Assembly: GCA_014859345.1 (NCBI GenBank)
Contig: JACUUL010000002.1
Location: forward strand, 391 to 64,390
DNA from: Thermoleophilia bacterium
Lineage (GTDB): Bacteria; Actinomycetota; Thermoleophilia; BMS3ABIN01
DNA: 64,000 nucleotides
Direction: 5' to 3'
Numbering within the stretch: position 1 is the first letter of the stretch; each line of letters begins with the position of its first letter. Made by a program: the position numbers and the translations under genes. The notes beneath the pieces are model-generated. The model was not told the origin of the DNA. It ran no database searches and saw only the letters and a list, made by a program, of their open reading frames with translations. This document shows, one piece after another, positions 1-64,000 of the stretch.

Positions 1-573
1 GTGGAGCCTGACAAAATCAATAAGATTCTTGATGCCGCCTGCTGGGCTCCATCGCCATCGAACAGTCAACCATGGGAATTCGTCGTCATAACCAATGAAG
101 CCTCGCGAAACCGGCTTTACGATCTCTCGGAAATCGCCCGCGAGAAAGGCACTGTCGAATTGCACGGGTACGCCTATGTCCGGCCAACGCCTATCGCCAG
201 TGTCGATGAGGAAAGCGAGGAGCGCGAGAAGTCCTTCCCTGACTATGCCTTCACATTCCTCAGGAAAGTTCCGGTGATTGTGGCCGTTGTCGGGCTTCCC
301 CAGGCACAAGTGAGGCTTAGAGGAGCCGGCAGGATCCAGGACGGTTACAAATACGCATGCGCCGCCGCTATTCAGAACATGCTGCTGGCAGCTCAGGCTC
401 TGGAGCTGGGAAGCCTCTGGTTTACTTTCTTCGATCAGAAACTTGTAGGCCAGTTCCTGAATATCGATCCCGGCAAGCACATTGTGGCGCTGGTCTGTCT
501 CGGTTATCCGGCGGGCGATGCGCGTTCTCCCGGGAGATATCCGTGTGAATCGAAAGTAAGGCGCCTGGACTAG
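1..573 (+). CDS. Nitroreductase family protein (may be 5'-truncated at the window edge)
   Basis: Motifs AACWAPSPSNSQPWEFVVI, AAAIQNMLLAAQALELGSLW and VCLGYP. Confidence 0.9.
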   Translation: MEPDKINKILDAACWAPSPSNSQPWEFVVITNEASRNRLYDLSEIAREKGTVELHGYAYVRPTPIASVDEESEEREKSFPDYAFTFLRKVPVIVAVVGLPQAQVRLRGAGRIQDGYKYACAAAIQNMLLAAQALELGSLWFTFFDQKLVGQFLNIDPGKHIVALVCLGYPAGDARSPGRYPCESKVRRLD

Positions 574-575
574 CC

Positions 576-1166
576 ATGCGTGTTCTGGGTATTCACGGAA
601 GCCCCAGGGTGGGTGGAAATTCCGATACGTTGTTGTCCGCCGCGCTTGCCGGAGCCGAAGAAGCCGGCGCTGAGATTAAAAGGATCAATGTGTCCGGCTT
701 GCGCATATCCGGATGCACAGAGTGCAATGACTGCTACGCGCTGGGCGAATGCAGCATTACTGACGATGACATGGGTCAGATTTATGACGCGCTGGAGTGG
801 GCCGACAGGATCATCTTCGCGTCTCCTATCTTCTTCATGGGGCTGCCGTCGCAGGCCAAGGCCCTTATCGACAGATGTCAGCGCTACTGGGCTCTCAAGC
901 ACGTTCTGGGAGAAGAGTTTCCCCGCCCCGAAGGAGCTCCCGCCCGTTTCGGGATATTCATCGGGGTAGGCGCCACCAGGGGGAAAAAACTGTTTGACGG
1001 AGTGATTCTGACCATGAAATATTTCTTCGACGCGATCAGCATGAAGCCGGTGGAGGACCTTTATGTCCTGATTCGTGGAATCGACGAGAAGGGAGAAATA
1101 AGCACAAATGCAGAAGCTCTTCGATCCGCGCGCGAGTCCGGCGGAAAACTTGCCGCTATGGATTGA
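576..1166 (+). CDS. Iron-sulfur flavoprotein (Isf-like) / NADPH-dependent FMN reductase family
   Basis: N-terminal GIHGSPRVGGNS flavodoxin loop, CTECNDCYALGEC cluster motif, DDM, FASPIFF, KALIDRCQ. Confidence 0.9.
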   Translation: MRVLGIHGSPRVGGNSDTLLSAALAGAEEAGAEIKRINVSGLRISGCTECNDCYALGECSITDDDMGQIYDALEWADRIIFASPIFFMGLPSQAKALIDRCQRYWALKHVLGEEFPRPEGAPARFGIFIGVGATRGKKLFDGVILTMKYFFDAISMKPVEDLYVLIRGIDEKGEISTNAEALRSARESGGKLAAMD

Positions 1167-1183
1167 CGCCGGTACCGGAAATC

Positions 1184-1474
1184 TCAGCGCGGGCTGGTCT
1201 CATCCGGCGATTGCCGGCGGTCATGACCCTTGAGCGGATCCTGGGCAATCCGCCGGTCAACAATGACCGTAACCCCCGCAAGGCTGCTTGAAAGTTCCTG
1301 ACAGCGACGCTTGAGAAAAGGCATCCGGCGGTCAACAATCAACAGCTCTCCGTTTTGCGTGGGCACCACAGATGATTTGAATCCACAGAAACGACAGCTG
1401 CTAAATTTGTTATAAGTGTGGCCGTTTTCGTTTTTTCGGTTGCCGCAATATGGACAAAAAAGTCCGCTTCTCAT
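1184..1474 (-). CDS. Small hypothetical zinc-ribbon protein with three DRR motifs
   Basis: CPYCG...CRFCG, then IVDRR, IVDRR, HDRR; ATG at 1474 lies 6 nt after TATACT (possible leaderless mRNA). Confidence 0.6.
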   Translation of the reverse strand: MRSGLFCPYCGNRKNENGHTYNKFSSCRFCGFKSSVVPTQNGELLIVDRRMPFLKRRCQELSSSLAGVTVIVDRRIAQDPLKGHDRRQSPDETSPR

Positions 1475-1553
1475 GTACCGAGTATAGACGCGGGCCAAGG
1501 GGTGAACCATCGGGGATTCCCCTGAAATACAGGCATTATTAATATCCTAATAA

Positions 1554-1844
1554 ATGGAAGAACACATGAAAAAATTTACCCTTGAAGAGCTCAAGGAGCA
1601 TAACGGCAGACAGGGAACCATCTATGTTGCCTTCAAAGGCAAAGTCTACGACTTGACCGAAAGCTATCTCTGGGAGGATGGTTTGCATCAGGATCTGCAC
1701 GAGGCCGGCATGGACCTGAGCAAGGAAATGGCTGAAGCGCCCCATGATGAAGACCTTTTAAGAAACTTCCCGGTCATTGGCGAACTGGATGAAGGAGGAA
1801 GCCCGGGCGGCGGGGGACAGGCCAACGCATTCGGCTTACTCTAG
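1554..1844 (+). CDS. Cytochrome b5-like heme/steroid-binding protein
   Basis: FTLEELKEHNG, YVAFKGKVYDLT, HEAGMDLS, APH, FPVIGEL; start may be the ATG at 1566. Confidence 0.9.
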   Translation: MEEHMKKFTLEELKEHNGRQGTIYVAFKGKVYDLTESYLWEDGLHQDLHEAGMDLSKEMAEAPHDEDLLRNFPVIGELDEGGSPGGGGQANAFGLL

Positions 1845-1851
1845 GAGTTAT

Positions 1852-1926
1852 TGGCTCCTCGGGCAGGACTCGAACCTGCAACAAACCGGTTAACAGCCGG
1901 TTGCTCTACCATTGAGCTACCGAGGA
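1852..1926 (-). tRNA. tRNA-Asn (GTT)
   Basis: Reverse complement TCCTCGGTAGCTCAATGGTAGAGCAACCGGCTGTTAACCGGTTTGTTGCAGGTTCGAGTCCTGCCCGAGGAGCCA folds as a cloverleaf with GTT anticodon and encoded CCA. Confidence 0.97.
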
Positions 1927-1970
1927 GCATTTGCTGGTGGGAAAAAGGATATCCGGCCCCGACTGAGAGC

Positions 1971-2000
1971 ATTATAGAGGGGCGCGGGCGGGGTTTTCAA
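1971..2000 (-). promoter_or_regulatory. Sigma-A type promoter of tRNA-Asn
   Basis: TTGAAA-18 nt-TATAAT on the minus strand about 45 nt upstream of the tRNA. Confidence 0.6.
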
Positions 2001-2060
2001 GAAAGTGCTTGCTGCTACGGCTTCAGGTTTGCGTCCGGTTTACCGGCCGAAAGGGTGTTT

Positions 2061-3185
2061 TTACTCCAGGAATTCCTTCAGTTTTTGAGACTCGCGGTAA
2101 CTCTTGAGCTTCACCAGTGTTTTGGCCTCGATCTGACGGATGCGCTCGCGGGTGACTCCGAATTTCTGGCCCACTTCTTCCAGAGTGCGGGGATGTTCGC
2201 CCTTAAGTCCGAACCGCAGCTCTATCACTTTTCTCTCTCTGTGAGTCAGGCTGCACAGAACCCGGGTCAGGTCCTCCTTCTGCATGATGTCAGAAACCGC
2301 GTCGGCAGGTGCCACGGCGTCATTGTCCTCAATGAAGTCGCCCAGCTGGCTGTCCTCTTCTTCCCCGATCGGCGTTTCCAGGGACACGGGTTCCTGCGAT
2401 ATCTTGAGGATTTCCCGCACCTTGTCGGGAGTTGTGTCCATTTCCTTCGCGATCTCGAAAGGCGTCGGCTCCCGGCCCTTGTCCTGCAGCAGCTGGCGCT
2501 GCACCCGGATCAGCTTGTTTATGGTTTCCACCATGTGAACCGGGATGCGGATCGTCCGCGCCTGATCGGCGATCGCGCGGGTGATAGCCTGACGGATCCA
2601 CCATGTCGCGTAAGTGGAGAATTTGTACCCCTTGCGGTAATCAAATTTCTCTACAGCTCTGATGAGCCCCAGGTTTCCCTCCTGGATGAGGTCGAGGAAC
2701 AGCATACCCCGGCCAACGTAGCGCTTGGCGATGCTCACCACCAGCCGCAGATTGGCCTGGATAAGCCGGCGTTTGGCCTCCATGTCCTGCCGCTCGATGC
2801 GCTTGGCCAGGGCCACCTCCTCTTCAGCGGTTAGCAGCGGCACCCGGCCGATCTCCTTAAGATAAAGGCGCACCGGATCGCTGGTAGGGGTTTTGACTGA
2901 CAAGTCGAGGCGGTTGAGTATCTCGTCCTCGTTGACCTTGCCATCCTGGACCCCCGGCTCCAGCAGCAGCTCGTTATCCTCTTCCATCACTTCGATGCCC
3001 ATGTCCACGAACATGGCATAGATGTTCTCGATCTGATCAGTGTTCAGATCCACGTCCTGCAGCACGTCCGCAACCCGGTCCGAGGAAAGATATCCTTGTT
3101 CTTTTCCTTCCATGACCAGCTCGCGCACTTCGTCCAGGACAAGCTCGTCGTGCGGATTGATGCCCGTGTCCTCAGTCTGGCTCAT
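2061..3185 (-). CDS. rpoD: RNA polymerase primary sigma factor RpoD/SigA
   Basis: [95 protein letters not shown]; ATG 3185 overlaps the dnaG stop (ATGA). Confidence 0.97.
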
Positions 3186-4969
3186 ACAGTTTCGAAAGTG
3201 CCGGATTGAATTTTTCTGAGGATTCCGCGACGCCGGTCTTCCAGCCGGTATAGCTCTTTGAGATCCACCTCTTCCCCGCTTCCCAATCTTGACTTGAGCT
3301 TCTCGATCCGCCGGTATATCTCGCTTTCGCAAAGCCTCATGAAAAGTTCGGGAAGAGCAGCGGGAGAGTATTTCTCGGTTTGAGCACGGATGAAAAGTTC
3401 GGAGATTAAATCGCTAAGCTCGCCGCCGGCCGGCAGCGCCGTTTCTTTGATCACAGACCCGGTTTCTTTAACGCTCGCGAGCCTGTTCTTGACCCAGTTA
3501 AATGCAGACCGGTTGAGATCGGTCGTAAAGTGGGCTTCGGTCATGAGCTGCAAGTACCTTCCCGCCTCTTCTTCCCGTGCCAGGCACAGGCTGAGGAAAC
3601 TTCTCTCGGTTATCTCCCCCTGAGAGAGAACCCGCCGCTTAGTACTGCCGCCGGCATCACCATTTTCGGTAGACGGCGCCGACTGCATTAAGTATGCCAT
3701 ATTTTCAGGGCTAAGGCGGAGCCGGCCCGCCACGATTCTTATCTGCTCATCCCGTTCTATCGAATTCGGCGCCTGTGAAAGTATCGGTCCCAGCTTCTTG
3801 AAAGCCTGCACCTTCCCTTCGGTGCTATCCAGATCCGACAGCGAAAGCGCAGTTTGAACTTGGTATTTTAACAATCCTGGCGCGCTGGCGGCAAGTTCGC
3901 CAAACTGTTCAAGCCCACCTGTTGCAAAGACCAGATCCGCTGGATCATTTCCCGTGGGCATCTCGATGACCCTGACGTTCAGGCCCAGTCTCCTGGCAGG
4001 CTCGAGCGCCCGCAGCATAGCCGACCGGCCGGCCCAATCGGCGTCAAAGGCCAAAAAAACGTTCTTGGTGAATCTCGATATCTCCCGCATCTGCTGCTCG
4101 GTAAGAGCCGTGCCCATCGAAGCCACGGCAGCCGGCATGCCGGCCTGATTAAGGGCCAAAACATCCGTATAGCCTTCGACCACGAATACCCTGTTCTCCC
4201 TGGTGATGGCCCTTCTGGCATTGCCCAGGCCGAAAACCAGCCTGCTCTTGTGGTATAACTCTGTTTCCGGAGAATTCATGTATTTTGGCTTGCTTTCATC
4301 GAGAACGCGGGCGCCAAAGCCCAGCACCCGGCCCCTATGGTCTGTAAATGGGAACATCAACCGTCCCCGGAAGCGATCCATCTTCCCCCCTCCGCGCCGG
4401 TCACTCAGAAGGCCGGCCCGGACCAGTTCTTCTATGGCATAACCCTTGGCGGTGGCTGCCTTGAGCAGCGCCTTGCCCTTCTCCGGTGAAAAACCAAGCC
4501 TGAAATCGCTTATTACCTCTTCCTTGAAACCCCTTCTGCTGAGGTAGTCGCGGGCCGCCGCGGCCGAAGATGATTCCTGGAGAACCCGCGAGTAATATCC
4601 GGCAGCCTGATCCAGCAGCGAATAGATTCTCTCTTTGCCAACCCGGCGCTTCTCCTCTTCCGGGCTGCTACTCTCATAATCCAGGCTGACGCCGTATTTA
4701 TCAGCCAGGCTTCTTACCGCATCCACGAACTGAAGCCCCTCCTTTTCCTGGATGAAGCGAAACGCGTTGCCGCCTTCGCCACAACCGAAGCAGTAATAAA
4801 GCTTGCGAACGGGATCCACGGAAAATGAGGGAGTCTTCTCGCCATGGAAGGGACAGCGTCCCATATGGCTGGTTCCGCTTTTTTTCAGGGTTGTGTAGGG
4901 GGCGACGATTTCCAGCATGTCGCAGGCATCGAGCACCGCCTGGATGCTGGCCTGGGTTATGAGCGCCAT
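3182..4969 (-). CDS. dnaG: DNA primase
   Basis: CHC2 zinc finger [11 protein letters not shown]...[25 protein letters not shown] and FDAD, DPAD. Confidence 0.97.
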
Positions 4970-5030
4970 GAGCCGGACCTCTCCCTGACCTCAGACAAGC
5001 GCTTTGAAGGCTCCTCGAACCGGTCGTTTT

Positions 5031-6098
5031 TCAATGACGTCCCTGTCCTTTCTCTTGCCCATCGCCCGCCGCCTCCCCACCCCGGGGCGGCCACTCGCTG
5101 GGAATGAAAAGCCGCTTGAAGACACGGATGGCATAGCGGTCGGTCATGCCGGCGATATAATCGGACACGACGGTGTGAAGGTCGTCGCCACCGGTCAGGG
5201 ACCATTCCGGCAACGTCTCCGGATTTTCACTGCAATATTCGAAAAGGCCTTCGATGACATTGCGCACACGCCCCATCTCCCGGCTGGCCACCGAGCCCAG
5301 ATAGACTTTCTCAAAAAGGAAATTCCGCAAGCTGTCCATCGCCTCTCTCATGGGCGGGCTCATGACAATGTCATTGTTTTCGAAACTGCTTTCCACGAGG
5401 TCATGCACCAGGCCATCGATGCGAGCGCTGCAGGAATCTCCCAGAAAGCGAGCGCCGGCCGGCAGGTCGGCGGCCTTGATGATGCCGGCCCGCAGCGCAT
5501 CGTCGACGTCGTGATTTACATACGCGATGCGGTCAGCAATACGTACGATGCGGCCCTCCAGGGTTTCAGGCAAATCGGGGCCGGTATGCCTGAGAATGCC
5601 GTCCTCCACCTCAGCGCACAGATTGAGCCCCCTGCCGGCATGCTCCAAGCGGCGCACGACCCGCAGACTCTGATGATTGTGCTCGAAGACCCGGCCCGTG
5701 CGGCTCTTAAGCGACGCGGAAAGGGCCTCTTCGCCGATATGACCGAATGGCGTATGGCCCAGATCGTGTCCCAGGCTGATGGCTTCGGCCAGGTCCTCAT
5801 TCAGCCTGAGGGCGCGGGCCGCGGTGCGGGAGATGCCCGAAACCTCCAGTGTGTGGGTAAGCCGGGTACGGTAATGATCGCCTTCAGGGGCGATGAAGAC
5901 CTGGGTCTTGTGCTTCAGGCGCCGGAAGCTCTTGCTGTGCACGATACGGTCGCGGTCGCGCTGGAAGCAGGTCCTGAGAGAACAGGGTTTTTCCGGCACC
6001 GCTCTGCCCCGGCTCTCTCCAGCCCTGGCCGCGAAAGGGGAAAGGTATTTACCCTCCCACTCCTCTGTGACGGACGCGGATGTCGGGTGGGCGCTCAT
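5031..6098 (-). CDS. dgt: Deoxyguanosinetriphosphate triphosphohydrolase (HD family)
   Basis: FQRDRDRIVHSKSFRRLKHKTQVF, RTRLTHTLEV, GHDLGHTPFGH, DYIAGMTDRYA. Confidence 0.95.
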   Translation of the reverse strand: MSAHPTSASVTEEWEGKYLSPFAARAGESRGRAVPEKPCSLRTCFQRDRDRIVHSKSFRRLKHKTQVFIAPEGDHYRTRLTHTLEVSGISRTAARALRLNEDLAEAISLGHDLGHTPFGHIGEEALSASLKSRTGRVFEHNHQSLRVVRRLEHAGRGLNLCAEVEDGILRHTGPDLPETLEGRIVRIADRIAYVNHDVDDALRAGIIKAADLPAGARFLGDSCSARIDGLVHDLVESSFENNDIVMSPPMREAMDSLRNFLFEKVYLGSVASREMGRVRNVIEGLFEYCSENPETLPEWSLTGGDDLHTVVSDYIAGMTDRYAIRVFKRLFIPSEWPPRGGEAAGDGQEKGQGRH

Positions 6099-6242
6099 GT
6101 TAACCAGCTTATAACTTATCCAGCGGACAGAAACGGCCGGAGTTACAGGTCCGGCCGGTACATTTGACGGTTATGTGAGTTTAGCTTAACGGACTTAATA
6201 ATAGAACCGCATGGGGCATAAGGCCAGCCTATGCCCTCTGAG

Positions 6243-8909
6243 TTACGCCGTCGTATACATCATCTTCTTCTCTTCCAGGACCGCCTGGGCCGCAGCCAGC
6301 CTGGCCAGGGGCACCCGGAAAGGTGAGCAGCTGACGTAATCGAGACCTACCCGGTGGCAGAACTTGACGCTGGCCGGCTCGCCGCCGTGCTCGCCGCAGA
6401 CGCCCAGCTTGATTCCCGGTTTCTTCTGGCGGCTTTCTTTTACGGCCAACTCCACCAGGCGGCCCACGCCGTTGATATCGATCGTCTCGAATGGATTGTA
6501 CTTGACGATCCCCTCTTCCAGATAGAACGTGAGAAACTTGCCTTCGGCGTCGTCCCGCGAAAAACCGAGCGTGGTTTGGGTGAGATCGTTGGTGCCGAAG
6601 CTGAAAAAGTCGGCGTAATCGGAGATGTGGCCCGCGGTCAGCGCCGCCCTCGGCAGCTCGATCATGGTGCCGACCAGATACTCGATCTTGACGCCCGCAC
6701 GCACCAGCACCTCATCACAGGTCTTAACGGCGAGCTCGCGCATCATGTGAAGCTCCTCGGCATATCCCACCAGCGGAATCATGATTTCCACCTGCGGATC
6801 GTCTCCGGATTTCTTGCTGACCTCAACGGCCGCCCGCATGATTGCCCGCACCTGCATCTCGTAAATCTCCGGCCACTGGATGCCCAGACGGCAGCCGCGG
6901 GTTCCTAGCATCGGATTCATCTCCTTCAGGGCCCGCACGCGGCCGGCCAGTTTCTCCTTTTCGGTGATCTCCACCGCGGGGGCTCCGGTCAGCCGGGCCC
7001 GCTCGAGGTCCACCATGACCTCGGTATAATCGGGGAGAAACTCGTGCAGAGGCGGGTCCAGCAGGCGAATCGTGACCGGCAGGCCGTGCATGGCCTCGAA
7101 AATGCCCTCGAAATCTGCCTGCTGCACGGGCAGGAGCTTGTCGAGGAAAGATTTGCGCTCTTCGGAGCTCTCGGACATGATCATCTGCCTGACGATTGGC
7201 AGGCGGTCTTCCTGCATGAACATGTGTTCGGTCCGGCACAGCCCTATGCCCTGGGCGCCGAACTCACGGGCCTTGATGGCGTCTTCGGGCGTGTCGGCAT
7301 TGGTACGCACGCTCAGCTTGCGGATCTCATCGGCCCAGGCCACAATGGCCTGGAAATTCTCGTTGATCTGCTGGGGCACCAGATCGACTGCTCCCTGTAT
7401 GACCTTACCGGTGGTGCCATCGATGCTGATAATGTCCCCTTCCCTTACAACGGTGCCATTGACGCTGAACCGTTTCTCCTTGTCGTCGATATGAATCTGC
7501 TCTGCGCCGCACACGGCAGGCTTGCCCATGCCGCGGGCGACCACGGCCGCGTGACTGGTCATGCCGCCATGCGACGTAAGCACGCCCTGGGCCATGATCA
7601 GGCCGTGGATGTCATCGGGACTGGTCTCCCAACGCACCAGGATGACCGACTCTCCGGCTTTGCCCTTCTCCTCGGCGGTGTCGGCATCGAAAACTACCTT
7701 GCCCACGGCCGCGCCGGGGGAAGCATTCAAGCCGGTGGTGAGGACTTCGAACTCCGCGTCGGGATCGATCATCGGGTGCAGAAGCTGGTCGAGCTGGCCC
7801 GGGTCCACCTTGGCCACTGCCTCCTCCTTGGTGATCAGGCCCTCCTCGACCAGGTCGCTGGCGATCTTCACCGCTGCCGCGGCCGTGCGCTTGCCATCCC
7901 TGGTCTGCAGCATGTAGAACTTTCCCTTCTCGATGGTGAACTCGATATCCTCCATCTCGCGGTAATGCTGCTCCAGCTTGCGCATGGTATCCACTAGCTG
8001 CCGGAACACTTCCGGCATCTCCTGCTCCATGTCGGCCAGCTTCTTGGTCTTGCGGATGCCGGCCACCACGTCCTCCCCCTGGGCGTTTGTCAGGTAGTCT
8101 CCGAAGATCTCCTTCTCCCCGGTTGAAGGATTGCGGGTGAAGGCCACCCCGGTTCCGGAATTGTCACCCATATTGCCGAAGACCATCAGCTGCACGTTTA
8201 CGGCCGTGCCCAGGTCATCAGAAATATTGTAGTGGCGGCGGTAGGTTACGGCGCGAGGGTTACCCCAACTGCGGAAGACTGCTTGGATAGCCAGGTCCAG
8301 CTGCTCCCTGGGATCGGCAGGAAAGGAACGGCCTGTTTCCTTCTCCAGGATCGACTTGAACTTCTCCTCCACTGCTTTCAGTTGCTCCGGAGTCAGTTCG
8401 CTGTCGAAGTTGACGCCGGCTTTTTCCCGGGCCTCGGTCAGGACGTCCTCGAAGAGGTGACCCTCAATCTCCATCACCACCTTGCCGAACATCTGGATGA
8501 ACCGGCGGTAAGCATCGTAGGCGAAACGCTCATCGCCGGTCTTTTTGGCCAGCCCCTTGACTGAATCATCATTGAGCCCCAGATTTAGGACCGTGTCCAT
8601 CATCCCAGGCATGGAGAACTTGGCGCCGGAGCGGACGCTCACCAGAAGGGGATTCTCCGGGTCGCCCAGTTTTTTCCCCGTCTTTCCCTCCAGCCCCGCG
8701 AGATACCCGTCAACTTCCTCCTTGAGGCCCTCTGGAAATCTGTTGCCGAGCTGTCCGTATTCAATGCAGGCTTCCGTGGTGATTGTGAATCCGTCGGGAA
8801 CCGGAATGCCCAGATTTGTCATCTCGGCCAGATTGGCTCCCTTGCCGCCCAGCAGATCCTTCATTTCCCGTGAGCCTTCAGAAAAATCGTAAACATATTT
8901 CTTGCTCAT
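6243..8909 (-). CDS. ppdK: Pyruvate, phosphate dikinase
   Basis: LLGGKGANLAEM, SVRSGAKFSMPGMMDTVLNLGLN, GGMTSHAAVVARG, GIGLCRTEHMF, SFGTNDLTQ; GGAGG upstream of ATG 8909. Confidence 0.97.
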   Translation of the reverse strand: MSKKYVYDFSEGSREMKDLLGGKGANLAEMTNLGIPVPDGFTITTEACIEYGQLGNRFPEGLKEEVDGYLAGLEGKTGKKLGDPENPLLVSVRSGAKFSMPGMMDTVLNLGLNDDSVKGLAKKTGDERFAYDAYRRFIQMFGKVVMEIEGHLFEDVLTEAREKAGVNFDSELTPEQLKAVEEKFKSILEKETGRSFPADPREQLDLAIQAVFRSWGNPRAVTYRRHYNISDDLGTAVNVQLMVFGNMGDNSGTGVAFTRNPSTGEKEIFGDYLTNAQGEDVVAGIRKTKKLADMEQEMPEVFRQLVDTMRKLEQHYREMEDIEFTIEKGKFYMLQTRDGKRTAAAAVKIASDLVEEGLITKEEAVAKVDPGQLDQLLHPMIDPDAEFEVLTTGLNASPGAAVGKVVFDADTAEEKGKAGESVILVRWETSPDDIHGLIMAQGVLTSHGGMTSHAAVVARGMGKPAVCGAEQIHIDDKEKRFSVNGTVVREGDIISIDGTTGKVIQGAVDLVPQQINENFQAIVAWADEIRKLSVRTNADTPEDAIKAREFGAQGIGLCRTEHMFMQEDRLPIVRQMIMSESSEERKSFLDKLLPVQQADFEGIFEAMHGLPVTIRLLDPPLHEFLPDYTEVMVDLERARLTGAPAVEITEKEKLAGRVRALKEMNPMLGTRGCRLGIQWPEIYEMQVRAIMRAAVEVSKKSGDDPQVEIMIPLVGYAEELHMMRELAVKTCDEVLVRAGVKIEYLVGTMIELPRAALTAGHISDYADFFSFGTNDLTQTTLGFSRDDAEGKFLTFYLEEGIVKYNPFETIDINGVGRLVELAVKESRQKKPGIKLGVCGEHGGEPASVKFCHRVGLDYVSCSPFRVPLARLAAAQAVLEEKKMMYTTA

Positions 8910-9090
8910 CAATCCTCCCAAGACTAAAGAAAGATTCTTCCAGCCTCATGCGCAAGACCCCGGTTTCATGAGTTTTTACCGCTCAGTCCGCATTTATACT
9001 ATGCACTATCCGTTTCGGCCCGAAACCGGAACTACACCGGCAGGCTTCCGTCAGCGGGTGCACAATTCTATCTTACGAAGGGTTTTTAGG

Positions 9091-11208
9091 CTACTCCGGA
9101 GCAGCGGCCACCAGTATGGGATCTCCAAGCCGGAGCAGTATGCCGGCCACGCGGGACACCAGCGCCAGGCGGTTGGTTCGGACAGCTTCGTCTTCAGCCA
9201 TGACCAGCACGTCGTCGAAGAAGCGGTCCACCTGTGACCTGATGCCTGATGCCAGCTCAAGCGCTCTCCGGTAGTCACGGCGCGCGGCCAGCTCTGTGAT
9301 CCGGGGCTCCAGATCGTCCAGAACGCGCATGAGTTCGCGCTCGGCATCGTGCTCGAAGAGGCCCGTGTCAATCTCCGCCCCGGCAAATGCCTCCCCCGCC
9401 TTGGCCGCTATCTTGCTTGAGCGGAAATATGAGGTATGCAGGTCCTCAAACTCCCGCTGATGGCGGAACTCATCGAGGGCCTCAGCCAGATCGACAAGCC
9501 TGGCCGTGCTCTTCAGGCCGGCCCGGCGGGCAGCCTCGACGATTTCGACAGGCATTCCGCCTTCCACAAGCCGGTGCTGGATCCGGTCGTTTACGAACTC
9601 GAAAGCCGAGTCCACCACTCCCGGCTCCCTCTTTACATCGGCTTTCTGGCCTATATATTGCATGTGAGCCGCCAGCAGCAATTCAGTCAGATCGAAGTCG
9701 AAACCGTAACGGCTGGAGATCTCAGCCAGGCCGAGAGCAGCCCGCCTCAGGCCGTAAGGGTCCCGTGAACCGGTGGGCATCTCATCAACGGCGAACGCTC
9801 CCATGATGTTGTCTATCTTGTCGGCGACGGCCAGAACCGCCCCGGCCACGGTGCCCGGGAGCTCACCCCCGGCTGAAGTTGGCAGGTAATGCTCCTCTAT
9901 GGCGGTGCAGATGCCTGCGGAATATCCCTCCAGCCCCGCGTAAACGGATCCCATGTAACCCTCCAGGTCCGGGAATTCCTGCACCATATTGCTCACCTGG
10001 TCGGCCTTTGCCAGCCGGGCGGCCGCCATCGCCGTATCCTGTTCGGGGCCGCATAGCGCCAGCAGGCCGCCAAAGACCTCGACCAGCGATTCCAGGCGGG
10101 AGGTCTTGTCAGCCAAAGATCCCAGCAGACGGTGAAAAACGACGTTTTCAAGCCGGGCCGCCATCGCCTCGATCCCGGTTTTCAGGTCCTGGTCGAAAGA
10201 GAACTCGGCGTCCCCGATGCGGCCCTCCAGCACCCTCTCGTTTCCCTCGGTGATATCCGGCGCGGCTATGGGGTCGCCGTTCATGACGTAGAGAAAACCG
10301 GCCATTAGCGAACCGCCATCCTCGTTGACCAGGGGAAAATACCGCTGGTGGGACTGCATCGCCGTCACCAGGATCCGGTCCGGCAGGCGCAGGTGATCCT
10401 CCCCAAACGAACCAGCGTGCACACTGGGATTCTCGACCAGGTAAATGACCTCTTCCAATCGATCCGCGGGGTCGATGAAACGGCCGCCCATTTTCCCGGC
10501 CTCGGTGGCCAGGCCGGCCAATATGGCCTCGCGACGCTCTTCCTGATCGACGATGACCTTGTTTTCGGCCATCGCATTCCTGTAATCTTCCGCTCTGGCG
10601 ATCTCGACGCGCGCCCTGCCCAGGAACCGGTGGCCGCGGCTGGCGCTCGTGCTGGTTATGCCCGCGGCCTCGAATACAATGGTGTCTCCTCCATACTTCG
10701 CCACCAGCCATCGCACCGGGCGGGAGAAGCGCAGGCCTCCGCCGTTCCAGCGCATGGTCTTCGGAAACGCGATGGCCGAAAGGATCTCACGGCATACGAC
10801 CGGAATCACTTCCGGGACCGCCAGCCCTTCCTGCCGGTGGACTGCAAAAACGAACTGCTGGCCGCCTTGCTCCCGGACTACCAGGTCTCCGGAGGCCACT
10901 CCCTTGGCGCGGGCGAAGCCCTCCGCCGCTTTGGTGGGACGCCCCTCCGCGTCGAAGGCCTTGACCGCCACAGGGCCGCGCTCGGCTACTTCCCGGGGCT
11001 GCTGCTTGGACGGCATCTGCCGAACCAGGACCGCGATACGCCGGGGCGTTACCCAGCAAGAGACATTATCCGGCCCGACATCGATCTGATGCCGGGCCAG
11101 TGCCTCCCGCGTCAATGTGCCCGCTTGTTCGGCAGCAGCCCGGGCTGCTGCTGCGGGCAGCTCCTCGGTGCCGACCTCAAAAAGAAAATCGCGTGCCTCA
11201 GCGGTCAT
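9091..11208 (-). CDS. glyS: Glycine--tRNA ligase beta subunit
   Basis: [44 protein letters not shown]; ATG 11208 overlaps the glyQ stop. Confidence 0.95.
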
Positions 11209-12074
11209 TTTCTCTCGCCCTCGCTGTGCCGCGCCATGTGCATCTCGGCGCAGCGACGGGCCAGGTTCCGTACCCTGGCTATATAACCGGTGCGGTCCGT
11301 GACACTGATGACTCCGCGGGAATCCAACAGGTTGAACGCATGAGAGCATTTCAGCACATAATCATAGGCAGGCAGCGGCAGATCGTTAGCCAGGCAGCTC
11401 TCGCATTCCTGCTCAAAATCGGCGAAATGGGAAAAGAGCAGACCGGTATCGGCAGTTTCGAAGTTGTATTTGGAGAACTGGGCTTCGCTCTGGCGGTAGA
11501 CATCTCCGTAAGTTACGCCATCGGACCACACCAGATCATAGACGCTGTTCTTTTTTTGCAGGTACATGGCGATGCGCTCCAGGCCATAGGTGATCTCAAC
11601 CGGCACCGGGTGCAGGTCGAGGCCGCCCACCTGCTGAAAATAGGTAAACTGGGTGATCTCCATGCCGTCGATCCAGACCTCCCATCCCAGGCCCCAGGCT
11701 CCCAGCGTGGGACCCTCCCAGTCGTCCTCCACGAAACGCACATCGTGGGCAGCCAGGTCCACGCCCAGCTCTTTCAACGAGTCTAGGTAGATGTCCTGTA
11801 TGTCTTCAGGCGCCGGCTTGATGATGACCTGGAACTGGTAATAGTGGGCGAGTCGGTATGGATTATCCCCATAGCGGCCGTCGGTGGGACGGATGGAAGG
11901 CTCGACATAGGCGGCATGCCAGGGCTCTTCATCCAGGCAGCGCAGGAAGGTGGCGGGATTAAAAGTGCCGGCTCCCACCTCTGTATGGTATGGCTGCATG
12001 ACTATACAGCCCTGACTGGCCCAGTAAGCCTGCAGAGATAGAATTATCTGTTGAAAGGTAGGAAATCCGGTCAA
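11205..12074 (-). CDS. glyQ: Glycine--tRNA ligase alpha subunit
   Basis: [51 protein letters not shown]. Confidence 0.97.
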
Positions 12075-12225
12075 CGCGGGGAGTAATTCTATAAAATGCA
12101 GAATGGATTAACAAGATGGGGCCGCAGTATAATTCCGTGATTCCCTTAACCGGGGCCGTTCCGGACCGCCGGTAATTTGCCGTATCCGAGGGCCGTGATA
12201 ACACCTATTCCTCAAAGGAAATCTT

Positions 12226-13050
12226 TTGGCCGAAAGCTACGCCACCGAAGCTATAGTCCTCGGTTCGCGCAGACTGGGTGAAGCGGACCGCATCGTCGAC
12301 CTCTTCACCGACTCTCGCGGCCGGGTCCCCACAGTGGTCAAAGGCATCCGCAAAGTCAAGTCGCGTTGGGGCGGAAGGCTGGAGCCCTTTACCCACCTCC
12401 GGGTCCAGGTCCATGAGGGAAGAAACCTGCATACGCTGACTTCCGCTGATACGATCGCTACCCATGCCGCTCTCCGGGACAATCCGGCCTGCCTGAAACC
12501 CGGGCTTTCGGTTATAGAGATGATCTCCCGGACAACGCCTGAGCATCATCGCAAGCCGAGGACCTATAACCTGATGCTCAGTTTTTTAAACGAGATGGAC
12601 AGGATTTGCCTGGATGCGGGGTCAGGCCGCCTGACTTCTTTAGGCGCCGGCTCGAAAGGTGAGAGCGCGCCTTCTTCAAACGCCCCCCATGAAGCAGCCG
12701 CGCCGGACAGGCTCCGGAGCCACGCGGCCTCCCTGGCGCTCGGCGCCCAGCTGAAGATATTACTGCTGGCTGGATTTCTTCCCCATCTGCTCAGCTGCGC
12801 CATGTGCGGCGCGAAAGCCGATCTGACCAGCTTTTCGGCCCGGGCGGGAGGAGCGCTTTGCCCGGGGTGCCTTCAGGATGGCTTCCGGATCGACCCCGGA
12901 TCGCTCGAGGCGATGATATTGCTGCTGGAGAGGCCGCTGTCGGCGGTGCCTGACTTAAAAATCGGGGAAGTTCAGAGGCGCCAGATCCGCAGAGCCGTGA
13001 GAGAGATATGTGAATACCATCTGGGCGTGCGGCTCAGGGTGGAATTGTAA
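12226..13050 (+). CDS. recO: DNA repair protein RecO
   Basis: TEAIVLGSRRLGEADRIV, KGIRKVKSR.GGRLEPF, Zn finger CAMCG...CPGC. Confidence 0.93.
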   Translation: MAESYATEAIVLGSRRLGEADRIVDLFTDSRGRVPTVVKGIRKVKSRWGGRLEPFTHLRVQVHEGRNLHTLTSADTIATHAALRDNPACLKPGLSVIEMISRTTPEHHRKPRTYNLMLSFLNEMDRICLDAGSGRLTSLGAGSKGESAPSSNAPHEAAAPDRLRSHAASLALGAQLKILLLAGFLPHLLSCAMCGAKADLTSFSARAGGALCPGCLQDGFRIDPGSLEAMILLLERPLSAVPDLKIGEVQRRQIRRAVREICEYHLGVRLRVEL

Positions 13051-13077
13051 CTCCCGCAGGTTGAAAAGCCACCGCGA

Positions 13078-14286
13078 TCAATAAGTTCCTTCCGCCGCCG
13101 CGAGGAACTCCTCATAGGAGGATGTGAAGAAGTGACGCCCCTCCTCGTCGCCGATGGCCACATAGAAAAGGTAATCCACCTCCGCCGGCTCCAGGGCTGC
13201 CTGGATAGACGCGGCGCCGGGACTGCAGATCGGACCCGGAGGGAGGCCGGGATAAAGGCGTGTGTTATATTGCGAATCGGTCATGAGGTCATCCCAGGTG
13301 AGCTCTTCCTTCCAGTGGCCCAGGGCATACTGCACGGTGGCGTCTATATCCAGCCGCATGCCTCGAGCCAGGCGGTTATAGATGACGGCGGCCACAAGGG
13401 AGCGCTCTTCAGGCACTCGGGTTTCCCGCTCCACCATTGAGGCTACGGTCAGGATTTCGTACCGGGTCATGCCCAGGCTTTCCGCTTTCTCCCAGGGCAG
13501 GCCGGCAGTCCGCTCCCTGAAGGTTTCCAGCTGCCGGTCCACCATCGCGTCAGCGGTGACCTCCGGCTCCAGGTCGTAAGTGCTGGGAAAGATGTATCCT
13601 TCCAGAGTGGTGACTCCCGGTGGAGGGGCAAATGGCAGCGCCCGGCCTGCCGGAACCGCGGCCCGGCGGTATTCGTCCTCCGTTATCCCGGTTTTGGCAG
13701 CCAGCTCAGCTGCGATTTCATCCAGAGAATATCCCTCGGGTATTGTCATTACGCCCTCAGGCGTCTGCAGCCCCGCCGCCAGCCTCATCAGGATGTCCTC
13801 GATGGGCTCGCCGCGCTGGAAGCGGTATGTCCCAGGCTTGAGCTGACCGGCCACGCCTGCTGCCTCAGCTTCCTTCATAAATTTTTTCTCGCTGCTGATC
13901 ACATCCGCATCCTTTAAAAGACGCGCGATCTCGGCGGTGGCTGCTCCTGGCTCGATGCGAATGGTTGCTTCTCCTTCACGAGAATCTTCGCGTCCGTTGG
14001 CCGCCAGGACGATGACAGCAGTAAACGCCGCCAGCAGGATGATAACCAGGATGGGCCGGGCCGAGCGGCGCCGGCGGCGCGGATAATAGCTTCGCGGCGG
14101 CGAATGGCGGCCCGTGCGGGGGTCGGAAGGGCTCTGTTCCTCCTCAACAAACAGGCTATCTTCCCGCGAAAGCGGACCCGCGGGCCAGCTTTCGCGGGGC
14201 TGGCCCGGCCGCTTGTGACGCGCCGGCCGCCCTGAGCCACGACGCCGCCGCCCGGAACCGGCGCTATCCCGTAATCCGCCGCTCAT
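13078..14286 (-). CDS. mltG: Endolytic transglycosylase MltG (YceG)
   Basis: Single TM helix, TIPEGY, LEGYIFPSTY, ASMVERE, YNTRLYPGLPPGPICSPG, YLFYV; start uncertain (Arg-rich N-terminus). Confidence 0.92.
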   Translation of the reverse strand: MSGGLRDSAGSGRRRRGSGRPARHKRPGQPRESWPAGPLSREDSLFVEEEQSPSDPRTGRHSPPRSYYPRRRRRSARPILVIILLAAFTAVIVLAANGREDSREGEATIRIEPGAATAEIARLLKDADVISSEKKFMKEAEAAGVAGQLKPGTYRFQRGEPIEDILMRLAAGLQTPEGVMTIPEGYSLDEIAAELAAKTGITEDEYRRAAVPAGRALPFAPPPGVTTLEGYIFPSTYDLEPEVTADAMVDRQLETFRERTAGLPWEKAESLGMTRYEILTVASMVERETRVPEERSLVAAVIYNRLARGMRLDIDATVQYALGHWKEELTWDDLMTDSQYNTRLYPGLPPGPICSPGAASIQAALEPAEVDYLFYVAIGDEEGRHFFTSSYEEFLAAAEGTY

Positions 14287-14708
14287 CTATCCAAACCACG
14301 ACTGCGGTATTCTTCGGAGCCCAGGAAATCTTCGAGCAGCACGCAGGCGGCGATGCTATGCGGCGAAGCGCCGGATGTCCGCCCCCTGGCCCGGGCAATC
14401 TTGCTGGTGAATCGTTCGTCAAAGGCGATCACGGGCACCGGCAGCGCCGCCGAAAGCTCGCGGATAAACTCATCAGTCTCTTGGGCCTGATCTCCCCTGG
14501 TTCCATTAAGAGAAACAGGCATGCCCACCACCACCAGCCCGGCTTCCTCCCGGATTGCCATGGCCGCGATCTTTTTAAGGCCTTCCGGCGTACGGGCTTC
14601 GTCGATTTCCTCCAGCGGCCTGACAATGGTGCCGGTGGGATCGCCCACAGCCGCGCCGGTGCGGGCCCGTCCATAGTCGATGGCCAGCACGCGGGCGTGT
14701 TTTTTCAT
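14283..14708 (-). CDS. ruvX: Holliday junction resolvase-like RuvX/YqgF
   Basis: LAIDYGRARTGAAVGD, VVGMP, DERFTS, AACVLLEDFL; downstream of alaS. Confidence 0.9.
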   Translation of the reverse strand: MKKHARVLAIDYGRARTGAAVGDPTGTIVRPLEEIDEARTPEGLKKIAAMAIREEAGLVVVGMPVSLNGTRGDQAQETDEFIRELSAALPVPVIAFDERFTSKIARARGRTSGASPHSIAACVLLEDFLGSEEYRSRGLDR

Positions 14709-14754
14709 GCTACTTCTGCGGGACGACATATGATTCGCGCTCCTGATGGCCTGT

Positions 14755-17376
14755 TCAGGACAGACGCTCTTTCAGCCACTGCCGGGCTTTCGCAAGCGCA
14801 TCGCCGGTGCCGTCCGGGTTGGCGCCGCCGCCCCGGGCCAGGTTAGGGCGGCCACCCCCCTTGCCGCCGACCACGGGAGCGATCTCCTTTATCAGATCGC
14901 CAGCCCGGGCTCCCTTCTCAACAGCCTGGTCGGAAAACTTGGCCACCAGGGCCACCTTGCCGCCGGCGACCGAAGCCAGCACCACCGCGGCTGGCTGGAG
15001 CTCTTCGGCGAGCCGGTCGGCCAGCTCCATGAGCTGCCCGCTGTCTACGCCGGCCTTGGCCACCAGGACCCTGATGCCGTTCTGCTCCTCGGCCTGGCCG
15101 GCCATTTCCCGGCTTAGATCCTCTATCCTGCCGGCCCCCGCCTCAAGAGCAGCGGACCTGAGTTGCTTCAGCTCTTCCTCCATCCCGGCCAAAGCCTGGG
15201 GGAGGCGGCCCACATCGGTCTTAAGACCGGCCGCCAACTCATCCACCAGCCGGTCACGGCTCCTCAGGTGGTCGATCGCGGCCTCCGAAGTGATGGCCTC
15301 GATGCGGCGCAGATTGGCTCCGACGCTGCCTTCGGAGATGATCTTGAATACTCCTATCTGCGAGGTGCTGGAGACGTGGGTGCCGCCGCAGAGCTCCCGG
15401 CTGAAATCCCCGACCTCGATCACCCGTACATACTCGCCGTATTTCTCATCGAACAGGGCCATGGCGCCCATATCCCGGGCGTAATCCATCGTTGTCCGGA
15501 AAGCCTTTACCTGGTGGTTCTCGATGATCTTGCGGTTAACCTTATCCTCGATCTGCCTGAGCTCATCCGGCGTCAGCGCCCTGGAGTGTGAGAAATCGAA
15601 GCGGAGCTTCTCGTGGCCAACGGCAGAGCCGGCCTGCCTCACCTGCTCGCCCAGCAAGCTCCTGAGGGCGTGGTGCAGCAGGTGGGTGGCGGTGTGGTTG
15701 CAGGCAATGGCGTGGCGCCTGACCCGGTTGATCATGGCCTTGGCCCGCGCCCCGGCCTCCAGCCTGCCTTCTTCGACCTCGGCCAGGATCACCTGGTCGC
15801 CATCAAGGGAATACACCTCCACAACGTTTGCCTTGCCGTCCTCGGTGTGGATCCAGCCCGTGTCCGATATCTGGCCGCCGGATTCGGCATAAAAAGGAGA
15901 CTCGCGCAGCTTGAGCACCAGCCTGTCGTCTCCTACCTCTCTCAGGTCCCCGATGGAAGTATGAAGCTCGTTCTTGTGATAGCCCACGAACTCGGTCTTG
16001 ACCTTGGCCACCCGCCCCAGTTCCGCCAGGGCCTGGCGCTCTTTGTCATCCGCTGTTTTCGCCGAAGCCCGGGCCCGGGCGCGTTGGTCCTCCATGAGCC
16101 GGTCGAACTCTTCCTCGTCAACCTCCAGCCCCTCGTCCCGGATGATCTCGCGGGTGAGGTCGAACGGGAATCCATAGGTATCATGCAGCCGGAAGGCTAC
16201 TTCGCCTTCCACGGTATGGCCTCCGCCGCTCCTGGTGGACTCTATGGCCTGCATGAGAATTGCGTTCCCCTGTTCCAGTGTCAGGCCAAAGCGCCGCTCC
16301 TCCTCCCTGGCCATCTCCTCGATTAGATTCTGCTGGGATTTAAGCTCAGGATAAACATCGCCCATGGTGTCGATCACCCGGCGGCACAGGCCGTCAAGGA
16401 ACGGCGGCGCAACCTCGAGCACCGAGGCCGACTGGATGGCCCGGCGCATGACGCGCCTGAGCACATAGCCCCGGCCCTCGTTGCCGGCGAAAACGCCGTC
16501 GGCGATCAGGAAGGCGATGGCGCGGCTATGATCCGCCAGCACCCGGATGGCCCGGTCGCTTTTTTTGTCCTTGCCAAGAGAGACGCGGGCAGTTTCGCAG
16601 ATGAAGTCTATGAGCGGAGCGAAAAGATCGGCGTCGAAAACGCTCAGCTTGCCCTGCATGACAGCGGCGATCCGCTCAAGCCCCATGCCTGTGTCCACGT
16701 TCTGCTGGGGAAGCGGCGCCAGGTTGCCTGCTTCGTCACGGTCAAACTGCATGAAAACCAGGTTCCAGAACTCAACAAAGCGGTCGCAATCGCAGCCAGG
16801 GCGGCATTCGGCGCCACCGCAACCGGCTTCCTCCCCGACGTCGAAATAAAGCTCGGTGCTGGGCCCGCAGGGGCCGGTGGGTCCTGCGGACCAGAAATTA
16901 TCTCCGGCAGGCAGCGTGACGATCCGATCCTCTCTGAGGCCTTCGGCGGCCAGCCATGCCTGCCGGGCTTCGTCATCAGCCGGCACCTGGTCGTCTCCTT
17001 CGAAGATGCTGACCCAGAGCCTGTCCGTATCCAGCTCCAGCACCTGGGTGGAAAAACGCCACGCCAGATCGATCGCGCCTTTTTTGAAATAGTCCCCGAA
17101 CGAAAAGTTCCCCAGCATCTCGAAGAACGTGAGGTGCCTGGCTGTTTTACCCACCCTGTCTATATCGGTGGTGCGGAAACATTTCTGGCAGGTGGTCAGC
17201 CGAGGATGCGGGGGAGGCTGTATCCCCAGGAAAAAAGGCTTGAACTGCTGCATGCCCGCAGTGGTAAGCAGCACTGTGGGGTCTTTTGACGGTACCAGTG
17301 ACGAACTGGGCCGGCTTTCATGTCCATTCTGGATAAAAAAGTCACGGAAGGCGGTGCGGATCTCTTGGCTCTTCAA
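14755..17376 (-). CDS. alaS: Alanine--tRNA ligase
   Basis: DPTVLLTTAGMQQFKP, HLTFFEMLGNFSFGDYFK, DTGMGLER, NHTATHLLH, ELCGGTHV, GGKGGGRP. Confidence 0.97.
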   Translation of the reverse strand: MKSQEIRTAFRDFFIQNGHESRPSSSLVPSKDPTVLLTTAGMQQFKPFFLGIQPPPHPRLTTCQKCFRTTDIDRVGKTARHLTFFEMLGNFSFGDYFKKGAIDLAWRFSTQVLELDTDRLWVSIFEGDDQVPADDEARQAWLAAEGLREDRIVTLPAGDNFWSAGPTGPCGPSTELYFDVGEEAGCGGAECRPGCDCDRFVEFWNLVFMQFDRDEAGNLAPLPQQNVDTGMGLERIAAVMQGKLSVFDADLFAPLIDFICETARVSLGKDKKSDRAIRVLADHSRAIAFLIADGVFAGNEGRGYVLRRVMRRAIQSASVLEVAPPFLDGLCRRVIDTMGDVYPELKSQQNLIEEMAREEERRFGLTLEQGNAILMQAIESTRSGGGHTVEGEVAFRLHDTYGFPFDLTREIIRDEGLEVDEEEFDRLMEDQRARARASAKTADDKERQALAELGRVAKVKTEFVGYHKNELHTSIGDLREVGDDRLVLKLRESPFYAESGGQISDTGWIHTEDGKANVVEVYSLDGDQVILAEVEEGRLEAGARAKAMINRVRRHAIACNHTATHLLHHALRSLLGEQVRQAGSAVGHEKLRFDFSHSRALTPDELRQIEDKVNRKIIENHQVKAFRTTMDYARDMGAMALFDEKYGEYVRVIEVGDFSRELCGGTHVSSTSQIGVFKIISEGSVGANLRRIEAITSEAAIDHLRSRDRLVDELAAGLKTDVGRLPQALAGMEEELKQLRSAALEAGAGRIEDLSREMAGQAEEQNGIRVLVAKAGVDSGQLMELADRLAEELQPAAVVLASVAGGKVALVAKFSDQAVEKGARAGDLIKEIAPVVGGKGGGRPNLARGGGANPDGTGDALAKARQWLKERLS

Positions 17377-18186
17377 CTAGGCGGTTTTACGCTCCTTTCT
17401 CTCCCGCGACTCGATCTCGGTTCTCACTTTGGCGAGCGCCCGGCGAATCAGGCGGGATACATGCATCTGTGATACGCCTATGTTCGCCGCTATCTGTGAC
17501 TGAGTCAAGCCCTCGAAGAACCGCTGATGTAAAATCGTCCGCTCCCGATTGCTAAGGCGGGCAAAGCCAGGCTCCAGAATCAGGCGGTGCTCAGCGGTTT
17601 CAAAGCCATCCTCAAAGTTGCCGATCGTGTCCAGTGGCAGCCTGTCATCGTCATCGTCGCCCCTGGAGAGAGAATGGTCCAGGGACAGGGAATTACGGGA
17701 GCGGCCGGCCTCGATCGCCTCCATAACCTCTTCCGGCGTGGCGTCAACCGCGTCAGCCAGCTCTTCGATGCTTGGAGAACGGTGGACGCTTCCGGCCAGG
17801 GAACCGGAGACCTGTTCCAGCCTCATGTTCAGCTCCAAAAGACCTCGGGGAACCTTGACAGCCCAACCCTTGTCACGGAAGTATCGTTTGATTTCACCGA
17901 TGATATTAGGTGTGGCGTAAGTTGAAAGGGCCACTCCCCGGGAAAGATCAAACCGGTCGATGGCCTTGATCAGTCCGATGCAACCCACCTGTACCAGGTC
18001 TTCCAGCTGCTCCCCTCTCTGACTGTAACGGCGGGAGACGCCGTAAACAAGGGGAAGATAGCGGGTGATCAGCTCGTCCCTGGCCTTCGTGCTGCCGTGC
18101 TCACAGTAGGCATGCAACAAATCTTTTTCATTCTTCTGCGATTGCGGCGTAACTGATGGCTGGTCTCCCAGGCAGATCATATTCAT
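17377..18186 (-). CDS. SigB/SigF/SigG-family alternative sigma factor
   Basis: EDLVQVGCIGLIKAIDRFD, YATPNIIGEIKRYFRDKGWAVKVPR, TQSQIA..IGVSQMHVSRL. Confidence 0.93.
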   Translation of the reverse strand: MNMICLGDQPSVTPQSQKNEKDLLHAYCEHGSTKARDELITRYLPLVYGVSRRYSQRGEQLEDLVQVGCIGLIKAIDRFDLSRGVALSTYATPNIIGEIKRYFRDKGWAVKVPRGLLELNMRLEQVSGSLAGSVHRSPSIEELADAVDATPEEVMEAIEAGRSRNSLSLDHSLSRGDDDDDRLPLDTIGNFEDGFETAEHRLILEPGFARLSNRERTILHQRFFEGLTQSQIAANIGVSQMHVSRLIRRALAKVRTEIESRERKERKTA

Positions 18187-18281
18187 GGCTGTCCCCCTTG
18201 GCTCAGCACTAAAGGGTCTGCTCTACCTTGACGGTTTATACGTCCACAGCCACCCTGACATTCAGGTGGTGAAATTTTGAC

Positions 18282-18306
18282 CTACCCGCTACGCGCCAAG
18301 TTAAAC
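18282..18306 (-). promoter_or_regulatory. SigB/SigF-type promoter upstream of the sigma gene
   Basis: Minus strand GTTTAA-13 nt-GGGTAG matches the SigB-type consensus GTTTaa-N12-14-GGGTAt. Confidence 0.6.
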
Positions 18307-18400
18307 TTCCCGTCAGACAGCTCTCGAGATACTCTCTGGTCACAGTTAGTGACCAATGCCCTGCTTCTGTTTTTCCAGTTCTGAGCCGAGCCTGGCCGTT

Positions 18401-18691
18401 TCACGCCGTGAAATCCCGGAAAGGCGCTGCAGAAGCCCGGTCCTCGTCATCCTCGGCCCGCAGCTGCCGATCGATTTCTGCCACCTTTTCAGCCGCAGCC
18501 TGCCTTCCGATTTCCGTTGCCTTTCTTACCTGCTGCTCGACTTCACTCCTGGTTTCTTTCAGCTCCTGGGGCAGATTCGCGATGACGGCGCCCATATCCC
18601 TTCCCGTCTTTTCCGCGCGCCGCTTGGCATAATAAATCAGGGCGCCGCCGGCGACGCCGGCTGCCAACCCCAGCGCGGGTATCAGCCTCAT
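18401..18691 (-). CDS. YtxH-like small membrane-anchored protein
   Basis: N-terminal hydrophobic GLAAGVAGGALIYY followed by a coiled-coil; coupled to the DUF948 gene as in ytxG-ytxH. Confidence 0.6.
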   Translation of the reverse strand: MRLIPALGLAAGVAGGALIYYAKRRAEKTGRDMGAVIANLPQELKETRSEVEQQVRKATEIGRQAAAEKVAEIDRQLRAEDDEDRASAAPFRDFTA

Positions 18692-19062
18692 GCCTGTCCC
18701 CTCCCCTTGTGCTGGCCAATGAGAGAGGAGATCGCCTCCGATACTCCGGCCGACAGCCCAGCCGCTTTTTTTACGGGTGAGACCACCGCGGACTGCAGAG
18801 CCCTGGTGGTGGCATCAACCCTGTCGGTAACCCCAACGAGAGTTCCCATCATCTCGTCGACCTTCCCTAACTGGCTGTTGATCTCTTCCATTGTCACCTG
18901 AAGCTTGGCCAGCAAAGGTATAACCTCTTCATCCAGCCGCTTCAAAAAAATGTTCAGCCGGGAAAAAGTGCCGCCCATTCTAAATAACACATATGCCAGG
19001 CCCAGCGCCGTTACCACCAGAAAAAAACTCAGGGATGCTTTAAGAACATCTGTCCAGTCCAT
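18688..19062 (-). CDS. DUF948 (YoxC/YtxG-like) membrane protein
   Basis: One N-terminal TM helix plus coiled-coil (EEVIPLL..TMEEINSQLGKVD); GGAGG RBS. Confidence 0.75.
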   Translation of the reverse strand: MDWTDVLKASLSFFLVVTALGLAYVLFRMGGTFSRLNIFLKRLDEEVIPLLAKLQVTMEEINSQLGKVDEMMGTLVGVTDRVDATTRALQSAVVSPVKKAAGLSAGVSEAISSLIGQHKGRGQA

Positions 19063-19467
19063 GAGGGTTTTCCTCCCGTGTCGTGACGATCCGGTTGAAT
19101 CTTATCACAGTTGGAAGCCCCGTTCCGTGACCTGCTCTCGTCCTGATGGCCGCCCTTTCAATCGGCAAGCGATCCGCCATGTCAGGCAGACGGCAAATTT
19201 CAAAACCGGTCCGCTTTACGAACCGGGTCTATAATCTATCGTAATTTACGGCATTTTCGTAATCGGGGAATTCTCTTTTTTCCCGGGGCGCCATACCCTG
19301 ATAAGCTGGATTTTTTTCCCACTCCGGCAGGCGGCCGAGGATTAGCCGAAGAAGCAGGGCGCGGCAGCCCGTCCGGGTGTTCCGGAGGCCGCGGAAGCGC
19401 TTAAAAATGGCTTGACGCTTTTGCGGACGCCATGACCACACATCCCGTCCCCTGACCCGGGAACGGG

Positions 19468-20937
19468 TCATTTTTCGGAGACGCGGATGACGCCTCCGGC
19501 CGCCACGGTGTCGCCGGCATAAATCACCGCCGACTGACCGGGAGCGACGCCGTAGACCGCTTCGCTGAGAATCAGCCTCAATCTGCCCTCGGCAGCTGGT
19601 GAAACCTGCCCTTTCACGGGAACAGAGTTGTAGCGCAGCTGCACGGAATAACTTTCTGCCTCATCCAGGGAAGAAAAAAAGTTGACCTCGTCGATCTCGA
19701 TCATGCTCACCGCCAGCCGGTCGCGGCCGCCGGCGATCACAGTATTGCTTTCCGGGTCGATATCCAGCACGTACAGAGGTTCGGGTGCGCTGATGCCCAG
19801 TCCCCGCCGCTGGCCGATTGTATAGCCGATGAAGCCGCTGTGGACTCCCAGGCGGTTTCCGGCTTCGTCCACTATGTCCCCCTCTCCCGGAAGCCCACCG
19901 ACCCGGTCGCCCAGGAAGCGGCGGTGATCATTATCGGGGATGAAACAGACCTCCTGGCTCTCTTCCCGGGCTTGGGTAGGCAGGGACGCCTCGCGGGCCA
20001 GGCGCCGCGTTTCCTGCTTGGTCATGCCCCCGAGGGGAAACTCCAGGTTCTTAAGCAGCCGCTGCTCTATATCCCAGAGCACGTAAGACTGGTCCTTCGC
20101 GGAATCCACGCCTCTAAGCAGCAAAGGCGTGCTGCCGCGCCTTGCCAGCCTCGCATAATGTCCGGTTGCCACCCGGCTTGCGCCCAGGATTTCAGCCAGA
20201 CGAGCCAGCTCAGGGAACCGGAAGCTGCCGTTGCAGCGGGTGCATGGATTTGGAGTGCGCCCGGCCTGGTATTCCCTGACAAAGTCATCGACCACTACAT
20301 TCTCGAATTCTTCCCGCAGGTCGATGGTGAGATGCGGCAGGCCTTGAGAGTGGCAGACAGCGCGGGCATCCCGTATCGCCTGGGGGGAGCAGCAACCCGC
20401 CGAGTCCGGCGCTGCGCAGGCGGGATCGCTCCACAAGCGCATGGTCACGCCGATCACCCGCCGGCCGGACCGGTGCTCGAGCAGACAGGCTACCGAGCTG
20501 TCCACACCGCCGCTCATGGCCACCAGCACCGAGTCTTCATCTTTTTGGCCGGCATGAGGGAAGTTGCCGTTCCGGAGGGCATCTTCAAGGGCGGCATGCA
20601 ACGCTTCGATGGCGATTCCGGCAGCTGTGGAAAGCTTGTCCCGAACGTCCGGCAGCGTAGTTGACGCAAGTCCGGCCTCTACCCGGGACGGCGCTACCGC
20701 CGCGGCCTCCCGCCAACTGAGGCCCTCTATCATGCTGGAAAGATAACTGCCGGTTGCGACGGCAGCCCCTGAACCGGCCGCCTGAAACCGCGCTTTGCCG
20801 ATTCTTTCCTCATCGAAGCGGACAAAGAGCCTGATTAAGGCGCCGCAGTCCATCGAGCCGGCCTCCCCGGTGGCATGAGCGCCGGAGAGTTCTTCAGCAT
20901 TACGCGGATTGTTGAGATGTTCCAGAAAAGGGTCCAT
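19468..20937 (-). CDS. mnmA: tRNA 2-thiouridine(34) synthase MnmA with an N-terminal IscU/NifU_N-like domain
   Basis: AMSGGVDSS, GRTPNPCTRCN, ATGHYAR, KDQSY, ESQEVCF, YTIGQRRGL, VAPGQSAV; first ~120 aa are IscU-like (EHLNNPRN...DCGALIRL...ARFQAAGSGAAVA). Confidence 0.93.
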   Translation of the reverse strand: MDPFLEHLNNPRNAEELSGAHATGEAGSMDCGALIRLFVRFDEERIGKARFQAAGSGAAVATGSYLSSMIEGLSWREAAAVAPSRVEAGLASTTLPDVRDKLSTAAGIAIEALHAALEDALRNGNFPHAGQKDEDSVLVAMSGGVDSSVACLLEHRSGRRVIGVTMRLWSDPACAAPDSAGCCSPQAIRDARAVCHSQGLPHLTIDLREEFENVVVDDFVREYQAGRTPNPCTRCNGSFRFPELARLAEILGASRVATGHYARLARRGSTPLLLRGVDSAKDQSYVLWDIEQRLLKNLEFPLGGMTKQETRRLAREASLPTQAREESQEVCFIPDNDHRRFLGDRVGGLPGEGDIVDEAGNRLGVHSGFIGYTIGQRRGLGISAPEPLYVLDIDPESNTVIAGGRDRLAVSMIEIDEVNFFSSLDEAESYSVQLRYNSVPVKGQVSPAAEGRLRLILSEAVYGVAPGQSAVIYAGDTVAAGGVIRVSEK

Positions 20938-21047
20938 AAAAACTGCTCCCGGGCCCATGTCACTCAGTACCCGGAATGCTTTATTTCATCGCTTGGAGCG
21001 AAAGAAGCGGGAATGCGGCGGGTTACCAGAATCGCATACGAGGCGGA

Positions 21048-21554
21048 TCAGGCGGTCGCCTCGACAACACCCTGTTCTATGGAGTTTTCATCAACATAAC
21101 CTGTCCAGGCGCGCACCACCTGCCCATCGCTGTTGATGCAAACAACCGTGGGGGTTGCATTCACTGAGAGCAGGTCGGCCAGATCACCGTAACTCTGCGT
21201 ATCGGCGGCAAGGAAGGTATAAAAATCAACCTGCCCGTCGTACCTGTTCTCCACTGACCCGAAATATGAGCGAACCTGGGTGTCCGCGTAGGGAGACGCC
21301 ATGTAAAAAAGAATCACCACCGGACGGTTTGATTCCAGTGACTGCCTGATATCGGCCGGTGTCTGTTCCGTAGGAGTAACCTTCTTGCCGATAAGCTCCT
21401 CTACCTGGCCGACTTCCCCGGCCGGCATCCTCGTGCGACTGGGAACAGTGCCTGTCCCGACCTCCGCCGCTTCCTCTTCACCGCATCCCGCAAATAAAAA
21501 AACCACCAGCATCATAGCGAGCGTTGCGGCGGTCAGCTTAATGAATGTTCTCAT
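21048..21554 (-). CDS. Putative lipoprotein with a thioredoxin-like fold lacking CxxC
   Basis: Signal peptide with lipobox FAGC; RPVVILFY, LSVNATPTVV, WTGYVD; ATG 21554 chosen because the longer ORF overlaps the 6S RNA. Confidence 0.65.
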   Translation of the reverse strand: MRTFIKLTAATLAMMLVVFLFAGCGEEEAAEVGTGTVPSRTRMPAGEVGQVEELIGKKVTPTEQTPADIRQSLESNRPVVILFYMASPYADTQVRSYFGSVENRYDGQVDFYTFLAADTQSYGDLADLLSVNATPTVVCINSDGQVVRAWTGYVDENSIEQGVVEATA

Positions 21555-21573
21555 CTTCCCATTCTCCGTCAAA

Positions 21574-21731
21574 GAAAGCCCCACCCTGCCGTGTCTGTCT
21601 GTTTATTGAACCTGCTCCAGCAGGTGGGTGCCCGCTTCCCAGCTACCCTTGGACAGTTGGGAAAGTCCAGGCTCCCGAATACAATGTGTTGGCTCAATAA
21701 AGTCGCAGATCACGCACAAAGTCGAGCTTTC
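21574..21731 (-). ncRNA. ssrS: 6S RNA (SsrS)
   Basis: Rod-like fold: terminal GAAAGCTCGACTTTG/CAGGGTGGGGCTTTC, TTTATTGAGCC/GGTTCAATAAA, central bubble, GGGAGCC/GGCACCC, apical stem; GGCACCCACCTG...AGCAGGTTCAA resembles Firmicutes-type 6S; downstream of aspS. Confidence 0.85.
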
Positions 21732-21737
21732 ACCGAT

Positions 21738-21766
21738 ATAGTAGCACTGCTATTTGTTTTCGGCAA
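21738..21766 (-). promoter_or_regulatory. Sigma-A promoter of 6S RNA
   Basis: TTGCCG-17 nt-TACTAT with extended -10 TG; predicted start about 21731, the 5' end of the rod. Confidence 0.7.
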
Positions 21767-21920
21767 CATCTCCCAAAAACCTTTATCCGGATTGCAACCG
21801 TATTCTGTACTACGAAACCTTATACCGCCTGCTTATGCAGTTATTTGAGTTTCCTGGAAACTTTTTTTCAAAAACCCTCCGGGGCCATCCATCCGGAAAA
21901 AAAGATTTTTAACCGCAGCC

Positions 21921-23672
21921 TTATTTCAGTCTGATTCTCAGTTCCCTGAGCTGACCCGGCTCGACCGGGGCAGGAGCGCCGGTCAGCGGGCAGCCGCCGC
22001 TTTGGGTCTTGGGAAAGGCGATCACGTCCCGGATTGTGCCCAGTCCGGCCATCAGCATGACCAGCCGGTCGAGGCCAAAGGCGAGACCGCCGTGAGGCGG
22101 GGCACCGTATCTGAGTGCTTCCAGCAGGAAACCAAAGTCCTCCTCCATCTTGTGTTCTTCATGGCCCAGAATCCGCAGAATCTTGCGCTGCAGGCCGGGT
22201 TTGTGGATCCGCAGTCCCCCGCTGGCTATCTCGACCCCGTTTAGCACCAGGTCGTAGAGGCTGCCTCTTACCAGCAACGGATCGCTGTCGAGATGCTTGA
22301 CGGTCGACTCCGTGGGCAGCGTGAAGGGATGATGCTCGGCCACGATGTCTCCGGTATCCTCGTCCAGCTTGAACATGGGAAAATCGGTTACCCAGAGGAA
22401 GCTCCATCCTTCGCGGATGAGCCCCAGGTCCTTTCCCAGCCGGTGCCTGAGCGCGCCCAGCACCGGCGCCGCGACCAGATCGGAATCCGCGACAAACAAT
22501 ATCAGATCCCCTTCCTGCGCGGCCGTGGCCTCGAGAACGGCACCGGTCTCCCCGGGCGACAGGAATTTCGCGACAGGGGATGAAACCAGCAGCTTCTCTC
22601 CCACTGACAGCCAGGCCAGCCCCTTGGCGCCTTCACTTATGGCGAAATCGGTGAGCTCGTCCACCTCCCTGCGGGTGTAGGAGCCGGCGCCCGGGGCCTT
22701 CAGGGCCCGGATGACGCCGCCGCCCTCGAGAGCCCTGGCAAATACGCCGAATCCGGTTCCCTGGAAGATCTCAGAAACCTCGACGATAGGCATGCCAAAC
22801 CGCAGATCCGGTTTGTCCGAGCCGTAATTGAGCATGGCGTCGTCATAGGTCATCAGCGGGAAGGGAAGATTCAGTTGAGTGTCCAGGACCTCGCCAAACA
22901 GCGCGAAGAGCATCTCCTCTACCATCGAAATGATCGCCGGCACCGTCATGAACGACATTTCCAGGTCCACCTGGGTGTGCTCGGGCTGGCGGTCGGCGCG
23001 CAGATCCTCGTCCCGGAAAGCGTGGGCGAACTGATAATAGCGGTCCAGGCCCGATACCATCAGCAGCTGCTTGAAAAGCTGCGGAGACTGGGGCAGGGCA
23101 TAGAACTTCTCCGGCTGCAGGCGGCAGGGCACCAGGAAATCGCGAGCCCCTTCCGGGGTGCTCTTGGTGAGCACAGGGGTTTCCACCTCGGTGAAGCCAT
23201 GTCTGTCAAGGAAGCGGCGCATCGATGAGGCCACGCGATGCCTGAGCAAGATATTTTCCCGCATCTGCTCGCGCCTCAGGTCGATATAACGGTATTTGAG
23301 ACGCAGGTTCTCGTCCACGTCTGTCCGCTCTTCCACGCTGAAAGGAGGTGTCTCGGAGTGATTGAGAATCTCCACATCAGTCACATTGACCTCGATCTCT
23401 CCCGTGACCAGGTCAGGGTTGACGGTCTCGGCAGGACGGGCTGCCACGGAACCCTCTATTCTCACCACATCCTCGGGTCTCAGGGAGTGGCCAACGGAGT
23501 GAACCTCGCCGGAGTGCTCAGGATCGAACACGATCTGCACCAGTCCGGAGATGTCGCGCAAGTCGATGAATACAAGCCCGCCGTGGTCACGGCGCCGGTG
23601 CACCCAACCGCAGAGAGTAACCCGCGCACCCGTGTCTTCCTTTTTGAGCTTGCCGCAATAATGAGTCCGCAT
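21921..23672 (-). CDS. aspS: Aspartate--tRNA ligase (probably non-discriminating)
   Basis: MRTHYCG, GWVHRRRDHGGLVFIDLRD, STPEGARDFLVP, LPQSPQLFKQLLM, GAPPHGGLAFGLDR; RDHGG is typical of the ND type. Confidence 0.96.
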   Translation of the reverse strand: MRTHYCGKLKKEDTGARVTLCGWVHRRRDHGGLVFIDLRDISGLVQIVFDPEHSGEVHSVGHSLRPEDVVRIEGSVAARPAETVNPDLVTGEIEVNVTDVEILNHSETPPFSVEERTDVDENLRLKYRYIDLRREQMRENILLRHRVASSMRRFLDRHGFTEVETPVLTKSTPEGARDFLVPCRLQPEKFYALPQSPQLFKQLLMVSGLDRYYQFAHAFRDEDLRADRQPEHTQVDLEMSFMTVPAIISMVEEMLFALFGEVLDTQLNLPFPLMTYDDAMLNYGSDKPDLRFGMPIVEVSEIFQGTGFGVFARALEGGGVIRALKAPGAGSYTRREVDELTDFAISEGAKGLAWLSVGEKLLVSSPVAKFLSPGETGAVLEATAAQEGDLILFVADSDLVAAPVLGALRHRLGKDLGLIREGWSFLWVTDFPMFKLDEDTGDIVAEHHPFTLPTESTVKHLDSDPLLVRGSLYDLVLNGVEIASGGLRIHKPGLQRKILRILGHEEHKMEEDFGFLLEALRYGAPPHGGLAFGLDRLVMLMAGLGTIRDVIAFPKTQSGGCPLTGAPAPVEPGQLRELRIRLK

Positions 23673-23803
23673 ACGCTGTTCCTTCTGGCTGTCCTCGATT
23701 AAAAAGCACATCCCTCGCGGCTTCTCGGGATCGCATGTTATTGCATTTTTGGTATCTTCCCGCTCCGTGACCACATGCTCAACCGGAAACGGAAACCCGA
23801 AGC

Positions 23804-25063
23804 CTATTCTCTCAGCTTACCCGCCAGGAATTCCACCACGGCGTCCAGGTCCACCTGCTCCTGCCCGCGGGTATGCATGTCCCTGACAGTGGCGACCCCT
23901 GCCGAAAGCTCCTCTTCCCCCAGGATTACGGCGTACCGGGCTCCCAGCCGCGCCGCCTGCTTCATCTGGCCCGTGGCCTTGCGCCCGGCGTACTCGATGT
24001 CGGCTGCTATCCCCAGTCCCCTGACCTGATCGAGCGCCGCCATTCCCGCCGAACGAGCCCGTTCGTCCAGTATCATGAAATACACTTCGACCCCCGTCGG
24101 TTCGGGCCGGGCGCCTTCCGATTGCAGAGCCAGCACGATCCTTTCCATGCCGGTGCCGAACCCGGCCGCCGGGGCCGGCCTTCCACCCATCTCGGCGACC
24201 AGGTTGTCATAGCGGCCGCCGCCGCCTATGCCCTTCTGGGCTCCCAGACGGGCGCATTCATACTCGAACGTGGTGCGGGTGTAATAATCAAAACCGCGCA
24301 CCAGGGTTCCATCGACGCGGTAGACGATCCCGAGGGCGTCCAGAAGGCTCCTGACATTCTGGAAATGTTGCTGACAGGCATCGCAGAGGTTGTCAACCAG
24401 TTGAGGCGCGGACCTGAGCAGGGCCAGACACTGTTCATCCTTGCAGTCGAAGACCCGCAGGGGATTGAGGCGGGCCCGCTCCCGGCATTCACGGCAGAGC
24501 CCTTCCGAGATGCTCATCAGATAGTTCGAAAGTTTTTCGATATATGCCGGGCGGCATGTGTCATCGCCCATGCTGCTGAGCCTGAGCTTTACTTCCGGCA
24601 CGCCCAGGGACTGGTACAGACGAGACAGCATCACGATCAGCTCCGCGTCCAGGGCGGGCTCCGTCGAGCCGATCGCCTCACAACCGAGCTGGTAATGTTC
24701 ACGGTACCGGCCGGCCTGGGGACGCTCGAACCTGTACATCCTCTCGTAGTACCACAACTTTACCGGCTGGGGAAGCCTGTGCATCCCGTGCTGCACGTAG
24801 GAGCGCACTACCGGCGCCGTACCCTCAGGCTTGAGAGTGAGGCTGCGGCCGCCCTTGTCCTCAAAGGTGTACATCTCTTTGCGAACAATGTCGGATGACG
24901 TTCCCACGCCCCGCACAAAAAGGTCGGTATCCTCAAAAGCCGGTGTGTTGATGCGGCCATAACCCGCCGTTTCAAAAAGCTGCTCTGCCGCGGTGATGAT
25001 CCTCCGCCTCAGGGGCTGCGCGTCCGGCAGCACGTCATATGTTCCCTTCGGTCCCTGCATCAA
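23804..25063 (-). CDS. hisS: Histidine--tRNA ligase
   Basis: PKGTYD, DIVRKEMYTF, LKPEGTA, RFERPQAGRYR, LVRGFDYYTRT, GGGRYDNL. Confidence 0.96.
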   Translation of the reverse strand: MMQGPKGTYDVLPDAQPLRRRIITAAEQLFETAGYGRINTPAFEDTDLFVRGVGTSSDIVRKEMYTFEDKGGRSLTLKPEGTAPVVRSYVQHGMHRLPQPVKLWYYERMYRFERPQAGRYREHYQLGCEAIGSTEPALDAELIVMLSRLYQSLGVPEVKLRLSSMGDDTCRPAYIEKLSNYLMSISEGLCRECRERARLNPLRVFDCKDEQCLALLRSAPQLVDNLCDACQQHFQNVRSLLDALGIVYRVDGTLVRGFDYYTRTTFEYECARLGAQKGIGGGGRYDNLVAEMGGRPAPAAGFGTGMERIVLALQSEGARPEPTGVEVYFMILDERARSAGMAALDQVRGLGIAADIEYAGRKATGQMKQAARLGARYAVILGEEELSAGVATVRDMHTRGQEQVDLDAVVEFLAGKLRE

Positions 25064-25695
25064 GCCAGGCCGGTGAGGAACGGGTTTGTCTCCCGTTCCC
25101 GCCCGAGAGTGGTGGAGCTGCCGTGCCCGGGATAAACGGCCGTATCCGGAGGATACGCCTCGATGAGCTTGCGCACGGAAGCCTCAAGCTCCTCCAAAGA
25201 GCCGCCGGGGAGATCTGTGCGGCCGATGGAACCCCGGAATAGCAGGTCTCCACAAAAAAGACTGCCCATGACGTAGAAGGTGACCGACCCGGGAGTGTGG
25301 CCCGGAGTGGTGACGGCCGTTACTGACATGGCGCCGATATTAAGATCCTCATCCCCATGGATGACGTGATCCATCGCGGCCGGCTCGAAGCCGGGCATCC
25401 CGGGGAAAAGGACGTGCCTTTGCGGATCGGCAAGCGTTTCCCGGGCTTCGGAGGTGCCATAGATAGCCGCGCCGGTTGCCCGCGCCACTTCAGCGGCTCC
25501 TCCCAGATGATCGGCATGGCCGTGGGTGAGCAATATTCCTGCCAGTTCGGCGCCTGAGGTTTTTACCACCTCCAGGATCTGCTCGTGATCGCCCCCGGGG
25601 TCGATGATGATGCCCGAGCCTGGGCCCGGATCGTATACAAAGTGACAATTAGCCTGCAAAGGGCCTACAGGTATGGTTACCAGCCTGGCGCTTAT
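25060..25695 (-). CDS. MBL-fold metallo-hydrolase (glyoxalase II-like)
   Basis: IIDPGG, THGHADHLGG, TPGHTPG, GDLLFRGSIGRTDLPGG, YPGHG; start placed at ATA 25695 after GGAGG (see findings). Confidence 0.88.
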   Translation of the reverse strand: MSARLVTIPVGPLQANCHFVYDPGPGSGIIIDPGGDHEQILEVVKTSGAELAGILLTHGHADHLGGAAEVARATGAAIYGTSEARETLADPQRHVLFPGMPGFEPAAMDHVIHGDEDLNIGAMSVTAVTTPGHTPGSVTFYVMGSLFCGDLLFRGSIGRTDLPGGSLEELEASVRKLIEAYPPDTAVYPGHGSSTTLGRERETNPFLTGLA

Positions 25696-25782
25696 TTGAG
25701 CCTCCGGGAGATATGATTTTCAGAAACTGTTTAAAGCTAACACATGACGGCATGGGGCGGCTACCCCGGGACACGGCGCGGC

Positions 25783-27096
25783 TCAGGCAATAAACAGCGG
25801 CTTAACGGTAACGGGTTCGGCGCCCACAACATATGCCGCCGTGATTCGCCTGACCGCTTCCCCGGCGGCTGCGCGGTCGCGTGCGTAGATCGTGGCCAGG
25901 ACATGGCCGGCGGAGACGCCGTCTCCTGTCCGGGCACGAAATACGCCGCCTACGCCATGATCAACGCTTTCATCGCGCCGCAGGCGGCCGGCCCCCAGAA
26001 GCTGGACAGCCCGTCCTGCCGCCAGCGCATCCACAGACTGGACATATCCGGAAGATTCCGACTTTACATGCGCTGTCACCGGGGCCAGCTCCAGACTGCC
26101 GGGGTCGTCGATGAAGCTGATGTCTCCACCCTGGGACGATATCCACTGGCTGAACTTCGCCAGCGCTGTTCCGTCTTCCAGGACACGCCGGGCCTCCGCA
26201 GCCGCGGCTGGTCCCTCCCACTCTTCTCCCGAGATGGTAAGCAGCCGCGCCGCCAGGGCAATGACCACCTCGGCCAGGTCCGCAGACCCCTGTCCTTTAA
26301 GCGTCTTTACCGCCTCCAGGACCTCCAGGGCGTTGCCGGCCGCATTGCCAAGAGGCTGGTCCATGGATGTCATGACACACTCGACCCTGACTCCGCGGGC
26401 CCGGCCGATGCTCTCCATCAGGCGGGCTGCCGGAACGGCCTGCTCCCGGTTGCCGAAAAGGGCGCCACGTCCCACTTTCAGGTCAATGACGACAGCGCCG
26501 GCTCCGCCGGCAATCTTCTTGCTCATGATGCTGGCAGCCACCAGGGGATCCGACTCGACGGTGGCGGTCACGTCCCGGAGGGCGTAGAGCCCGTCGTCAG
26601 CCGGCGCCATGGCGCCCTGTCCCGCTACGCATATGCCTGTCTTCCGTATCTGGCTGACGAACTCCTGGTGCGTCAGCCCGGTCCGGAAACCTGGAATAGA
26701 TTCAAGCTTGTCCACCGTGCCGCCGGTATGACCCAGCCCGCGGCCGGATAGCTTGGCGAAGGCGACCCCGCAGGCCGCCACCACCGGCCCCAGAACAAGC
26801 GTCACCGTATCGCCCACTCCCCCGGTGCTGTGCTTGTCCACTGCCGGCGTCTCCAGTTCGGAAAGGTCCATGCGCTCCCCTGAATCTACCAGGGCGTCGG
26901 TCAGCGCCAGTACCTCTTCGAAAGACATCCCCTTAAAAAACACGGCCATCAGCCAGGCGGTTACCTGATACTCAGGAACTTCCCCGTTCAAATATCCATT
27001 CACAAGATATGCGATCTCATCCGCGGAGAGCTCATGGCCGTCCCGTTTTCGCCTGATTATGTCAACCATGTGCATTTTACGTCCAACCAAGCTCAC
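25783..27096 (-). CDS. pdp: Pyrimidine-nucleoside/thymidine phosphorylase
   Basis: IIRRKRDG, DKHSTGGVGD, KLSGRGLGHTGGTVDKLESIPGF, ASIMSKKIAGG; start may be a few codons downstream. Confidence 0.95.
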   Translation of the reverse strand: MSLVGRKMHMVDIIRRKRDGHELSADEIAYLVNGYLNGEVPEYQVTAWLMAVFFKGMSFEEVLALTDALVDSGERMDLSELETPAVDKHSTGGVGDTVTLVLGPVVAACGVAFAKLSGRGLGHTGGTVDKLESIPGFRTGLTHQEFVSQIRKTGICVAGQGAMAPADDGLYALRDVTATVESDPLVAASIMSKKIAGGAGAVVIDLKVGRGALFGNREQAVPAARLMESIGRARGVRVECVMTSMDQPLGNAAGNALEVLEAVKTLKGQGSADLAEVVIALAARLLTISGEEWEGPAAAAEARRVLEDGTALAKFSQWISSQGGDISFIDDPGSLELAPVTAHVKSESSGYVQSVDALAAGRAVQLLGAGRLRRDESVDHGVGGVFRARTGDGVSAGHVLATIYARDRAAAGEAVRRITAAYVVGAEPVTVKPLFIA

Positions 27097-27153
27097 CGGT
27101 TATCGCGAAACATTTCATGTAATCATATTTTCTTTATCCGGGTAGAACAATTT

Positions 27154-27711
27154 ATGCTTCAGATACCCAAAGAGAGTAGCGTTCAACTGCCTCTGATCAC
27201 GGGTGTGGCTTTCATCGCCCTGGGGTTTTTCTTTTTTGAAAGCCTGGGTGCGTTTCTCGGCCACTATGCTTCAGATATCAGGCAGTGGCAGATTGAGGAG
27301 ATTCAGGCCCGTCCGGAATCGATCATGCAGGACGGGTATCCCATCTATACCGTCGAGCAGGCGGCCAACATCGGCGCCAGGCGGCTTACCTTTTTCCACG
27401 GACATGGCTATCTCATGGTGCTGGCGACATCTGTCTTTTTGATACTGATCGCCCTGGCGCCGGGAGTTAAGCCAAGAATAAAGGGAATCCTCATGTGGGT
27501 GAGCCTGATCGCCATGCTCATGTACAACATAGGCTGGGGCGTGTCGGGTATGCTGTTGCCCTACCTGGGAGTTGAGGAATCTAAGACGTTATCCGAACGC
27601 CTGTTTTTCATCCCGTTTGGCTTGACCATTGTCGTTGTGACCGGCATCATCGCTTTCGTTTACGGTGTTTACGCGATCAGGATTTTCAAAAACAGGAAAA
27701 TTATCAAATGA
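27154..27711 (+). CDS. Hypothetical 4-TM membrane protein with an FHGHG motif
   Basis: Four hydrophobic segments, plausible codon usage, inserted in opposite orientation between pdp and deoB. Confidence 0.7.
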   Translation: MLQIPKESSVQLPLITGVAFIALGFFFFESLGAFLGHYASDIRQWQIEEIQARPESIMQDGYPIYTVEQAANIGARRLTFFHGHGYLMVLATSVFLILIALAPGVKPRIKGILMWVSLIAMLMYNIGWGVSGMLLPYLGVEESKTLSERLFFIPFGLTIVVVTGIIAFVYGVYAIRIFKNRKIIK

Positions 27712-27718
27712 TGACAGC

Positions 27719-29017
27719 CTAAGCCGCCTCACCCACCGCCAAAAACGGCCGGCCGGGCATCTTGATCGCTTCGGCGACTTCCAGACGTCGCCCGGTGAAG
27801 AACTCGAGGACCGAAGCGCCTACATCGGCCATCTCCCCGTAATAGGGGCTCTCCGGAAGCACTGCTCTTTCCTTCCGCGGGAGTCCGGCGGACTCGGACC
27901 GGAAAAGCGGGCCTCCCGGCGAGAAGAAGTCGCCGCCCAGCCTCGCCAGCAGCGGCACGTACTCGCGGGTATGGTCGGTGCCTGCGTGCAGCGGATCGCA
28001 GCCGTGATCGGCAGTCACGATCAGCAGGTCCCCGGACCGGCAAGCGGCGATTATCCCGGGAATAGCCGCGTCGAACTCCTCCAGGCCCGCGGCAAAACCG
28101 GCCGCATCATTTCGATGGCCCCAAAGCATGTCGAAATCAACCAGATTGGTAAAGATGAGTCCCTCTTCGAGCTCACTGAGAAGGGAAATGGATTTCTCGA
28201 TCCCCTCGGCGTTTGTCCGGGTCGTGTGCTCAAACCCGACGCCTGATTCCGCATAGATCTGAAAGATCTTGCCCACGCCATGAACCGGCACGCCTATCTC
28301 GCTCAGGATGTTCAAATACGTCCTTGGCGGCGGCAGAGAAAAATCCCGCCGTTTCTTGGTGCGGACAAAGCTCCCCGGTCCGCCGGTAAACGGCCTGGCA
28401 ATCACCCGCGCCACCGCGTGCTCGCCAGTAAGGATGTCCCTGGCAATCCGGCAATATCTGTAGAGTTGTTCTACCGGGACAGCATCCTCATGGGCCGCCA
28501 CCTGGAAGACACTGTCGGCTGATGTGTAGACGATGAGATCCCCGGTCTTCAGATGCTCAACCCCGAGTTCACGGATGATCTCCGTCCCGGAAGCCGGTTT
28601 GTTGCCCAATACGCCGCGGCCGGTTTCATTTATGAACTTGTCGATGACCTCGGGAGGAAAACCCTGGGGATAGACGGGAAAAGGCCTGCTGCTGATGACA
28701 CCCATCAGCTCCCAGTGGCCCACCGTGGTGTCTTTGCCGCGAGACCGCTCCTCGAGCCTGCCATACAGCGCCTGGGGCCGCGGCACCGGTGGCTGCCCTT
28801 TCAACGGTATGATGTTTCCCAGCCCCAGCGCTCCCAGGTTCGGCAGATTGAGTCCACCCACCTCCTCCGCCACATGGGCCAGCGTGTTGGCCCCGGCATC
28901 CCCGAATTCCTCAGCGTCCGGAAGCGCGCCGGCTCCAACGCCATCCAGGGTGATGAGAAGGCAGCGGCCCCTGCGTCTGAGGCGGCGCCTGCTAAGGAGC
29001 CACAGGGGATTGAGCAT
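27719..29017 (-). CDS. deoB: Phosphopentomutase
   Basis: [67 protein letters not shown]. Confidence 0.95.
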
Positions 29018-29966
29018 CTTTTGCTTTCCGGGCGCGGGGGTGCGAGCGAAAATAGGTGTCGCGAAGGCGCTGCCTGCTTAAATGTGTGTAGATCTGGGTG
29101 GTGGATACGTCGGCATGGCCGAGCATCTCCTGCACGCTTCTCAAATCGGCGCCTCCCGCCAGCATGTGCGTGGCGAAGCTGTGCCTGAGAGTGTGGGGAG
29201 TGACGTTCTTTTCCAGGCCCGCCTTTTTCGCGTAATTTGCCAGCATCTTGTGCACGCTCTGCCGCGTGATCCCTTTTCCGAAACGGTTCAGGAACATATG
29301 GCCTGTCTTGATCCCCTTGCCCAGGCGCGGCCGCCCCTGCCCCAGATACCTCTTAATGGCCGCCAGCGCGGGATCGCCCAGTGGCAGCATCCGTTCCTTC
29401 GAACCCTTGCCCATGCACCTGACAAACCCGGCCTCGAAGTCTACATCCGTGACCAGAAGCCCGGTGAGCTCGGATACCCTGAGGCCGGCCGAGTAAAGCA
29501 GCTCCATGATGGCGGTGTCGCGAAGCGGCCCGGGCCTCAAACCTGCGGGCTGCGCCAGAAGCAGCTTCACCTCGCCGGCGTTGAGCACGGTGGGAAGGCG
29601 CTGCTCGCGGCGCGGCGAAATCAGCGTCGCCGTAGGATCATCGGTCGCCAGGCCCTCGCGGCACAAAAAGCGATGGAAATTCTTTAGCACGCTGGTCTTG
29701 CGGGCGATGGTGGCGCTGGCCGGCGCGCTCTCCTCAATCAGCCTGTCGAGGAATTGCCGCACCACCCGGATGCTCGCCTCAGTGGTCATCACATCCTGTT
29801 CCGCGAGAAAATTGCTGTACTGGCTCAAATCGCGGCGATAGGAGGAAATGGTATTGTCAGACAGGCCGCGTTCGAACTGAAGATAGGCCAGGAACTCCTC
29901 GACAAGAGGATCTCCTGCCTGTTGAGACAGGGCCATCCGCTGGGGATTTTTGATCTGGATGTCCAT
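28992..29966 (-). CDS. xerD: Site-specific tyrosine recombinase XerD
   Basis: [70 protein letters not shown]; conserved nudix-ald-xerD context. Confidence 0.93.
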
Positions 29967-30153
29967 AAATGTCCGCTTTAAGATTCCATGCGATGCCGAA
30001 ACTTCCTTTATTGAAGGCGATCCCCGTGCCTCCATCATGTATTTACGATGGCTGTCATCGAGCCGGCATCTGGCAGGCAGCCAGGGACAGATATAAAGGT
30101 TACTTCCCAAGCCGGGGACAACAGATGACGACAGGCTGGATTGCCCGCCCGGC

Positions 30154-31278
30154 TCAGAGGCTGAAGGGCACGATGCTGGAGATGGGATAATGAGGCACGC
30201 CCAGGGATTCGGCCACAGCCTGGTTGGGTATCTTGCCCTCCATCACATTGACGCCCTTGGCCAGCGCCGGGTTATCAACGATGGCGGCATTTACGCCTCT
30301 GGACGCGATGGCAATGACATAAGGCAAGGTGGCGTTGGTGAGCGCGTATGTGGACGTGATCGGCACGGCGCCGGGAATGTTGGCCACGCAGTAGTGGATA
30401 ACGTCATGCACCATGTATGTCGGCTCGCTGTGGGTGGTCACCCGTGAGGTCTCGGAGATGCCGCCCTGATCGATGGAGACATCGACGATGACCGAATGGG
30501 GCACCATCTGCTCCACCATCTTTTCCGTAATCAGTTTGGGCGTCCGGGCTCCGGGAACAAGCACCGCTGAGATCACCAGATCCGCGCTGAGTACATATTC
30601 CTCAACCGAAAGCGCAGTAGATGACACGGTTGTCAGCCGCCCCGAGACGTATGCCTGCAGGGTGCGAAGGTGGTCGAGGCTTTTGTCGAGCACGACCACA
30701 TTGGCCAGCATGCCGGCGGCAATCTTGGCGGCATTGGTGCCGACGATGCCGGCGCCCAGTATGACTACCTTGGCCGGCGGCACCCCCGCCACGCCGCCCA
30801 GGAGGATGCCTCGGCCGCCGATCATTTTTTCCAGAAAATACGCTCCCACCTGGGCTGACATGCGTCCGGCGATCTCGCTCATGGGGGCCAGCAGCGGCAG
30901 ACCGCCGCCGGGCAGTTCCACCGTCTCGTAAGCGATGCACGTGGCGCCGGATTCCATGAGCTGGCGCGCCAGTTCCGGCTGGGGAGCCAGATGCATGAAC
31001 GAGAACATCGTATGAGTGGACTTGAGTAGCGGGATCTCCCGCTGCGAAGGGTCCTTGACCTTGACGATCAGCTCCGCCCCTTCAAACAGTTCTTCAATAG
31101 TCTCCACCAGGGTGCCGCCCTGGTTTCTGTAGGAATCATCCGGAAGCTTGCTGCCCTCACCGGCGCCTTTCTGGATCAGAACCTTGTGTCCGGCGCCGGT
31201 CAGCTCTCGCACCCCGGCGGGAGTGATCGCGACACGATATTCGTCCATCTCAACTTCTTTGGGGACGCCGATGATCAT
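30154..31278 (-). CDS. ald: Alanine dehydrogenase
   Basis: MIIGVPKE, EYRVAITP, LPLLAPMSEIAGR, DVSIDQGG, HYCVANIPGAVP. Confidence 0.95.
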   Translation of the reverse strand: MIIGVPKEVEMDEYRVAITPAGVRELTGAGHKVLIQKGAGEGSKLPDDSYRNQGGTLVETIEELFEGAELIVKVKDPSQREIPLLKSTHTMFSFMHLAPQPELARQLMESGATCIAYETVELPGGGLPLLAPMSEIAGRMSAQVGAYFLEKMIGGRGILLGGVAGVPPAKVVILGAGIVGTNAAKIAAGMLANVVVLDKSLDHLRTLQAYVSGRLTTVSSTALSVEEYVLSADLVISAVLVPGARTPKLITEKMVEQMVPHSVIVDVSIDQGGISETSRVTTHSEPTYMVHDVIHYCVANIPGAVPITSTYALTNATLPYVIAIASRGVNAAIVDNPALAKGVNVMEGKIPNQAVAESLGVPHYPISSIVPFSL

Positions 31279-31820
31279 TGATTTACGATATCACCTTCCC
31301 TCCGGTTGTTAACAACCCGATAGGCCATCATTATCCCAATCAGGGACTTGGCATCCTCTATCTCTTCAAGCAGCATGTCCACCGGTTCCAGGGGCCGGGA
31401 TTCAGGAACCACGAACTCCTCGCGATCCAGGCTGTTCTCCCCGGGACGCAATTCCTCCGCCAGATACATATACATAATCTCGTCGCAGAATCCAGGGCTG
31501 GAGTAAAAAGTCGCCATATGCGTCATTCTTCCCGCTGTGACTCCCAGTTCCTCTTCCAGTTCCCTCAGGGCGCATTCGCGGGGGATTTCTCCCGGTTTGA
31601 GTTTGCCGGCGGGGATTTCCAACAGCTGACGGTCGACCGCGTCCCGGTACTGGCTGACGAAACGCACGTTGCCACCGTCCAGCGGCACAATGGCGGCGGC
31701 ACCGGGGTGTTCCACGATCTCGCGGCTTGTCCGGCGCCCGTCGGGGAGCTCTACCTCGTCGATCCTGAGGTTGATCACGCTGCCGGTGAATATTCTTTTT
31801 GATAAAAGTCTTTTATTCAT
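31275..31820 (-). CDS. NUDIX hydrolase (ADP-ribose pyrophosphatase-like)
   Basis: REIVEHPGA, EIPAGKL, Nudix box RELEEELG, SSPGFCDE. Confidence 0.92.
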   Translation of the reverse strand: MNKRLLSKRIFTGSVINLRIDEVELPDGRRTSREIVEHPGAAAIVPLDGGNVRFVSQYRDAVDRQLLEIPAGKLKPGEIPRECALRELEEELGVTAGRMTHMATFYSSPGFCDEIMYMYLAEELRPGENSLDREEFVVPESRPLEPVDMLLEEIEDAKSLIGIMMAYRVVNNRREGDIVNQ

Positions 31821-31984
31821 GCGGATTGAGCAAGGCGTTCCCGCAATCAGCCATCCCGGTAACGTGCGCCAGGAACCCGTTATCGCTGCAATGATCCGGG
31901 GAAACGGTCCTCATGGCCTGCAATCTTTTTTAAACCGCACAGACAGGGAATTGAAGTCATATCCGCTGGTTGCCGGCCGGCAGG

Positions 31985-33124
31985 TCATGCCTCCAGCGCC
32001 TTTGCTGTCAGCGCCAGGATCAGCTTGTGCAGCTGCCAGAGCGCCTCCACGGTTATGTACTCTTCGGGAGTATGCACCTTCTCCATGCCTGTGGACATGT
32101 TTATGCAGGGCAGGCCCAGCAGGTTCAGGACATTAACGTCGCTGCCGCCGCCGGTGCTTCCCCGTAACGGCTCGAGTCCGATGTCCCGGACAGCCTGCTC
32201 GGCCATATCAAGCTGCGGGCCGCCAGCGGAGAAATCGAAAGCCCGGAATTCCTCGACAACGGCAAGCTCGACATCCACCTCTTCGCCAGCCGCCGCCATG
32301 TTTATGGAATCTATCATAGCCTCCACCTGTTCCTCCAGTTTGTCCAGGTCGTGGCTACGGACCTCGCCGTTTATGCGGCACCGGTCCGGTACCACATTCG
32401 CCGCGGCGCCGCCCCTGATGAGCCCGATGTTTGCGGTGGTCTCCTCGTCCAGCCGTCCCAGTTTCATGCCGGCTATTGCGTTGCAGGCCGCCGCCACCGC
32501 GCTGCGTCCTTCCTCAGGCGCCACGCCGGCGTGGGCCGCCTTGCCTTTGAACAAGGCCTTGATGGTTTTTTGAGACGGGGAGCGGACGATGATATTGCCC
32601 ACTGGACCGGTGCTGTCAAAACAGAAACCGTACCGGGAACCGACTCCGTCAAGCGACCAGGACTTGGCGCCCAGCAGGCCGCTCTCCTCACCCACGCTCA
32701 GCATGATCTCCACATCCGCGTGCGGGATATCGTCCTTCACTATCCTTTCGGCGCAGTAGACGATCGCCGCCACCGCGGACTTGTCGTCAGCTCCCAGCAC
32801 CGCGCGGCTGCGGCTGCGGAGCACCCCGTCCTCCAGAACCGGATCCGGCAGGGCGTCCGGCTCGGAGGCCACGGTGTCGGTGTGGGCAGACAGCAGGATG
32901 GGGATGCCGGGGGCATTTCCGGGAATGCGGCAGAAGAGGTTGCCTGCTCCGGTCTTTCCTTCGCGGATGGGTTCTCCTTCTGTCACATCAAGGCCGAGCC
33001 CGCGCAGTCGGGTGATGAGAAAATCATTGACGTCACGCTCCTGCCCGGGAGGGCTGGGAATGTGCGCCAGTTCCAGAAAGAGCGACACGAGGGGGTCGGC
33101 GGAGCCGATGCTTTCCTGTCTCAT
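31985..33124 (-). CDS. M20 family peptidase (peptidase T-like)
   Basis: SAHTDTV, LGADDKS, GEESGLLG, GKAAHAGVAPEEG, GGGSD, VHTPEE. Confidence 0.9.
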   Translation of the reverse strand: MRQESIGSADPLVSLFLELAHIPSPPGQERDVNDFLITRLRGLGLDVTEGEPIREGKTGAGNLFCRIPGNAPGIPILLSAHTDTVASEPDALPDPVLEDGVLRSRSRAVLGADDKSAVAAIVYCAERIVKDDIPHADVEIMLSVGEESGLLGAKSWSLDGVGSRYGFCFDSTGPVGNIIVRSPSQKTIKALFKGKAAHAGVAPEEGRSAVAAACNAIAGMKLGRLDEETTANIGLIRGGAAANVVPDRCRINGEVRSHDLDKLEEQVEAMIDSINMAAAGEEVDVELAVVEEFRAFDFSAGGPQLDMAEQAVRDIGLEPLRGSTGGGSDVNVLNLLGLPCINMSTGMEKVHTPEEYITVEALWQLHKLILALTAKALEA

Positions 33125-33127
33125 GGA

Positions 33128-34849
33128 TCAGTTATCCGTGGCGGAATCGGAGCCGGGATCTTCCAGGCCCGCCTCAGCGGCAGACACGGCCGGAACGTCA
33201 GCCGGCAATCCACCGGAACCATCCTCTCCGTATTCACTCTCCTGCTCCACCGCTCTGGCGACAGCGGCTCCCAGGAAATCCCTGAACAGCGGATGCGGCC
33301 GCGTGGGCCTGGATTTGAATTCAGGATGGAACTGTGTGCCTACGAACCACGGATGATCGGCGATCTCGATAATCTCCACCAGCCGCTTGTCAGGTGAGAC
33401 GCCGCTGAAGATCAGACCAGCCTCCTCCAGCTTCGGCCTGAGCGCGTTGTTAACCTCATAACGGTGGCGGTGACGTTCATGTATGTTGCGCAAGCCATAA
33501 GCCTTGGCCGCCTTGCTGCCGCGGGTGAGCTTGCAGGGATAGGACCCCAGGCGCATGGTGCCGCCCAGAGCTTCGACATCTTTCTGGTCCGGAAGCAGGT
33601 CGATAACCGGGTAGGGGGTGCCCTGGTCGAACTCGGAACTGTTGGCCCCGGGCATCCTGGCGACGTTGCGCGCGTACTCCACCACCGCGCACTGCATCCC
33701 CAGGCAGATGCCCAGGAAAGGTATTTTCTTCTCCCGGGCATAACTGACGGCCTGGATCTTTCCCTCGATGCCGCGCACGCCAAATCCGCCAGGGATAAGA
33801 ACACCATCCACGTCCCTGAGCTGCGACTCCACCAGCATCGGCGAAACACCCTCGGAATCGACCCAGACCACCTCCAGCTCACGGCCGTGATAAACCGCTG
33901 CATTCTTGAGAGCCTGGATGACGCTCATGTACGCATCCCACAGCTGGACATATTTTCCCACCAGGGCTATTTTTACCGGCAATTTGCAGGAATTTATCCG
34001 GTCGACCAGATCCTGCCAGTCACTAAGGTCAGGGTCGTCCGCCTTCAGATCCAGTTTTCTAATCACCAGCTCATCGAGGCCCTCCTCCCTGAGGATGAGC
34101 GGAACCATATAGATATCAGGCGCGTCAACCGCAGATATCACCGCCTCCAGCTCTATGTCGCAAAGCAGGGCTATTTTTTCCTTCAGGCTGTTGTTCATGT
34201 GCCTTGAGGCGCGGCAGACGATGATGTCAGGCTGGATACCGATTCCCCTGAGCTCCTTGACGCTGTGCTGGGTGGGCTTGGTCTTCTGCTCGCCTGCGGC
34301 CTCCAGGTACGGAACCAGGGAAACGTGTATATAAAGGGCGTTTTCCCTGCCAACGTCGATGCGGAACTGGCGGATCGCCTCGAGAAACGGCAATGACTCG
34401 ATGTCGCCGACAGTGCCGCCGATCTCGGTTATGACCACGTCCACGCCGCCATCCATGTCGGCGACGCGATGAATACGCTGCTTGATCTCATTGGTCACAT
34501 GCGGTATAAGCTGAACGGTTTTGCCAAGGTAGTCTCCACGCCTCTCCTTGTTGATGACGCTGAAGTACACGGTGCCCGATGTGACATTGCAGTCACTGGT
34601 CAGATTCTCATCGACGTAACGCTCGTAATGGCCCAGGTCAAGATCGGTTTCGGCCCCATCTTCGGTCACGAACACCTCGCCGTGCTCGAACGGGCTCATG
34701 GTGCCGGGATCGACATTGATATAGGGGTCGAGCTTCTGCATCTTCACCTTGACGCCGCGGCTCTTGAGCAGCCGGCCCAGCGATGCCGCCGTGATGCCTT
34801 TGCCCAGCGAAGAGACGACCCCGCCCGTTACGAAGATATGCTTAGCCAT
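33128..34849 (-). CDS. pyrG: CTP synthase
   Basis: [53 protein letters not shown]. Confidence 0.97.
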
Positions 34850-34899
34850 CCGTTTTCCGCCTTTCCCAGGGATTTACTGGACCAGCCAGCGCTGGCATT

Positions 34900-34923
34900 A
34901 AAAAACCGGAGGCGCGGCTCCGG
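34900..34923 (-). terminator. Intrinsic terminator in the pyrG 5' leader (possible attenuator)
   Basis: Minus strand CCGGAG-CCGCGC-CTCCGG-TTTTTT, 50 nt upstream of the pyrG ATG and downstream of a TGa-TATACT -10 near 35005. Confidence 0.65.
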
Positions 34924-35069
34924 GAAAATTTTTATCTGTTTTAGTTGTGATCCGTTGATTACCAAACAATCGTCCTGAAACGTCCTTCTCATTACAATAG
35001 AGAGTATATCACCCGTTGGCCGAAGGTGAAAAGCCGGATATTCACCGGTTCAACCGCCGCTTTCGCTAA

Positions 35070-35098
35070 TGGACAAGCGCGAAACAACGGAATATGAT
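35070..35098 (+). promoter_or_regulatory. Sigma-A type promoter of the methyltransferase gene
   Basis: TGGACA-17 nt-TATGAT. Confidence 0.55.
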
Positions 35099-35155
35099 GA
35101 GTGTGCGTTCACTTTGAGCGAGAATGTCTTCGCTCCCTCGCATACGGAGTGACCC

Positions 35156-35902
35156 TTGGACGAGAAACGGACAGAGGAACTGCGCGGCGCTGTCCTTAAA
35201 GCGTATTCCGCGGCGGCGGAACATCCTGACGGGACCCATCCTTTTCCCGTGGGCCGCAAGTTTGCCCTGAGCATCGGATACAGCGAAGAGCTGCTGGCGA
35301 GCCTCCCCGGAATTGCAGTCGATTCTTTTGCCGGCGTTACCAACCTGTCGGTCTCAGCCGGGATTCCACCGAAAAGCAAGGTTCTGGACCTCGGCTGCGG
35401 CGCCGGTCTGGACTCGCTGATTGCGGCCAGGCGTGCGGGACCGGACGGGTGGGTGGCAGGCGTGGATTTCAGTGGGAGCATGCTGGATCGGGCCCGCCAC
35501 GCGGCCAAGGAAGCCGGGCTTGACAACGTTGATTTTTATCTTGCCGATGCCGAGTCGCTGCCTTTTCCTGACGGGCTCTTCGACGTGGCGCTGGTTAACG
35601 GCATCTTCAATTTGAATCCGCGGCGGGACAAGATCATTAGGGAACTATACCGGGTGATGAAGCCTGGGGGCACGGCTTTCATAGCCGAAATCATCCTCAA
35701 GCAGCCGCTGGCGCCTGCGCCTGGCGAGGAGGGCAGCAACGTGAACTGGTTTGCCTGAATCGCCGGAGCCAAGGAGGGAGGATCCTTCCTGGAGGAGTTT
35801 CACTCGGCAGGATTCAGCAGAGCCGAGATTCTCAGGAGATTTCGCAATGACCGCACCATAAACTGCAATGTGGAGGCGGTTGAGCTGAAGCTGACTCGCT
35901 AA
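35156..35902 (+). CDS. ArsM-like class I SAM methyltransferase, probable selenoprotein (TGA 35756-35758 = Sec201)
   Basis: SAM motif VLDLGCGAGLD, GVDFS, FDVALVNGIFNL, VMKPGG; TGA in NWFA*IAGA at the ArsM WxxCIAGA Cys position; frame continues 47 codons to TAA 35900-35902; hairpin just 3' of the TGA. Confidence 0.85.
35769..35792 (+). promoter_or_regulatory. Bacterial SECIS element candidate
   Basis: CC-A-AGGAGGGA-GGA-TCCTTCCT-GG: 8-bp stem with one G-U pair plus a CC/GG extension; G-starting apical loop 21 nt after the UGA. Confidence 0.75.
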
Positions 35903-35981
35903 GGCTCTTGAATCGCCGTGCGCCCGGTGGCCACGGCCTGTCGTTTGCCACACAGAAAGGGCCGGGCCGGTGCCCGAGGCC

Positions 35982-36179
35982 TTATTCTTCCTCTTCAAAA
36001 GTGATGGCGTCCTCCGGGCAGTTCTCCACCGCCGCTTCGACGCAGGCTTCCAGGCCGGCCAGGTCGGTGGCTATTACGTATGAAAGTCCGTCCTCGCGCA
36101 CCTCGAACACCTCCGGACAGATAGCCTCGCAATTTCCGCAACCCTGGCAAAGGGACTGGTCGACCTTGGGGACACGCAT
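35982..36179 (-). CDS. Single-cluster ferredoxin
   Basis: KVDQSLCQGCGNCEAICPEVF...AVENCPEDAI; AAGGAAAGG RBS. Confidence 0.92.
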   Translation of the reverse strand: MRVPKVDQSLCQGCGNCEAICPEVFEVREDGLSYVIATDLAGLEACVEAAVENCPEDAITFEEEE

Positions 36180-36337
36180 GATACGCCTTTCCTTTCGTGA
36201 CCGGCCGTCCGCATTCTACCATAGGCTGAAAGCCGTTCTTTTCCGCATCAGGATACAGTCCATGCAATGTTCATCCGGCCTCGCCGTCCAGAGTCTTTTG
36301 GGTTAAACTAGAGCTTCATGCTTCTGGTTGGCTTGGA

Positions 36338-38275
36338 GTGGCGCGAATGCCCGGTTTTACTGAAAAAACGGCAACCTGCTCGGGATTTTCCGCCGCCGGA
36401 CGACATCCGGTGATAATCTGGCTCGCTGCCGTTTTCGTTCTTTTCCTGGCGTCGGCTGTCACGCCGGATTCCGCCCGCGCCGTCTCCGCCGATGAGCCTA
36501 TCGCCGGTTTCTCTCCGGTCATGGCCTCGCAGCTGGAGGCCGAGCTGGCTTCTGTGAATCCCGGTCACGGATTTCCAGGCCTGTCCCAGATGTATGTGGA
36601 GTGGGGATACCGGTTTGGAATAAGAGCAGATGTGGCCTTCGCCCAGATGCTGCATGAGACCAATTACCTGAGATTTACGGGCGACGTCAAGGCGCATCAG
36701 AACAATTTCGCCGGCATAGGGGCTACTGGAGGCGGCAACCCGGGCAATTCTTTCGCGACCCCGGAGCTCGGCGTCATAGCCCATTACGCGCATCTGGCAT
36801 GGTACGTTTTTCCGGACCATGTCAATGAATTTTGCACCCCGCTTTACGATCCGCGCCACTTCGGCGACACCCACCGCAACTCAGTCCGCACCATCAGAGA
36901 CCTGGGCGGGCAGTGGGCGGTGCCCGGCACCGGATACGGCGACGCTATCGCCCGCATCGCTACCCGCATAAACAGCCGTCCGCCCAGCGGCTATGTTACG
37001 GGCAGTTTTAACGAGGTTCCGGGTACGCCCGCTGACAGGCTTTCCACTTCCTATTATTTCACCTGGTATGATTCGCTGCCGGCTCATAGCATGCTCAACT
37101 GGATCCTGGTTGGCAACCAGGGTATCGGCACCGCGCGGGTCCGCATCACTGTCGGTTCCCAGGTCATACACGACCCGGCGGATCCATCCCGTGATTATTT
37201 CAGCATTCCTTCAGGCGGCCGGATCACGCCCATGATCCCCAATATGATTGGCGGACCAGTCAAGGTTTTATCGCTTGACGGCCATCCCCTGATCGCCAGC
37301 CAGCGGGTGCTTTACCGCGACTCGTTCAATGAGGTGCTGGGCATCCGGGCCGAGGACCTTACCGATTCCTGGGAGTTTACCTGGTACGACTCTCTTCCCC
37401 AAAACGGCATGACCGGCAACTGGGTGCTGGTGGCAAACATGAGCGGGCAGCCTGCGGACGTTGAGATTCTGATCGGAGGAAGGAGAGTAGCGCTATATTC
37501 GGCCGCATCCGGCAATCCTTTGACGCCGGGGCAGATCGTAACGCCGGTATTTCCCGGAACCATGGCCGGACCGGTGCTGGTGCGCTCGACCAACCACCAA
37601 CCGTTGATAGCCAGCCAGCGGGTGCTCTATAAAGACAGCTTTACCGAGCTGACCGGCATGCCAACGAACAGCCTGGACAGCCAGTATTTTTTCACTTGGT
37701 ACGACAGCGTCTGGAGCAGCAACTGGGTGCTGGTCGCGAACCGGGGTTCTCAGCCCGCGGACGTGGACATACTCGTGGGAGGAGCGCTCAAGGCGCGTTA
37801 CAGCAGCGCCGCCGGCAACCCGATCCAGCCCGGGGCGATGGTGACGCCCGTCTTCCCAAACCTCACTGACGGTCCGGTGCGGGTAATCTCGCACAACAAC
37901 CAGCCGTTAATGGCGTCTCAGCGGATCATCTACCGGAACAGCTTCGAGGAGGTTCAGGGCGCGCCGCCCTCCCTTGTTCACCCCGAGCATCTCTTCACCT
38001 GGTATGATTCCAAGCTTATCAACTACATGCGCGGCAACTGGATTCTGGTGGCCAATCACGGATCGGGAGACGCCCGCGTAGAGATCTACATCGGCGGCCA
38101 GAAGATGAACGATCCCTCAAATCCGTCCAACAGCTATTTCACTATCCCGGAGGGCGGCCGCATAACGCCGCAATTTTATAATGTCATGGGCGGTCCGGTA
38201 CGGGTGGTATCGGTGACCGGCCAACCGCTGATGACCAGCCAGAGGGTGCTTTACAAGGATGGCCTGAGCCGGTAG
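36338..38275 (+). CDS. Secreted GH73 glucosaminidase-domain protein with four C-terminal ~105-aa repeats
   Basis: Signal-like hydrophobic segment; GIRADVAFAQMLHETNYL, QNNFAGIGA, DPRHF, LGGQWA; tandem FTWYDS...ASQRVLY repeats; start uncertain. Confidence 0.85.
   Translation: MARMPGFTEKTATCSGFSAAGRHPVIIWLAAVFVLFLASAVTPDSARAVSADEPIAGFSPVMASQLEAELASVNPGHGFPGLSQMYVEWGYRFGIRADVAFAQMLHETNYLRFTGDVKAHQNNFAGIGATGGGNPGNSFATPELGVIAHYAHLAWYVFPDHVNEFCTPLYDPRHFGDTHRNSVRTIRDLGGQWAVPGTGYGDAIARIATRINSRPPSGYVTGSFNEVPGTPADRLSTSYYFTWYDSLPAHSMLNWILVGNQGIGTARVRITVGSQVIHDPADPSRDYFSIPSGGRITPMIPNMIGGPVKVLSLDGHPLIASQRVLYRDSFNEVLGIRAEDLTDSWEFTWYDSLPQNGMTGNWVLVANMSGQPADVEILIGGRRVALYSAASGNPLTPGQIVTPVFPGTMAGPVLVRSTNHQPLIASQRVLYKDSFTELTGMPTNSLDSQYFFTWYDSVWSSNWVLVANRGSQPADVDILVGGALKARYSSAAGNPIQPGAMVTPVFPNLTDGPVRVISHNNQPLMASQRIIYRNSFEEVQGAPPSLVHPEHLFTWYDSKLINYMRGNWILVANHGSGDARVEIYIGGQKMNDPSNPSNSYFTIPEGGRITPQFYNVMGGPVRVVSVTGQPLMTSQRVLYKDGLSR
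37001..38260 (+). repeat. Four degenerate tandem protein repeats of about 303-320 nt
   Basis: Units start near 37001, 37319, 37634 and 37937: SFxE..G...FTWYDS...NW(I/V)LV(G/A)N...TP...GPV.V.S...PL.ASQRVLY. Confidence 0.85.
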
Positions 38276-38375
38276 TCACGGCTGCCGCAGGCAGCGCGGA
38301 ACCGCTTAGTGAAAAAAGATCCTTCTCTGGCGCTCGGGAAGATCCGGATAAGGCTCCGGGTTCTTCCCTCGTTTA

Positions 38376-39290
38376 TTAGCGGCCGGGCTCTATGTGGATG
38401 ACAGTGTCAGTCTCATCGCCGAAAGTGTTTTTCAGCCGCCGCTCCACCAGCGAAGCGATGCGGTGGGAATCCTTGGTGGTCATCTGGGGCTCCACCAGCA
38501 GATGCAGGTCGATCCAGTAGCCGGCCTCGCTTCCCCGGGTGCGAATCTTGTGGCAATCCAGGAGGCCTTCGGCTTTGACGCTCATGCAGACCTCCTTCAC
38601 CCTCCCGGGGTCGATAATGGCCCTGTCCAGGAGCACACTCGAGGCTTCCTGCATGATCCTTACAGCCCAGTACGCGATTATAATTGCGATTATGCCGGCC
38701 ACGATAGCGTCCATCAGGGGATAACCGAGGGCGGCGGCCACCAGGCTGACTATTACCGACATCGAGACCCACACATCGCTCATTGTATGCCGCGAATCGG
38801 CTACGAGGAAATTGCTGTTTAACCGCCGTCCGGCGCGCCTCTCCGTCGAGCTGATGGCTATGTTAACGGCTATGGTCGCTATCATGACAGCGAAGGCGGC
38901 AACGCCGACGTCAGGTGCCTGCGGATGCATCAAACGGTCGATGACGCTGCGGCCGATCTCCAGAGCGGTGATAAGCAGAAGCAGTACGACGCCCAGACTG
39001 GCGAATGTCTCGAATTTGGTGTGGCCATAGGCATGAGACTCGTCCCGCGGCCGGGATGCCAGGGTGATGCCTATGATGCCGATGATATTTGACGAGCCAT
39101 CCATCAGAGAGTGAAAAGCATCCGCTACCATGCTGATAGAGCCGATACTGAATCCCACGCCCCCTTTGCCCAGTGCTACTCCAAGATTGGCCACCAATAC
39201 CCAGATGAGCACGAATCGGATGCGTCGATAGCGGCGTGCCTGCTTGCCGGAAATCTGTGCCGGACGGGCTTTCGGGCGTCTCGTAAGCAT
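38376..39290 (-). CDS. Cation diffusion facilitator (FieF/CzcD family) transporter
   Basis: ADAFHSLMD, HAYGHTKFE, ADSRHTMSD, HKIRTRGS, DLHLLV, IHIEP. Confidence 0.93.
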   Translation of the reverse strand: MLTRRPKARPAQISGKQARRYRRIRFVLIWVLVANLGVALGKGGVGFSIGSISMVADAFHSLMDGSSNIIGIIGITLASRPRDESHAYGHTKFETFASLGVVLLLLITALEIGRSVIDRLMHPQAPDVGVAAFAVMIATIAVNIAISSTERRAGRRLNSNFLVADSRHTMSDVWVSMSVIVSLVAAALGYPLMDAIVAGIIAIIIAYWAVRIMQEASSVLLDRAIIDPGRVKEVCMSVKAEGLLDCHKIRTRGSEAGYWIDLHLLVEPQMTTKDSHRIASLVERRLKNTFGDETDTVIHIEPGR

Positions 39291-40421
39291 CTATACTGGC
39301 CAGGCGCCCCTGCGGGCCAGCCGTGCCATCCACCGGGCGGCGCTCAAGCCGAAAAGAGCACCGGCCCCCATCATGGCCATCAGAGGCCCTTTTCCCTTTC
39401 CCTGAACGTCCAGTCCGGCTCCCTCAGGCAGATACTCCTGGAGCAGCTGACCCCATCCGGTCTCGGCTATCCGGCCCACGTGCCGCCGGCCCCGAAACGG
39501 ATACCAGTAGTACTCCCTCAACAAGGCGGGCATGGGCATCATGCGCCGCCTCCCTCCGCCGAAGCGGAAGTCGACGCCGGCGATGCCGTCCCCCGTCAGA
39601 TCAATTTCGCTGATTTCCCCGTTTCCTACTCCCCGCTCGGTGGCCATGCGGATATAATCGATCTCCATGGGATTGAAACCCATCATGCGGGCGGCCACGG
39701 CGTCCACGGCCACCGGGTCGGCGCCGGCGATGATGTAATCCTTGACGTAGGGAACCAGCAGGCACGGTCCCGGCCCGTCGCCGGAGATGGTGCCGTCGCT
39801 GACTGTGAACACGCCGCCGCACAATTCCTTCTGCAACGCCAGCAGATCAACCAGAAGCCGGTGAATCCCGGTTTTGTGCCACTGGTCATCCAGTAGCGCG
39901 TTGAAGCAGCTCATGGCGGAACCGCCTATAACTGTCAGCGCGTGGGTCTTAAGCGTGGGTAAATGAACGATGTTGTTCCCCAGAAAAGCACCGGGGACCA
40001 GAATGTCGCCCTCGCCAGCCAGCCTGTCCAGGATCATCATTTCCGCCTCCGGAGCAAACTGAACCCAATCATCCAGCTTGGCTTTCCATCGGGTAAAACC
40101 GATGTCATGCCTGGCGGCTGCGGACGTGAGGCCGTTCTGCTCTTCGGCGGATTCGGGCCGCGGTCCCGGCGCGCGTCCGGAAGCCACGCTTATCGCCTGC
40201 GGCAGATATCCGTCCTCGATCATCGCGCGGATGACCCCATCGAGCTGCCATGGCTCGGTTGAGGCGGAAGGATACCATTCCTGCCATTCCAGATTAACCT
40301 TGAGGAAGGTCTGCTTGCCCGGCGGCAGAAATTCCTGATATCCGGCCAGGCGCATAAGCCGTCCGTAATCGGCCAGCACCGTCCGGGGAGTCGTCTTTAA
40401 AACTGCGACGGTCGATTTCAT
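39291..40421 (-). CDS. DUF362 domain protein
   Basis: FLKVNL, TEPWQLDGVI, VHLPTLKTH, DGTISGDGPGP, AGADPVAVDAVAARMMGFNP; ATGA overlap with the recN stop. Confidence 0.8.
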   Translation of the reverse strand: MKSTVAVLKTTPRTVLADYGRLMRLAGYQEFLPPGKQTFLKVNLEWQEWYPSASTEPWQLDGVIRAMIEDGYLPQAISVASGRAPGPRPESAEEQNGLTSAAARHDIGFTRWKAKLDDWVQFAPEAEMMILDRLAGEGDILVPGAFLGNNIVHLPTLKTHALTVIGGSAMSCFNALLDDQWHKTGIHRLLVDLLALQKELCGGVFTVSDGTISGDGPGPCLLVPYVKDYIIAGADPVAVDAVAARMMGFNPMEIDYIRMATERGVGNGEISEIDLTGDGIAGVDFRFGGGRRRMMPMPALLREYYWYPFRGRRHVGRIAETGWGQLLQEYLPEGAGLDVQGKGKGPLMAMMGAGALFGLSAARWMARLARRGAWPV

Positions 40422-42112
40422 GAGATACTCCAGGATGGGGCACTGGCGGCATTCTCGAGCAGGCTGGCAGCGTGGGCCCGGGCCTTTTTGTCCGCGGGTT
40501 TCGAGCCCATCATGCGGCAAAGCTCATCGATGATTTCCTCACCTTCGAGCCGGTTCACCCTGGTGGCTGTTTCTTCCAGTCCGCTTTCCTTGACAACTGA
40601 AAGGTGCGCGTCCGCGAAACACGCTATCTGGGGCAGGTGGGTGATGCATACTACCTGCGACCCCGCCGCCAGGCTCTTGAGCTTCGCACCCACCGCCAGG
40701 CCCGTCTCGCCGCCGATCCCCGCGTCAATCTCGTCAAAAACCAGAGTGGCCGCATCGCTTTCAGATGATGCCGAACTCTTGATGGCCAGCATAATACGAG
40801 AGAGTTCGCCGCCGGAAGCGGATTCCCTTACGGGCGAGGCTGGCATTCCGGGATTTGGGCTGACCAGGAACTCGACGGCGTCGGCTCCTGTGCTGACGGG
40901 GATATCCACCGGAGACAGGCGAACCCGGAAGTCGCACCGGTTGAAAGCGAGGTCGGCAAGATGTTTCATTGTTTCTCTCTCCAGATGGCCGCTTGCTTCG
41001 TTCCGCATCCCCCGGAGCTTTTGCGCCAGCGCCGCCATCTCCTGCTCAATTCCCGACAAATCCGCTTCCATCAGGGACTTGGCCCGGCCGTCATCAGTCA
41101 AACGCGCGAGCCGCTCGCTGGCTTTTTTCGCGAATTCGTTTATCTCCTCGATGCTGGCGCCGAACTTGCGCTTTAGCCGGCTGATCAGGTCCAGCCTCTC
41201 CTCCGTTTCCTGAAGGCGACCGGGGTCTCTGTGGACCGTCTCGCTGTACGAGCGGGCAAAACGGCCTATTTCTTCAAGTTCATAGAACCCTGCCGTCAGC
41301 CTCTCGGCCATACTGTCAAGCTCCGTGTCGATGCCCCTTGACTTGTCGAGGCGGGACATTGCCGCCGCCAGCGCATCCAGGAAACCATCGCCGCTTTCAT
41401 CCCGTCCCAGCAAGACGGCCAATCCGGCGGCGGCTTCTCCGAGCTCCTCCGCGGCCAGCAGCTTCTGACGCCGGGCCTCGAGCTCGGCATCCTCCCCGGG
41501 AACAAGGGCAGCCGATTCTATCTCAGCCACCTGAAAAGACAGCAGTTCGGCCTCCCGTTCCCCGGCTTCTGCGCTTCTGGCAAGCTCCTCGAGCCGGGCT
41601 GCCAATTCATGGCGCCGTTTGTATAGAGTCTCATGCCGCTCCCGTGTCCCAAGCAGCTGCGGGCCGGCAAAAGCATCCAGGATATCCAGCTGCCTGGATG
41701 CCATCATCAAACGCCTGTGTTCGTGCTGGGCGGAAAAAGCCAGCAGGCGGCCGGTGACCTGCTCCAGGACGGCAAGCGTAGTTGCCCGACCGCCGATATA
41801 AGCCCGGCTATGTCCTTCCCGGCTGAGCCGGCGCCTCACGATCAGCTCTTCATCATCGGGGATGTCGAACACGCCCCCGATGTCGCTGAAAAAATCCGGC
41901 GGCACTTTGAAGATAGCTTCCACGGAGGCCTCGTCTGCGCCCGGCCTGATCAGGCTGCCGCCGGCGCGCGTGCCCAGAATAAGGGAGATGGCATGGGCCA
42001 GAATGGTCTTGCCGGCGCCGGTCTCGCCCGTGATCACATTAAGACCCCTTGACAGGACAAGGTCTGCCCGGGAAATCACAGCCAGGTTTTCGATTCTCAA
42101 CTCCGACAGCAT
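40418..42112 (-). CDS. recN: DNA repair protein RecN
   Basis: MLSELRIENLAVI, Walker A TGETGAGKT, ASGGELSRIMLA, LVFDEIDAGIGG, CITHLPQIA. Confidence 0.95.
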   Translation of the reverse strand: MLSELRIENLAVISRADLVLSRGLNVITGETGAGKTILAHAISLILGTRAGGSLIRPGADEASVEAIFKVPPDFFSDIGGVFDIPDDEELIVRRRLSREGHSRAYIGGRATTLAVLEQVTGRLLAFSAQHEHRRLMMASRQLDILDAFAGPQLLGTRERHETLYKRRHELAARLEELARSAEAGEREAELLSFQVAEIESAALVPGEDAELEARRQKLLAAEELGEAAAGLAVLLGRDESGDGFLDALAAAMSRLDKSRGIDTELDSMAERLTAGFYELEEIGRFARSYSETVHRDPGRLQETEERLDLISRLKRKFGASIEEINEFAKKASERLARLTDDGRAKSLMEADLSGIEQEMAALAQKLRGMRNEASGHLERETMKHLADLAFNRCDFRVRLSPVDIPVSTGADAVEFLVSPNPGMPASPVRESASGGELSRIMLAIKSSASSESDAATLVFDEIDAGIGGETGLAVGAKLKSLAAGSQVVCITHLPQIACFADAHLSVVKESGLEETATRVNRLEGEEIIDELCRMMGSKPADKKARAHAASLLENAASAPSWSIS

Positions 42113-42195
42113 GGAAAACCAGTTTCCAGTCTCCGGGTTCCAGATCCATGAACCGGGCATCAACCCTCCCATACCGGAACATGAAAACCCGCAAA

Positions 42196-43047
42196 CTATT
42201 GTTTTATGAACCTGTCCCGCAATTTCTTGAAGAAATCAGCGCCGGTCACCTGCACCAGCCGGGCCTTGTCTTCGGCTAAAACCACGGTGATGCTTCCTTC
42301 GGGCTCGAGCCCTGATTCCTCCCGTCCGTCGACATAGATATCTGCCTGGGATCCGATCGACCGGTTTGTGATGGTGACACTCTCCCCCGGCCCCAGCACG
42401 AGAGCCCTTACCCTTAGCGTATGCGGCGCGATGGCGGTAAGGATAAAGGCATCCAGACCCAGAGACACCAGAGGGCCGCCCGTTGATAAATTATAGGCGG
42501 TGGAGCCCGCCGGCGTGGAGATCACTATACCGTCGCATCTTAGCGTATCCATCTCCACCCCATCCACCCCATAACCCAGATTGACCACGGAGCCCCCGGC
42601 GGGCTTGTGCACTACTACATCATTGATCGCCAGGTGACGGTGCCCGGCGTGGGAAAATTCCAGCAGGCTCAGATCCACCTTCTCGTAGTGCCCTTCCATT
42701 ATTCTTCTGAGGATGGTGGGGATTTCTTCCGGGTTTATGCCGGACAGGAAACCGATGCGGCCGAAGTTGACGCCCAGAATCGGCATCTTCATATCGCGGA
42801 AGCGGTTAAAAGCCCTGAGGATGGTGCCATCCCCGCCCAGCGCCAGGCACATCTCCACGTCTGTGCCTTCGAGGTCGGGGACCACCGAGGCCAATCCGTC
42901 CCGGCCGGCCTGAGGAAACTTGGCTACTTCGCTTTCGGGAAGGACTACCTCGATCCCCATCTCCCGGCTCAGATTGAGAACTTCCATCAGCGCCGGGCTG
43001 GTGGCGTCCGAACGCCGGTGAGTGATGACTGCGATTTTTCTGACCAG
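42196..43047 (-). CDS. nadK: NAD(+) kinase
   Basis: LGGDGTILRA, GVNFGRIGFL, AINDVV, STPAGSTAYNLSTGGP; start placed at CTG 43047 after AAGGAG. Confidence 0.92.
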   Translation of the reverse strand: MVRKIAVITHRRSDATSPALMEVLNLSREMGIEVVLPESEVAKFPQAGRDGLASVVPDLEGTDVEMCLALGGDGTILRAFNRFRDMKMPILGVNFGRIGFLSGINPEEIPTILRRIMEGHYEKVDLSLLEFSHAGHRHLAINDVVVHKPAGGSVVNLGYGVDGVEMDTLRCDGIVISTPAGSTAYNLSTGGPLVSLGLDAFILTAIAPHTLRVRALVLGPGESVTITNRSIGSQADIYVDGREESGLEPEGSITVVLAEDKARLVQVTGADFFKKLRDRFIKQ

Positions 43048-43083
43048 CTGTGGCTCCTTGAAATTTCGCTACTACTACGCCGC

Positions 43084-43986
43084 CTACGAAACCAGGCGGC
43101 CTCCCAGCGCTTCCATTGCCCGGCTGATCACCTCATCGACAACCTGCTCCTTGTCCACCCCCGGCACAGACCTCGCCTCAGCCTGCGCCACAGCGCTCCG
43201 CCCGTCGATCATGTACATCAGGTACTCGATGTTCCCCTTGGGCCCGCGAACCGGGGACTCGACCAGGCCTCGGATCGTGATTTCCATATCGCTGAAATGG
43301 TCCCAAAGGCTAAGAAGCACCTGCCGGTGCACCCGCGGATCGCGCACCACGCCGCCCTTGCCAACCTTTTCCCGGCCGGCTTCGAACTGAGGTTTCACCA
43401 GGGCAACCATCTCAAATCCGTGACGGAGACATTTTATCACAGCCGGCAAAGCTTTCTTCAAGGAGATGAAGGAAAGGTCCAGGCTGGCCACTTCGGGAAG
43501 CTCTGACAGGTCTTCGCACTCGAGGTATCTTATGTTCGTGCGTTCCAGGACCTGCACGCGGGGATCCTGTCTCAGGCGCCAGTCCAGCTGGCCATATCCG
43601 ACATCGATGGCAATAACCCTGGACACGCCGTTCTGAAGCAGGCAGTCGGTAAATCCGCCGGTGGAGGCACCCGCGTCCAGCGCCACCCGGCCGGCCCAGT
43701 TGAGATCGAAGGCGTCAAAAGCCCGCTCCAGTTTGTAGCCGCCCCGGGATACGTACACCGGATCTTCCACCACCTCGACGTTGACGTCAGGCGGCACCTG
43801 CCGGCCGGCTTTATGCTCCACGTTCCCGTCCACGAGCACCAGGCCCGCCAGGACCGCGGCGGCTGCCCGAGAACGGTTGTCGAAGTAACCCCTCTGTACC
43901 AGGATCGTGTCAAGCCGGTGCCTGGATTTGCGGACGGGGTGCCTGGGTGGAGTTATCCTTCCCGGCTTCTGAGGCTTTTTTTTCAA
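43084..43986 (-). CDS. tlyA: TlyA family rRNA 2'-O-methyltransferase
   Basis: S4 domain RLD.ILVQRG, YVSRGGYKL, DAGASTGGFTDCLLQ, DLSFISL, LVKPQFEAGR, GPKGNIEY. Confidence 0.95.
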   Translation of the reverse strand: MKKKPQKPGRITPPRHPVRKSRHRLDTILVQRGYFDNRSRAAAAVLAGLVLVDGNVEHKAGRQVPPDVNVEVVEDPVYVSRGGYKLERAFDAFDLNWAGRVALDAGASTGGFTDCLLQNGVSRVIAIDVGYGQLDWRLRQDPRVQVLERTNIRYLECEDLSELPEVASLDLSFISLKKALPAVIKCLRHGFEMVALVKPQFEAGREKVGKGGVVRDPRVHRQVLLSLWDHFSDMEITIRGLVESPVRGPKGNIEYLMYMIDGRSAVAQAEARSVPGVDKEQVVDEVISRAMEALGGRLVS

Positions 43987-44052
43987 GTCATCTCCTGCGG
44001 GATGGTCAGACCTGCGGATCCGTTTTGGCTCCCTGGAGAGACAGTTACCCTT

Positions 44053-45996
44053 TTATTCCTCTCCTGACACCAGCTTTCTGCCGGCGGGTATGACCTTTTC
44101 TATCAGCAGGCGATCACGAACGTATCCGGCTACGCCTTCGGGTGTAAGGCCAATGCCGCGCAACAGTTTGGCTCGGTTGCCGTGCGGGACGAAGGCGTCG
44201 GGGATGGCAAAGCTCCTTACGGGAATTCCAGGGTGCCGGGCCGAAAGCAGCTCTCGCACAGCCACGCCGAAGCCGCCCATGGCGGTCCCTTCTTCCACAG
44301 TCACTATAAGTTCATGCTCTGCAGCCAGGTCGAGAATCAGGCTGTCATCCAGTGGTTTTAGGAAGCGGGCGTTGACCACAGTGGGCCTTAGACCATGCCG
44401 CTCCGCCAGCAGCCGCGCCGCCCGCATGCATATCCCCACGCCCGTTCCGATCCCCAGAAGAAGCGCTCCTTCCCCCTGGTCCAGAATCTCCCCCTTGCCG
44501 GTGGGCAATATCTCATAACGCTCCGGCATCGCCACGCCCCGTCCCGCCATCCGGGGATAACGCACCGCGGCCGGACGGCCCAGATCGATGGCCGTGTAAA
44601 TCATGTGCTGCAGTTCCGCCTCGTCCCGGGGAGCCATCACGGTCAGGCCGGGAACCAGACGCAGATAGGCCAGGTCGAAGACCCCGTGATGTGTGGGGCC
44701 GTCATCCCCGACCAGTCCGGCCCGGTCCAGCGCCAACACGACCGGCAGCTCCTGAAGGGCGATGTCCTGGATGAGCATGTCAAAGGCGCGCTGCAGGAAA
44801 GTCGAGTAAATGGCCACCACGGGCTTGTAACCGCCGATTGCCAGGCCGGCGGCGAAGGTGACGGCATGCTCTTCGGCGATGCCCACGTCAAAAAACCTTT
44901 CCGGGTGCTGCTTCTCGAAGTGATAAAGTCCGGTGCCGCTTGACATGGCGGCGGTGATGGCGACAATTTTTTCGTCATCGGCCGCCATCCGGGCCAGACC
45001 CTGGCCGAATGCCTCCGTATATGTGATCGGCCCCGGTTTCCGGATTGCCTTTCCGGTGCTGATCTGAAACGGAGCGATGCCGTGAAAAGTGTCGGGACGG
45101 GCTTCGGCCGGCTCATATCCCTTTCCCTTGGTTGTCTTGATGTGGATGAGCACCGGCCGCTCTATCTCCATGGCAGCCCGGATGCTTTTGCGCAGTGACT
45201 TGATATCGTGGCCATCGACGATGCCGATGTAGGCGAAACCCATCTCTTCGAACAGCATGCCGGGCACCAGGAAAGCCTTCATGCTCTCCTTGAGCGAGCG
45301 GCCGGCCCTGCTCAGGCCCGGGATCTTCTCGAGGCCGTGCTCAAATTCTTCCCTGAGCCTGTAGAGAGTGGGATCGAGCCGAAGCCGGTTAAGATACTGG
45401 GAGATGGCGCCCACATTTGGCTTGATGGACATCTGGTTGTCGTTGAGGATAACCATAAGCGGCGTCTTGAGATGGCCCGCCTGGTTCATGGCTTCGTACG
45501 CGATGCCGCCGGTAAGCGCCCCGTCGCCGATCACGACCGCCACATGCCGCCTCTCGCCGTCTTCGGCTTCACCGCCTGCCGCGGTATCGTCCGCGGACGA
45601 CAGCCGGATCGCTTCCTTGATGCCCACCCCATAACTTATCGATGTGGAGCTATGGCCGGTTCCGACAATATCATGGGGAGATTCGCCCGGGTGGGGAAAT
45701 CCTGAGAGCCCGCCATGCTGGCGGATGGTGTGGAACTCATGGGCGCGCCCGGTAATTATCTTGTGAGCGTAACACTGATGCCCAACATCCCAGATTATTC
45801 TGTCGCGGGGACTGTCCAGCACGCTGTGCAGCGCCAGGGTCAGCTCCACGACCCCCAGGCTGGGAGCCAGATGGCCTCCCACCTTGGAGACGGCATTCAC
45901 CATAAAAGCGCGGATCTCGTCCGCGAGCAGGCCCAGCTCATGATCGTTGAGGCGTTTCAGGCCGGCGGGAGATTTGACTTGTTCCAGAAGTGACAC
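44053..45996 (-). CDS. dxs: 1-deoxy-D-xylulose-5-phosphate synthase
   Basis: GGHLAPSLGVVEL, WDVGHQCYAHK, GDGALTGG, FDVGIAEEHA, DRAGLVGDDGPTHHG; GTG start near 45996. Confidence 0.96.
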   Translation of the reverse strand: MSLLEQVKSPAGLKRLNDHELGLLADEIRAFMVNAVSKVGGHLAPSLGVVELTLALHSVLDSPRDRIIWDVGHQCYAHKIITGRAHEFHTIRQHGGLSGFPHPGESPHDIVGTGHSSTSISYGVGIKEAIRLSSADDTAAGGEAEDGERRHVAVVIGDGALTGGIAYEAMNQAGHLKTPLMVILNDNQMSIKPNVGAISQYLNRLRLDPTLYRLREEFEHGLEKIPGLSRAGRSLKESMKAFLVPGMLFEEMGFAYIGIVDGHDIKSLRKSIRAAMEIERPVLIHIKTTKGKGYEPAEARPDTFHGIAPFQISTGKAIRKPGPITYTEAFGQGLARMAADDEKIVAITAAMSSGTGLYHFEKQHPERFFDVGIAEEHAVTFAAGLAIGGYKPVVAIYSTFLQRAFDMLIQDIALQELPVVLALDRAGLVGDDGPTHHGVFDLAYLRLVPGLTVMAPRDEAELQHMIYTAIDLGRPAAVRYPRMAGRGVAMPERYEILPTGKGEILDQGEGALLLGIGTGVGICMRAARLLAERHGLRPTVVNARFLKPLDDSLILDLAAEHELIVTVEEGTAMGGFGVAVRELLSARHPGIPVRSFAIPDAFVPHGNRAKLLRGIGLTPEGVAGYVRDRLLIEKVIPAGRKLVSGEE

Positions 45997-45997
45997 T

Positions 45998-46891
45998 TTA
46001 TCTATGCCGTTCGTATATGTATCTGGTGATTCCGGCGAGGACCTCGGTGTTGCCTTCGTCATCCTCAAGGGCGGCAATCGCCCTGTCCCTGGCGTCCCGG
46101 GCCAGACGCTCCGATTGATCGAGTCCGTAGACGCTCACGCAGGTCCGCCTCATGAGACGCTCATCGGTCCCTGCTTTCTTTCCGAGCACAGCGGTTTCTC
46201 CGACGACGTCCAAAATATCGTCTTTAATCTGGAATAGCAAACCGATCTCCGCAGAGAAACGGCGAAGTTTTTTTAACTGAGGCGCGGATGCTCCGGCCAG
46301 CAGGCCGCCACATTGGACACATGCCATAATCAGCCTGCCCGTTTTGAGAAAATGCAGGCGGCTAAGAGACTCCGCCTCCGGGCCGTTCGCCGCTTCCGCT
46401 TCTGTGCCGGTGATGCCGGCCACGTCCAGGTACTGGCCGCCGACCATGCCCTTGACGCCGGTGGCTGTGGCTATCTCGCCAATGACTTCCAGAAGAACCG
46501 CTGGCTCGGCCTCCTGCTTCCGGCTGATCAGCCTCAGAGCCTCCGCGAACAAGGCGTCGCCGGCGAGAATGGCCACGTTCTCCGCGTATCTCACGTGGCA
46601 GCTGGGCTGGCCGCGCCTGAGATCATCGTCATCGAAAGCCGGCAGGTCGTCATGGATGAGTGAATAAGTATGGATCATCTCTATCGCTGCTGCGGTGGGC
46701 AGCAGCCGCGAGGGATCGGCTCCGAATACCTGCCCGGTAGCAATCAAAAGCACCGGACGGATGCGCTTGCCGCCTGCCAGCAGCGAATAACTCATGGCCT
46801 CGGTAAGCAGGGAGACCGAAGCGTCCTCGCCATAACCGAGGCCGGCGAGGTATTCGTCGAGAAGAACGGTGAGATGTTCAGGATAGGTCAA
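45998..46891 (-). CDS. ispA: Polyprenyl (farnesyl/geranyl) diphosphate synthase
   Basis: GGKRIRP, EMIHTYSLIHDDLPAFDDDDLRRG, GMVGGQYLD, KTG, FQIKDDILD. Confidence 0.93.
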   Translation of the reverse strand: MTYPEHLTVLLDEYLAGLGYGEDASVSLLTEAMSYSLLAGGKRIRPVLLIATGQVFGADPSRLLPTAAAIEMIHTYSLIHDDLPAFDDDDLRRGQPSCHVRYAENVAILAGDALFAEALRLISRKQEAEPAVLLEVIGEIATATGVKGMVGGQYLDVAGITGTEAEAANGPEAESLSRLHFLKTGRLIMACVQCGGLLAGASAPQLKKLRRFSAEIGLLFQIKDDILDVVGETAVLGKKAGTDERLMRRTCVSVYGLDQSERLARDARDRAIAALEDDEGNTEVLAGITRYIYERHR

Positions 46892-47279
46892 GAGTTCTTT
46901 GCCCGCTCTCCCCTTCGCCCTCTTCCTCGTCTTCGCGGCCCGGTGAGCCGTAAACCACATCCTGGACCGCCCGGTCAAGCTTCCGGGAGCAGGCTATGGC
47001 CAGCTCGTTGGCTTCGGATATGAGCCTGACCGACTCTTTCCAATCGGTGTCGCCGGCTTCAAGCCGGCTGACGATGGCTTCCATGTGTCCGATCGACTGG
47101 TTCAGATCTTCGAGGGTGGATTTAAGGACGTCGCCCAGGGGGACTTCGGCGTGCTTTCCGGCAGAAGATCCGGCTTTTTCCTTTTCTAAAGGGCTTTCCA
47201 CAAAGGTTCCCTCTTCTGAAGCAGTTTCTTCGAGGTTTGAATTTTCGGGCAATTTATCGGCGATGATTTCTCGATTCAA
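46878..47279 (-). CDS. xseB: Exodeoxyribonuclease VII small subunit-like protein with acidic N-terminal extension
   Basis: LNQSIGHMEAIVSRLEAGDTDWKESVRLISEANELAIACSRKLDRA resembles the XseB helical pattern; nusB-xseB-ispA synteny. Confidence 0.65.
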   Translation of the reverse strand: MNREIIADKLPENSNLEETASEEGTFVESPLEKEKAGSSAGKHAEVPLGDVLKSTLEDLNQSIGHMEAIVSRLEAGDTDWKESVRLISEANELAIACSRKLDRAVQDVVYGSPGREDEEEGEGESGQRTLDLS

Positions 47280-47710
47280 TTGTCGTCTTCAGGGGCGCCC
47301 CGTTCTTCCTCGGCCACTTTCCCCAGGATTCCGTTGATCAGCGCCGCCGCCTCGCGCGAGCAGAAACGCTTGGACAGCCGCACGGCCTCGTCGATACTCA
47401 CTTCCACCGGGATATCCCCGCGCTTTCTGATCTCGTAAAGCCCGATCCGGAGGATGTTTCTCTCCAGGGCCGCCATCCGATGGGCCGGCCAGCCGATCGC
47501 ATGAACGTCGATCTCGGCATCCAGTTCACCCACATCCGCCAGCACCCCTTCGACCACATCCCGGGTAAAAGCGGAGGCCTCATGGCCGCGTTCCTTCCTG
47601 AGGCTATTATACAACTCTTCCGGCGCCGCGCCGGTGATGTCATGTTGATACAAAACCACCATCGCGTCGCGCCTGGCCTGCCGGCGGGATATGGTATGAG
47701 CCTCGTCCAT
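47276..47710 (-). CDS. nusB: Transcription antitermination factor NusB
   Basis: RRQAR..A...LYQ, W...RMAALERNILR, VSIDEAVRLSKRF, INGILG. Confidence 0.95.
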   Translation of the reverse strand: MDEAHTISRRQARRDAMVVLYQHDITGAAPEELYNSLRKERGHEASAFTRDVVEGVLADVGELDAEIDVHAIGWPAHRMAALERNILRIGLYEIRKRGDIPVEVSIDEAVRLSKRFCSREAAALINGILGKVAEEERGAPEDDN

Positions 47711-47720
47711 GGTTGCGCGT

Positions 47721-49100
47721 TTAAATATTCAGCCTCTCCGCGTTCTCCTCAATAAACGCCGTGGTGTACCTGCCTTCAAGGAAGTCCGGGATGCCAAGAA
47801 TATCCTTGTGAAGATCCTTGTTCGTGATCAGGCCCTCGATGACGTATTCATCCAGAGCCCTGGCAGCCCGCCGGATCGCCGCGGGCCGGTCAATGTCCCA
47901 GACGATTAGCTTCGTCAGCAGCGAGTCGTAAAATACAGGCACCGTGTAACCTTCATAGAGATGTGAATCTATCCGGATGCCTGGCCCGCCGGGCGGCACG
48001 TAACGCGTGACGGTGCCTGTATTGGGGCGGAAATCGTTGGCCGGGTCCTCGGCGTTAATCCGCAGTTCGATAGCATGCCCCCGCGGCTGGATGGGTCCGG
48101 TAATCGGCAGGAGGTCGCCTCGTGCCACCTTGATCTGCTCGCGAACTATGTCAACGCCCGTGACCATCTCCGAGACCGGATGCTCCACCTGCACCCGGGT
48201 ATTCATCTCCATAAAATAAAAATTTCTATCTTCATCGACCAGGAACTCGATGGTGCCGGCGTTCTCGTAACCGCTGGCGCGACAGGCGGCGATGGCTGCT
48301 TCGGCCATCTTCTGCCGGGTATCCCAGTCGAGATGCGGAGAGGGTGATTCCTCGATCAGCTTCTGGTGGCGGCGCTGAACCGAACAGTCGCGTTCTCCCA
48401 GGGTCAGCACGGACCCTGCCTTGTCCACGATCACCTGAATTTCTATGTGATGCGGGCCCTTGATGGCTTTCTCGAGATAGAGAGCGCCATTGCCGAAGGC
48501 GCTTTCCGCCTCGCTTCTGGCCATCTGGAACATGCTGTCGATATCTGCCTCCGATTCTGCCAGGCGCATTCCGCGCCCGCCGCCGCCAGCCGCAGCCTTT
48601 ATCATCACCGGATACCCGAACTCATCGGCCATTTTACGGGCGTCAGAAACGGATACCACCTCGCCGTTGGAACCTGGAATAACCGGGATCATTCCTTTAT
48701 GCATTATCTGCTTTGCCAGTGACTTGTTGCCCATGCGGCGCATGATATCGGCTCCGGGCCCGATGAAAACCATGTCGCTGTCCTCACAGGCCGTTACGAA
48801 ATCAGGGTTCTCAGCCAGAAAACCGTAGCCGGGATGGATGGCGTCGCAGCCGGTTATCTCGGCGGCGCCGATGATGGCGGGAATCCGCAGATAGCTGTCG
48901 ATCACCGGCCCGGGTCCGATACAGACGGTTTCATCGGCTTCGCGCACGTGCAACGACGAGGAGTCGGCCTCTGAGTAGACGGAAACGCAGGGGATATCCA
49001 GCTCACGGCAGGCGCGAATCACGCGCAGCGCCACCTCTCCCCTGTTTGCTATGAGAATCTTGGCGAACAAGGTTTTATTCGACGTCGCCAACCCGTTCAA
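47721..49100 (-). CDS. accC: Biotin carboxylase
   Basis: KILIANRGEVALR, AIHPGYGFLAEN, KAAAGGGGRGMR, RDCSVQRRHQK, FMEMNTRVQVEHPV, RINAEDP. Confidence 0.95.
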   Translation of the reverse strand: MNGLATSNKTLFAKILIANRGEVALRVIRACRELDIPCVSVYSEADSSSLHVREADETVCIGPGPVIDSYLRIPAIIGAAEITGCDAIHPGYGFLAENPDFVTACEDSDMVFIGPGADIMRRMGNKSLAKQIMHKGMIPVIPGSNGEVVSVSDARKMADEFGYPVMIKAAAGGGGRGMRLAESEADIDSMFQMARSEAESAFGNGALYLEKAIKGPHHIEIQVIVDKAGSVLTLGERDCSVQRRHQKLIEESPSPHLDWDTRQKMAEAAIAACRASGYENAGTIEFLVDEDRNFYFMEMNTRVQVEHPVSEMVTGVDIVREQIKVARGDLLPITGPIQPRGHAIELRINAEDPANDFRPNTGTVTRYVPPGGPGIRIDSHLYEGYTVPVFYDSLLTKLIVWDIDRPAAIRRAARALDEYVIEGLITNKDLHKDILGIPDFLEGRYTTAFIEENAERLNI

Positions 49101-50958
49101 AATCCACTTGCTGCTCTGCCTCGGCGGCCGGTTCGATGTATATCAGGCTCTGCCCGTATTCCACGGGCTTGGCATTGTCCACCAGGATGCGCCGCACCAC
49201 GCCTTCCACTTCGCTGGTGACTTCATTCATCAGTTTCATAGCTTCCAGGATGCAGAGCGTTTGCCCCAGCTTAACCTCATCTCCTTCTTCCACGAAGGGA
49301 TCACTGGTGGGGGAAGGGGCGCGGTAGAAGGTGCCGACCATGGGCGACTTCACCACAAAATAACCTTCTTCCTCGATATCGGCAGGCGCGGCGGCTGCAG
49401 GCTCCGCGGCCGCGCCCGCTTCCAGCGCCGGCGCCTCGCCTACCGCCGCTTCCCCGCTCTTGCGCAGGGTAATTCTTGTATCGCCCTCTTCGATGGTAAC
49501 TTCCGCGATCGCAGATCTCTCAACCGCCGCGATCAACTGCTTTATCTTGTCAACATCCATTGCAGCTCCTGTAGCGCTTTCCTCGGTTTCGCCCGTCATG
49601 AACACGTCTTCCTCGACGCCGTGCAGCTGGCGCTTGAGGAAAGTCCTCGCCGTTGCGGGAAACAGGGCATAGGTCAATACATCTTCTTCGCTCTTGGCCA
49701 GGTCACCGATTTCCTCGGCGTACTGCGCCAGGGTTTCGTCTATCAGATCAGCAGGCCTCGTGGAGATGGGCTCCTCGCCGGCCAGAACCTTCTCGATTAC
49801 ATCCCTGGCAACCGGACCAGGCGCCTGGCCGTACTTACCCCTCAGATAGGACTTCATCTCGTCGGGAACAACCTGCCAGCGCTTTCCCGACAGTACATTG
49901 AGCACCGCCTGGGTGCCCACAATCTGGCTCATGGGCGTCACCAGCGGCGGATAACCAACCTCAGCCCTCACTGTCGGTATCTCCTCCAGCACTTCGGGCA
50001 GCCGGTCCAGGGCATTCTGTTCTGAAAGCTGGCTCTCTAGGTTGGAGATCATGCCGCCCGGCACCTGGTGGGAATATACCTGCATATGCGTAAGCGAAGT
50101 AACTCCGCGCTCATGACCTCCCTTAAGCCGCACGCCTTCCCAGTACTTGGCAATCTCGAACAGGCCATCCAGCTCCAGGCCGGTATCGTAAGGCGTCCCC
50201 GAGAGGGCGCTCACCACCATCTCGGTGGCCGGATTGGAAGCGCCAAATGCCAGCGGCACCGTAGCCGTATCGACCACGTCCACTCCGGCTTCTATGGCTT
50301 TGAGATATGTCATGGGCGCCAGACCGCCGATATAGTGGCAGTGCAGTTCCAGCGGCAGGTCGAATTCCGCCTTGATGCGACCGACCAGCTGCTCGCCGTG
50401 ATATGGCGACAACAGCGCCGCCATGTCCTTTATGCAGAGCGAATCGGCTCCCATATCGGCATAGATCTGCGCTACCTCGAGATAATGATCCAGAGTGTGG
50501 ACCGGACTGATCGTGTAGGAAATGGCGCCCTGGAAATGTTTGCCAGCCTCCTTGATCGCCTCGGCCGCCACCTCTACGTTGCGGGTGTCGTTAAGAGCAT
50601 CGAACACGCGGAATATATCCACTCCGTTTTCGGCCGCGCGGGCCACGAATCTCCTGACGATGTCATCTCCGTAATGACGGTAGCCAACCAGGTTCTGTCC
50701 CCTCAGCAGCATCTGCAGGGGGGTATTGGGACAGTGATGCTTGATGGTCCTGAGGCGTTTCCAGGGATCCTCGTTGAGAAACCTGATGCAGCTGTCGAAA
50801 GTGGCGCCACCCCAGACCTCCAGCGAGTAAAATCCCATCTCGTCCATACGGCCGAGGACGGGCAGCATCTCGCCGGTGCGCATGCGCGTGGCCCAAAGCG
50901 ACTGGTGGGCATCGCGCAAAGTAGTGTCGGTGATCAGGATGCGTCTGGCCTTGGTCAC
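49075..50958 (-). CDS. Pyruvate carboxylase subunit B-type carboxyltransferase fused to an AccB-type biotin carboxyl carrier
   Basis: DTTLRDAHQSL, WGGATFD, QMLLRGQNLVGY, IKDMA, QVPGGMISN, GYPPLVTPMSQIVG; C-terminal MDVDKIKQLI..., KSPMVGTFYRAPSP, EAMKLMNE. Confidence 0.9.
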   Translation of the reverse strand: MTKARRILITDTTLRDAHQSLWATRMRTGEMLPVLGRMDEMGFYSLEVWGGATFDSCIRFLNEDPWKRLRTIKHHCPNTPLQMLLRGQNLVGYRHYGDDIVRRFVARAAENGVDIFRVFDALNDTRNVEVAAEAIKEAGKHFQGAISYTISPVHTLDHYLEVAQIYADMGADSLCIKDMAALLSPYHGEQLVGRIKAEFDLPLELHCHYIGGLAPMTYLKAIEAGVDVVDTATVPLAFGASNPATEMVVSALSGTPYDTGLELDGLFEIAKYWEGVRLKGGHERGVTSLTHMQVYSHQVPGGMISNLESQLSEQNALDRLPEVLEEIPTVRAEVGYPPLVTPMSQIVGTQAVLNVLSGKRWQVVPDEMKSYLRGKYGQAPGPVARDVIEKVLAGEEPISTRPADLIDETLAQYAEEIGDLAKSEEDVLTYALFPATARTFLKRQLHGVEEDVFMTGETEESATGAAMDVDKIKQLIAAVERSAIAEVTIEEGDTRITLRKSGEAAVGEAPALEAGAAAEPAAAAPADIEEEGYFVVKSPMVGTFYRAPSPTSDPFVEEGDEVKLGQTLCILEAMKLMNEVTSEVEGVVRRILVDNAKPVEYGQSLIYIEPAAEAEQQVDFERVGDVE

Positions 50959-50967
50959 TTTTGCGCC

Positions 50968-51528
50968 CTAAACCCTTTCCACATACTCGCCGGTACGGGT
51001 GTCGATCTTAACCCGTTCTCCGTTTTTCAGGAAAAGGGGGACGTTGACAACCGCTCCCGTCTCGAGCGTGGCCGGTTTTGATCCGCCGCCGCCCACCGAA
51101 TCCCCTTTGATGCCCGGCTGGGTCTCGGTGACCTCGAGTTCCACGAATATGGGCGGGACCAGCTCCGTGGGCCTGCCGTCCACCATTAAAACTTCCACGT
51201 CCATGTTTTCCTTGACAAACCGGAGCGAATCACCAACCAGGGCCGGAGTCAGGGAAAGCTGCTCATAAGTTTCATTATCCATCAGCACTACCTCCTCCGG
51301 CGTCGCGTAAAGAAACAGCATCTTCTTGCCTTCGACCCGCACCCGCCGGAATTTCTCGCCTGCGCGGAATGTCCTGTCCAGCACCGCTCCGGTGCTGATG
51401 TTCTTGAGTTTGGTGCGCACGAAGGCGCCGCCCTTGCCCGGCTTCACATGCTGGAACTCGACTATGGTGAAAACCTGACCATCCACCTCGATGGCCATGC
51501 CGTTCCGAAAATCATTGGTTGAAACCAC
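50968..51528 (-). CDS. efp: Translation elongation factor P
   Basis: QHVKPGKGGAFVRTKLK, PGIKGD, KPATLETG, DTRTGEYVER. Confidence 0.97.
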   Translation of the reverse strand: MVSTNDFRNGMAIEVDGQVFTIVEFQHVKPGKGGAFVRTKLKNISTGAVLDRTFRAGEKFRRVRVEGKKMLFLYATPEEVVLMDNETYEQLSLTPALVGDSLRFVKENMDVEVLMVDGRPTELVPPIFVELEVTETQPGIKGDSVGGGGSKPATLETGAVVNVPLFLKNGERVKIDTRTGEYVERV

Positions 51529-51629
51529 TCTTCCTCCACCGAATCAATAAGCAAACGTAATGGCGGCGAAAGAGAATTCTACACTAAAAATGATTGGCGA
51601 TAAAAGCCGGGCGGACCCGCGCCTGTTTT

Positions 51630-52727
51630 TCAGCGCAAGCGGCGCAGCTCTCGGGGATACCTGGTCAGCAGCACCGGCCCGTTCTTTCCGACCAGCACGG
51701 TATCCTCTATCCGCACGCCGCCTGTGCGAGCCAGATAGATTCCCGGTTCAACGGTCACTGTCATGCCGGCCTTCAGGATTTCCCGGGAGCGGATTGACAG
51801 CACCGGCTGTTCATGTGCTTCCAGGCCTACTCCATGTCCCAGCGAGTGCAGAAAAGCCTCGCCATATCCGGCTGCCGTGATATGGTCCCGGGCGAGCCTG
51901 TCCAGCTCGGAGCAGGCCGCTCCCGGTTTGATCGCGTTCACGGCCATTTCTTGAGCTGTTCTGACAGTCTCATATATCTGAAGCTGTTTCTTCGCGAGCT
52001 TCCCCGTGGTAAAAGTCCTGGTCATGTCGCAACAGTAACCGTCCACGGAAGCTCCCAGATCCACAACCAGCAGCTCGCTGCTGCGAATGATCCGCTTGCC
52101 GGCCACACCATGCGGCATCGCTGAGCGCGGGCCGGATGCGACGATGATCTCAAACGGCACTGGTTCCGATCCTTCTTCACGCATGGCTGCTTCCAGCATC
52201 CACGCAACCTCCCGCTCGGTCCGGCCCACAACCCGTGAACGGTAAAGCCGTTCAAACGCGAGATCCGCCAGCCTGGCCGCCCGGCGAAGCCGGGACTGCT
52301 CCTTGCGGTCCTTGCACAACCGCTGTTCCTCGACGAAGCCGCTGGCGTCCCTTAAACGGACGCCCTTGAGGGCTCTCCTGACGGCGGCCAGTTCGCGGCA
52401 GCTTACGCGCGCGCCTTCGTAACCAAGCACTCCGGGCCGGAGCCGTTTTGCCCTGATGTAGGCGCAGGCCGCCAGAAGCGGCGGACCCGCGGCGATCACG
52501 ATTTCGAATTCCTTGACCTGGCGGGCGGCCTGCAGCCGGTAACGTGAATCTGTGAAGAATGCCTTGCGTCGCCGGGTTATCAGAGCGCATCCCGATGAAC
52601 CGGTAAATCCGGTAAGGTAACGCACATTGGGAAGATGAGAGACGAGGAGCGAATCAAAAACGGATTTTGCCGCCATGTCCGCCTCCCGATGGCCTAACCG
52701 GTTGAGCCGATCTCGGCCGCTAGCCAC
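51630..52727 (-). CDS. Xaa-Pro peptidase (M24 family)
   Basis: NVRYLTGFTGS, TDSRY, DLGA...YCCDMTRT, HSLGHGVGLEAHE, TVEPGIY, GGVRIED. Confidence 0.93.
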   Translation of the reverse strand: MASGRDRLNRLGHREADMAAKSVFDSLLVSHLPNVRYLTGFTGSSGCALITRRRKAFFTDSRYRLQAARQVKEFEIVIAAGPPLLAACAYIRAKRLRPGVLGYEGARVSCRELAAVRRALKGVRLRDASGFVEEQRLCKDRKEQSRLRRAARLADLAFERLYRSRVVGRTEREVAWMLEAAMREEGSEPVPFEIIVASGPRSAMPHGVAGKRIIRSSELLVVDLGASVDGYCCDMTRTFTTGKLAKKQLQIYETVRTAQEMAVNAIKPGAACSELDRLARDHITAAGYGEAFLHSLGHGVGLEAHEQPVLSIRSREILKAGMTVTVEPGIYLARTGGVRIEDTVLVGKNGPVLLTRYPRELRRLR

Positions 52728-53134
52728 TCCAGCGCTTCGACGTAGCCCTGGAGGCCTTTACCGGCGATGGTAACCGCGCAGACATCGCTGATCACCGACC
52801 GGCGGCGCCATTCCTCGCGGGCGTAGATGTCAGAGAGATGGACCTCCGCAACCGGCGCGTCCAATATTTCCAGCGCGTCACGGATAGCATAGCTGTAGTG
52901 CGTCCACGCGCCGGGATTGATGACGATGCCGTCGGCCCGATCGACCAGTTCGTGTATTTTTTCAACCAGATCGCCTTCATGATTGGTTTGAAAAGAACGC
53001 ACTTTCATGCCCAGCTCGCGTCCCTTCCTGACGACTTCGTTCTCCAGCATCTGAAGGGTGATGCCGCCGTAATGCTCCTGTCTGCGTCTTCCCAGCATGT
53101 CGAGATTGCAGCCGTGAAGGAGGTAAATTGTCAT
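52694..53134 (-). CDS. aroQ: Type II 3-dehydroquinate dehydratase
   Basis: LHGCNLDMLGRR, FQTNHEG, INPGAWTHYSYAIRDA, EVHLSDIYAREEWR; TAATG overlap with aroB. Confidence 0.93.
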   Translation of the reverse strand: MTIYLLHGCNLDMLGRRRQEHYGGITLQMLENEVVRKGRELGMKVRSFQTNHEGDLVEKIHELVDRADGIVINPGAWTHYSYAIRDALEILDAPVAEVHLSDIYAREEWRRRSVISDVCAVTIAGKGLQGYVEALEWLAAEIGSTG

Positions 53135-54246
53135 TAAATCGTCCATGAACCGGCTGACGCCCCCGATGCCAGACGCTCCACCTCGCTCGCGAGCAGGCCT
53201 GCGTCTACATCGCAATTGATGACCGGATCGCCGATCTTTCTGAGCAGCACCATGTTGGCGGAGATGCCGTCCGCTTTCTTGTCGGCGGCCATGGACTCCA
53301 TTACCGCCCGGGGTTCGACTCCCTTCAGGACGGTCGGCAAGCCCAGCAGCTTATGCAGCGACGCCAGGCTTTCTCCATATTCCGGAGGCAGCGAAAATAT
53401 TTTTTCCGAAAGCCTGACCGCCGCCAGCAGCCCGAGGGCCACAGCCTGCCCGTGGCTGTATAGACGGTAATTGCCGGCGGCCTCTATGCCGTGTCCTACC
53501 GAATGACCCAGGTTGAGCACCGCCCGGCGGCCATAATCGCGCTCATCCTCGGCGACTACCGCCAGCTTGTATTCGATGCAGCGTCGCACCACTGTTTCCA
53601 GGAAAGCCATGTCCAGGTCCAGCAGGCTCTGGTAACTGGTCTCCAAAGCGTCAAAAAAGTCCTCTCCGGAAAGCAGTGCATATTTGATGACCTCGGCGAG
53701 GCCTTCCGCCATCTGCTCAGGAGGAAGCGTTTTCAGGAAAACAGGGTCGGTAAGGACCATGTCGGGCTGATAAAATGATCCGACATAGTTCTTGGCCTCT
53801 GGAATGTTCACCCCTGTCTTGCCGCCGATACTGCTGTCCACCTGGGCCAGCAATGTGGTCGGGACCTGAATCAGCCTGACGCCGCGCATGTACGTGCTGG
53901 CGACAAACCCGGCAAGGTCACCTATCACTCCTCCACCCAGAGCGCAAACGGCGTCGCCACGGCGGATCTTGAGCTCAAAAAGACGGGAATACAGCTTCGC
54001 TGCCTGAGCCAGGGTCTTCGTTCCTTCGCCGGCATCCACCTCTGTCGCGGTAAATGTGAATCCGGCCTCCTCGAACGAACGTTCGATCTGGGGAAGATAC
54101 AGGCCACCCACGTTGGTATCAGTGATGGCTGCCACCTTGCCGGTATCGCCCTGAGACGCCCACAGGCTGCCGATCCGGTCAATAGAATCCACGCTGAGGT
54201 ATATTGGGTATTCCTTGCTCCGGGTGCTGGCCAGTAGTTGTATCAA
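53134..54246 (-). CDS. aroB: 3-dehydroquinate synthase
   Basis: GEGTKT, ALGGGVIGDLAGFVASTYMRG, PTTLLAQVDSSIGGKTG, LNLGHSVGHGIE. Confidence 0.95.
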   Translation of the reverse strand: MIQLLASTRSKEYPIYLSVDSIDRIGSLWASQGDTGKVAAITDTNVGGLYLPQIERSFEEAGFTFTATEVDAGEGTKTLAQAAKLYSRLFELKIRRGDAVCALGGGVIGDLAGFVASTYMRGVRLIQVPTTLLAQVDSSIGGKTGVNIPEAKNYVGSFYQPDMVLTDPVFLKTLPPEQMAEGLAEVIKYALLSGEDFFDALETSYQSLLDLDMAFLETVVRRCIEYKLAVVAEDERDYGRRAVLNLGHSVGHGIEAAGNYRLYSHGQAVALGLLAAVRLSEKIFSLPPEYGESLASLHKLLGLPTVLKGVEPRAVMESMAADKKADGISANMVLLRKIGDPVINCDVDAGLLASEVERLASGASAGSWTI

Positions 54247-54770
54247 AGGCCGGTCTTCCTTTCCCTTATAATGCCGGCAATCTCTCGGGCGATCTCAGCT
54301 ACGGTCCTGCCGCGGACATCAACCGCATATCCGGAAGCGGTGCGGTAAAAGTTCTCCCTTTCCGCATATAATTCCCCGAATCTTTCCCGGTTTAATGCCA
54401 GGGGTCGCCTGCCGTCCTGAGACCGGGCAAAAGCTTCCTCCACATCCTGGTCCAGAAAAACCACCAGTGGCTCGTCACGCAGCCGTTTTAGAACCTCTGG
54501 GATGGTGACCGCTCCCCCGCCCAGGGAGATGACCTCTCCTCCGCAGGCTGTCGCCGCTTCTTCCAGAAGGCTGAGCACTGCCGCCGCTTCTGCGCGGCGA
54601 AAGCCGGTTTCCCCCTCCGCGGCAAAGATCTCACTGATGGATTTGCCCTTTTTCTGCTCCACCACGGCGTCGGTGTCAATGAATTTCCAGCCAAGTTCCC
54701 GGGCCACGCGCTTGCCCACGGCAGTCTTGCCGCTGCCCATAAAGCCTATCAGAATCAGGCTGGGGGCCAA
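54243..54770 (-). CDS. aroK: Shikimate kinase
   Basis: LIGFMGSGKT, DTD, GETGFR, LGGG, RPL. Confidence 0.93.
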   Translation of the reverse strand: MAPSLILIGFMGSGKTAVGKRVARELGWKFIDTDAVVEQKKGKSISEIFAAEGETGFRRAEAAAVLSLLEEAATACGGEVISLGGGAVTIPEVLKRLRDEPLVVFLDQDVEEAFARSQDGRRPLALNRERFGELYAERENFYRTASGYAVDVRGRTVAEIAREIAGIIRERKTGL

Positions 54771-55975
54771 CTCCTTTTCAGCCTCCTCAGGTACATCAAA
54801 AAAGATTCCTTAGTGTCGCCGATGCAGTCTCCCGCGAATTTTTTCAGCAGGGCGCGCGCAAGCTCGATGGCTACCATGGCCTCCCCCACCACCGCTGCTG
54901 CCGGCACGGCGCAGATATCACTGCGTTCCTTGTGAGCGGGCACTCTCCGGCCGGTCAGGACATCAACCGAGTCCAGAGGCCTGGTCATCGTCGGTATCGG
55001 CTTCATCACAGCCCTGGCAACCAGAGTCTCTCCCGTGGTCATGCCGCCCTCGAGGCCTCCAGCCCGGTTCGTTTTGCGGATAAAGCCTCTATCGCTGTCG
55101 AATAATATCTCGTCCTGGGCCCTTGACCCGGGTCTGCCCGCCAGGGCAAAGCCATCACCAATCTCGGCTCCCTTTATGGCGGGAATGCTCATAAGCGCGC
55201 CGCCGATCCGGCCGGTCAGCCGCTCCGGACCAGAAGTGTGCGATCCCAGGCCGGGCACCAGACCAAAAGCCACGACTTCAAAGACGCCGCCCAGCGATTC
55301 GCCCTTGTCGCGAGCCTCGTCGATTGCCCCGGTCATCTCCTTGTCAGCCGCGGGATCCAGGCACCTGACCGGCGATTGATCGACGCTTGTAAAATCTTCA
55401 GGCCCCAGCCGGCGGCGGCCGCGGGCTTTCACCCGGCCTATGCGCACCACATGGCTGAACACGCTGACATCGAATTCATTCAGCAGGCGGCGGGCGATGG
55501 CGCCGACCGCTACCCTGGCCGCGGTTTCACGGGCGCTGGCCCTCTCCAGCACATCACGGATATCGGCAAGCCCGAATTTCTGGATGCCCACCAGATCGGC
55601 GTGACCGGGACGGGGCACTCTTACAGGCATTTCCTTGGATGACCGCCGCTTTTTCTTTCTCAGATCCGGTGAGGAGACCCTGCCTGCCGGGGGGGGCTCA
55701 ACATCCATGATACTGGCCCAGTGACGGAAATCGGCGTTAATTATCCTGATCGCAATCGGACTTCCCAGAGTTCGGCCGTGACGAACGCCTGAGGTAATCT
55801 GCGCCTCATCGGATTCGATCTTCATACGGCCGCCCCGCCCGTACCCCAATTGGCGGCGTTTTAGGTCTCGATCAATGTCCGCCTTTTCCAGATGCAGCCC
55901 GGCTGGAATGCCCTCCACGATAGCAGAAAGCTCCGGGCCGTGCGATTCGCCAGAGGTTGTGTATAGAAAGGTCAT
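54755..55975 (-). CDS. aroC: Chorismate synthase
   Basis: TSGESHG, RRQLGYGRGGRM, PRPGHAD, ERASARETA, NRAGGLEGGMT, MKPIPT, ERSD. Confidence 0.96.
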   Translation of the reverse strand: MTFLYTTSGESHGPELSAIVEGIPAGLHLEKADIDRDLKRRQLGYGRGGRMKIESDEAQITSGVRHGRTLGSPIAIRIINADFRHWASIMDVEPPPAGRVSSPDLRKKKRRSSKEMPVRVPRPGHADLVGIQKFGLADIRDVLERASARETAARVAVGAIARRLLNEFDVSVFSHVVRIGRVKARGRRRLGPEDFTSVDQSPVRCLDPAADKEMTGAIDEARDKGESLGGVFEVVAFGLVPGLGSHTSGPERLTGRIGGALMSIPAIKGAEIGDGFALAGRPGSRAQDEILFDSDRGFIRKTNRAGGLEGGMTTGETLVARAVMKPIPTMTRPLDSVDVLTGRRVPAHKERSDICAVPAAAVVGEAMVAIELARALLKKFAGDCIGDTKESFLMYLRRLKRSWPPA

Positions 55976-56043
55976 TTTCCAAAGATCCGATCTTTGTCGC
56001 TTTAAATCTGCCGCCAGGAAATACCACCGGCTTGCAGCAGATC

Positions 56044-56559
56044 CTATTTGGTCGGCAAGGGAGCCGGCGCCGGGGCCGGCGCAGGAGCGCGGGGTGACGT
56101 TCTGTCAGCCGGAGGCGAGACTGGCTGGGCCTGGCTCGGCGTGAACGGTGAAGTTGGCTGAACCGTGACCGGTGACGGCACTATTGCTGTCTGGGTGGTT
56201 CCCGTCGGCGTGACCGCCGAGTTTTCCGCGACTCCGGCACTGAACAACTGCACGAAAGGATCCTTTCTGGAGAAAATCCTGCTCCAGATAGTAGCTTCGC
56301 TGGGAGACACTATTTGATCGGCTCTCTCCGGCGAAGCAGGACTTACCGGCGCTTGCGCGGTTGTGGCCGCCGTCGATGTTCTCGACGTTCTGGCCGTGCC
56401 CACTGTGGGCCTTGTTTCGGCCGTTTCCCGCGGCGACTCTGCCGCAGGTTCCTCTCCACACGAGATTGCCAGTCCCACCGCCATTATGATCAGCAAGATG
56501 GCGCCTAGCGCCGCTATCAACGGCGATGCATTCAAAATCCTGTTTTCTGATTCATTCAT
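56044..56559 (-). CDS. Putative PilP-like membrane-anchored or lipoprotein, mostly low complexity
   Basis: TM helix ending LAISC, RKDPF motif, Pro/Thr/Ala-rich; occupies the pilP position after pilO. Confidence 0.55.
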   Translation of the reverse strand: MNESENRILNASPLIAALGAILLIIMAVGLAISCGEEPAAESPRETAETRPTVGTARTSRTSTAATTAQAPVSPASPERADQIVSPSEATIWSRIFSRKDPFVQLFSAGVAENSAVTPTGTTQTAIVPSPVTVQPTSPFTPSQAQPVSPPADRTSPRAPAPAPAPAPLPTK

Positions 56560-56571
56560 GAGTTCCTCATC

Positions 56572-57237
56572 CTAAGGCGCTGCGGCCCGGTTGGCCTCGC
56601 CTTCACCGTTTCCGGTTTCCCCGGTGTCTGCAGGCGGCGTGGCCGGACCGGCGACCGCGGCCTGGGGAGACCCGGTCATGAAGGCATTCAGTCCCAATTT
56701 TACCAGAACATCGGGGAACCCGGCCTCAACCGAAGCCTCGCTGATTTCGATGGTCACCACACTAACCAGGCGGCCGCTGACGTTGATGTCATTTCCTTCC
56801 AGTCTGGCGAAATTCTCAATCCGGAACAGAAAATCGTTAACATCGAAGAAATTTCCCTGAAACTCCATATCAAAAGGAATGACGGTGTTTCCATTGGGTC
56901 CGGGGAACGCATCCGTGGGCTCTATCTTCATAAATTCGATGCCGGCCTCGTTTGCGCTCTGCTGCAGCTCCACGATGAGCGACGGCACCTGTTCATCCGC
57001 GGGCACCAGTTTGTACAGTTTGAGCAATTCTCCGGTAGCCAGAGAGGCGGCCTGACGCTCCTCGCCTATACGCCTGATTCTTTCCCGGTTCGTTTCAAAC
57101 GACTCGCGTTCAGTCTTCAGTTGGCCGTCGACGTCGGCAACTTCATCCCGTTTGGGGCCTATGATCAGAAAGTACCAAGCCACCAGCAGCACCACTATGC
57201 CGAGGCCTACCAAAATGCCTATGTCACGTCTCTTCAC
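56572..57237 (-). CDS. pilO: Type IV pilus assembly protein PilO
   Basis: N-terminal TM, coiled-coil, LVP...VPSLIVEL..A..AGI.F, FQGNFFDVNDFLFRIE, RLVSV. Confidence 0.85.
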   Translation of the reverse strand: MKRRDIGILVGLGIVVLLVAWYFLIIGPKRDEVADVDGQLKTERESFETNRERIRRIGEERQAASLATGELLKLYKLVPADEQVPSLIVELQQSANEAGIEFMKIEPTDAFPGPNGNTVIPFDMEFQGNFFDVNDFLFRIENFARLEGNDINVSGRLVSVVTIEISEASVEAGFPDVLVKLGLNAFMTGSPQAAVAGPATPPADTGETGNGEGEANRAAAP

Positions 57238-57976
57238 GTGATCCTCCCTCGACGGCGGCGCTCTCCTCCGGCACAGTGCCGTTGGTTACCGGCCCGCGAT
57301 CGGTGCCGGTGGCTCCGGTGGGCGTTACCCGCGACGGCCCGGTTTCCCCAGTAGTCGGCGCCGCCACAGGTCGCTGCGCTTCTTCCATAGTAAGAGAAGC
57401 TGTAATGATGAAGTGGATAGCTCTTTCGTTGCCGATAATTTCTACTTCAGCCAGGCTCAGAGTAACATCGGTCACCGATGGTATCAGCCCCAGCCTCACC
57501 ATGAATATGGCTACATCCGGCATGCTGCGGGTATGACCTTCGAACTCGAGCTCATCCTGCATGGTCTGCCTGGTGGGGGTCGCGCCGGCCACAGTTTCTG
57601 GCACCTGCCCCCTGATCCTGGTCAGGGAGAGTTCTTCCGGAACTACAAAGGACAAGTCATCGAGCATTCGCGACCAGCGGAAACGGAGCTGATAGACGCC
57701 GGTAACGGAACTCAGGCGCTCCTGCCTCTGGCTCTTGAGCACTTCGATCCGGTCAAGCTCGGCCACCTGGCTGGCCTGCTCGTCATTGAGGCGCCTGAAG
57801 CTTTCCAGCTCCTCCTGTGTGTTGTCCATCTTGTTGACATAATAGAAATAGCTGCCTACAAGAACCAAGGCGAGCAGCACAATGGCCACCAGCGGGAACA
57901 GAAGGCCCTGACGCCTGAGCTCCCTGCGTTTCACATCAGCCGGTACAAGATTCACGCGCGGCATGTTATTCCTCAT
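57224..57976 (-). CDS. pilN: Type IV pilus assembly protein PilN
   Basis: RVNLVP PilM-binding motif, TM helix, coiled-coil, WSRMLDDLSFVVPE. Confidence 0.85.
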   Translation of the reverse strand: MRNNMPRVNLVPADVKRRELRRQGLLFPLVAIVLLALVLVGSYFYYVNKMDNTQEELESFRRLNDEQASQVAELDRIEVLKSQRQERLSSVTGVYQLRFRWSRMLDDLSFVVPEELSLTRIRGQVPETVAGATPTRQTMQDELEFEGHTRSMPDVAIFMVRLGLIPSVTDVTLSLAEVEIIGNERAIHFIITASLTMEEAQRPVAAPTTGETGPSRVTPTGATGTDRGPVTNGTVPEESAAVEGGSREET

Positions 57977-59339
57977 CCTCCAGGGCTAAGCCGATTGCGA
58001 TGGCCAACCGTGGCCCCAGAGACCTCAGGTCTTCATCGCTAAACCCGGTCCGGTTCTGGGTAATCCGTTTAAGCGGATCGCCAATTTCCACCGCGAATTG
58101 AAATGCCTGCGAAAGATGCCGGTCAAGGTTGGGCAGTTGCGCCCCCACGCCGCTGATTAACAGCCTGGTGACGGGTGCCGACGCTTCCTGGGTTTGATAA
58201 TAGTCCAGCGATCGCCGGATCTCGTCTGCCAGCGCTTCGGCCGCAAGCTCCAGGACCCGCTGAACCTCTGCGGCGCCTCCTGCTTCCGTACCGGTAATAT
58301 CTGGCCCCTCCGGTTTCGCCGGACCGGGAGGCTCCCCACCCGGCCTTTCTTCTCCGGCAGCCTTAACCTCTCCCGGTTCTTCCGAGGGCGCTGAGGGCCC
58401 GGGCTCACCGGCCGGGAATTCCTGTGGGCCTTCCGTGGGCGGAATTATTGCGGTGTCCGCCTCCCCTTCCCCGGGGGCACGCTCTCCCGGCGTCCCCAGG
58501 CCGGTTCTGGTTTTCAGAACCTCGGCTTCCTTGAAGGTTATTCCCTTGAGATCCTGTACCGCCCTCGTGAAATAATCAGCCCCGAACGAGATAATGCGGG
58601 TAAACTGCGGTTCCCCTCCCGCCTCCACAACCAGGTTGGTAACGTCAGATCCAATGTTGGCAAGAGCGATGGCCCCACTTGCCGGCTCAAGTTCGAGAAC
58701 GTTCTTGGAGGCCAGCGATCTGAGCATGGCAAACGCTTGAAGATCGATGCCCGAAACAGCGAGCTTGGCCTTCTTGATCGCGTTGACGAAATCCATCACC
58801 ATGATTTTCTGGGCCGCGACCACCAGGATTTTCAGTTTTTCGATGCTGTTCTCGTCCTTGAAACGGCCCAGGACATGGTAATCCAGAATCGCCTCCTCGA
58901 TGGGGATAGGGATATAATCCTGCGCCTGAAACTCTATAGCAGAACGCAGTTCTTTCTCGTCAAGAACAGGAAATTCCAGGGTACGAACGACCACCTTCTG
59001 ATTAGCCAGCCCCAGGGCCACTTTTTTACCTTTTATTTTATTGGTCTTCCAAAAATCCCTGATTGCGAACGAAAGAGCGTCGACGTCGAGGACCTCGCCT
59101 TCCTGAATGAGTCCGTCAGGAAGGTCATCGACCGCCGCCGACAGCATGGCCGCCCCACCGACAAGATACTTTAGCTGTACCGCGTTGATGTAATTTCGTC
59201 CCAGATCCAAACCCACAGGACTGGCCTTGCCGGCGCCGCCACGCCTCTTCGCCTTCTTTTCTCTGGGCCTTTTTTCCTTGGCGGGCCGAGGTTGCTTCTG
59301 CCTGGCCTTCCGGGGAGGCTTTTCCTTTTTTTTCACCAT
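57966..59339 (-). CDS. pilM: Type IV pilus assembly protein PilM
   Basis: VGLDLG, VVVRTLEFP, FQAQDYIPIPIEEAILDY, EIRRSLDYY, ISGVGAQL, AIAIGLAL. Confidence 0.92.
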   Translation of the reverse strand: MVKKKEKPPRKARQKQPRPAKEKRPREKKAKRRGGAGKASPVGLDLGRNYINAVQLKYLVGGAAMLSAAVDDLPDGLIQEGEVLDVDALSFAIRDFWKTNKIKGKKVALGLANQKVVVRTLEFPVLDEKELRSAIEFQAQDYIPIPIEEAILDYHVLGRFKDENSIEKLKILVVAAQKIMVMDFVNAIKKAKLAVSGIDLQAFAMLRSLASKNVLELEPASGAIALANIGSDVTNLVVEAGGEPQFTRIISFGADYFTRAVQDLKGITFKEAEVLKTRTGLGTPGERAPGEGEADTAIIPPTEGPQEFPAGEPGPSAPSEEPGEVKAAGEERPGGEPPGPAKPEGPDITGTEAGGAAEVQRVLELAAEALADEIRRSLDYYQTQEASAPVTRLLISGVGAQLPNLDRHLSQAFQFAVEIGDPLKRITQNRTGFSDEDLRSLGPRLAIAIGLALEDEE

Positions 59340-59757
59340 TGCTTCTCTATCTTTTTCTTCGGTGCGGACTTCCGTCTCAATAACGATTTCTCTTTTGGAG
59401 GTTCCGGGGAGAGACCGCGAGAATGGTGTGGTCCACTCTCAGGCCGGGCTTTGGCTGCCACTTTATTTAGCTTTTCGGTCATATCGGTCATGGATTTTTC
59501 GGGATAACCGCTTCTCCCTCTGAGGGGTTGATGGTAACTTTCGACAATTCATATATTTTTCCCTTTTACGCAAGCAAAAAAGATTTCAAGAGGATTCCCT
59601 TTTTTAACGGCCGCCATTGCCGGATACTTTAATTCGATGGATCCGCCAGCTTCTAAGTCGCCAGGGATTTCATGCCTCCGCCTTGCGCACCAGCCCATTC
59701 AGCAATTTCAAAACTTACGGATTTGCCGGGAATTTGAGCTTTCTCGCGGAGAATGGA

Positions 59758-60564
59758 TCATTTAACGAGCAGATCTCTCAGCCGATCCCCAGGCTTGGAG
59801 CTTCTCATCAGGGACTCGCCGATAAGCGCGGCCCCAACGCCGGCTGCAGCCAACATCTGCATATCACCGCGGTTTTTGATGCCACTTTCGCTGACGACAG
59901 GCACCGAGTCGGGTACAGATTTAATCAAATCGCGGGTCGCCTGCAGGTTGACCTCAAACGTGATCAGGTCCCGGTTGTTGATGCCGATGATGGGGGCGCC
60001 GGCTGACAGCGCTGTCTCTAGTTCGCCGCGCGTGTGCACTTCCACGAGGGAATCCAGGCCGGCCACATTCGCCTCGTCAATCAGCAGTTTCAGATCGCGC
60101 GGACTGAGCGCCGCGACTATCAGCAGGCAAGCGTCAGCGCCTGCTGCCGCGGCTTCCCAGACCTGATAGGGATCGATAATGAAATCTTTGCGAAGAACAG
60201 GCAGCGTCGTGGAGCGCCTCGCCTCCCTGAGATCTTCAAGGCTGCCTTTGAAATAATGCTCTTCGGTGAGAACGGATATCGCCCTGGCGCCGCCGGACTC
60301 GTACTGCCTGACAACGTCGGCCACATCAAGGCCCGGCCTGATGTCGCCTTTTGACGGTGAAGCCCTCTTCACCTCTGCTATGACAGAGATGCCGGGAGCC
60401 TCGACGGCAGCCTTGAATAATCCGGCGCCCCTCCTCGCTGGCGCGTCATCTCCAGCCGGGATTTCTTCCAGGACCCTTTTAATTTTGGCAAGCGGTTTCG
60501 TCCGGCGCCGCTCCTCGAGATCCCTCCGGGTGGAGATGAGGATTTTGGTGAGGAAATCGGACAT
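59758..60564 (-). CDS. trpC: Indole-3-glycerol phosphate synthase
   Basis: IAEVKRASPSKG, ISVLTEEHYFKGS, LRKDFIIDPYQ, GINNRDL, SESGI, LIGESLM. Confidence 0.95.
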   Translation of the reverse strand: MSDFLTKILISTRRDLEERRRTKPLAKIKRVLEEIPAGDDAPARRGAGLFKAAVEAPGISVIAEVKRASPSKGDIRPGLDVADVVRQYESGGARAISVLTEEHYFKGSLEDLREARRSTTLPVLRKDFIIDPYQVWEAAAAGADACLLIVAALSPRDLKLLIDEANVAGLDSLVEVHTRGELETALSAGAPIIGINNRDLITFEVNLQATRDLIKSVPDSVPVVSESGIKNRGDMQMLAAAGVGAALIGESLMRSSKPGDRLRDLLVK

Positions 60565-60592
60565 GACAACACTCTGTTCAGTTCCGGGAAGC

Positions 60593-61627
60593 CTAGATTT
60601 TCCTGGTTGACTTGATAAATGCCTCCAGGCTGGCATGGGCGGCGCCGCTGTCAATGCTGCGGGCAGCAAGTTCGACCGCGTCTCCGATGCTGCCGGCAAT
60701 GCCGGCCGAATAAAGCGCCGCGGCTGCGTTGAGCAGGACGACATCCCGGCGCGCGCCGGCCTCTCCCTCCAGGATGCTTCTAAGGATGGCAGCGTTGGCG
60801 TGGGCGTCGCCTCCCTTAAGAATCCCTGACCCGGCAGTTTCATTCAGGCCGAAATCACACGGCCTGATTTTATACGTCTTTATCCCGTCCTCGCCCATTT
60901 TGACCTCGGCTACCAGAGTCGGCCCGCTGATGGTAATTTCGTCCAGTCCATCGTCGCCATGGACGACGAGCCCGTGCCTGCAGCCGAGTTCCTTTAGTGC
61001 CCTGGCCATCAACTCGACGTAACTCCCGTCGAAAACGCCGACGACCTGACAGGCGGCGCCCGCGGGGTTGGTAAGCGGACCGAGGATATTGAAGACAGTG
61101 CGCACGCCCAGCTTTGTCCTCACCGGCACTACATGCTTCATGGCCTGATGATGAAGAGGCGCGAACATGAAGCCGATGCCTGCCTCCCGGATGCAGCGGG
61201 CCACGCCGGCAGCCGGGAGATCAAGGTTTGCTCCCAGCGCCTCCAGGACGTCGGCGCTGCCGGATTGGCTGGTGGCGCCACGGTTGCCGTGTTTGGCCAC
61301 CTTTGCTCCAGCACCGGCAGCCACGAAAGCGGCCGTGGTCGAGATGTTGAAGCTGTTGGACTTGTCGCCACCAGTGCCGCAGGTATCCACCAGCTCCACG
61401 CCGGGAAGTACAACCCGCGTGGAGAAATTACGCATTGTGCGCGCCAGTCCGGCTACTTCAGTGACAGTTTCTCCTTTGGTGCGCAAGGCCAGAAGGAATG
61501 CGGCCGTCTCGACTTCACTGGCGTTTCCGGTCATGATTTGCTGCAGCACAGAACCGGCCTCTGCGGCCTCAAGGTCTTTTCCGGAAGCAAGGCGGTCTAT
61601 CGCCTTCATGAGTATCTCGTTCGGCAT
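60593..61627 (-). CDS. trpD: Anthranilate phosphoribosyltransferase
   Basis: DTCGTGGD, FNISTT, AKHGNR, SGSADVLEALG, RTVFNILGPLTNP, DGLDEI. Confidence 0.96.
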   Translation of the reverse strand: MPNEILMKAIDRLASGKDLEAAEAGSVLQQIMTGNASEVETAAFLLALRTKGETVTEVAGLARTMRNFSTRVVLPGVELVDTCGTGGDKSNSFNISTTAAFVAAGAGAKVAKHGNRGATSQSGSADVLEALGANLDLPAAGVARCIREAGIGFMFAPLHHQAMKHVVPVRTKLGVRTVFNILGPLTNPAGAACQVVGVFDGSYVELMARALKELGCRHGLVVHGDDGLDEITISGPTLVAEVKMGEDGIKTYKIRPCDFGLNETAGSGILKGGDAHANAAILRSILEGEAGARRDVVLLNAAAALYSAGIAGSIGDAVELAARSIDSGAAHASLEAFIKSTRKI

Positions 61628-61650
61628 GATTATTTCCCCATATCGTTATT

Positions 61651-62241
61651 TCAACTGATGCTCATTTTCAAAAAATTTCCCAGGATCTGCTTTCCCGGCG
61701 CGGTGAGAATACTCTCGGGGTGGAACTGCACTCCCTCCAGGGCCGGCAGCGAACTGTGGCGGAAGCCCATGACAACGCCGTCTTCAGCCCAGGCGGTTCG
61801 TTCCAGCACGCCGGGAATCGGTTCGCCGATAATCAGCGAGTGATAGCGCGTGGCCGTGAAGGGGTTCGTGACTCCCTGGAATAATGTCTTGCCATCGTGG
61901 TATATCTCGGACGTCTTGCCATGCACCGGCGCTTCACCGCGGATGACCTCTCCCCCGAATACCTGCCCGATCGATTGATGCCCCAGGCATACTCCCAGCA
62001 GCGGTACGCGGCCGCCGAAATATTGCACCGCCTCCATCGATATCCCCGCTTCGTTCGGAGTACAGGGGCCCGGCGAGATAACGATGTGGCTGGGCCCTCG
62101 CTCCTCCATCTCGGGACAGGTGATGCGGTCGTTGCGAAAAACCTCTATCTCGGCTCCCAGTTCTCCCAGAAACTGCACCAGATTGTAGGCGAAGGAATCA
62201 TAGTTGTCTATTACTAATACTTGTGGTATCATGACTGGCAA
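61651..62241 (-). CDS. trpG: Anthranilate synthase component II (glutamine amidotransferase)
   Basis: IDNYDSF, ISPGPCTP, GVCLGHQ, TRYHSL, GVQFHPESI. Confidence 0.93.
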   Translation of the reverse strand: MPVMIPQVLVIDNYDSFAYNLVQFLGELGAEIEVFRNDRITCPEMEERGPSHIVISPGPCTPNEAGISMEAVQYFGGRVPLLGVCLGHQSIGQVFGGEVIRGEAPVHGKTSEIYHDGKTLFQGVTNPFTATRYHSLIIGEPIPGVLERTAWAEDGVVMGFRHSSLPALEGVQFHPESILTAPGKQILGNFLKMSIS

Positions 62242-62368
62242 TTGGTTGTGATTTCCTGGTTACCGGCTTTTGACCTCGGCATGATTGCCATTCCCCTGAT
62301 AAAGCAGATCCCTGGCTCCGCACAGTGTGAAAAATATTCTATCCGGCGGAACCGGGAAGCGCTTTCCG

Positions 62369-63889
62369 CTACTCCCATTCCCTTTGCTCCTGGGCCAGCC
62401 TGATTGCAGAAAACATGGCCCGGGCCTTGTTTCTGGTCTCCTCGTATTCGTTGGCGGGAACCGAATCGGCAACCACGCCGCCGCCGGCCTGTACGTACGC
62501 CCTGCCGTCCTTTAAGAGGATGGTCCTGATGCAGATGCATGTATCCAGTTCGCCCCGCTGGAAACTGAGGTAACCGATGGCGCCCGCGTAAGGCCCGCGC
62601 TTGGTGGGTTCCAGCTCGTCGATGATCTCCATGGACCGGATCTTGGGGGCACCGGAAACAGTGCCTGCCGGGAATGCTGCCTTGAGAGCGTCGGCGGCCT
62701 CCAGGCCGTCCTTCAGCCTGCCCACGACAACGGAGACGATATGCATCACATGAGAATAATACTCAATGCGCATCAGGTCCACTACCTCCACGGTGCCGGG
62801 CTCGCAGACCCGGCCCAGATCGTTGCGTCCCAGGTCCACCAGCATGATGTGCTCGGCGAGCTCCTTGCCGTCGGAAAGCAGATCTTCTGCCAGGCGTTTG
62901 TCCTCCTCCGGAGTGGCGCCGCGTGGACGGGTGCCGGCTATGGGCCGGGTCTCAACCCAGCCCCGGTTGACCTTGATAAGCGGTTCCGGCGAGGAACCGA
63001 CCAGGGAGAAATCATCAAAAGCTATGTAATACATATATGGCGAAGGGTTAACAACCCTCAGTCCCCGGTAAATACCGAACGGCGATACCTCGACGTCCAG
63101 GCTGAAGCGCTGCGAAGGCACAGTCTGGAAGCTGTCACCGGCGAAGATATATTCCTTGACCCTTTCCACGGCGGCTTCGAAATCCTCGCGCCGGAAATTC
63201 GAGACCGGCTCGCCCAGGGGCGCCCGGTCATGGACTTCGGCGTGCGGCAGCGGCTCATCCAGCAATTCCTTGAGCAGCAGCACCCGCTCGCGCGCCTCCT
63301 CATAGGACTGGCCGATATCCTTGCCTTCCTCCACAAACGCGTTTGCCAGCAGCATGGTAGTGTGCTTGAGATGATCAAAAATCACGATGGAATCTGATAC
63401 CAGAAACGCCATCTCCGGCACGCCCAGATCGTCCGGGTTTGGCGGCGGCAGCTCCTCCACCCAGCGCACCAGGTCGTAGCCGAACATACCCACCGCTCCG
63501 CCGATAAAAGGCGGCAGCTCATCGATATGCGGAGCGCGATACCGGGAAAGATAGCGACTCACGGAGCCAAAGGGATCATCGCAAGGGCTCACTGTCAGGT
63601 CGTCTCCTTCGCGGATGATCAGCTCCCCTTCGCTGAAGGTGATAACGGCCCGGGGGTCGCATCCCAGGAAGGAATAACGGCCGATGCGCTCACCCTGCTC
63701 CGCGCTCTCCAGCAGAAAGGAATTCTTCATCGCTCCCAGTTTCAAAAATGCCGAGACCGGGGTCTCGAGATCAGAGATGAAACTGTGATAAACAGGGATA
63801 AGATTGTATTTCCGGGCGAGTTCCCGCGCCTCCGCGAGAGTCGGATGAATCTCCAGGCTGGCGGATCCCGCCGACCCTTTTATTTCCAT
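62369..63889 (-). CDS. trpE: Anthranilate synthase component I
   Basis: LLESAE...GRYSF, NPSPYMY, GSSPE, RPIAGTRPRG, EHIMLVDLGRND, FPAGTVSGAPK. Confidence 0.95.
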   Translation of the reverse strand: MEIKGSAGSASLEIHPTLAEARELARKYNLIPVYHSFISDLETPVSAFLKLGAMKNSFLLESAEQGERIGRYSFLGCDPRAVITFSEGELIIREGDDLTVSPCDDPFGSVSRYLSRYRAPHIDELPPFIGGAVGMFGYDLVRWVEELPPPNPDDLGVPEMAFLVSDSIVIFDHLKHTTMLLANAFVEEGKDIGQSYEEARERVLLLKELLDEPLPHAEVHDRAPLGEPVSNFRREDFEAAVERVKEYIFAGDSFQTVPSQRFSLDVEVSPFGIYRGLRVVNPSPYMYYIAFDDFSLVGSSPEPLIKVNRGWVETRPIAGTRPRGATPEEDKRLAEDLLSDGKELAEHIMLVDLGRNDLGRVCEPGTVEVVDLMRIEYYSHVMHIVSVVVGRLKDGLEAADALKAAFPAGTVSGAPKIRSMEIIDELEPTKRGPYAGAIGYLSFQRGELDTCICIRTILLKDGRAYVQAGGGVVADSVPANEYEETRNKARAMFSAIRLAQEQREWE

Positions 63890-64000
63890 CGTCTGAGCAG
63901 CTCCTCGAAGACGTCGCCGAGCGGCACATCTTCCAGCGCCAGCAGCACCTCCACGTGATAGAACAGGTCGGCTGTCTCGCGAACGATCTCTTCACGGTCG
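63880..64000 (-). CDS. hisE: C-terminus of phosphoribosyl-ATP pyrophosphatase HisE/HisIE (partial)
   Basis: Reads DREEIVRETADLFYHVEVLLALEDVPLGDVFEELLRRWK*, the E.ADL.YH motif; stop overlaps the trpE start. Confidence 0.85.
   Translation of the reverse strand, partial: DREEIVRETADLFYHVEVLLALEDVPLGDVFEELLRRWK

What the first reader, a model, noticed from the sequence alone, without database searches (positions are those of the whole stretch)
35156..35902. Hidden selenoprotein: ArsM-like methyltransferase with UGA at the conserved Cys site and a SECIS hairpin
Seen: the ORF track stops at TGA 35756-35758 (...SNVNWFA*), but the frame continues as IAGAKEGGSFLEEFHSAGFSRAEILRRFRNDRTINCNVEAVELKLTR* (TAA 35900-35902). 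Ten nt after the UGA is a hairpin CC-A-AGGAGGGA/GGA/TCCTTCCT-GG with a G-starting apical loop 21 nt from the UGA. Known: ArsM/AS3MT enzymes carry a WxxC(I/L)(A/G)GA motif followed by an AGF-containing helix, and bacterial SECIS elements lie directly 3' of UGA with a G in the apical loop. Inference: this is a 248-aa protein with Sec201. The other ArsM arsenic-binding cysteines appear lost (GCGNP is FAGVTNL, NCVINL is NGIFNL), so Sec would be the only thiol/selenol left at the ArsM sites. This points to a methyltransferase with a different metalloid, metal or thiol substrate. Standard gene callers would truncate it.
Basis: partly seen in the sequence, partly recalled or inferred. Interest (0 to 1): 0.9.

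Follow-up and report, generated by a model that had tools for sequence, protein, structure and literature searches.

The report
Selenocysteine-containing ArsM-like methyltransferase gene
The gene really does encode a 248-residue methyltransferase whose in-frame UGA is read as selenocysteine, but arsenite-methyltransferase-like selenoproteins are already a catalogued family, so this is a correctly spotted, mis-annotated member rather than a new kind of thing.

Summary
ORF 35156-35758 ends at TGA and the same frame stays open to TAA 35900-35902.

Evidence that the UGA encodes selenocysteine:
- All 80 of the 80 best homologous loci from many phyla carry TGA at the same codon, followed by a conserved coding tail.
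- Rarer homologues have Cys there, and it aligns with the ArsM/AS3MT metalloid-binding Cys.
- A hairpin 10 nt after the UGA fits the published bacterial SECIS model. It is conserved, with compensatory changes.
- The genome holds selA, selB, tRNA-Sec and a Sec-type selD, and TGA is otherwise an ordinary stop.
- The tail supplies the last two strands of the methyltransferase fold.

The two other ArsM cysteine sites that could be aligned are indeed replaced. The protein also lacks ArsM's C-terminal domain and scores below every NCBIfam cut-off. It is therefore ArsM-like, not a proven arsenite methyltransferase, and its substrate is unknown.

Sec-bearing ArsM homologues have been in the literature since 2007 and are covered by NCBIfam models for fused forms. 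Novelty is therefore modest: a new member of a known kind.

One side result: Sec forms were seen only in the clade that has lost the second arsenic-binding Cys.

The parts
35070..35098 (+). promoter-like site (TGGACA, 17 nt, TATGAT), 58 nt upstream of the start codon
   Evidence: 10 of 12 consensus matches. This is a consensus match only, not shown to function.
35146..35149 (+). Shine-Dalgarno-like GGAG, 6 nt before the TTG start
   Evidence: Read directly.
35156..35902 (+). full coding sequence of the 248-residue ArsM-like SAM methyltransferase selenoprotein (TTG start, Sec201, TAA stop)
35756..35758 (+). UGA codon read as selenocysteine (residue 201, motif U-I-A-G)
   Evidence: TGA at this codon in 81 of 81 sequences, window included. 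Cys in homologues P0003, P0006, P0064 and in L115. It aligns with the ArsM/AS3MT Cys of GECL(A/G)GA.
35769..35792 (+). bacterial SECIS hairpin: 10 pairs with A35772 bulged and apical loop GGA 35780-35782
   Evidence: Folds (-13.0 kcal/mol). 93.2% of cells pair across 81 sequences, against 48-65% when the 3' arm is slid. 5 of 8 pairs show compensatory changes. Synonymous sites in the stem are constrained. It fits the model quoted.
35759..35899 (+). 47-codon tail after the Sec codon: helix 208-218 and beta strands 222-229 and 239-247
   Evidence: Conserved in 80 loci. In the AlphaFold2 model, pLDDT for blocks 201-248 is 88-98.

Best explanation
Window 35156-35902 (+) is one intact gene for a 248-residue class I SAM-dependent methyltransferase of the ArsM/AS3MT-like lineage. 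UGA 35756-35758 is decoded as selenocysteine (Sec201).

How decoding works (shown by comparison): the hairpin at 35769-35792 acts as a bacterial SECIS. It recruits SelB carrying Sec-tRNA(Sec) to the UGA, so translation continues for 47 more codons. Those codons supply the last helix and the last two beta strands of the Rossmann-like fold.

What the residue does (inferred): Sec201 sits where ArsM/AS3MT has the cysteine that holds the metalloid next to the SAM methyl group. The selenolate is therefore the substrate-holding residue. Because the partner cysteine (Cys174 in CmArsM numbering) and the redox pair are absent, the enzyme probably methylates a soft, selenol-reactive substrate that needs only one protein ligand. 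Candidates are an already methylated arsenical, a selenium or tellurium species, or a thiol-reactive small molecule. Inorganic As(III) handled by the four-cysteine ArsM cycle is less likely.

Steps shown here: gene structure, conservation of the UGA, the hairpin, the Sec machinery and the fold. Steps inferred: actual Se incorporation, SAM use and the substrate.
For: - The frame is open across the TGA.
- TGA sits at the same codon in 80 of the 80 best of 498 homologous loci, from Chloroflexota, Acidobacteriota, Planctomycetota, Methylomirabilota, deltaproteobacteria and others. 78 of the 80 have 40-55 further codons before the next stop.
- The tail is conserved at protein level: G204, A205, F220 and N231 are invariant, and many other positions are over 90% conserved.
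- Cys occupies the site in full-length homologues. In solved ArsM/AS3MT structures the aligned residue is the Cys of GECL(A/G)GA.
- Hairpin: 93.2% of cells pair against 48-65% for slid controls; 5 of 8 pairs have double changes (12 cells); 0 of 500 shuffles reach this.
- Third-codon-position entropy is 0.33-1.23 in the stem, 1.71 in the loop and 0.92-1.99 outside.
- The hairpin meets all four constraints of the published bSECIS model. These are a 3-9 nt loop, G in the first two loop positions, 16-37 nt spacing and MFE of -7.5 or lower. The observed values are GGA, 21 nt and -13.0.
- Paralogous Sec forms in related genomes carry different stems at 17 nt spacing, with loops GGA and GGUC.
- Sec machinery: selA and selB are over their cut-offs and adjacent to tRNA-Sec (anticodon TCA) on contig C38, and selD has its own in-frame TGA.
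- TGA is a normal stop here: 15 of 38 long ORFs end in it.
- The AlphaFold2 model has pLDDT 93.2 and pTM 0.91, and strands 6 and 7 lie after residue 201.
- The 10 best Foldseek hits are all ArsM/AS3MT, with E 3e-16 to 3e-15 and TMq 0.62-0.74.
- The best NCBIfam hits are three known Sec-ArsM fusion families.
Against: - No direct evidence of selenium incorporation or of any enzyme activity.
- The hairpin of the single sequence is not energetically unusual (z = -0.35).
- The 81 sequences are related, so the shuffle control overstates significance.
- The one Cys-form locus for which I obtained DNA (L115) still has the hairpin. Part of the stem's conservation may therefore come from the encoded KEGGAFL peptide or from recent Sec-to-Cys change.
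- No Rfam family matches the region.
- Nothing here points to a particular substrate. There is no conserved gene neighbourhood in 80 loci: LysR 7, cation-efflux 6, MerR 5 and canonical ArsM 3 of 80. In the window the gene stands alone between pyrG and a ferredoxin gene.
- The protein scores below all curated NCBIfam cut-offs.
Confidence: 0.92

Rival explanations
1. The gene is a true arsenite methyltransferase (ArsM). It detoxifies inorganic As(III), with Sec simply replacing one of the arsenic-binding cysteines.
For: - Fold and sequence are closest to ArsM/AS3MT.
- JGI names many homologues 'arsenite methyltransferase'.
- The literature files Sec forms under ArsM.
- A canonical ArsM gene lies next to the homologue in 3 of 80 loci.
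Against: - Only one of the conserved ArsM cysteines is kept. The review read (PMC6138428, passages) states that all four are needed for As(III) to MAs(III) and that the Cys174-Cys224 pair binds the metalloid.
- NF008823 scores 146.6 against a cut-off of 263.
- The ArsM C-terminal domain is missing. The protein ends at residue 248, and the alignments reach only about residue 249 of chains 377-383 residues long.
- 5 of 5 genomes tested that carry a Sec form also carry a canonical ArsM elsewhere, which argues against redundancy.
- In this genome the Acr3 arsenite pump lies on another contig.
Confidence: 0.15
2. Translation stops at the TGA. The product is the 200-residue protein that gene callers predict, and the downstream open frame is an untranslated remnant or a nonsense pseudogene.
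For: - This is how the gene and most homologues are annotated in public databases.
- The single-sequence hairpin energy is unremarkable.
Against: - 80 of 80 homologous loci keep the TGA and a conserved in-frame tail. A nonsense mutation would not be shared across phyla, and an untranslated tail would not stay conserved at protein level.
- The tail supplies two core beta strands.
- Cys homologues read straight through.
- The Sec machinery is complete.
Confidence: 0.03
3. The TGA is read as a standard amino acid (Trp or Gly, as in genetic codes 4 or 25, or by near-cognate read-through), not as selenocysteine.
For: Some database homologues show W (P0004, P0005, P0008, P0194), R (P0128, P0266) or G (P0122, P0149, P0252) at the site. 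I could not see their DNA, except for L105, which has GGG.
Against: - TGA ends 15 of 38 long ORFs in this window, so it is a normal stop here.
- The genome keeps selA, selB, selC and selD.
- The SECIS-type hairpin is at the right distance.
- The aligned residue in homologues is overwhelmingly Cys, which is the usual counterpart of Sec.
Confidence: 0.02

Closest known systems
Arsenite methyltransferase selenoprotein family (Sec motif UxxG). It is listed under NF008823/PRK11873 with representative WP_011987699.1 and reference Fomenko et al. 2007 Science. Peng et al. 2016 counted it in 39 organisms.
   Same: Same lineage and the same Sec position, U-x-x-G (here U-I-A-G), at the ArsM metalloid-binding cysteine. 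Sources: Table 1 of PMC13188914 (passages); PMC9312934 (passage); PMC2398784 (passage); PMC5029168 (table passage).
   Different: I could not obtain the representative sequence or the 2007 paper (not held). I therefore cannot say whether the published members share this protein's loss of the other cysteines or its short 248-residue architecture.
NCBIfam Sec-ArsM fusion families: NF041537 (ArsM/AhpD), NF047649 (methyltransferase/UXPK-star) and NF041536 (ArsM/DUF2284). The 2026 review attributes them to Haft and Tolstoy 2025.
   Same: These are the best NCBIfam hits, at 195, 187 and 163 bits over the methyltransferase domain (residues about 3-228). They share the UxxG Sec motif.
   Different: All scores are far below the cut-offs (510, 460, 575). 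This protein has a single Sec and no AhpD, DUF2284 or UXPK-star tail; it ends ...ELKLTR. The Haft and Tolstoy paper was not held, so I saw only its listing in the review.
Canonical ArsM/AS3MT (CmArsM 4FR0/4FS8, CrArsM 5EVJ, human AS3MT 8XT7)
   Same: N-terminal helical region plus class I SAM methyltransferase fold. The motif W/G-x-C/U-(I/L)-(A/G)-G-A is followed by an AGF helix.
   Different: - Cys72-equivalent is Val.
- Cys174-equivalent is Gly.
- There is no N-terminal Cys.
- The C-terminal domain of about 100 residues is missing.
- The protein scores below the NF008823 cut-off.

Cysteine numbering and roles are taken from PMC6138428 (passages).
Bacterial SECIS consensus model (Zhang and Gladyshev, as summarised in PMC13188914 section 5)
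   Same: All four constraints are met: a 3-nt loop, GG at the loop start, 21 nt spacing, and -13.0 kcal/mol.
   Different: The stem sequence is specific to this family (AAGGAAGGC / GCCUUCCU consensus). It is not represented in Rfam.

Membership tests
Bacterial selenoprotein gene (SelB/SECIS-decoded UGA) | In-frame UGA that aligns with Cys in homologues | tested here: met
   - Cys in P0003, P0006 and P0064 and in L115, as TGT.
- 32 Cys forms among 111 NG-type representatives.
- The ArsM/AS3MT Cys aligns with the site.
Bacterial selenoprotein gene (SelB/SECIS-decoded UGA) | UGA and downstream coding sequence conserved in homologues | tested here: met
   80 of 80 loci have TGA, and 78 of 80 have a 40-55 codon tail. 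The tail is conserved at protein level.
Bacterial selenoprotein gene (SelB/SECIS-decoded UGA) | bSECIS stem-loop directly 3' of the UGA, meeting the four model constraints | tested here: met
   Model quoted. Observed: loop GGA (3 nt), spacing 21 nt, MFE -13.0. Covariation is shown. The single-sequence z-score is not significant.
Bacterial selenoprotein gene (SelB/SECIS-decoded UGA) | selA, selB, selC and selD present in the genome | tested here: met
   - selB: 366 bits against a cut-off of 242.
- selA: 589 bits against 268.
- selD: 384 bits against 125.
- tRNA-Sec: 72 bits, anticodon TCA.
Bacterial selenoprotein gene (SelB/SECIS-decoded UGA) | Selenium actually incorporated at the UGA | not testable with these tools
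   Needs 75Se labelling or mass spectrometry.
ArsM/AS3MT arsenite methyltransferase | Four conserved cysteines (Cys44, Cys72, Cys174, Cys224 in CmArsM) | tested here: not met
   Only the Cys224-equivalent is kept, as Sec. The Cys72-equivalent is Val and the Cys174-equivalent is Gly. There is no Cys in residues 1-41. The definition is taken from PMC6138428.
ArsM/AS3MT arsenite methyltransferase | Score over the curated NCBIfam NF008823 cut-off | tested here: not met
   146.6 bits against a cut-off of 263; 139.4 bits in the genome search.
ArsM/AS3MT arsenite methyltransferase | ArsM-type fold (N-terminal region plus SAM methyltransferase domain) | tested here: met
   The Foldseek top 10 are all ArsM/AS3MT, with TMq 0.62-0.74. 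The model has pLDDT 93.2.
ArsM/AS3MT arsenite methyltransferase | C-terminal domain after the methyltransferase core | tested here: not met
   The protein ends at residue 248. The profile alignment covers chain residues 55-249 of chains 377-383 residues long. TM normalised by target length is only 0.50-0.57.
ArsM/AS3MT arsenite methyltransferase | SAM-dependent methylation of As(III) | not testable with these tools
   Needs an enzyme assay.
NCBIfam Sec-ArsM fusion families (NF041537, NF047649, NF041536) | Score over the cut-off, and a second domain carrying further Sec residue(s) | tested here: not met
   195 against 510, 187 against 460 and 163 against 575 bits. The matches cover only the methyltransferase part of each profile. 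There is a single TGA in the frame.
Class I SAM-dependent methyltransferase | Pfam methyltransferase domain over the gathering score, and a seven-stranded fold | tested here: met
   Methyltransf_31 scores 98.8 against 27, Methyltransf_25 85.4 against 27 and Methyltransf_11 79.5 against 21.2. The model has seven strands. The motif I sequence DLGCGAG is read.

The most novel reading that the evidence does not exclude
The Gly-for-Cys174 ('NG-type') clade to which this gene belongs may not be an arsenite methyltransferase at all. It may be a large, uncharacterised sister family in which a single selenolate (or thiolate) is the only protein ligand for the substrate.

In the sample examined, Sec usage is confined to this clade. 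Of 111 NG-type representatives, 57 end exactly at the site. None of the 34 canonical four-Cys representatives does. In the nearest subfamily Sec is almost universal: 80 of 80 loci. Genomes that carry it also keep a canonical ArsM, in 5 of 5 tested.

This would point to chemistry that needs selenium and one free ligand position. Examples are the final methylation of dimethylarsenite, methylation of selenide, methylselenol or tellurium species through a Se-Se or Se-Te bond, or covalent catalysis on an organic substrate.
Probability: 0.35. Interest if true: 0.6.

Novelty: new member of a known kind. Interest (0 to 1): 0.3.

Why it matters
For annotation: this gene and most of its relatives are stored in public protein sets as 194-200-residue stumps that lack two core strands. 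NCBI-sourced copies are named only 'methyltransferase domain-containing protein'. None of the current NCBIfam models reaches its cut-off on the standalone form. A dedicated model would correct hundreds of species-level genomes; 498 relatives were found in one scan.

For biology: the enzyme keeps only the selenol at the ArsM active site and coexists with canonical ArsM. It is therefore a tractable candidate for a distinct metalloid or selenium methylation step in soil and sediment bacteria. No result here establishes what that step is.

Tried and rejected
- Rfam scan of 35600-36000 at E up to 10: only two chance-level hits and no SECIS family.
- Single-sequence fold statistics do not support the hairpin on their own.
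- Gene-neighbourhood analysis of 80 loci with 1.5-kb flanks found no conserved partner. The largest clusters were LysR 7, cation efflux 6 and MerR 5 loci.
- I tried to test whether the hairpin disappears when the TGA is lost. A metagenome pattern scan for Cys forms returned only 2 stretches, one of them unrelated (L114). The one true Cys form (L115) keeps the hairpin. The one Gly form (L105) has lost it. With n = 1 each, this is inconclusive.
- A crude scan of the window for other TGA-joined frames gave 17 candidates. Apart from this gene they looked like antisense frames, and I did not follow them up.
I therefore could not measure the distance from Sec201 to the SAM site.
- I could not confirm that the W and R forms in protein databases are TGA read by another code, nor that the 57 representatives ending at W..$ stop at TGA. 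The TGA inference rests on the 80 loci and on L106-L108.
- I did not run complex prediction, the look-up of sequencing runs or read laying. None of them would show Sec insertion.
- Paper supplements are closed. The supplementary tables of the selenoproteome papers may list members of this very subfamily.
Full report
THE OBSERVATION

The mechanical ORF 35156-35758 (+) has a TTG start, 200 codons and ends ...SNVNWFA at TGA 35756-35758. Read with TGA as a residue, the frame runs on through IAGAKEGGSFLEEFHSAGFSRAEILRRFRNDRTINCNVEAVELKLTR to TAA 35900-35902. That gives 248 residues with the UGA as residue 201.

A GGAG lies 6 nt before the TTG. A promoter-like site lies at 35070-35098. The gene stands alone between a divergent CTP synthase gene and a convergent small ferredoxin gene. 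Its G+C content matches its surroundings.

The stem spans 35769-35779 and 35783-35792, with A35772 bulged and loop GGA at 35780-35782. It begins 10 nt after the UGA, and the loop begins 21 nt after it. It folds at -13.0 kcal/mol. Judged on this one sequence it is not special: z = -0.35, and 59 of 200 shuffles fold as well.

IS THE UGA A SEC CODON?

Truncated homologues. A protein search with the read-through product listed 120 best hits.
- One is the window's own 200-aa stump.
- Six cover at least 96% of the query.
- 113 cover only 73-82%.

I aligned 15 of these. Eight of the nine short ones end exactly at ...WFA. Three full-length ones have Cys at the next position and three have Trp, and all six continue with I(A/S/T)GAKEGxxFLxEFxxxGF.

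DNA evidence. A scan of one genome per species found 498 loci encoding relatives, of which the best 80 were kept. All 80 have TGA at this codon (interim counts). In 78 of the 80 there are 40-55 further in-frame codons before the next stop. The exceptions are L055 with 28 and L075 with 59. The tail is conserved at protein level.

The loci come from Chloroflexota, Acidobacteriota, Planctomycetota, Methylomirabilota, Nitrospirota, deltaproteobacterial and other bins. A shared nonsense mutation or an assembly error is therefore excluded.

The genome's decoding apparatus.
- TGA is an ordinary stop here: 15 of 38 long ORFs in the window end with it.
- selA and selB sit next to a tRNA-Sec (anticodon TCA) on contig C38.
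- selD carries its own in-frame TGA.

THE HAIRPIN AS A SECIS

I aligned the 63 nt from the TGA onwards in 81 sequences. No gaps were needed. The helix pairs columns 17-24 with columns 28-35.
- 93.2% of cells pair, against 48-65% when the 3' arm is slid by 1-3 columns.
- 5 of 8 pairs show changes on both sides (12 cells).
- No shuffle out of 500 reaches any of the five measures.
- The sequences are related, so the shuffle figure overstates the case. The slid control does not have that problem.

Synonymous sites show the same pattern. Third codon positions inside the stem have entropies of 0.33-1.23 bits. The third position in the loop has 1.71 bits, and the fourteen outside the stem have 0.92-1.99 bits.

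The window's own hairpin carries one of the compensatory variants: the closing C-G pair is replaced by A-U, at the cost of an Ala-to-Ser change (read).

The element meets all four constraints of the bacterial SECIS model as quoted in the 2026 review (section 5 read in full).

Three more distant Sec-type paralogues in related genomes have unrelated stem sequences. In two of them the loop begins 17 nt after the UGA and reads GGA or GGUC.

Counter-evidence:
- The one Cys-form locus for which I could get DNA still has the hairpin.
- The one Gly-form locus (GGG at the site, in the nearest relative of this genome) has lost it.
- With one case each, this natural control is inconclusive.
- Rfam has no matching family.

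WHAT THE PROTEIN IS

Domain content. Pfam finds a class I SAM methyltransferase domain.

Structure. With an 82-sequence alignment, AlphaFold2 gives pLDDT 93.2 and pTM 0.91. The model has seven beta strands, and the last two (222-229 and 239-247) plus helix 208-218 lie after residue 201. The 200-residue stump would therefore lack two core strands.

Fold neighbours. The ten best Foldseek matches in the PDB are all ArsM or AS3MT, with E 3e-16 to 3e-15 and TMq 0.62-0.74.

The cysteine sites. HMMER alignments to those chains place Sec201 on the Cys of GECL(A/G)GA, Gly149 on the Cys of NCV(I/C)NL, and Val61 on the Cys of F(W/Y)GCG. The last of these is Cys72, because the C72A mutant chain 5EG5 shows Ala there.

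A review of arsenic resistance (PMC6138428, passages read) makes three relevant statements:
- All four conserved cysteines are needed for As(III) to MAs(III).
- Cys174 and Cys224 hold the metalloid.
- Dimethylarsenite is held weakly by Cys224 alone.

This protein keeps only the Cys224-equivalent, as Sec. Its other two cysteines are the motif I Cys81, which is common to many methyltransferases, and the unconserved Cys236. It also lacks ArsM's C-terminal domain. It scores 146.6 bits against the NF008823 cut-off of 263.

Conclusion on membership: it works in an ArsM-like frame but fails the ArsM membership test.

COMPARISON WITH WHAT IS KNOWN

Its best NCBIfam hits are three curated selenoprotein families that fuse an ArsM-like domain to AhpD, DUF2284 or a UXPK-star tail. 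All three score far below their cut-offs, because this protein has only the methyltransferase part.

Table 1 of a 2026 review lists 'Arsenite methyltransferase, NF008823, UxxG, 1 Sec' among experimentally verified families, with Fomenko et al. 2007 as its reference. It also lists the three fusion families, with Haft and Tolstoy 2025 as their reference (passages and reference list read). A 2022 review and a 2008 paper mention the same family (passages). A 2016 survey counted it in 39 organisms (table passage).

I could not read the 2007 or 2025 papers. I therefore cannot say whether the published members share the cysteine losses.

The kind is known. This gene is an unannotated member. The standalone subfamily is not caught by any current curated model.

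BROADER PATTERN (SIDE RESULT)

A full HMMER search of 1.84 billion cluster representatives gave 155 proteins at E of 1e-30 or lower. I classified the best 150 by BLAST alignment to the query.

| Type | Number | Residue or state at the Sec site |
|---|---|---|
| NG-type (Gly at the Cys174-equivalent) | 111 | 57 end exactly at the site, 32 Cys, 3 Gly, 2 Arg, 1 Trp, 16 unresolved (fragments or frameshifts) |
| Canonical (Cys at the Cys174-equivalent) | 34 | 33 Cys, 1 Thr, none truncated |
| Neither | 5 | not classified further |

That the truncated ones stop at TGA is inferred from the loci whose DNA I did see.

Named Cys-form members carry only generic names, 'methyltransferase domain-containing protein' or, from JGI, 'arsenite methyltransferase'.

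In five genomes that hold a Sec form, a canonical ArsM over the curated cut-off is also present elsewhere, together with one to three TGA-bearing paralogues each. The window's own genome has a single copy and no canonical ArsM over the cut-off. It does have an Acr3 pump on another contig.

Among 30 relatives of this genome, the closest homologue is 52% identical and carries Gly at the site, whereas loci from other phyla reach 53-63% identity. The gene's distribution is therefore patchy.

MECHANISM AND VERDICT

Shown:
- An intact gene.
- A UGA conserved at a catalytic-site Cys position.
- A conserved, covarying hairpin at SECIS distance.
- A complete Sec machinery.
- A tail that is structurally required.

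Inferred:
- SelB-dependent Sec insertion.
- SAM-dependent methyl transfer.
- A substrate held by the single selenolate.

I put 0.92 on the selenoprotein reading. On function, I put about 0.15 on a true As(III) methyltransferase and about 0.35 on a distinct single-ligand substrate class.

This is a correct identification of a mis-annotated member of a catalogued selenoprotein family.

Noticed in passing
L105:1469-1531 (genome G007, same family as the window's genome): The nearest homologue among this genome's relatives (52% identity) has GGG (Gly) at the Sec position. Its 5' hairpin arm is altered so the stem no longer folds. This may be a Sec-to-Gly derivative of uncertain activity.
   Followed up: partly
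proteins P0122-P0271: Truncation at the Sec site was seen only in homologues with Gly at the ArsM Cys174-equivalent (57 of 111). It was never seen in the 34 canonical four-Cys ArsM representatives.
   Followed up: partly
genomes G031-G035 (reached through L050, L026, L064, L052, L071): All five genomes that carry a Sec form also carry a canonical ArsM over the NF008823 cut-off at a distant locus. They also hold one to three TGA-bearing ArsM-like paralogues each.
   Followed up: no
own genome, G000:C38:2555-6423 and G000:C13:13022-13954: selA, selB and tRNA-Sec form one cluster. selD has an in-frame TGA, so SelD is itself a selenoprotein here.
   Followed up: partly
window 36338-38275 (+): This is a 645-residue protein with an N-terminal glucosaminidase-like domain. 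It is followed by about five repeats carrying an FTWYDS ... NW(I/V)LVAN motif that matched no Pfam family.
   Followed up: no
L106:2068, L107:2077, L108:2074 (genomes G021, G002, G023): More distant Sec-type ArsM-like paralogues (33-40% identity; motifs W-T-G-U-I-A-G-A and W-S-D-U-I-G-G-A) also have Gly at the Cys174-equivalent. L106 and L107 have their own hairpins, with loops GGA and GGUC beginning 17 nt after the UGA.
   Followed up: partly
L055 (Methylomirabilota bin): This homologue has only 28 codons after the TGA. Its tail jumps from ...GFREAT to VYARR, which suggests an internal deletion of about 20 codons.
   Followed up: no
window 38376-39290 (-): A cation diffusion facilitator gene lies 2.5 kb downstream. 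Cation-efflux genes also flank 6 of 80 homologous loci and MerR regulators flank 5 of 80. This is a faint link to metals, not a conserved operon.
   Followed up: partly
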